The notes under the pieces were generated by a model. That model was given only the letters and a program-made list of their open reading frames with translations, searched no databases and was not told the origin of the DNA. The position numbers and the translations under genes are program-made. DNA of 63,928 nt, filler included, from Collodictyon triciliatum (lineage: Eukaryota): NCBI GenBank assembly GCA_043381765.1. It is 4 parts of 4 records of this genome, joined end to end, with 100 filler letters (N's around TTAATTAATTAA, not from the genome) between each part and the next. Parts side by side here need not be neighbours in the genome. Positions count along the whole stretch, not along the records: positions 1 to 16,826 come from JBHJMP010001512.1; 3 more parts are not named here. The stretch is one strand, 5' to 3'. This document shows, one piece after another, positions 1 through 63,928 of this stretch (its first letter is position 1; every line of letters starts with the position of its first letter).

Positions 1-12807: not shown

Positions 12808-15800
12808 ATGGCACGTCCGTTTTCACGACCCTTATTGCATTCAACCCTTGTTCTTCTGGTCTCTCGCTTTGTGTGGTCGTTGCCTTTGGAAGGCCGTGAT
12901 CTGCCTACTGGCGAAATAGGATTTGCCTTCGAGCCGCAACTCCCTCTTTCTCCAACCACGCAGGTAACTTCCTCCTTTTATTTCAAGGACCTTTTGTTTT
13001 TTGGTCTGGAAAATCACCGTGGAAAACTCGCATGCTACGAAGAGGTACACGTGTACCGAAAGCGCGGGAGTCGGTTCAGCTGGCTGCAAGGCTGGCATTC
13101 ATGCGAGCCTCAAGTCTCTTCAGAAAATATACAAGATGTTTTAGACCCGCAACGCCAGGGGACTGTTGTGCGAAGAGGCTTTGGTTCGTCCATTTCAGCT
13201 TCTGTGGGGATTCTCGTCATAGGCTCTCCAACAGAAAGAGCGGACGAAAATGCTTCATTTGGCGTCGTAGATATTTACGAGATATCGAGCCGGGGGACAT
13301 TCACTCATGCTATTCTGTTGGTGAATCCTTGCAATTGCGAAAATGGGATGTTTGGGGTCTCCGTGGCTATAGATGAATCGGTTTTGGTCGTCGGCGCAAC
13401 CTCGGTTGTGTCAGATGTTAACCATGCAGAAAATCAACCTGGAATGGCTTTCGTCTTTTTCAAGATTGATAGCTACCATTGGCTACTTGTGGAGAAGATA
13501 AGTCCGCCTCATTTTTCCATGGATATTAATTTCGGAGTTTCAATGGCGTTAAAATATCCTCACTTGTGGATTTCCTCGCCGGATACCGAGGTAGAAGGGC
13601 ACGAAAGAGTTGGTATTGTATACAGCTATTTAATGAATAATCAATCAGGTTCTGTTATGCGTGGTTCAAAAACATTTCGGGTTCCAATTCCGATGGGTCA
13701 ATTTGGGTTAAGTATCTCAATGTATTCTACAACTCTCTTATTGGTGAAGTCAAATATCGGAATTCACATTGTAAGCCCAAAACTGTGGAATGACACAGAT
13801 CACTCGAAAATTATGACGATATTCAAAAACTGGAATTTGTTTTCCATGATAGACGACAACAACATCCTATATGGCGTTGCACACTATCAGGATGAATCAC
13901 ATCCGATAGGAATATACTCTATAAAAGGTATTTATACCCCAGGTCTTGATTTATATTCACATATATACATAAGTGTAATCACTCTGAATATCATTTTGAA
14001 AAAAATAAAGTAACATAAAAAACACATTTCTATAGGCAGTACTGAGGAAACGCCCATAGTTCCTTTAGACAGTTACAGTAATATTATAAAGAATTTCTGT
14101 ATTGGTGAATTGGAGGCAGGACAAATCCTTGCTATCCGCATCGCAATTCCCAAATTCGAACAGATGGCAGGATACTTTGCCATGGAAAATACACACATAG
14201 GCCCATGTGAAGTTTCAATTAATCACAATAATTCTATTTCTCAAATTCACAGGACTGTTCAAAACATGAGAAAAGTAAGGACTCCTAATATGATTATACC
14301 CGATACATCAACGAACACCAGCAATCATTTTTCTGAGACAGAGTTTGTGGTTGAAAATAAGAATGGACAGAAAAAGTTGAAAATATGTCTTGTTTTCTTT
14401 TACCCCCAAACAAAAAATATGAAGATATTGCATGATTACTACCACATGAAAATAGGAAGACGTAGTTTTGAATTAAAAGGAAGCCAGTTTGAATCAGAAT
14501 ACCCTGGAAAGTTTAATGACATCCACTCGTGGAGATGTTTTACCGGTGAAAAAAAGAGACCTTGTCTTTACTCTGACGGGTCTCTCCTTAAAATAAGACC
14601 TGAAGCAAGAGCTAAAATTAAACAAACACCAGAAAGATACCTTTTGTTTGGAAGTTATACATTTGAATATTGTCTAATATCAAAAGCTCGTACTTTACTT
14701 GCTGGCTGCACTAAAAAAACCGTTGATGTGGAGGATGCCGACCTATATCCTATATACATAGTTATTAGCAAGCCCTCTCCTCTCTCTTACGACAATAGCA
14801 TTATCCTTACAGTAAACAACCCAAATGAAATACGTAATCTTACTACCCAATTATTTTGGAGACAAATGGCAAATAATCTAAGTTTGATTAACGATGGGCC
14901 AGACAGTGACAGAAAGCCATATACCCTGATTGAAGATAAGGCGAGTATCCCCCTATACTCTATTATGAATGAGGACCAAACAATAGAGGTATTATCCACT
15001 CGTGTTGATTCAGAAAAGATTGCAGGATACTCGAAAATAACCATACCAAGTATGCATCTCGACGTGAAAGGTTTCCTGGAAATCAGTCCAGCTTCAATCA
15101 GGCCACTTCATGAAATGATAGTATGTTTCGAACATACTCAGCGAAAACCGACCGCACAGTACTCGTATTCATTCGGATTCTCCCCGAGTGCTAGATGGCC
15201 TATTATGTACACACAACTAGATTCGTATTCAGAGTGTGTGTCCATGTTTGCTCCTATTTTAACATGCGATAAAGAGAATTACACAAAGGAAAACAACGTA
15301 TGCAATATAGACGTTTTCGTTAAGGTTTCAAATAATGAAGGGAGGCATACCACCTTTTACAAGACACTCACAATAAGCAATGAGAGCAGCCTGGATAATT
15401 ATAAAATGAAGAATATCTGTAAGGAAGCCATAGCGTCAAATAGGAACTTACTTGCAGACACACTCAATATTAGTAATGGACGCTCTTTGGGACTCTTAAC
15501 TGCTATTTTATCAAGTCTCATCATCGCCGAGAAAACAGACAAGTATGAGGCACCTGTCAACCATAAGGACACAGAATTACTCTTAGACCTTCTTCAGCAA
15601 ATGCAACTGTTATACGGCAAGAGGCAAATCCGAAACTATGCGACTAAGAATTTCGCCTTCGCGCAACTGGACCTTTTACAAGAGTTCATGAAAAGTAATT
15701 CTGAATTCAGTATTAGCGGAATCTGTGCGGGATTATTTGCACTTACTCGCAGCTTACACGGTTTTTTTCATTTTCATCTTCATTTTCATCTTCATTTTCA

Positions 15801-16385
15801 TTTTCATTTTCATTTTCATTTTCATGAATATATGAAACCATTTATTTTGCCCGCCTTGATATATATGTCCTCTGAACATTTCTATTTTATTTCATAGAGA
15901 ACTTTGGGGTCGAGAACGAATCTACTAGAGACGAGGCGAATGATTTGGAGCTATCATTACATGAATGTAGAGTAAGGCATTCCACGGGAACTATTGGCAG
16001 AAGATATGCCAACAAAGCAATCAGATATTACCAGAGGCAAGACCCCGGCCAGGACTCGCAGTCAGCAAACCGTCGCACTTTCTTCTCGAAAGTCACATTT
16101 ATTTCCCTTGACCAAGTCATGTCCTTTACAACATTATTTGGTATCGTACTGATTGTGGGTCTATGTGGATTCTTTACTCGCGTTTTTCGACGGAATCGCC
16201 GTAATATAATCACACCATTTGGGACTGCGGCTGGCCCCACACAAAGCGGCTTCGAGTTTCAGGACATTGTTTATTCCGGGTCATTTAACTCGCAGCCTAC
16301 AACCCGTCAGATGCACAGCTACAACCACAGCCCACAAAACAAAGCCGCTACCGACTCCAAAAAGTACATGTCTAACCCTGAATGA
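12808..16385 (+). CDS. Type I membrane protein (~1,110 aa): signal peptide, FG-GAP-like repeats, REJ-like segment, TM followed by GFFTR (exons 12808-13927, 14036-15760, 15898-16385)
   Basis: Two GT-AG introns join three ORFs in frame (3,333 nt). Hydrophobic N-terminus; repeats FGSSISASVGILVIGSP, FGVSVAIDESVLVVGAT, FGVSMALKYPHLWISSP, FGLSISMYSTTLLV; TM FTTLFGIVLIVGLCGFF followed by basic TRVFRRNRR. Confidence 0.8.
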
Positions 16386-16785
16386 ACAGCATCATCATAG
16401 CCTTCTATATTCTTTACAATTTCTTTTCTAGTTTCTCTGCCAAGTGCACTGAGGTTTTATTTTATTTTTTTATTTTTAGCTTTGGGAAAAAAAAGAAAAA
16501 AGAAGCTCACGCCATATTCGCTCCTATTTAACAATAAATCGAAGTCTGGGTGATTTTTTTTTTTTTTGCCAGTCTGCTCTTGTCCGTCTGCTGGGCTTGT
16601 TGATGAAAGTTTGGGAATCATAGGAATCGAAGGCAATCTTTCCTTTCAAGTTGCCTTTATTCCTTTTTTTTTTTTTTTTTTATTTTTTTGGAACAGTTCC
16701 ACGTCGCTTTTGTAAAATTTAAAGAGTTCTGCGCGCTCTTTGTGTTTTATCTTGAAATGTTCCAGGTGCATGGATAACACACATG

Positions 16786-16826
<41 letters not shown>

Positions 16827-16926
16827 NNNNNNNNNNNNNNNNNNNNNNNNNNNNNNNNNNNNNNNNNNNNTTAATTAATTAANNNNNNNNNNNNNNNNNN
16901 NNNNNNNNNNNNNNNNNNNNNNNNNN
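16827..16926. other. Artificial scaffold-joining spacer (N44-TTAATTAATTAA-N44)
   Basis: Exactly 100 bp; the palindromic 12-mer gives stops in all six frames; identical structure at three sites. Confidence 0.97.
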
Positions 16927-17063
16927 TTTTCTTCTTTTTTTTCTTCTTTTTTTCTTCTTTTTTTCTTCTTTTTTTCTTCTTTTTTTCTTCTTTTTTTCTT
17001 CTTTTTTTCTTCTTTTTTTCTTCTTTTTCTCTCTCTCTGATGTGTCGCAATATCTTTTGTAAG

Positions 17064-18630
17064 GAACGCGGAAATCTTATCGGATAAACTCCTCATTACA
17101 GCAACTGGGCAGCGCCTTTGAGTTGTTGGTGTCCCGCAACAGAATGTTTTTGCTATAAGCGATTGTGCAACCGTGGTGTACGTGACATCCCACATAGATG
17201 TATTTGTTTAAATAGAGGCAGAAAGAAGAATAACGTAGCCTCCACATTCTTACGTATGCTAGAACGCACTATGGAAATTTCTTATTATACCGTCATTTTA
17301 ATATAATCGAAGGGGGTTAGGTCAGTGGATAAAATGGTAGAAATTTTCAGGGCTTAAGACAAGAACCACGACCAAACTCTGGACTTTGAAGAGTTTGATA
17401 AGTTTATTGATGAAGTGTCCAGAAAATAGCCCAGATTCGAATTCTGATTGAAAATATCACAAGTTGATGAAATATAATCAGAAGAGGCACTATTTAAAGA
17501 ATTCGAGGTTTTTTTTAAATCTATCGTCTTGAATTACCAACAGGCACTTGTCATATTGATGTCATTGTAAATATATACTATTCCAAAAATTCCAGGATTT
17601 GGATAGAAAGATTGACGCAAATGAGTTCAAAAGCCTATTGACAGCAGCAGATAGCTAGGTCACTACATTTCATGCAACAGCCCAAGTCGCCTCGCAGCAA
17701 GTAAAATGTCATATATATATTACATTATCCTAGTCATTTTCAGAGCTATCGGAGAATCTTCCCTCCCTTTATCTTTTTTTTTCGGTTACCACAGGCACCT
17801 ATCTCGCCACTCGTACGACATAACCTCGCTGCACTTTGAATTGAATCAAGGAGTAAAGTCCTTTTTTTTCCGGTTATTTTCGGTTATTTTCGGTACTAAT
17901 CACACACGATGAAACTTTCTTTTATCCATTTTAAATGTTTGCAAATTGTGATAGGGTAAAGATCTTGCCGAAATATTCAGTGCCGGAAAACATGATTCTG
18001 GTGCTATGTCGTTGCCTTTCATTTATGACCATAAGGGCTCCTTTACATATGTTGGTGGAGAGCAAGCTGTAAGGATTAAATCTTTATTTATCAATGCTAT
18101 ATATAAGGCTAATGACGAAAACAAAATTATTATTGTAGTTAATGCTATTAAAAATATTTGAACTGATATAAATTTTGCAAAACATGTGTGTACAAGAGCT
18201 AACCCTTCTTTATGTAATTTATTTTCCTTTTCTTTTTGGCCTCTCCTCTGTGATTTACCATAGGCCGCTGATGTTATGAATCTTAATTTATCTGGAGTTC
18301 ATGGCAACTTTCTATGGAGAGGAGCTTCTTTGGCAGGGTAAATGCTCAAGCTTACTTCGCCATACAACCTATCCGATTATCTTTATTTTATCAACGATCT
18401 CATTATGTTCAAGTCGAGAGGTTTATTTTTAGCCTCCACTCGCCAGCCTCTGCTGTCATTGTCGCCACACAACCGGACTTTTTTTTTTTCAAAATCCTTC
18501 TTAGTGAACATAATGCATCATTACTCAACGCCTCCAAACCCACAGGATACCCCAACTTTCAACATCCTTTTCAGTTGCCATGGACTGGATGCGTACATGT
18601 CTGGTTGGTCGTGATATATCACGAGTATAA
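17064..18630 (+). pseudogene. Pseudogene of an EF-hand (NDB-type) alternative NAD(P)H dehydrogenase, C-terminal half
   Basis: RL*VVGVPQQNVFAISDCATV; FRA*DKNHDQTLDFEEF (EF-hand); ADS*VTTFHATAQVASQQ|GTYLA; PFIYDHKGSFTYVGGEQA; NFLWRG; VAMDWMRTCLVGRDISRV*. In-frame stops at 17119, 17355, 17427, 17445, 17475 and 17656; introns retained. Confidence 0.88.
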
Positions 18631-18849
18631 ACCACGCACGGCAACTTTCTGAGTATCTATGGTTTGAATTGGCGAGGCGTTTATTGGGTAAAGCTGCTTT
18701 TGTATCGAATAATTTATGCAGTCATAATCATCACTAGGTATTTCTAATCAACAGGCACATACCCTGCCTCTATGACAAAAAAAAAAGAAAAGAGCCGCTC
18801 CGAATACCAACTCACTCCTTCTGCCATCACGCAGCCACATCAACGCCAG

Positions 18850-19960
18850 AACGAAAAAACAGAAAATACAATTCCACTCAGCGCTTTTTCGTGTTGCTTT
18901 TGGGTTAATAATATTCCCACCTCAAAAGATAGTGTATTAATATTTGTGTAGAATAGTATCTCAGATTGCGGACTCGCTTGGTGCTCAAGCGTAAGGCAAA
19001 GGGGAGGGAAAATAATTGAAACTGCTAGATAGGGCGAATATGAGAGCCAAACTGATGAAGATAGTCGCATCCTCATGTGCATGGCTTTGGTATGGTGATT
19101 GGGTACGGCATAAGTAGTTTAGGCCTGTAGGTTCGCTCTGGGCAGTGGAAACTGCATGCCCCAAGCAAATAAGCTGCATCGCCCTGGACAAAAAATGAAT
19201 AATTCGTATAATCCCTAAACGTAGAGAATATAAACTAATAATATGCTGCAAGATGAGCTGGGGCGAAGTCTTGAAGCAGGGAAGGAATCGTTTATGTAGA
19301 GTAACTCTGGGGCAGCCTGTGCTTTTTATGTGACGATTTGTGAGATAAGCGATAGAAGGAGAAAAAGAAAACGAAAGCATACAAATACGTTCTTGACAAA
19401 ATCAATGCCCGAGTAATACTCAAACATCCGAAACAGCGAGTGCATGGTTTGAGCAAAACACATTCATCTCAGATGTGTTTACACTCTTGTAGTTGCGACT
19501 ATTGCTTCCATGTTTGTGTTGGAATTCCTGAAGACACGTAACAGCTTGTTTCATATAAAAGTGCGTTGAAAAAAAGGAGTAAAAGGAAATGATATCATGA
19601 AATATGACAAAAAAAAATGTATGGGATGTAGTAAACCAAAATAATTGTTCGAGAGAAGGTGAATTGGAAAAAGGAAAACAACAAGGGGATGACATATAAA
19701 AGCATCCAAGAGAGCATGATAAGATACGGCTTTCTTAAAACTGCTGCTCTACGTGTGGTGCTGTATGTAATCTGCTAGTTAGGCTTCTCATCTTCAATAG
19801 GAGATGGTGTGTACTTTCTTTGGTCCTTTCTCGCCAATCTCCCGGCTGCAATGATGGCATGGAACCCTTTCTATATCGCACATTAATTAATTCGTTACTA
19901 AGTAAATAAGTAAACTCGAACGACATGTGTTCAAGTATTAATACCCGCAACTACATAGTC
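18850..19960 (-). pseudogene. Possible highly decayed leucine-rich-repeat gene remnant
   Basis: Scattered LRR-like fragments in different frames (LRVLILEH, LLKMRSLTS, SNSPSLEQLF, SPSIAYLTN, SFNYFPSP); no continuous ORF. Confidence 0.25.
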
Positions 19961-22099
19961 GGTTTTATAAGCGGATACAAATGGAATAAATAAAGAGAGG
20001 TAACACAAAGTACAATGACAATGTGACCTATCATAATCACTATAATCATAGACATACTCTGAACTTCCTTTCAGCATTATAGCTTCGCATCATATCNNNN
20101 NNNNNNNNNNNNNNNNNNNNNNNNNNNNNNNNNNNNNNNNNNNNNNNNNNNNNNNNNNNNNNNNNNNNNNNNNNNNNNNNNNNNNNNNNNNNNNNNNNNN
20201 NNNNNNNNNNNNNNNNNNNNNNNNNNNNNNNNNNNNNNNNNNNNNNNNNNNNNNNNNNNNNNNNNNNNNNNNNNNNNNNNNNNNNNNNNNNNNNNNNNNN
20301 NNNNNNNNNNNNNNNNNNNNNNNNNNNNNNNNNNNNNNNNNNNNNNNNNNNNNNNNNNNNNNNNNNNNNNNNNNNNNNNNNNNNNNNNNNNNNNNNNNNN
20401 NNNNNNNNNNNNNNNNNNNNNNNNNNNNNNNNNNNNNNNNNNNNNNNNNNNNNNNNNNNNNNNNNNNNGAATACGAATATAAATAAGGCTATCAGAAAGG
20501 CTTTATTTCTCTCTGTTCATTTTCAACTTTGTAGATATAGCACTATTGTTAGTTTAACAAGGACATGAAGAAGGTTTATATCTGCAATGTATATATATAT
20601 ATTTCCATTCCATTTATATACTTCTCGAGTGGAGACTTCGTCCGGTAATTCTATGAATAACTTGGAACAGGGCTTCCATGTGTAAATAGTGTATTAGAGA
20701 AAACATTTCCACACTCATCTCACCTCATCTCATACACATGCGATCTAAATATACCATCGATAAGAAAGGACCGGGTTGGTCAGCTTCGTCTTTTTCTTTT
20801 TCTTTTCTTTTCTTTTTCTTTTTTTCTTTGTCTTTTTCTTTTTTTTTCTTTTTGTGGGACGAGGAAGAAGCAGCCCCGAAGCCAAGCAATCTGTTTGAGA
20901 TATTCTCAGAACCCAACGCACCAGAGCCACGCAGACAACGATTGCTTTGTTGGCACTTTTCGTTTTCTTGTTTTTCTTATTTTCTTCTTCCCTTTTTATC
21001 CGGTCTTCTTTTCACATCCTCGTTCTGGACAGCGTCAAAGTCATAAACCGTCAGCACAACCCACTCACCACTCCTTTAAAAGCTTGGAGAAAAGAAAGAA
21101 AGATAGAAAGAAAGAAAGTGACATGAGTGGGATCGCAGAAGAGCTCGCTCGGCTTTCACTGTGTTGTTGTGCGTTTTTACTGGACATGATAATGTTGTTG
21201 TTTTGCCCAACACACTTGTCTATTCTTCGACCAGAAAGGCTGGGCCGATATTCAAGATCTCCCAGCCTTTTGACCTGCCAACTCACTCATATGAACTGTG
21301 AGTCAGCATCTTGGTTAAAGTCTGTAAAAGCTTTCTGCAACGATGGACAAAGATGCTGCGTGGGGATGACTGCGCACACGCATAAAGGTGCTCGCGAAGC
21401 CGCTTTCATATCACGGACGAGAGACAGATATCCTGAGCCACTATATTACAGAGAGGCAAACACAATAAACAGATAAACTTTGCCGTTGTCATGCGTTGAT
21501 AAGCGTGTTGGACACTTTCCGCGAACTGGCTGAGAACTTTTAGATGAAAGGATATACTGGATGGAAGGAGGTTTAATATACAAACTTACTGGAGTTTGTT
21601 CTTGAGTTTGCTGTCGCGTAGTGCCTTGTTGTCATGATTCCCAGCTTTTTTTTTTTTTTTATCTTTTATCTTATTGACAATTGATTCCTGTGACTCAACA
21701 AAGTTACTTTGTAATCAAGAAAAAAAAAAAAAGAAAGGTAATCATAGCCTTTTATTTCAAAACACCAAGTCTCTAATTATCGACTACTTAATCAGTATAG
21801 AACATAAATACTAAATCTATAAATCATAGTTGAAATCAGTCGATCAGTAAATCAATAAGCAATCAAATATTTACACTCGCCGCACCTTGCCTGCCCTTAT
21901 TCCCCCTTCTCTGACAGCCACCCTCACAATCTAATACCATCGAAAAGTATATCGACTAGTTGAAAAGTACTACAAGGTCCGATGCTTATTCACATACGAA
22001 GTGAAATTAAGACAACGCACTGCAATGATTCCTTTTGCTTTAGCCCTAAATCAAGCCCCAAACAGCCTGCACTATATGGAAGACATACTGTCTGATGGA

Positions 22100-23420
22100 C
22101 TGTACGTTTTCTAGAGCTGCTGGCAACTTCTGCTCATTCCAGCCTTGAAAAGCTCCAAGGGCATCACTGAACTGGGACTCAGAGAAGGTCTCTGTCATCA
22201 ATTCCCCGCATGGTCATTTTGTTTGATTGGCTAGTTGATGTGTGTCTCTTACAATCTGCTGCCGTTGTTTCCGCCGCAAATATCACGCTCGACGGGTTTC
22301 AGTAAATAGTAATCAGTTATTCTCACCTCCTCCGGAAATATCATAATCAGCAAAACTAGCAGAAATTCATGTTGATAACAGTTAGTTAAGTTCACTTCCC
22401 CCTGAGTTGTTATGCTTGACACGTCTCTTGTGTCTCAGTATTTTTAACAAACGAATTTCGTCGTTTCCATCAGAGATACTGTTCTTAACATGTCTCGCTT
22501 GGTTTGGTGCTGGCAGCAATTATTTATTCTCTCTCTAATACCAGAACTATCTTGTTTGAAACTTCTCAGTCTTTTGTGTTTGTAATAATCAGTTGTCTTC
22601 GTCCACAAGAGATGTTACTCTTGACGAACATTTCACAGTTCTATGTCCATGGTAACTCTGTAATTTTTCTTCGTACCAGCATAGACACATATGAACTAAC
22701 TGTGGTATGCATATATATGAAAGAGCTACCAACACAATCAACAGCACTGATTAATTTTAAGGAACACACCATTCGAGCCTATGTTAATTCACACACTAAG
22801 GAGAGCACCGCGTGGCATCACGAATATTCCTTGCTGACACAACAAGAACGATAATTACAAAGCATTTCGTGACTTGCAGTTGCGTGAAATCGTAAGAATT
22901 TTGATCTTTTGGATGCATGCTGCAAATGATACAGTTATCTTTTATGAGCAGATTGATTCTGCGGCAGAGTAAGCCTGGTCTCCAGAAGAGTTGCAAAGCA
23001 ATTTTTGTCTATGAGTGTGGACGGAACGAAACTGAAAAGATTACCAGGTGGAATATTGTTGATGCAGAACTTATCTTGTATCTTGCAAGAAACCAGGCAA
23101 TATATCACATTAGAAGAGACACTTTACCGGCCAACAAAAATCAAACTTAATTTAATGGCGCATACCTTTCCTTCAATCCCTCCACGGCGCACTTTCACTT
23201 AAATGACTAGACATATCAAACGAGGTAATTTGGGAGATGAAAGGAACTTTACTATGCAATATGTTACGTCCGTGTGCATATGAATTTCATTTATGGCATT
23301 CAATACATGCCCTCCTAAATTAACCAGCTGACCATCATCCCTGATTCGATCACTCGACTCTGCCATCTTGAAGTGCTGGATGTTGCAAACGACCTAATGG
23401 GTTGCATGAAAAGCAGTGAT
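22100..23420 (+). pseudogene. Leucine-rich-repeat pseudogene (23-aa bacterial/typical-type LRRs)
   Basis: SNQLFSPPPEIS*SAKLAEIHVDNS*LSSLPPELLCLTRLLCLSIFNKRISSFPSEILFLTCLAWFGAGSNYLFSL*; PQEMLLLTNISQFYVHGN; VDGTKLKRLPGGILLMQNL; NQLTIIPDSITRLCHLEVLDVAND. Interrupted by stops and frameshifts. Confidence 0.8.
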
Positions 23421-25176
23421 TACGAAAGAAAATTTTAAATATCTCTTCCCAATAATATCATTCACATTTCATCCCTTTTTCACTAATTTTCTCATCCCGA
23501 GGCACTGAAAAAGGGATTTTTTTATATATATTACAGATATTGAGCTATTGACATTTCAAGCGAGTTTAGACTACTCAGAGGAGGAAAACGATTCCGAAGC
23601 TGACTCTCAGGCGACTTATTAATCCCCGGCACACTTTGTGTTAAAAAAAAACGGAGATGTCTATTGACAAATCGAATATACGGAAGGTTTTTTCTAGGAA
23701 ACTTTTAATTAAATGTAATTATTTTTTCCTTTATTCGATTAATGCAATTTAATAGTATACTGACGCGATTTTTCCTCTTAATTATCTCTTGCTTACATGA
23801 TAACTTCCGTTGGTTCATTCCACTGGTTTTTGTGCATAAGCAATAATCATATATAAGGGTTCAAGCAAGCCAAGCACGTCTTCACAATTAAAAATAGGTT
23901 GCAGTTCATATTTTCAATCACCACGAACTATAATGTGTAAATCGTGCATTCATTTTAAAGCAATTAAATCCGATTATGCTACTCTTGGTTCATGGTATAA
24001 CTTATTATGATCAAGATTTATCGAGTAAGCCAGCAAAGCAATGAGGTGTGTTTTATCTTACTTTATTATTATATTGTTTGCTTCCCATTGCTTTCCTTCG
24101 TTCAAGAGGGAAAATAAAGCGGCATAGATTATCCATAAATCGTAGCAGATACTGCGTCACATAAGGGAAGGCCAGCAACCGTGAAAAAGTTGAGAGCGAA
24201 ATCCTGTAAGAAGCGACCATTCCAAGCTGTTGGTTACCATGTTGTTTATGCAATCTGTAATTGATTTCAAGAAGAAAAAACAGGCTCATAATCACGGACA
24301 GCCAGCTCTTTGGTGCTATTTAAAAAAACGACAAAGAGGAAAGGGTGGAGATGAGTGATTATTAAATAGCCAGCGTGTATCTTTGCAAACATAGTGAGTG
24401 GTGGGCATATTGCAATATAAAATGTCCTGCGACTCTAGAATGCTCTCGACTGACACACGAGTCATGCGTCTTAGTCCTTAAGGAGTGTGTGCTTTTTCTC
24501 CAATGACCCGGCCCCACTGAAACGCGTCCGCATTCTTTGCTCTGATGCAACAAGCAGAGAGAGATGTGGGTAAGTGTCGAGAGATGCACTCATCTCATCT
24601 TCGGCCTCCGCTGCCCATACAACCAACCGACCAGTTCAGCTGCCCACCTGACCAACTCACTGCCGCCGTCTCCTTTCCAGAGCTGATATTTTTCTGGTGA
24701 CTCTTACCTGCACCTGCCCTCTGCCACACAGTCTATTTGCCCCTTGTATGACTTGACCTGTTGACTTTAGGCTGAATACAGGGGCAATTCCTGTGATATA
24801 GTGTGAAGATGCTTCGGAGCCTTGTTGGTAGTTTTGCTAATGTGCCTAAAATCCAAAAAAAAAAAAATCCAAAAAAAAAGCATAGGAACTTGGAAAAAAA
24901 AAAAGCTAGATTACTCTCGAGCCACAAAGTGTTTGCATGCTTGCTCTTTTTTTTTCTTCATTCTAGTGCTCTGCGGGCTCATAGGCCTTTCAATGCAATT
25001 ACATATACAAAAGTACTGATTTATGAATCTACCGTGTCATATCATGACCACTTAGATGGGGTTTCTTATGATTATTATTTTTTTTGTTTAATTTATTGAC
25101 TCACTCGAAGTACCTGCAACCTCAATTACTTTTGATGAGAAAGAAAACCGAGAAGCGGTACGATGGGGCGAAGAGC

Positions 25177-28117
25177 TTATTCTTTGGCCAGCGACGACAG
25201 TGCATCCTTGGCAGAAGGCTCGCCCTTCGAAGCGGCCTCTGCATAGAGTCGTCGGATCTCCTTGTTGCGGGTCAAAATGTTCAAGGAGCGGGAAGAGGCA
25301 TAGACTTGGGCCAACAGGGACATTGCTTCTGGGAGCTGGGACTTGACAGCAGCTTTAAGGTGATTTGCCGCTTTGGATGGGCTCTTTTCCACCCCAATCC
25401 CGCGAAGATAGCAGTTACCCAGGTAATAATGGCCCATGGGCTCATCAGCGTTTGCGGATTCGTTATACCAGCGGAAGGCACTGATGCTGTCCTGCTGAGT
25501 CCCTTGGCCGTGGCGATGCATTTCACCGAGCATGCTGTACAACCTGCTGTCCTTGTACTGGGCAGCCGTGTTCAGGTAGCGGTAGGCCTCGTCCTGGTTA
25601 GATTCCACCAAATTGTGGTAGATGGCATACAAAAGAGTGGATTCGGCTTTGTTGTCTTCCTTTTGTTCGGCTTGCAGTTCATCCAGCAACTCTCGCGCCT
25701 CTGCCTTGTCGCGCTCAGTTACATAGATAAGTAGGCTCATTAAGTTTATGCGCTCATCTGTCTCACTGACAGGCAAAGAAGCCGGATGGATGTAGTATAA
25801 TAGCCACAGGTTCAAAACGGCGACAATCATGGTGGGTTTGATGGAAAGCATGGTATGCAGTAGCTTTCGGCACAAGGCATAGTCTTGTTGACGGAAGTAT
25901 GAAAACAGGTACATAAACTGTTTACGAACAGAGCCTCCAGTGGGAAGATTGGTAAACTTCTTTGAGTTACTCAACAAGAAATGCAGGCGCCATGCGAATT
26001 CGTCACCGGTGACGGTCAGCGCCTGCTCATTTGTTGCTGCTGTCATGTCCTGTTGGGACCGCACCGGAAGCCCAAAAGACCGTTGCTTCTGAGCCAGACT
26101 GGAGGCTTCGTTCATTTCCGCCGCATCCGTGTAGTATTCGCTCTGGACATCCAAAGAACGCAATGAACCAGAGCTGTAGCGCCGAGCATTTGTGTACTCG
26201 CTGTCTGCTGTGGAGGCCACGCTCTTTAGGAAACTCGATGTTGGAGTCCCAAACGTCCCACCTTCTCCAGGGCCAACTTCCTCATTCCCACGGCTGGACA
26301 CGAGCTGTGTTGCCATGTTGCCACTGGACCCGCGCTGTCTGCCCGTGACTCCGGCCCCTTGGTCAGAGCGAAGAATCTTGATCTGGGTCTCAAGCTCATT
26401 GATGGAGCGCTGTGATTCTTGTCGATGAACTTGAATCTGGATAGTCTGCTGCTCCACCTGGTGTCTGAGGTCTCGGTCAGCGGCTTGCAAGTTACCGCAC
26501 AATTGGGTCAGTTGCTGAGAAGCGCGGATAGCGGCATCCTTCTCGGACGTGAGGGTGCTGATTTTGTGCTTCAAGGCAGCAATCTCCTCTTGCAACTGGG
26601 CCACTTTGCCTTTGGCATTCGGGGCCGCTTGGCTATGGGCACTCTCATCGCTCAGCTTCTTGCGGGCCTCTTCAAGCTCCTGCTGAATCTGCGCCTTCTC
26701 GCTCTTGACCAGAGCTATGGTTTCCTTCAGCTGCTCGTTCTCCCTAACAGCTTCCTCAAGCTGGCGGGTGAGAGCTTCAGTGGCGGCTTGGGCCTGAGAC
26801 ACCTTTTCAAGATCGAGAGCACGTGTGGATTGCTGTTTGTGGTGATGCTCCATCTCGGCCAACTTTGCACTCAGCTCAGAGTTGATTGCCTGCTGCTTGG
26901 CCAGCTCCTTTTGGGCCTGAGCAGCAGCCTCTTCGTTGGCCTTTGCCACGCGTTCAGTCTGCTCAAGCAGATTCTTGAGGCTTTGTGCATCCCCATCTTC
27001 GGCTTGCTTCTTGAGCGACAGGGCAACCGACTCTTGTGTGAGCCTGCTAACCTCATCCTGGTATTGACTGCGCTGCTGCTCGAGCACAATCGCGTTGTCC
27101 TCCAGATGTTTTCGCAGATCCATCTCGATGGCCCGCTGCTGCTCGAGGGCTGTACGGAGTTTGGCCGAGCCTGCCTTCTCCTGGTCACACTCTCGGGTTG
27201 CTGCGTCTTTGGCTAGCTGCAACTGCATGGTCAGTTCCTGAAGCGTGCCTATCTCGGCAAGCAGCTTCTGAGTCTTGTCCTGCGCCGAGGCCAAACTCAG
27301 CTTCTGGCGCAAGGACTCAGCCTCTTGACTGGATTGTTCCAACTGCACGCGAAGTCGTCCGCTTTCTCGCTGCGCCTCGTCTGCTTTGGCATTTGCCGCA
27401 ATCAGCTGCGTGTTGAGCTCCTCAGTGGCGCGCTCGGCCTGCTCGATCTGCCTGTGGCTCTCGTTCTCGGGCCCACGGGCCGCCAGAGCCTCTTTCAGCT
27501 TGTGCTCAAGGTCTTCTTTGTCTCGCTCCAGCTGCGAAATCTCTTCCTTCTTTTGCCCAAAGGCCTCTCGGGCTTCCAGCAGTCGGCTCTTGACGCTCTT
27601 CTCGGCTGCTGCCTTGGATTCCCACTGGCCGTATGCCGCAACGTACAGCCTCTTGAGAAAGCTAACCTCATCGGGGAGCTCTCCAGACGCCGGGTACGCC
27701 TTCATGAGCTCCTGCTCGTTCATCCTAGAGCGCTAATGTACACAATCACTTGTTTTTTGTTTCATTTTTTGTTTGTTTTTCCTTTTCTTTTCTTTCTCTT
27801 TTTTTTTTTTCTCTTTTTCTCTCTCTCTCAATGCACGCTACATGGCTCGTTAATGTTACTTCTCACTTGCTCTGATCTCTTCGAAAGGCTTTGTGTGCTG
27901 TGGCAGGAGACTGTGAAATCAGAGGTCGTTCAAATACCCCATGTGTTATGGATGTTTCCCTAACCGGGTAATCAATCTGCGTTCTTAGTTGGCATTTAGA
28001 GAAAGAGACCTGTGTGGGTGTACCAGGAGCTATTGAGTTCATAAATGAATAACCAAACTCCGACATGAAGGCCAAATCTGGATAAAGCTCTGAATGAAGT
28101 GCAATTTGCGTAATCAT
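25177..28117 (-). CDS. Long coiled-coil protein with C-terminal Sel1-like repeats (exons ~27867-28117 and 25177-27724)
   Basis: 848-aa ORF with an E/Q/K/L/A-rich heptad region; LGEMHRHGQGTQQDSISAFRWYNESA and LGNCYLRGIGVEKSPSKAANHLKAA fit the Sel1 consensus. The upstream ORF splices in frame (AA|G ATG) across GT-AG intron 27725-27866; start codon uncertain. Confidence 0.85.
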
Positions 28118-28300
28118 TCAGTGTGTAGTATAATAAATATGGAAAATAATGTTAAATATAATTTATTATTCATAATTAATCGATACATGTATAATAGCAC
28201 AAATTATATATACTAAAATACAATTTCATAAAGTAAAAGATAAACTCTTACCACCACACTCCCACCTTTACCTGGCTGCGTATGAACCGCGTGAGTTCTT

Positions 28301-28307
28301 TCAATCG

Positions 28308-28370
<63 letters not shown>
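28301..28370. repeat. (TCAA)n microsatellite between two divergently transcribed genes
   Basis: Direct reading. Confidence 0.95.
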
Positions 28371-28373
<3 letters not shown>

Positions 28374-28439
28374 CCAGCCGCCTCATTCCCAAAGCTTGCA
28401 GGATTCAAAAGCCAAAAAAAAAAAAAACAAAAAAAAAAA

Positions 28440-28480
<41 letters not shown>

Positions 28481-28674
28481 AAAAAAAAAAAGCCAGAAAA
28501 AAAACAACACAAAAATCGAAAAAGTACATCTTCGAACAAATAAACTCATAAACTCTGCGCCAACCATTTCTCGAGACACTAAACGCCCGATTGCGCATCT
28601 TACGCAGCCATTCTCGCACACTGCCGCAACTGGAAGGGAGAGACAACCGAAACAAAAGCACAGAAGAGAACGAC

Positions 28675-29184
28675 ATGGCCAACCCAGAAACGCAAAGCAC
28701 CGGCGAGCCCAGCCTTCTTGTACCAGAAACATTCGAGAGTGAGGCTTTGCTCTTTGAAGGGACAGTCATCCACGGGTTCGGCCGGGGCTCCAAGCAGCTG
28801 GGAATCCCCACGGCAAACCTGGGAGTGGACCAAGAGCCGCGGGTGCAGTCTCCCGATTTCCGCACAGGCATCTACCTTGGGTGGGCCACGCTGGATCGCA
28901 AAGGCCCCGTTTATCCCATGGTCATGAGCATCGGCTGGAATCCGTTCTACCGCAACACCGTCAAGACCATGGAGGCGCACCTGATTCATCAATTCGATCA
29001 GGACTTCTACGGCGTGCATCTGCGCCTCTGCGTCGTGGGTTATCTCCGTCCAGAGCGAGACTTTACCTCCTTGGAGGCCCTGATCGACGCTATCAAGCTG
29101 GACATCCGCTCCACTGAAGCCGCGCTCAAGACTCCCGGCCTGGCGCAGACAGCCTCCCATGCTTTCCTTGTCGATCCGCAATGA
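28675..29184 (+). CDS. RFK: Riboflavin kinase (monofunctional, intronless)
   Basis: GFGRGSKQLGIPTANL, GIYLGWA, MVMSIGWNPFY, EAHLIHQFDQDFYG, GYLRPERDFTSLEALIDAI. Confidence 0.97.
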   Translation: MANPETQSTGEPSLLVPETFESEALLFEGTVIHGFGRGSKQLGIPTANLGVDQEPRVQSPDFRTGIYLGWATLDRKGPVYPMVMSIGWNPFYRNTVKTMEAHLIHQFDQDFYGVHLRLCVVGYLRPERDFTSLEALIDAIKLDIRSTEAALKTPGLAQTASHAFLVDPQ

Positions 29185-29621
29185 CTGTGCTTGCGGCCCA
29201 GGGTCTCTCGTGCAAAGAGCAATTCATGCGATATCTTGGCTTCTCTTGGCATCCCTTTTTTTCTTTTCCCTATAATATCCCTTGTTTTCATCCACAACCG
29301 AAACGCGGCTTCTTTACAATCCATCCCTCAAGTCTCATCAATATAGGTCTCAGATTCCTATTCTTTTCCGTTCTTTTTTTTTTAAAAAAAAAAATAATAA
29401 CAATCAAAAGCAAAAAGTTAACGAGTGAATCAATCAAAATAAAAAGGAAGGAATATGAGAAATTGTCCGATTCTTGAATGTAGGCATACGTATGAAATAT
29501 TAGATTACACGCAAAGAATTCAGTAAGTATTTAATCCTGGGGCATCATATCCAGTTATCCATCACTATTTGCTTATGCTTCTTGTTCCTTGACAATTTTT
29601 TAATATTTTTTTTTTAATTCG

Positions 29622-32600
29622 TCAAGACTTTGAAGACGCCGCGGTTAACGAAACTCGGGGGATGGTCTGATTCATATTTTGTGCCTGGTTGAGGTTCTGG
29701 GAGGAATAGGAAGAGTTCGATGACGAGGGGTTGACTTCCTGGCGAGCGAGCATGAATAGGATTAGCGGACGAACCATCTCGATTGACACTTGTCCAGACT
29801 GATGGCTGAGACTGGGCTCTGCATGTCCAGCGTTAGACTCTGCTTTTCGCACAAACCCTGAGATGAGGCCAATCATGTCCAGACAGCTGTAATTTGTGGG
29901 GATGACCGATTCTGCCTGGCGAAATAGGTTGATGATGTTTTCTTGTGTCTGCTCGTCCTCTCCTTTTGCCCCCTGAGAAGCAGCCTCGGATTCAGATTTA
30001 GATTCAGATTTAGATTCAGATTTAGATTCAGATTTAGATTCAGATTCAGTTTCAGTTCCACTCTCTTCTTCCACAATGTTCAGATATTGGGACAGCTTCG
30101 GACTTTGTGCTGTGTCTGCGATTGATATGGCATATGCCAGTAGCTCGCTGTAGAGCAAGTGGAAAAGCTCAAAATGCTCGATGTCCTGGTCACAGTGCTT
30201 TTGGACGAGCTCGATGGCTCGCTTCCAATCCCGGACATACAGTAGAATCTTGAGAGCGTCGACAGATTGGCCACACGCAAGATGAAGCGAGAGGCGTGCA
30301 TCGATGGCATCACGAGGGGTTTTTGTGTCTATGGGAGGCAAGATGGACAAAGCGTGTGTGTAGAATATAGTGTTTGCATTTGAGAATGCGTGTGGCGGCA
30401 ACGAGTCAGGAGGGGAGGTCTGGGTAACCACGCGCACAAACCCTGGGAGTAGGATAGGATTTACCTAAGATAAGCGCAAAAAAAATAAAATAAAATGGTG
30501 TGTATAAATGACGCTGGGACAAATATGTATTTTATCTTGTACAGGTTTCTTTTAAAAAAACAGAAAGAGAGGGAAGTAATGTTTAAGAGCTGGTTGGTAG
30601 GATATTTCAAATAGATGTACATAGAGCCGAAAACCTGATAATAAAGACGGCACAGAATGTCAAAGTACGGATGGTGAGAGGCCCTAGTCGCGGTGGGGGT
30701 ATTGTGACCGATGTTGGAGGGGGTTGATGGTACTTGCGAGTGTTGTGATGAAAAGAAGAATGCGTCGCTGCTTTCATTCATATTAAACAATCTAGCGTTT
30801 GGAGTTGGGCAAGGGGCCTAAGACCAAATGAGGTGAATATATGGTTATTCCCCCTCTTTTATGATGAGATAATACAAGATAATACAAGATAATACAAGAT
30901 AATACAAGATAATACAAGATAATACAAGATAATACAAGATAATACAAGATAATACAAGATAATACAAGATAATACAAGATAATACAACAAAATACAACAG
31001 AATACAACAGAATACAACAGAATACAACAGAATACAACAGAATACAACAGAATACAACAGAATACAACAGAATACAACAGAATACAACAGAATACAGCAT
31101 AATACAACAAACAACAGCAATAAAATAAAAAACAAATTATTTTTTGAATATTTTAGCTGTTATTTTACATAATTATTCTGACCTTGCCTGCAACAAAGTC
31201 CGGAAGTTTTTGTAAATTCAACATAGCTTCCAAATCATGCAGAATTTTGGAAGGTGTGCGTTGAATGGCCAATTCCATGGCTGCTCGAGATAAGTTTGGA
31301 ATATATTGGCAATCTGCGGGGATGTCTGAGTAGTAAGGCGTTGGGTTGGTTCGAATGTGAGACAGCTCGAGAGATCCTTGTGTTTGCAGGGTGTTTGGTT
31401 GTATTTGCAAAGTCAGAGGATTGACCACAGAAGATAGCGTGTTACTCGCGCCGGTTCTAGGACTCAACGGGCTGAATGCGCTTGCAGATTGGATGGGAGG
31501 GGTGATGGACAACTGACCAGGACTTGTTGATGGTCGAGAAGGAAGCGACGCAGTGGAATTTGTTGGTTGATTTGGAAGAGATTTTGTCGGGGGACTGTAT
31601 GTTGTGTATGGCAAGTGATGGAGGATTTCCGGTAGAAGTGCCTTGGCTTGGTCTGGTGGGAACTCGATAATCTCAGACATACGAATAAAAACGTCCATAA
31701 GGTCTCTGAGATGAGGAAGTAGCAGATTATTCAAAGGAGTGTTTGACATGAATGAGGTATGGAGTGATGCATCCGAGTTAGAAAGCTTCTCTGATGCAGA
31801 ACCGGATTGGGAGGGTGATTCAACATGGTTTGAAGTTTGTGGGGTAGTGTTCTTGTTAACAGCCCCTGATATGGACGTCATAGAAAGTTGTGAGTTTGTA
31901 GCATTAGGATTTTGTGCGGATATAGACCGAAGTGCGTACTGCAAGTGAGGGAGCAAGGAAAATAACTGGGGCTGCATATTGAGGGAGCCCAAGAGCAATG
32001 CAGGACTCTGCAAATGGTCAATTTGCGCAGCAGCCAGGCACGCTCGAGGATGCAAAGGGAGGGTTGGAGCGCGTGCTTCATAAAGATCTAACCAGGCCTT
32101 TGCAGCACGTCGATGCGCACCGTATGTGCGAAATAGGGCCGGGGTCATTGAAAGGGTTGAAATGGGCGTATCTATCGGGGCCTCTAATAAGTCAGCTGTA
32201 TCCAAGGTTGATATCCGCGACTGAAGAAGTCTCATGCATACTTGCTTATGGTATATGTAAATCGGGGCCGAAACGGCAGATGGAGCCGAGATGGAGAATT
32301 GTGCGTGAGGGAAAGGAAGACCCGTGATGACCTGCAATAAACCACCAGTTTGGATGTTGTGTATCACCAAACGCAAGTCTGCAACCAAAGCAAGACTGAC
32401 ATGTCTATACAAGGACACGGATACAACACGAGACCAATCAGCCTCGCATCGGTATACCCTTTGAGAGTCTTGTGGGGAGGGAGAGGCCAACGTAGGTGGG
32501 GAGGTGGACGGCGATTGAGACGGCGATTGAGACCCAAAGGGAGACACCACACTGGGCACAGAGTCCCATGGTTGCAGCTTCGCACTGGGGATCCAATGAG

Positions 32601-33561
32601 GTCCGGTCGGGGCGTCGTTTCGATAGTGCAGCCAAAAGCTCTGGCCGCTGGCGCAAACAACCCAGAGGCGCGAGTCGACGGTGGGATGGACGGCCAGATG
32701 AGCGATCCGGTCGGCATCCTTCAGAGGCGATGCAGGCGAGGGAGGAAGCCTGACCTGCAGACCGAGGCGCGCCTGGTGCGGCTGGCAAGCCACTGAGTGC
32801 TCGTCCATCTGCATCCAGAGGGCATTGCGGGTCACAAGCACAGGCCTCCCCCGCAGAAGCTGCCCACGGCCGGCCTCTGCAGCCCGCTGGTTGAGATTTG
32901 CGGTTGGGTGGGAGCTTGCATGCTCGGCTGGCTCCGACTTCTGCACCGAGTCCATGTCCAGCTCCAGGAAGCGCAGCGGGTTGGGCACAAGCACTGCGCG
33001 CTGCAGATTGCGCGTCGTCACGCTGGCGGGGAAGGGCTGGTCGAGCCAGCGACGCGAGGCGCCCTCGAAGCGGCTGAGCCACACGCGCCCATCGTGCAAA
33101 ACAACGGCCAAATCCACATCGCGGGTTTGCGCCGCGCTTTGCGGCTCTGGAATCGAAGCCCCAGGCAGCTGCTTGGCATTGGCATTGGCATTGGCCTTGG
33201 CATTGGTGGCCTGCGTGCTGATAACCACCTGCTGCGCGCGGCCGGGAAGGACTGTGCCGTGTCTGAGATCGCTGCCGGGCGAGTCGTCCTGGGCGGTGGG
33301 CAGCAGGTGAGGCTGTCCGTGTGCTTGGGACTGTGGTTGCGGATGCAGGCGGAAGAGGACGGAGTTTGGGCCGTCGATGCTGCCTGGTCGTGCGACAATG
33401 AAGACCAGGTGGCTGCCGTGCGTGGCGATGTGGGTGATCTCTCCGTGGTGTGGGGGCTGCAGAAGCCGCAGGACGTGCGGAAGGTGCGTGAAGCGGCCGT
33501 GGCTCTGTGCGTCGACCGGCTGCAGGCGGAATGGCTGTTCTGGGGTTGCTGTGCTGGCCAT
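29622..33561 (-). CDS. Large beta-propeller plus helical protein, probably HPS6-like (BLOC-2 subunit); exons ~31183-33561, ~30635-30745, ~29622-30445
   Basis: 798-aa and 271-aa ORFs with an intervening exon (HPYFDILCRLYYQ). Several collinear blocks resemble animal HPS6 as I recall it. The gene is clear; the family call is tentative. Confidence 0.55.
29989..30050 (-). repeat. Coding 12-bp tandem repeat encoding (ESKS)n
   Basis: GATTCAGATTTA repeats on + strand inside the last exon. Confidence 0.9.
30867..31107. repeat. Intronic 10-bp minisatellite: AATACAAGAT block grading into AATACAACAG block
   Basis: Direct reading; one intermediate unit AATACAACAA at 30981-30990. Confidence 0.95.
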
Positions 33562-33705
33562 GCCTTTCTTGGTGTTGTTTGTCTTGTTTGTTTTGTTTTG
33601 TTTCGTTTTGTTTTGTTTTGTTTTGTTTTGTTTTGTTTTGTTTTGTTTTGTTTTGTTTTGTTTTGTTTTGTTTGTTTGTTTGTTTGTTTGTTTGTTTGTT
33701 TGTTT

Positions 33706-33805
33706 NNNNNNNNNNNNNNNNNNNNNNNNNNNNNNNNNNNNNNNNNNNNTTAATTAATTAANNNNNNNNNNNNNNNNNNNNNNNNNNNNNNNNNNNNNNN
33801 NNNNN
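33706..33805. other. Artificial scaffold-joining spacer
   Basis: Same 100-bp N44-TTAATTAATTAA-N44 structure. Confidence 0.97.
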
Positions 33806-33884
<79 letters not shown>

Positions 33885-33963
33885 GATGTTGATGTTGCTG
33901 CTGCCTATTCGCCTCAAGGAAAGAATGAGAATGTAGACAAAGTATTTAATGCGAATTTTTAAG

Positions 33964-43950
<9,987 letters not shown>

Positions 43951-44812
43951 TATATACCTAAACACTGCACATGAGACAGCATAAATCTGATGTTAAACCA
44001 ACCGGATTCCTAGCTCTGTTCGTTGTCCCTTGTCTCATCGTGTTCATCTGTAACGCGAATAGCGGATGCATACTCAATGTCGGATGACGAGCAACCAGAC
44101 TCAAGATTAATTCATTAATTGTTTCACCTTTCCCTTTGTTTCTTTCATGTAGTTTTTTTTTTTAATAAGGTTTTTTCATTTGGCGAATCGTTCGTTTATT
44201 CGGTGGCTCCTGTTAGCTCCCACCGGGGCTCAGGCGAATATGGCCCCGGCCAGACTTATTGGCAACACAAGACACTTGAATGACTCCAAAAGGCCGTGTG
44301 AGTGGGAAACCAAACAACCTCACAAGGGTGAGCGGATTCAATGGTTGTCTTTTATTCCATTGGTTGGTTTGGTGGCAAAAGACCATCTGACCATCGCGAC
44401 AAGCGAAAGAGTCCGATGCGGCTGGGACAGCGACACAAAACTCAAGGAGGGGCAAATATACATCTTTCTTATTCTTTGTTTGTGAAGGTGTGGGGGTAGT
44501 GGGGCACTTAGGGTAGATGCTTAAAGGGTTGATGGGAAGAAGTTTCAGAATGGGGATGTGTAGGTTGGTGGCGAGGGCAGGCTGGACTCGAAAAAAGGAG
44601 GCGTGGGGATGTTAACAGAGGAAGTTAGTGCACAAGAATGCATCGCCTTCGCAGTATGGTGCCTACAAGACAAATCGGTTTATGAAAAAGAAAACCCTGA
44701 CCCGGTAGAGAGGGAGAATGTAAATGGATTGGCGTTTACCACCCAGGGAAGGTTGAAGCAACCAAAAAGCCTTACCAGTGCATATACGACGCCAGCAGAG
44801 CCTCGGTCAACC

Positions 44813-47148
44813 TTAGGCCACGGGGTCGATGCGCGAGGTGTCAAGGCCTTGGAAGTACGGGTGCTGCAATGCTCGCTTGGCAGAGATACGTTGGGCGGGC
44901 TCGTACTGGAGCATGGACTGGCAGGGCGTTGTGGAAGGGATATTTCGTATGGTTATTCGGAATGTTTGGAAGGTGGAGTATGAAGAGAGGCGAGATAGAA
45001 AGCAGGTTGTGATGTGAGGAGGCGGAGAGAAGTGAGGCGGGTAGATGAAGAGCAAGTCTGGTATGGTATGAAGTTCGGTATTACCATAAGTAGGTCGACA
45101 GCTAGGGGGTCACAGCCAGCAAATTGTCTGACTAGAGGTTGAACTGGCCAGCTGCAATCCGAGATATGTGTTAATGGTGCAGCGTATGAGTTGAAGGAAA
45201 AAAAAACATTCAGATTATGCAAGCACATATGAACACATGTCTTCTGCGGAATGTGATACTGCGACAGAGATAATCACGATTTCCGATGCGACTTACTTGG
45301 GGAAGATTGGCTTGTAGTCGGGGAGAGAAGAAACGCCAGGCCATGTGTCCTCGTTGGGTGTACCCAAGATACTGGAAAACACAAATGAAAATGCATAAAA
45401 AAGGATGCCCATTGGTGGCGTTGAGTTCAGATCATGACGAAAATCACACAGAGGGTGTGTGTCATGGGCAAGTGGAGGCAGATGTGCGGTTCATTACAAT
45501 ATGAGAGACATGAGGACGAGGCTCGTGACAGAGAGACTTTGTGGATGTCTAGACTTACCGGAAGATGCGATAGAGCTGGTCAATCTCAGAGTCACCAGGG
45601 AAGAGCGGGCGTCTAAAATGAATGTGTGTTATGTTGGATTGCTTGTAAATTAGGCCGAGTTAAGAGGAGGTATTCATCAATGACAAGAGACTGGCGGAAC
45701 AAATACACATAGGCAGAGAGCTCGATTCTGAAGCATGATTGTTTTAGACATTGAGTTGGTATATAAAATGGCTATGTTCCAGCCTATGTCTATAAAGGGA
45801 TGATAACCTGGTCAACATCTCGGCCATGATGCAAGCGCATGCCCAGACGTCCACCGCAGTCGAGTAGCTGCGAGCACCAAGAAGGATTTCCGGTGCACGA
45901 TACCAAAGTGTAACTACCTATGTTCCAATGCGTAGAAGTAACCAGTATATTAGGAGAGCACACTCAATGATGTTGTACTCTATAATAATAAGCTGTAACC
46001 TCGTGGGTGTATGGGCGGATGGGAACAGTGAAGGCTCGGGCGAGCCCAAAGTCGGCAATCTTGAGTCGGAAGCTGCGGTCCACAAGCAGATTCTGCGGCT
46101 TCAAATCACGGTGCATGATGCGGTGGCTGTGGCAATGGGCGATGCCGCGTAGAAGTTGATACGAGAGCGACTAGAGCCACGATTTGATGTTAATGATAAA
46201 CATAGGGCTAAGAAGTCGCCTTGTTTCAAACGTAAGTATCCAAAGAGAAAGTTGTGCTGCGCAATGGGACTTGAAGGCAAAGAGGCATGGCAAGGGAGGT
46301 GCGCAGTAGAGTTGAGGCTTTACCTTCACCAGGCCGGCGTCCAACATGGTGCCTCGGTCGAAGCTGTCCATGAAGCGCTTCAGGTCTTGGTCCACGAATT
46401 CAAAGACAAGGTAGAGCTTTCCGCCAGTGTGGGAGACTTCGATCAGGCTGCATGGTTCGAGAGAGAGAAGGTGCCAAGTTAGCAAGGGACAATTACGCGT
46501 CTCGATCAGTGGAGAAGCTTGTGTTACATGATGTGTTTCGGAGTGTCTGAGTGAGTGAGGTTGGTTTGGTTCTCTACTTGACGATATTGGGGTGAGGCAC
46601 TTCCTTCAGCAGCGAGATTTCTCGGATGGCTGTGGCAGGGACGCCTTCCTCTTCTTGCTCCAGGCGAATCTTCTTCATGGCGACAAAGAGGTCGGTCATC
46701 TTCAGTGAGTGGTGGGAGATAAGAGCAATTCGTTAGTTGGCTGCTCTGAAATAACGAAAGGAGGACGTTGAAGGGAAGTATGGTTGGGAGTCGGAAGGAA
46801 TATATCGCTAGTCCTTGAGGGACGAAGAAGACGGCCATATTTGTGAGCCAAGAGCGAGCGAAGAGGGAGGCTTTACCTTGTCGCGCGCTTTGTAGACGAC
46901 ACCGTACGTGCCTTCTCCAACTTTTTCAATCTGTTTGGGGGAGAGCGTCATCAATTGTTACAACTCGGCTTACTTCACACTATGGATTCTCTGGGCGAAG
47001 ACTGCACACGAGGCTCATAATGTTCGTTCTCTCAAAAGGAATAGTGGAAAGTGTGTTGGCAAGTGGGATTTGTACTGCTTTGGCTGTGCCATAGAGAAGT
47101 TAGGTGTTTCCAAGAACGCACCTTCACATAGCGGTCGAGGCTGGACAT
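44813..47148 (-). CDS. Cyclin-dependent kinase, CDK1/2/CDKA family, with PATAIRE helix
   Basis: [27 protein letters not shown]|...[88 protein letters not shown]. Confidence 0.96.
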
Positions 47149-47604
47149 TGGGAGTGCTTGCTGGTATGGCTGTGTTTTCTGGGGCGCTTGTTTCTGCTGG
47201 GGCTGCGGACAGACTATGCGAGAAGATATTAGAGTCGCATGAGTGCTTTGTCAGGATAGCCTGATGCCTCAGGTACAGTTTTGAAGCAGGGCTCCAGACT
47301 CAACCCAGTTCTTAGCTGAAGGTTTGATTGGCTGCAACAGCATCAAGCTTTGCAGATTAACATTGAAGGCAGTGTTTCAATCATGTCATTGGAGTAGAGG
47401 GCTTCTTGGTAGATGATTCTTTGGTTAGAGATATAAATATATGCCATTTTGGGAAGATTGCTTTTCAAAAATTTGAATGTTTGAATAAAAACAACGATAT
47501 TTTCTTGATGTGGAATTCATAACACTCTTTAGCCGGTGGCGTGTGAGATAAGTTTTCTTTATCTCGCCCTTCTCGTTCGGTATTGCGTATGGATTTTATT
47601 CTGC

Positions 47605-50420
47605 TCAGCTAATTGGGCAGCTCGGAGCCCCTTCGGCCTCTTGCAGTCGCTCCATAACGTCATGGGTGAATAGATTAGAGATATCGAAAGACCCTCGAAC
47701 TGGTATTGTTCGGTCTCGCTATATTTGTGCGCCAGATTAAGAGTCGTTCGCATTACATCATGTCAGTATAATTTGCATACCACTCCAAATAAGATGCACA
47801 CTCATTTATTCTATTTCATTCAATTGAATTGGGATTGAATTGAATGCATAATAATTATAATAAAAACATATTCAATACATACAATCAAATCAGCAACATT
47901 TTTGTGGTGGAATAAAATGAAATAATAATAATTACAAAGTTTGATTCTTGTTTCATGGCCTCAGCGAGGTCTTTGTTATGGTATGTTTGCCCAAACGGCA
48001 ACCAGAGCTTCACTCCATTTTCGATACCACTATATAATATTTTGTTCAATTTCGTAAGGAACCATAAAGCAATTAAAAGAAAACAAAAAGAATGAATATT
48101 GGATGTAAGATACAATTTTTTATTTATATATCTGAATTGAAGAAAAAAAAAACCTTGTCGCCAGAATAGGGAACGAAGGATGAAACTGCACACAATTGAC
48201 TACATCTTTGTCCCCATTCTTCACATGTTTAATCTCCCCTGTATCGTGGTCCCAGAAAAACACTCGCCCAAAATCATCTCCACTGACAACATACTTTGCA
48301 GATGGGCCGAAGTAGTTGACCTAAGAGGTTTGTAGCATGGATTTGATACTTTAACTTCGATATACTATTGATGACAATACAATACAATACAAAACAATAC
48401 AATACAATACAATACAATACAATACAATACAATACAATACAATACAATACAATACAATACAATACAATACAATACAATACAATACAATATAATACTTTAT
48501 TATACATTACCTCCTTGATTGTTATTCTGTTCTTATGTCCTTGGTAACGGCAAAAATAGGAGACCCCTAATTTCAGATTATTAAACATAAAATGTCCTAA
48601 CTGGTTGCTGAGAATGAACCTTAATTCTGGGCATATTTCATGATGTGTACCTTTTTCAGGATCAGCTGTTCTTTGTCGTTTAACAGCGTTTTCATTGCTC
48701 CTCTCGGATTCATTCTCTCCAAGCTCGTCCAGATATTCCACGTCACCACTGTCGTCATCACTGTCATCATCACTGTCATCATCACTGTCATCATCACTGT
48801 CATCATCACTGTCATCATCACTGTCATCATCACTGTCATCATCACTGTCATCATCGCTGTCATCATCACTATCATCATCATCATCATCATCACTATCATC
48901 ATCACTATCGCTACTGTCTTCACTGTCGCTTCCGTGAATGAAGTTGCTGACCAATCCATTTTCAGTCGAGGAAATATCCTCCCAAGAGGAATTACCCTCA
49001 TCAGCCGTTGCTGAAACCAGACTGGTGGTCTGTGGGGAAGTTTGACATAGCCTAAACTTGGCCAGAATTTTGTAAATAAAAAAGTTTTTTATTCCGATCA
49101 TTATGATTAAGTCAGCTTCATTTTCAACCCATCATTTAGATATTATATGGACGAATATAATGATATTTACACGGATTTTACTTCAGGAACCGTTTCAGCA
49201 GCTTGACCTTGGTTTTCAGTACGCGGCTGAGGCTTGTCCAGATATTCATGAAAGTTTTGATAACATAATTAACAAGTCGCGATTTGCATTAAGTATTTTC
49301 ACAAGACATAGTGATATTTGAAATACATAAAGTAGAAACAATACCCGCATTCCCAGCTCGTTTTGTCCAATTTTAAAGGAATATATATCGCCACCTAACC
49401 ATTAATAGCACTTTGACTTGGCGAACATATTTGCATTTATAAGATACAACAGGTTTAATCAAGATATTATCATTCACCGGAGTAACTGGCTAGTACTTCT
49501 GTGCCATGAGGATGAAAAGCTACTCCTGTAACTTGAGAACTAAGATTGCGCCTGTTATTGGAAGAGAGGGTCGATTTCGTTTCTATGAGCGAAATATGAT
49601 TCCAAGATAATACTGAAACATACAGTTAGATACGTAAGGTTTTTGTTTTTTTTAAAAAAGAAAGGCACCTTTCTGCTTTTGGTTCAAAACAAGAAGAGGG
49701 AATATAATTCTCCTGCATAAGGACAACAATTTAAGTTAGGAAGCAATTACCACATAAAGTGTCTTGCTTCTGTGGAGGCGATGATTTGGACTCAAAAAAA
49801 ATTATTTTACTCACAGAGTCTGAAACACAAAGTTTCCTCCTATCATATACCATTACTCGGGGTGATAAACCACCAATCACAAAGTAGGCTGGGTCAACCT
49901 GGTTCATCGATATGCTACTGATGCCTCTTAATCTAGAATATATGTTTATACATGATTCGTTTTTAATATCAATAGAGTCATGAAAATACAGGAATACTCT
50001 TCAGAATTCCATTTTCCTATGTCCCATTATTTCGATATACTAAGCACAACTTTAATGTCATATTTTTTTATTTTAAAAAGCTAGAACGAAAGAAATCTTT
50101 GATAGAAATAAGACAAATAACCGATATTTCAGCTGTGTTTTCGACTGCCGAAAGTTTAAAATATGATTTCGGCACTTCATACCAGGCCGACATATATGCC
50201 TTTCTCTTAAATCGAAGAGACGAACAGTTCCATCCTATAATGGCATCGAATGTAACAAAAAAAATTTTTTGAAAAAAAAATCACCATGAACAGAGAAAAA
50301 TCTAAGTAATACTTTATCCTCATGTTACATACATCGCTGCCACTTAGAAAAATGGACGGAGAGGTCGGATCTTCTGCCAGCTTATTTGTGCTTTGCCGAT
50401 GGCACTTGAAGACAGTTGAG
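47605..50420 (-). CDS. WD40 DDB1/CUL4-associated factor, DCAF6/DCAF8/WDTC1 family, 5' truncated at spacer
   Basis: YFVIGG..VMVYDRRKL; VTGVAFHPHGTEVLASYS; YQGHKNRITIKE; VNYFGPSAKYVVSGDDFGRVFFWD; DKDVVNCVQFHP; SGIENGVKLW; C-terminus SCPIS*, resembling the family C-x-x-S end. Confidence 0.88.
48746..48925 (-). repeat. Coding 12-bp repeat encoding an acidic (DDDS)n insertion
   Basis: CACTGTCATCAT repeats on + strand, inside the 275-aa ORF. Confidence 0.9.
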
Positions 50421-50558
50421 TTCTGCTCATTTTTGAATTTAGAGGAGAAGGAGAAGGAGAAAGAGAAAGGAGAAAGGAGAAAGGAGAAAGGAGAAAGGAG
50501 AAAGGAGAAAGGAGAAAGGAGAAAGGAGAAAGGAGAAAGGAGAAAGGAGAAAGGAGAA

Positions 50559-50658
50559 NNNNNNNNNNNNNNNNNNNNNNNNNNNNNNNNNNNNNNNNNN
50601 NNTTAATTAATTAANNNNNNNNNNNNNNNNNNNNNNNNNNNNNNNNNNNNNNNNNNNN
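50559..50658. other. Artificial scaffold-joining spacer
   Basis: Same 100-bp structure. Confidence 0.97.
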
Positions 50659-50775
50659 GGAATCTTAAGAGGATAATTTTGTTTGTGATAGGGTTTGTTG
50701 CTATGTCGTCTATTCTCTTTGGAAGTATTGCAATAATTCAAATGGAGATGGCGAAGGAAGCCGTTATTTTTGAAG

Positions 50776-50880
50776 AAATTGCAGACATGACTGTCAATTA
50801 TATCGATAGCGGTGATCAAGAAGGCCTGGAAACGTGCGTTAAGATTTTATTATAATTTTTCGTTCGCACACTTTATCAGA

Positions 50881-50979
<99 letters not shown>

Positions 50980-53460
50980 ATCTGTAATTGAATGGGGTCA
51001 TTTGCTTTACTATCATATACTCTGCAGAATAAAAGTGGACATTAGAATGAAACATTTGCTCGCTGGGACAATGGTTCTGTGGATAAATGAACGAATCTGT
51101 TTCAGGTTTTCTATCCTTATATATGTAATCGATTGCAAACCTGGGTGAATCAGTGTAACGAAATTTATATGATAAACAGCACAAAGGAATCGGCCAATCA
51201 ATATCATGCTTCATGTTGTATGAACGAATTAACGGATAAAGATAACATCCGTATCGACCTTTATTACGTGGACAGAAATTCCAAAACGAAGCTTCTCGTC
51301 AGTAAATGTATGAATTTGAAGCCACCTTACTTCTCACTTTTTTTCAATTTACTTTAAAAGGGGATGTTTTTCCTCGCTTTGATGAAGCTGTCGTTGCATT
51401 TTATTCGAATATAATTAATTTGGTAAAGTAATTATGGATTGTGTTGAATCAGCCTGGATTCGTAGTGAAGAAATTGTGGACAATAGCCTTCCTTGTGAGC
51501 AGCCACTTGGCTCGTCATTTTGTGCACCTTCATTTTTCTTGATTGGTCCATATAAGTCCGGCACAACATCAATATTCAAGTATTTATCAAAGCACCCACA
51601 AGTGAAGTTTCCCTCAAGAATGTCCATTGGGTTCGTAATATTTGAATTGACTGTTCTCATGACCAATATACATACTTTTTTATGGCTCTGATTGCAAAAC
51701 GATCATTCATGCACAACAGATAATTTATTATTAATCCATCAATATTTTTTCAGATACCCTGGAATCAACCCAAAATATATGAATGATTCCAGCTTCAAAG
51801 CCAGCAGACCAAGCGAAGACATCAGACCTGGTTTATCAGCAGAAGGAATATTGAAAGATGCTTACAATGATGGTATTATTTCATGTTATATAGTATCTAA
51901 GCAAAAGATTTTATTATACATTCTTTTTTCTTTGACATCTTTCGTCATTGACGGGATGACGAAATACGATACATTTCTGACGTATTTTCATAAAAAGAGG
52001 CACCGCCGAATTACACGCATTTCAAGCAAAAAGAGCTCCATTTTTTCGATCAAAAATACCAATTATCTGATGATCGCATGAAGGAGTAAAACTAACAATA
52101 AATAACGAATTGTTTTGAAAATTTTACTGATAAATGATATATGTCAACATACAAGAGAAAGAAATCGCCTTCAAAGAACTCTAAAGTATACTTTCCAACT
52201 AGGTATCTAAAACTTTTCCCGAAAATCACACCGGGAAGTAACATTATAACTGGTGACGGAACTCCGACATATTTGACATCAGCTGATGTAGATCCCCCCC
52301 TTTTTTTTTGCCTTATTTCCATCGCCAAGAAACGGTAATTTGCAGTGTAAATTTATTGATGAACTCTTCCCATGGTAGGCCCCTGAACGAATTTCCAAGA
52401 TATTACCGAGGTCAAAAATGATTGTGATGATGAGGAATCCTACTGAAAGAGTCATATCCCAAAATTGTCATAGAGTTGCTCTGAATCAAATAGTGGTTCT
52501 TATGAAAAAGCGTCTTTTGACTCCGTCTTTATTATCTGAAAATAGAATGGTAAATAAAAATGGCTAAATTCCAATGAAAGTATTCTTGATGAATTTGAAC
52601 AATTTTATCAGTTTAATATAATTTCAGTTCTTTTGAAAGCTTTTCGATAAAATAGGTTTAATCAACTGGTATATTTCTTTATTATTTCTTCCATAGGTCA
52701 TTCCTTCTAAAAAAGAGGCTAGACTCATCAATCTTAACATCAATAAAACAATTTCATTATCGATTCCAATAATTGAGGAGTGTGTAAACAAACATAAAGA
52801 GTGGTCCCAAGTATATCCATGCATCACAAATGCGAATAACCCAAGGATACAACTCCACCTGGATGATTATTTGCTTCACGCAATATATGACCTGCAAGTA
52901 CTTTCATATAGTTTTCAATCTTTCTTCCTTCCATTACGCTTTAGTAAATGGAAACAAACAAAATCCTAGATAGCACATTGGTTCAGATATTTCCCAAGAA
53001 ATCAGTTTATTTTCATATCTACAAATGACCTTAAGAGGAACGCCTCAAAAGTCATGAATCGCGTAAGACTAACTTTGATATATATTCTCTGGTAACAATC
53101 CTTTTTTTTTTTTTTTATCGAAATATATCATCAAACGACTGTCACTTCGAGCCTCTATCTGAGGGATAAAAAAAAACCAAAAATTACTCGGGTTGTAAAT
53201 GGGTTCTCTCTTTCGAATAGATAACAAAGTTCTTGGGAATTTCAAATATCGAATGGGCCACAATAACCCAACGAAAATACGATGTGGGCATCAATCCTTA
53301 CCAATATATCGGCTCTGATTCGATTGTGATTCTAGACGACCTGAGCAACTTCCGCCTCAAATGCCCAGTGCCGCCACAAGAAATCACAGAATCGCTGGAT
53401 CGTTTCTACCACAATCACAGCGAATCAGCTTTCAAACTTCTTGGCCAAACCTTCTGGTAG
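50776..53460 (+). CDS. PAPS-dependent sulfotransferase, HS3ST/NDST-like, multi-exon, 5' end uncertain
   Basis: PSFFLIGPYKSGTTSIFKYLSKHPQ (5'-PSB loop); YLKLFP...ITGDGTPTYL; KMIVMMRNPTERVIS (3'-PB); HWFRYFPRNQFIFI; LDRFY...LFKLLG-like end, W*. Confidence 0.9.
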
Positions 53461-53790
53461 TATCAATATATAAGGCAATTAGCAGTCGCTCGTGATTTTT
53501 GAAACATGCTCACTGCCATCTAATCTTCTGTCATCCTTCAAGTATTCGGCTGTGTTAAGACTCTTTTATATACTCTTTGATGAATTTAACCTCATAATAA
53601 AGCACCTAAAATCCGTATTATATTTTTTTTAAAAAAAAGGTGACATTCCCTCAACAATATAGTTTTTATTAGCGCATGATTCATTTTATTCACCACAATC
53701 CTGCCAGAAAAGAATAAGAGAGACTATGCTGTTCTTGTGCGATGGATTGAATGGTAATGATCTATCATTCATGGAAGTGCTCGAATGAGT

Positions 53791-55401
53791 CTAAAGCTTC
53801 GATTGGCCTGGGGCTAGAAGGGATGGTGGGGTGTCCACCTCTTCCAAAGTGTAGGATGAGGACTCATCCTTTGGCAACAGCTCGCGGAGAAGACAAATCA
53901 GCTCTCCATGCTCTCCGGCGTAAAGCGTATTCTTGTGGTTGATTCTGTCCTTGCTGATGGCAACTTCAAATGAACCTACACATGCAAACCACGTGGTCGT
54001 GATTAATACCAAGCAGTCCCGTTTGCGACACATAGCCAGAGACATATGCTTCGAAGTGGCACGCCAAATCAAAATAAGGAAGAAGAAAACGGCATCACAC
54101 TCACCATCCGCCTCATACTTGATCTGGGTGTGGTTCAGGAAGATCTGGTTCTGGAAGTAGTCGAGCGTCTCCAGCCACATGTTGACCAGGGAGATGGAAA
54201 AGTATCTGCAGTTGGCACGCAGGCCGCGCACGAGCACCGTCTTTCCCGGGACCAGCAGAATGCGAGCCCAGATGTAACGGTTGTCTGTGGTTGGGAAGAG
54301 GCGGCTGTTTGTGCCGGCCACCACAAGGGTGTTTAGGGAAACCATGCGCATCATCTGGTAGGCGTGGATGGTGTTGTCCATCAGGGCTTCCAGAAGCTTC
54401 CCGGCCAGGCTGGTCAAGTGGGCCATGCGCAGTTCGGGCGAGACGCGCGGGGTTTCGTCCTTGCTGACTAGGCGGATGTCGAAGCGCACACGGGGGTCTT
54501 TGGTGCGGTCTGTGAAGTACTGCCGCCCGATGACAGCAACCTCGTCGCCCTCGCCGTAGAGGACCTTTGCTCCTTTCGCATCGTACGTGTTGCCCTTAAC
54601 CATCAGATACAAGACAAACGTATTGTCTGCGTCCACGCTCAGCTCCTCGTCGAAGATGTTTGCCCCGACGCGGCCGTTTGCACCGTACATCTGGAACGAG
54701 TAGTAGAGCACCCCGGGCGGGACGTGGCCTGTGATGCGGTAGACACGGTTGTCCTGCAGGTTGATGTTGCAGCGGTGGTAGTCTGTGTCTGGCGAGTCGA
54801 GATACATCTGCGGATGGGGTGGTGGTTGCGGGTCACTCATTACCTTCCCGAGCTGGAGTGAAAGAAAAGAAAAAGAAGAAAAAGAAGAAAAAGAAGAAAA
54901 AGAAGAAAAAGAAGAAAAAGAAGAAAAAGAAGAAAAAGAAGAAAAAGAAGAAAAAGAAAGAAAAAAAAAGAAAAAAAAGAAAAAAAAGAAAAAAAAGAAA
55001 AAAAAGAAAAAAAAGAAAAAAAGAAAAAAAGAAAAAAAGAAAAAAAGAAAAAAGAAAAGAAGACAAGGGCTTGTGGTGCAGATTTTCTCCTTTGTATTAT
55101 CATCTTTCTTTATTTGTTTTGGTTCTCCTTATTTTCCTCATATGTGTGTACATATAGTACAAAATAAAAAAAAATGATGATAGGAGCGTGCCTTGTGGAT
55201 CGGCGTGATGCCTTTGAAAAGACGCGGGTTGTCCACATCGTAGTTTACGCGGATGTTGATGCCGTACGAAATCATGCGAAGGAGAAAGCGGAAGCCATCT
55301 GCGCGGTCGACGGCAGAGTCTGCTTCGATCTTGTCGGCGTACGAGCGGGCGAGTTCAAAGTAGGCGCGAGTGGCCTCCTGCAGGGCTTGTGTGTCGTTCA
55401 T
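53791..55401 (-). CDS. Bacterial-type DUF1214-like protein (exons 55192-55401, 54105-54807, 53791-53975)
   Basis: DRADGFRFLLR, K|MYLDSPDTDY, YRITG..YYSFQ, LSVDADNTF, RQYFTD, CRYFSISLVNMWLETLDY, LNHTQIKYEADG|SFEVAIS. These match the pattern I recall for actinobacterial/proteobacterial DUF1214 proteins. Confidence 0.75.
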
Positions 55402-56027
55402 GTCCTGCGTTGCCGGGTTTGGTGCGTTTGTTATACATGGCCTTATTTCACAGGGCACAATGTGGAGAGGAAGAGAAAGGGCCTCTGGGCGGGGAAAGTG
55501 GGAGTGCGCCAGCCGCGATTTCGGGCCTTCAACACAGCGCCTCTGCCTTGTTTGTCTTTGATTGCTGTGTGATTGGGTGCCTCGATGAATCAAGACAGCT
55601 CCTGAGTGACGTTTCTGTGGGATGTGCTTAGCATGCGCACATATCCAATTATGGCGATTTCATATCTCATACAAATATAGAAATAGATTAATTTGCATGC
55701 AGCATTTTTCATTGAATTTTTTGGTGCGACTCCAGCACCAAATGTGGATGCGTGTTCCCAATGAGGGTCGGCGAATTCTAGATGTGAAATCTGCACGATG
55801 CTCCGTCTTTGTGGAAGGGATGGTTTAATGGTACAACCCAAAGGGAGATGAGATATGATATGGAAATGCTGGGAATGGAGAGATGCAGCGGACAGTTTCA
55901 GAAGAAAGTTGGGGGCTAGAGAATGTGCCAGATACCAAAGAGCAATGTGGGAGAGGATTAATGGATAAGGTTAAAGAGAGCGCCACGTCCAGCCAAGAAG
56001 GGCAGATGCGCCGCAATTTGGGGCGAA

Positions 56028-57150
56028 TCAGCAGGATGGCGTTCTGATGGCCTGGTCGAACTGCACAGCCACAGTGGCCAGGAAGGAGAGCATCGAAGCA
56101 TTAGAGCATTCATCATCGGATGAAAAGGATGGCGTAAGGGGTGTGATGGGTGTGGAGATGCGAGGAGACATGGCAAGGCCCGGACGTTGCAAGGACGCCG
56201 CGAGGGTCGAATTCGGTGGGTTTTCAATGACAGGGTAAGGCTTCTCGTCAGTCGTGGATGCGGCTGAAAATTCGCTTGGCTGGTGGGCAAGAGCCTCGCG
56301 CTGCCTCTCCTGCATATAGCGTGTGCGGCACTGGATGTCAGTGCGTCCGTTAACGTGGCGTGAGACAAGCGACCAGGCTTTGGTGCCGTACATGTCGACA
56401 GCCTCGTTGAGCAGCTTTATCTCGTGGTCGAGCCATACCCCTGGTGACATTGTAATGAATGGTGAGGACGGGATAGCGAGCAGATTTCCTTGCGTTGCAT
56501 GAATTGAATGGATGCAAGGTGATTTTCTACCTTTGCGGATGGTAGGATTCAGCGTACGAGACCAGCGTTGTGAGCACTGTTCGGCTGAGCGGTAGTACGT
56601 GCCATTGGAGCGTTGTGTGATAAACTTCGAGATTTCAACCCAGCACAAGTTCAGCCTGAGTTTTTTTTTTTTTTTAGAAAGTGTTATGCAGTGCCTGAGA
56701 CAATGTAGTCAGAGGGGGCACAAAGGGTGGATTGTAAATTGGTCATTCAGAATCGACGTTCTTCTTTTTTTTTTTTTGGTGGGGTGCTTGAGGAAAAGAT
56801 TTACATGACACCCTCAGCGAGGAGTTCGTCTTCTTCGCGCGTCCATGAGTTGACATTCTTTCGTCTGCAATATAGAGAGCATGATCAGTTATTTTTCTAT
56901 CGTGCTGGTTCTAACTTCTGATTTGAAAGCCGGTTCTGTGGTATGGTGTGATATTGCCTGTTCGCCTTACTTTGTGTATGAGACGTTCGCGAGCTGCAGC
57001 GGACAAGGAGAGCGGGGCGAATCAATTTCCTCCGGTCGACTGAGAGGGGAGAAGCTGTGGCGAGTGAGTGGACGCGAGTCGACTTTGGTGAAGGCCTTCG
57101 GCTAGAGTAGGGAAGAATATTATCAGTCTGGACTGAAATCTGTGGTGTTC
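56028..57150 (-). CDS. Two-repeat MYB transcription factor; 5' exon boundaries uncertain
   Basis: WTREEDELLAEGVM|LNLCWVEISK...RSAEQCSQRWSRTLNPTIRKG|VWLDHEIKLL..YGTKAWSLVSRHVNGRTDIQCRTRY. Confidence 0.9.
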
Positions 57151-57879
57151 CTTCAGGGCCACGGTGCAAGGCGCGGCTTGAACAGGCTTAACGAGGCAGA
57201 GAGAAGCGAAGAAATCTCACCATGATGATAGTTATGTGTGTAGCTGCGGGTTGGACTTGCTTTGCGCAGGCGGGGGAAAGACGGGCAGTATCTGCTTGTG
57301 GTTGGGAAAACTCGGGTCAACACAGGATTCATTGGTGTTGTACGAGAAGGTTGATATGTGAGGCTTCTGCATGAGATGGTTTTCCCGGCAGGCCTTCTCC
57401 TGTTGTGGTGTCCTTTGGAGCGCGTCTGCTTCTTGCTGCTAGTGATCTGTTGGGAAGGCTCAGCCACGCGGGAATACACACATTGCAAGGCACGCCAGTT
57501 AGTGTACCAAGCCCAAGGCGCTCTTTATACCCTCTGCTGTATACGTGATACGCCCTTGTGCTTGCTGGGTCGGGAACAAGGCTTTGGGAATCTGTGGTGC
57601 ATTCCCACGTCCTCATTGGGCGATTCCCAGCTCGTAACGGGAACGTCCCCAAACCTCTAGTATTGTACATAGAGTATCATATTTTTTATATGGAAATTTG
57701 CTATGTTACCGCTTCGATTGTTTTTTTTCTTCATCTCTCTTTTTTTCATTTGGTCTACTAACTTCTGTTTATGTTAATGGAACATAGGAATGGCGAGCCC
57801 CAGTTTTTTTCCCCTGAGAGGCTATTTTGGATAGGTGGATTTGAGAGATTGTTGTTGGAAAATAGACACTTGAAACTGC

Positions 57880-60571
57880 CTAGCTGTCGTCTTCAACAAG
57901 CATGGCCCGCAGCACAGGGTTCTTGATTGACCCAGCGTCGGATTCAGAGAGTTGTACAAGGTGGCGGGCATCTTCGAGGAAATCCTGCAGCAGCCTGAAT
58001 ATTTGCACTGAAAACTGCGTTGGACGTTCATAGATGTTGTAGAGTATCACAGACATGTGGATGAGCGGGAATGCTTGGTTGGACTCCACCAGGCTGCAAT
58101 TCACCATTGTCGATGCCATCGCGTTCAATTCTCTGAAGACAGACAAGTACAGATGCAAGAAATTAAAAAATAAGAATCGAACGACACAGTAAGTGTAGAG
58201 GCATGTTGAGAACTTAGCGCATACATATCTGTTTACTTCAAAAATGAGAATACGAATGTTCCAATTATAATTGATTTTTTTGCTGTGTGCGGTATACATA
58301 GCAATCACCTCTCATCTTCTGCACATTCCGGTCCTTTTATAGCGCACTGAAAGAAACGCGCAGACCGTTTAATCACGGGTATGCATATAAGTGGAACAAC
58401 CTATGCAAAGGACACTTCTTTGTTATCTATTTCTCAAAAATAAACGTTTATATCATTAAAAAATATTTATATAAACAGAAAAATTATTTAGGACGGCTCC
58501 ATCCCAAATTAATGGTTGTAGATATTACAGTGGTTATAATAATGTGGTTTATCAATCTACTTTACAATGCTAGTATTAATGTAATGCACGAATGAATGTG
58601 ATTGTACTTTTGGTTGCACCGGTCCTCTCGTGTCGATGATAGTGACGTTTTTCAGTAGCCTTTGAACCCATCGTTTCTGCACCTCCGATTCGACGACCTG
58701 AAGGAGCTTTGGAAGCGCAGATATCGTCTCCACCATACGTGTACATATGATGGAAAGGGCCTCCGCTGGGTCGATTCTAGGGCTGCCTATTTCTGTAGAC
58801 GAGTCAGAATGAATAAACACAACGACAGAAAAAAATAAAACGATTGATTATCTTGCATATGACTGTCTATTCCACAGTGTATTAGATATTTATTTACATG
58901 AAAAATGAGCAGTTTGAGAAGAGATTCAAAAAAAAAAGAGAAGGAAAACATGCGACTTTGTCATTAAGTTATGCTTACTTAATATTTTTGTTGGGCGATA
59001 TGTAAGACCGTCTTCAGAATCCTAGTATTGTTTATGTCAGATAAATTCAATGTCACAACGCTTATTCATGTAATCAATCAGAATTTAAAAAAAAAAAAAA
59101 AGAAGAGGGAGGGAGGTTAGCTCCATATTTTTCGAATTCTATTTTTACCTCATCAGGAAGAGACCAGTTTAACGGGGTTGAAACAAGGACTTGAATCAGA
59201 GAGTGAACATAGTCACGCACAGGCAAGTCAAGGGGAATTTCGGGCAGCTGAGTGATTCTATTCGAGTATGGATTGGGCCTTGACTGTATCAGAATTTCAC
59301 CTCCATGAGACGAGCCGAGCGGAGAGTCGTTGTGACTAGCTGCACTGCTATCAGATTCTCCTCGTGCATCAGATGTGCCTTTCGTTGCATCTGTAGCGAT
59401 GCCTCCTGATACATTCCTCATGTGCCGCAAGACTGGGCTCGGGTACTCTGACAGAATCTGCTCCAGAAATTCATCGGAGGAATTATGCAGTTCGCTCATT
59501 CTCGAATCAACTAGTTTGCGAAGCGAGTGAACGTAGTCCTTGGCTGTAGTTGGATATGGGTTTACGGGAGCCTCATGAGAGACAGAGGACTTTGGGGAAA
59601 GTAAGATATGCGGGCTGGCGACCTGGGTGGCGGAAGCCGGAAACAAGGACGAAGAATACCAAGGCTCTAGAAGTGCAACGTTTCCAGGAGTCGAGTTTAC
59701 GTACATCTGGCCTAGATTCCCGAGGCTTGGCATGGATGTAATTGTTGTGTTGGGGAGAGTGAATGGGAAGGGAGCAGAGAATGGAAACGGTGCATAGGGT
59801 AGAACGGCTGGTGCTTGTGTTGTCTGCGGGTTTTGACAGGCAACCAGCTGCGGTGGGGTCGATGTTTCTGTGTGCGCAGGGCAGATAACATTGGTTTGTG
59901 CAGTATTGTGATGTGGTGTATCTGCTATATTTGAACAAATATGGGTTTATATTAGTTGTTTCTAGGTGCAGATAAAGGCTAGGAGACAGGCAAACTAGCT
60001 GCGAACATTATCTATAGAGAAATACGAGGAAGTCGTACACTCCAGCCCGCATTTCTTGGCCTTTCTGCCCCGTTTGCTCACTGGCGCATCAACACACACA
60101 AGACCCTTCTGTCTGCACCGCGAACAAGGTCGTTCTGTTGTCAAAAAAAAATAGAAAGAAAAAAGGAACGATATCAGAAGACAAGAACAAGAAAGAAAAG
60201 CAGCACGATAAAACTTCTATACCGGTGCCTTTGAAGTAATATATATAGATTTTTGGGGATATATTCGGATGAAAACTCCAACCGTGGTCGCACGAAACAT
60301 GTGAGCTTCTGCAGTTGATGCAGACAACTCTCAGCCTGCTGCTAGTGCTGTTCGATGTGCTGTTCCGGTTCTGTGTAGCCGCTGCTTCGTCAAGCTGCTC
60401 GGTTGTGTGTTGTTCTTGTTGTGTAGACGACGGCATAGACGAAGGTAGGGGCGACTCGCTTAGTTGCAGTGCGTCTCCAAACTGAAACTGGTCATTCTCT
60501 GGAAAGTCGGCTGGACAGTCTGCAAAGCACAGTTGATCCGGATCAAAAGCATCAAAGAGCGGGTAGTTCAT
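57880..60571 (-). CDS. Zn(II)2Cys6 transcription factor, Ert1/Rds2-like DNA-binding domain, multi-exon
   Basis: VVCINCRSSHVSCDH|ERPCSRCRQKGLVCVDAP gives all six Cys after splicing; further exons run to ...LVEDDS* at 57880. Confidence 0.85.
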
Positions 60572-61483
60572 GGCTCCTTTTTTTTTTTTTTTTGTTTCGT
60601 TTTTTTTTCGGAGAATTATTTTGCAACAGCGGCCACTGCGTGTGTTCTCTTGTGCTGACTTCTGTGGTGGGTTGAAACAAAGTGAGAAATGCAGCTGGCG
60701 TCTAGTCACCCATGAACTTGGTTCTTTTAGCAAATGCAAGATTTCGTTGTTTTGCTTTGCTTTGCTTTGCTTTGTTTTGTTTTGTTTTGTTTTGTTTTGT
60801 TTTGTTTTGTTTTGTTTTGTTTTGTTTTGTTTTGTTTTGTTTTGTTTTGTTTTGTTTTGTTTTGTGTTGTGTTGTGTTGTTTTGTTTTGTTTTTACGGCG
60901 CTTTTTTAATAATCGGCGTTGCTCTGTGTTGCTCGTCATGGGCCAAACAGGATCAGAGCCAAAGAGTCCGATCAGATCACACAAGCCGCCGCAACACAAA
61001 GAATCATTATTTTTTCGCTTGCTGGAGATTTATACAAAAACTGAAAGGATGAAAATCCTACTAATCCAATTCAGTTAATTACCCGGTTTTGCTTTATCAT
61101 GCCACGTGGAGAGAGGCTATAATTGGATATAATGTCCAAGATGGGAATAGATTTTCTTCTTCATATCTGGAAGATAGCTCCGTCTCCTTTTTCGCTATTT
61201 TTGCTAATATGAATGGCGTAGTGATCCGACGCGCGATGACGATAATATTACTGCGTTCTGTACAGAGAGGGTAGCGGGCTCGCCGTGAAGACTGCCACGA
61301 AGACTGCTGAGTACACAGCAGTGCACTTTTTCTAATTGTGGTTGGTTCTGGTGCAGTTTTGTGGTCTGTCATGGCGGATGTGGGTTCACTGAAAAATTAT
61401 GTCAAAAAAATATTGTGTCAGACGTGATGGGTTCGGGTGCTGGCTTGAGTAAGTGTTTATAGATTCAGGCGCTTCTGTCGGAG

Positions 61484-63856
61484 TTACGCCGGGTCTTTGG
61501 AGTAGTAAAACATAGGCATGCCAAATGTTCGTCCTTGAGTTCTCGAATATAGCTCGAAGTCTAGCAGGTCAGTGACGGCTATGGGCTGGCCTGTCAGTGT
61601 TGCATGGGTCCCACCAGTGACACGCACAGCGACAAAGTCTCCAATCTCAGGTCTCCGCACATGGCTGCGGAGGTTGGAGTCTGCTACCGAAAGAGTTGTG
61701 GGGATTTCACAGCATGGGAAAACAATCATTCGGTCGGTATCAGAGCGTGATAGAAACTCGTCCTTTGAGTTCCGGCTAACCTGCGAGATAATATGAATAG
61801 AGAAAGCATTTTCCATCAAGGTTTAAGCGCGGGGAAATTTTTGCTCGGTGTAACCTTTTACAATTCAGAGTAATATCAGCACTAAAACATGAGGCTTTCG
61901 ATAAACGAGTGTATACCAAGGATAGTGTGTTAGTTGAGATAAAAAAACGCCAAATAAAATAAGACAAGCAAGAAAAAAAACATTCTAAAGATGGTTTTGC
62001 TAAGGTGCTGGGTTACAAATTTGTACCCCTTCCACAAGAACCAGGTGGACTTTTCCAATTTCTTGATCGCTCATTATCTTTGCATTCTTTTGGAATGTTG
62101 CATTCATTTCCATAAGTCTTCGTTTTTTGGTCTCGTTGGGCACATCATCTCTAGTTATCAATTGTTTTTCGTTTCAATTTAAGAGTTGAAGCGAAACGAA
62201 AAGGTAATGGGCCAAAATAATAAAAATCATGATAATAATAAAAATGATAATAATAATAAAAATGATAATAATAATAAAAATGATAATAATAATAAAAATG
62301 ATAATAATAATAAAAATGATAATAGTAATAATAATCGGACACACAAAAGTCGATGACTAGAGTAGGTCAATTAGAAAATTGTTTAAATAGACCAATGCTG
62401 ATAGCTTCTTTTCTTACTTCAAGTGCCTCTGAGCAAATGTCTTCTCCCTCACCGAATACGCGTAAAGGAAAGCTCGCTCGTACTTTACGGTCTCCAATAG
62501 CGAGAGTGTTTGCTGGTGTTTTTTATATTTATTTTTCAAATGAAAGAGGATCGATTAGTTAAAAACAAAAAACTAAATTGCCATAACAAAAATGATATAT
62601 AAAGCAATTATAGTGACATAAAGAGGATGGGAGTTCTTAGGGAATAAAGATAAAATAGAGAACCAAATGGTCTTCCTCAGTTTCTCCACAAAAGCCGGTA
62701 ATAAAGTCACTCGACAAAGTGCACCCTAAATTAGTAAATTAAATGTTTCACATGAAGGTACTTTGAATCGAATAAAGGAAAAAAAATGTTTCAAATGAAG
62801 GTGATTCAAAAGCACTTATTTAAATTGAAAGAAGGTTTTGCTATTCGAAAAACTAAAATATCATCTTATTGAGTCCCCACCGGGTAGAATTGCCTTGATA
62901 TCAGAAATTAACTCAAGATAACTCTCCCTGGAATACCCACGCTTCATGGATTCAAGAACCTGTGTGATGATTATTCACCATAAAACAGTTGACAAGGTTA
63001 TTAAAGAATTACCTTCCTGGAGAAAGGATATTGTATTTTATATCCTTTTTAAATACCTTTTTTATACATTGAGACAAAAACAAAACAAAAACAAAAAAGG
63101 ACCCGAGAACTCCCACTTTGAGCTGGAATGTGCAAACTTTTACAAATGTTGGGTCTTTCACTTATCAAAGTCAGTAGCTAAAACAGATGGACATACAAGT
63201 TTCGGCAATTAATCATAACTGGCAAAATATTTCGAATAGAGGAAAAAATAGGCAAATAATTTTTTAAGAAAAATATATCATTTCTCCTTATAGAGGCTGT
63301 GAGAGCTTTAAGAAAAGGCTCAATAACATATTTCGATGATAATGAAGATATTCTACCGCACGAGGAAAATCTTTCGGGTGTGGTGACGTAAAACGGAATC
63401 TCATGCTAGGGGCAACAGAGGACAGCTCATCCTATGTCCAGTTACATTCAGACTAAGCAAGAGTTGAGAGGACATTAATAATAAAACGTGATTAAGATTA
63501 TGATCTAAAATTTTGAAAATCAGACAAGTAAATCTGCGAAGCGATAGCCATCGTCACTGCGTTTATAATTGCTCTTAAATCCAGGGCCACTATTAGGGTG
63601 ATGAAATAATAACACAGTGCAACAACAGTATATATTGAAAATATAATTTTTAGAAAATAATGCTTAAAGAACAGGTTTAATTAATTGTTTGGTTAACAAG
63701 TGCACAAAAAATCATTTAGTGTTATTTTTTTTTTATCGACAATACCCGAAGAGTGTAAAAAAAATAAATCAAATGCTTGCCTCAAATATTTTCTATCGAC
63801 AGACGCAGACGGAGAAGACGCATCTATGTAAGAATTCACATTTTGCCCAAGCAAGG
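61484..63856 (-). CDS. CDK5RAP1: tRNA methylthiotransferase MiaB/CDK5RAP1 (radical SAM + TRAM), 3' part
   Basis: [115 protein letters not shown]. Confidence 0.95.
62217..62335. repeat. Intronic 15-bp tandem repeat (AAAATGATAATAATA)n
   Basis: Direct reading. Confidence 0.9.
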
Positions 63857-63928
63857 TCACCTCTTTAAATCCCTATAACAGATTGTTAAAAATCCGGGTG
63901 CTTTTTGCTTTCTCAAAACAAAAAACAA

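Follow-up and report, generated by a model that had tools for sequence, protein, structure and literature searches.

A probable adhesion or recognition receptor with an FG-GAP_2 propeller head and an orphan stalk in Collodictyon triciliatum

A three-exon gene of Collodictyon triciliatum, at positions 12808 to 16385 of the window (the whole stretch of 63,928 nucleotides that was analysed), probably codes for a type I surface glycoprotein restricted to its lineage, with an FG-GAP_2 head, an orphan stalk and one transmembrane (TM) helix, serving as an adhesion or recognition receptor and not as an integrin alpha chain. An earlier note on this DNA had left the choice between a divergent relative of integrin alpha and a convergent adhesion receptor in a non-animal eukaryote. 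The second part of this proposal fits what was found, namely an FG-GAP-type propeller on a type I protein of a protist. Membership of the integrin alpha family is not supported, because calcium loops and the lysine of the KxGFFxR signature are missing, no integrin leg is detected, the nearest relatives of the head are not integrins and no relatives of the stalk were found. The working design nevertheless seems to be that of an integrin alpha chain, with a head, a stalk and an anchor, without belonging to that family.

The gene is real and expressed, as spliced cDNA contigs span 12769-16449. Its parts are as follows.

12769..12807, plus strand: 5' UTR, minimum extent, from the 5' end of an X1 cDNA contig
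12808..13927, plus strand: exon 1, with the start codon, a putative signal peptide and about six propeller blades (translation; X1 colinear over 12769-13927)
13928..14035, plus strand: intron 1, 108 nt, GT..AG, 24% GC, absent from X1 contig record 2
14036..15760, plus strand: exon 2, with the probable last blade and the orphan extracellular stalk, aa 374-948 (translation)
15761..15897, plus strand: intron 2, 137 nt, GT..AG, containing a (CATTTT)n-like microsatellite, absent from X1 contig record 4
15898..16385, plus strand: exon 3, with the end of the ectodomain, the TM helix, the tail and a TGA stop; X1 and X2 contigs extend to 16449

Joined, the exons give an open reading frame of 3333 nt that translates into 1110 amino acids with no internal stop, in agreement with the product of about 1,110 residues predicted before. 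Inspection of the reading frame upstream of 12808 found an in-frame stop at 12772-12774 and no in-frame ATG between the two. Both introns are bridged by contigs of run X1 (13927 to 14037 and 15758 to 15897), which are otherwise colinear with the gene over 12769-16449; these contigs derive from a relative that is 95-99% identical and carry template-switch primer ends. Intron 1 is still present, unspliced, in X2 record 8. Among freshwater and subsurface metagenomes, X3 and X4 were compared and yielded short stretches of 151-259 nt that differ at 0-4 positions. The coding sequence is under purifying selection. The 39 coding differences listed against the near-identical relatives divide into 19 synonymous and 20 non-synonymous ones, over 719 synonymous and 2611 non-synonymous sites, and dN/dS is therefore about 0.3. 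A tblastn search found no paralogue within the window, the sole match being the gene itself.

The N-terminal part of the protein is an FG-GAP-type propeller, kin to integrin alpha heads at the level of the superfamily, as judged from repeat profiles and a structural model.

aa 1 to ~26, in exon 1, plus strand: putative signal peptide, MARPFSRPLLHSTLVLLVSRFVWS, judged by eye
aa ~36-373, in exon 1, plus strand: propeller head with about six blades, all-beta with four-strand blades in the AF2 model
13180..13278, plus strand: FG-GAP_2 repeat 1, aa 125-157, FGSSISASVGILVIGSP..., repeat profile iE 1.1e-5
13342..13458, plus strand: FG-GAP_2 repeat 2, aa 179-217, repeat profile iE 8.1e-8, also found by Pfam
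13480..13623, plus strand: FG-GAP_2 repeat 3, aa 225-272, repeat profile iE 4.5e-5
13699..13740, plus strand: FG-GAP_2 repeat 4, weak, aa 298-311, iE 0.04, with a visible FG...hydrophobic pattern

The repeats were delimited with a purpose-built repeat profile, which bears out the count of at least four FG-GAP-like repeats made previously, the fourth being the weak one. Pfam assigns two stretches to FG-GAP_2 (PF14312; E 9.6e-8, 32.5 bits against a gathering cutoff of 23), the best at aa 181-217. The Pfam comparison that had been suggested thus succeeds for FG-GAP_2, but FG-GAP (PF01839) and Integrin_alpha2 are unmatched at E up to 10. A motif scan of all 1110 residues found neither D-x-[DN]-x-[DN]-G nor [DE]x[DN]x[DNS]G, so that the absence of DxDxDG calcium loops, already remarked upon, holds for the whole protein, and the translation has no acidic clusters in the FG...GAP spacers.

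When exon 1 was folded alone, AF2 predicted a beta-propeller with middling confidence (pLDDT 55.7, pTM 0.63). The count of about six blades comes from this model of exon 1 only, and a seventh would fall in exon 2, of which the model has a pLDDT of 32.5. Comparison of the head model with 48,161 chains by VIA-align placed integrin alpha propellers in the best six positions (Z 24.5-22.1, rmsd 3.3-4.0 over 293-306 residues), a ranking that comes solely from VIA-align, and other propellers reach Z 21.4. Foldseek returned propellers of generic kinds with six to eight blades (Kelch, GH93, WD40) at TM scores of about 0.5, with no integrin among the matches listed. The structural check proposed in the earlier note yields the propeller. 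In sequence searches of the PDB none of the three exon products found a match at E up to 10. A profile of the head's family does match integrin alpha-M, -L, -E and -X in the PDB (E 9e-8 to 1e-3), although this profile is dominated by bacterial FG-GAP_2 proteins.

These results bear on a first alternative, according to which the protein is a genuine integrin alpha that has diverged very far and that pairs with an integrin beta from the same organism by means of its propeller and a TM/GFFxR clasp. The six top structural ranks and the profile matches speak for it, as do the FG-GAP-type head, the single TM helix, the GFFTR core at the membrane boundary and the integrin-like size. However, the advantage in Z over unrelated propellers amounts to 1-3 units only, the protein on its own matches no integrin of the PDB, its nearest relatives are bacterial and its only Pfam assignment is FG-GAP_2. 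We consider this alternative distinctly improbable.

By sequence, the closest relatives of the head are proteins of bacteria and of Anaeramoeba, which are nearer to it than any integrin. Six of 4517 candidates are relatives, all of them FG-GAP_2 proteins with 24-27% identity over 33-53% of the head. For P0001, none of 1348 candidates of near-equal length was a homologue, and in the JGI metagenomes pattern matches at 132 stretches (P0001) and at 36 stretches (P0002, the exon 2 product) gave no confirmed relative. The protein KAJ5072874.1 of Anaeramoeba ignava is of type I, with FG-GAP_2, fn3 and a TM helix but without GFFxR; therefore, a type I design with FG-GAP_2 repeats exists outside the lineages that have integrins. 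It shares with the Collodictyon protein the type of repeat, a signal-like N-terminus, a C-terminal TM helix and a basic juxtamembrane stretch. The FG-GAP_2 surface proteins differ in what lies behind the propeller: theirs are fn3, FlgD_ig, Laminin_G_3 or InlB-B-repeat modules, whereas here a stalk of about 650 residues and GFFTR take their place. Non-animal FG-GAP propellers have been taken as relatives of integrin heads before. Bacterial integrin-type propellers of seven blades, with FG-GAP and a Ca2+ site in each blade, are described in the accessible part of Chouhan et al. 2011 (PMC3192720); as described there, they are without a eukaryotic membrane anchor, whereas the present protein has no Ca2+ site and is encoded by a spliced eukaryotic gene.

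The affinities of the head also raise the idea of a mosaic that arose by chance, in which a bacterial-type FG-GAP_2 propeller, either acquired or retained, became fused to a fast-evolving, lineage-specific anchor without any specific link to integrins. The best relatives of the head are indeed prokaryote-type multi-repeat FG-GAP_2 proteins, and the excess of listed non-synonymous changes in the stalk over those in the head would agree with such an anchor. At about 25% identity, however, no donor can be named, and the gene has spliceosomal introns and a host-like composition. This origin seems very unlikely to us; it also overlaps with the receptor reading preferred here and does not exclude it.

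The stalk, of about 650 residues, is rich in cysteines and glycosylation sites; the part of the protein on the N-terminal side of the TM helix has 11 N-x-S/T sequons and 18 cysteines. Comparison with near-identical relatives lists more non-synonymous changes for it than for the head. The stalk had been called atypical, with reason: phmmer found no homologue of it (P0002) among 1.84 billion representatives, Pfam, the PDB (by sequence) and the JGI metagenomes gave no match, Integrin_alpha2 being unmatched even at E up to 10, and self-BLAST revealed no internal repeats. The single-sequence AF2 model (pLDDT 32.5) is too poor for its beta-rich part to be judged. Near the membrane it suggests helices.

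15397..15756, plus strand: membrane-proximal stalk, aa ~827-946, six predicted helices at low confidence (AF2, residues 454-573 of P0002, pLDDT 36-46)

The last 120 residues of the stalk are thus probably helical, unlike calf-2, although the model is of low confidence here. With the same reserve, this prediction of helices in place of an Ig-like fold counts against a divergent integrin alpha.

The only lead on the stalk is the likeness that a language model finds to REJ modules. In the ESM Atlas its features lie nearest to REJ clusters, and the best 30 matches are all REJ; the top score is 0.95, with 210 of 256 features in common, and falls to 0.77 for the best match once REJ clusters are left aside. 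The protein could accordingly be imagined as a REJ-module receptor, of the kind of polycystin-1 or the sea-urchin egg-jelly receptor (suREJ), in which the FG-GAP_2 propeller is a sensing head and the function is sensory instead of adhesive. These receptors likewise have a large extracellular module before the membrane, and the helices predicted ahead of the TM helix may resemble the helical portion of GAIN domains. With 1743, however, the recognition value stays below 2300, the level that the tool sets for known families, and the likeness is therefore weak evidence. Furthermore, the Pfam REJ model (PF02010) is unmatched at E up to 10 and phmmer finds nothing; only about 85 residues separate the helices from the TM helix, too few for the beta-subdomain of a GAIN domain; no GPS-like HL(T/S) site could be seen by eye; and with a single TM helix the multi-pass channel part of polycystins is absent. 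A search of the literature for REJ domains joined to FG-GAP found nothing relevant. We hold a REJ-module receptor to be unlikely, if somewhat less so than the other alternatives.

The C-terminal part of the protein consists of the following features.

16116..16175, plus strand: TM helix, aa ~1022-1041, the sole set of 19-residue windows with mean hydropathy >1.6
16167..16181, plus strand: GFFTR at the cytoplasmic face, with GFF at aa 1039, followed by VFRRNRRN
16182..16382, plus strand: cytoplasmic tail of 67 residues, first polybasic, afterwards enriched in S, T, N, Q and P; three tyrosines

The single C-terminal TM helix reported before is recovered as one hydrophobic segment, and the tail comes close to the 65 or so residues then estimated. 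The motif had been given as CGFFTR at 16167-16181; GFFTR does occupy these positions, but its cysteine lies just before, at 16164-16166. A match of the tail to DUF3149 (E 0.04, under the cutoff) was confined to the TM helix and was dismissed. The juxtamembrane sequence reads G-L-C-G-F-F-T-R, in which the GFFxR core is kept and a leucine stands in place of the lysine two residues before it; GxxxG is absent from the TM helix. No change is listed for the GFFTR region in the relatives that are 95-99% identical. By a rough estimate, the chance of GFFxR arising at the TM boundary of a type I protein of integrin size with an FG-GAP head is about 1/1000; this, together with the six top structural ranks and the integrin beta of another CRuMs member, weighs against the receptor reading preferred here. 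It is conceivable that GFFTR is a mere hydrophobic end of a TM helix followed by a positive-inside cluster, as a mosaic that arose by chance would have it. R1043 is one of five arginines within ten residues, and GFF.R was seen in 1 of 133 other proteins compared, both of which would suit that explanation; we give it little probability.

The motif gains its interest from the position of the host, a phagotrophic freshwater protist that, to judge from a gene next to this one, is probably a diphyllatean and thus a member of CRuMs. The accessible part of a preprint by Kang et al., whose taxa may not include Diphyllatea, reports a canonical integrin beta (ITGB) in Rigifila, which belongs to CRuMs, with no integrin alpha (ITGA) found. 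As CRuMs integrin beta is known in that source without an alpha, a protein with an FG-GAP head and GFFxR in a probable member of this group is a testable candidate for integrin alpha. It might then supply the alpha subunit still lacking for the integrin beta of CRuMs, which we regard as scarcely probable; still more specifically, it might be the alpha chain of an integrin-like heterodimer of CRuMs, retained as an FG-GAP_2 type free of calcium, its stalk not being Ig-like, a version to which we attach a very low likelihood. In the same accessible part, the cation-binding loop of ITGA is given as D/E-h-D/N-x-D/N-G-h-x-D/E and the juxtamembrane signature as KxGFFxR, with GFFKR in few non-animal ITGAs, a point in favour of the integrin alpha alternative. 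Against it, all the ITGAs accepted there carry at least one cation-binding motif, whereas the present protein has none. LCGFFTR without the lysine and a TM helix without GxxxG also argue against it, and transcripts of Diphylleia rotans, which were included in the collection searched, gave no relative of either exon product. Searches of the literature found nothing on integrin and Collodictyon, and for integrin with Mantamonas, Diphyllatea or Rigifila the preprint was the sole relevant item.

Set beside the integrin alpha chains of metazoans, Capsaspora, Thecamonas, breviates and some Amoebozoa, the protein is alike in being of type I, in its approximate size and in having an FG-GAP-type propeller at the N-terminus, a single C-terminal TM helix, a short tail and the GFFxR core at the cytoplasmic face. 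It differs in having repeats of the PF14312 type only, without Ca2+ loops between FG and GAP, in the lack of a detected Integrin_alpha2 leg next to a membrane-proximal stalk that is probably helical, and in the missing lysine and GxxxG.

For the lineage-restricted surface receptor that we prefer, the following way of working may be proposed. A signal peptide would direct the protein to the cell surface, where the calcium-free FG-GAP_2-type propeller would be the ligand-binding head and the orphan stalk would keep it away from the membrane. The single TM helix would be the anchor, its GFF end and the arginine-rich TRVFRRNRRN fixing the cytoplasmic boundary, and the tail may couple the receptor to sorting or signalling. 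Its most likely role in this phagotroph would be to adhere to a substrate or to recognise prey.

How integrins arose is still an unsettled matter, on which a candidate alpha chain in what is probably another lineage of CRuMs bears. If the protein were the missing alpha chain of CRuMs, alpha/beta receptors with the GFFxR clasp would predate the split between CRuMs and Amorphea, and animal integrins would have gained their calcium loops and Ig legs later. Even if the protein turns out not to be an integrin, it represents an expressed design of surface receptor, an FG-GAP_2 head on a stalk without relatives, in a poorly known predatory flagellate. GFFxR could then arise outside the integrins, which calls for caution when integrins are assigned in protists on the basis of motifs.

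The gene of the integrin-alpha-like receptor described in the earlier note is composed of three exons, summing to 3333 nt, the last of which encodes the juxtamembrane motif exactly where it had been placed.

12808-13927, plus strand: exon 1
14036-15760, plus strand: exon 2
15898-16385, plus strand: exon 3
16167-16181, plus strand: GFFTR by translation, followed by a 67-aa tail (about 65 aa had been proposed)

Translation of the spliced exons yields 1110 aa with no internal stops, in agreement with the ~1,110 aa estimated before. Both introns (108 and 137 nt) are GT..AG, with a GC content of 24-25% versus 38-46% in the exons; the second contains a (CATTTT)n/(CATCTT) microsatellite (15770-15830), which was left out of the comparison with run contigs as a repeat. 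Contigs from the sequencing run X1 bear template-switch cDNA primer ends and are therefore cDNA. Apart from the introns they are colinear with 12769-16449, and their junctions (13927 to 14037 and 15758 to 15897) match the modelled splice sites within one ambiguous base. A 990-nt contig from X2, another run of the same study, retains intron 1 unspliced over 13572-14561; X2 therefore contains genomic DNA or pre-mRNA/unprocessed RNA of a close relative. Both X1 and X2 represent close relatives or other strains, since 1-2% of their positions do not match the window. Among the differences listed (40 plus the letter at the joint; 16 further exist), 39 are coding, 19 being synonymous and 20 non-synonymous (719 and 2611 sites), which gives a dN/dS of ~0.3. 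In view of this ratio and the spliced cDNA, the receptor gene is real, expressed and under purifying selection. X1 also changes R20 to C (at 12865) in the middle of a putative signal peptide, recognized by eye, making its hydrophobic core uninterrupted, and has an A at 14036, the first base of exon 2, hence G374 to D. Short pieces identical to the receptor gene are found in freshwater metagenomes.

The window joins separate contigs in falling order of size (16826, 16779 and 16753 bases between linkers), so that genes past 16826 are not neighbours of the receptor gene; only 1-16826 is physically linked to it.

2084-2945, minus strand: exon-sized glutamate-cysteine ligase ORF (GCS, E 1e-15 and 2e-9), receptor gene's contig
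6424-6951, plus strand: exon-sized acyl-CoA oxidase ORF (E 1e-11), receptor gene's contig
3904-4405, 7742-8201, 11416-11425: N gaps, receptor gene's contig
9218-11005, minus strand: cation-diffusion-facilitator (Mn/Zn transporter) gene, at least two exons (Cation_efflux E 6e-23, ZT_dimer E 6e-9)
16827-16926, 33706-33805, 50559-50658: linkers, each 44 N + TTAATTAATTAA + 44 N, six-frame-stop
25180-27732, minus strand: Sel1-repeat ORF, 851 aa, unlinked contig
28552-29181, plus strand: riboflavin kinase (E 3e-36), unlinked contig
56031-56708, minus strand: Myb-domain ORF, unlinked contig

The transporter gene is the upstream neighbour of the receptor gene on the same contig. The best 2 of its 403 matches are Diphylleia rotans transcripts (one 57% identical across 84% of the query, the other 66% across 44%), followed by an MMETSP protein (47%) and then plant MTPs (~40%). 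On the basis of this one gene, the organism probably belongs to the diphyllateans (collodictyonids), in the CRuMs supergroup.

The head, a predicted propeller encoded mostly by exon 1, was studied by sequence and by modelling. Of the Pfam families proposed, FG-GAP_2 (PF14312) matches the receptor (E 9.6e-8; 32.5 bits, the cutoff being 23), while FG-GAP (PF01839) and Integrin_alpha2 do not at E up to 10. A profile built from 68 repeats of six database relatives locates four FG-GAP_2 repeats (aa 125-157, 179-217, 225-272 and 298-311, the last one weak), bearing out the minimum of four anticipated. These six long FG-GAP_2 proteins (24-27% identity, E 3e-16 to 3e-4) are all that 5.8 billion clusters yielded as relatives of the head by sequence, and a search among proteins of near-equal length found none. 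A PDB search with the receptor protein alone matched nothing; the profile of the seven-sequence alignment retrieved integrin alpha-M, -L, -E and -X (E 9e-8 to 1e-3). AlphaFold2, run on exon 1 with the six relatives as alignment, produced the predicted propeller; the model is all-beta, and its four-stranded blades number about six (pLDDT 55.7, pTM 0.63). The matches listed by Foldseek against the PDB were all generic propellers. With VIA-align against 48,161 representative chains, the top six are all integrin alpha propellers (alpha4, alphaIIb, alphaL, alpha6, alphaM; Z 24.5-22.1; 293-306 residues, rmsd 3.3-4.0, 12-16% identity), NHL and other propellers following by a small margin from Z 21.4. 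Combined, the repeat, profile and modelling results identify the head as an FG-GAP-type propeller, kin to the integrin alpha head at the superfamily level, that groups within this superfamily with the calcium-free FG-GAP_2 proteins and not with integrins. The proposed integrin alpha relationship is supported at this superfamily level and not as family membership.

The stalk is encoded mainly by exon 2, whose 574 aa gave no Pfam match at E up to 10, no hit in a PDB sequence search, zero matches in a full phmmer search over 1.84 billion representatives, no confirmed match in JGI metagenomes and no internal repeats. In its single-sequence AlphaFold2 model (pLDDT 32.5) the beta-rich part is unusable; six helices are predicted, also at low confidence, in the last 120 residues ahead of exon 3, and these membrane-proximal helices, if real, would set the receptor apart from integrins with their calf-2 domain. 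In the ESM Atlas the stalk falls beside REJ-domain clusters (the best 30 matches all REJ, top score 0.95; 0.77 with REJ excluded). Because the recognition value, 1743, is under the tool's level for known families, we treat this likeness simply as a lead. On the extracellular side there are 11 N-x-S/T sequons and 18 cysteines. For exon 1, no relatives beyond the six occur in a collection that includes Diphylleia transcripts. Given such scarcity, together with the lack of exon 2 relatives among the representatives searched by phmmer, the protein is either fast-evolving or limited to a narrow lineage.

Could the receptor nevertheless be an integrin alpha? As described in a preprint by Kang et al. 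(10.1101/2020.04.29.069435), a canonical integrin alpha has a propeller of seven blades together with Ig-like legs, a TM and KxGFFxR, and a non-animal one requires a membrane-docked propeller with the cation motif in some blades; this motif occurs in all amoebozoan integrin alphas surveyed, GFFKR in only one amoebozoan. According to Chouhan et al. 2011 (PMC3192720), sequences from Capsaspora combine three repeats with a TM and, next to it, KXGFFXR. The receptor shares the head-stalk-anchor layout, the propeller superfamily, the TM (a single hydrophobic segment, aa 1022-1041, as foreseen) and the motif core. Its head model, made from exon 1 alone, has about six blades; a seventh would lie in exon 2. 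Its anchor, ...FGIVLIVGLCGFFTRVFRRNRRN..., has L in place of the K of KxGFFxR and lacks GxxxG. Five arginines, that of GFFTR included, fall within ten residues, in keeping with a positive-inside stop-transfer stretch. One of the six head relatives, from Anaeramoeba ignava, is a type I protein that combines FG-GAP_2, fn3 and a TM, is basic next to the membrane and does not contain GFFxR. By a rough inference, chance alone would put GFFxR at the TM-cytoplasm boundary of about 1 in 1000 FG-GAP-headed type I proteins of integrin-like size, and this rarity keeps an integrin alpha identity in consideration, as an improbable one, even though both the full KxGFFxR signature and any DxDxDG-type calcium loop (the latter already noted as missing) are absent from the receptor. 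We lean towards a lineage-specific adhesion or prey-recognition receptor that is not an integrin alpha. Rigifila ramosa, also of CRuMs, is reported in the preprint of Kang et al. (10.1101/2020.04.29.069435) to have a canonical integrin beta, with integrin alpha not found. The main interest of the receptor is that it offers a concrete candidate for the question of whether CRuMs possess integrin alpha.
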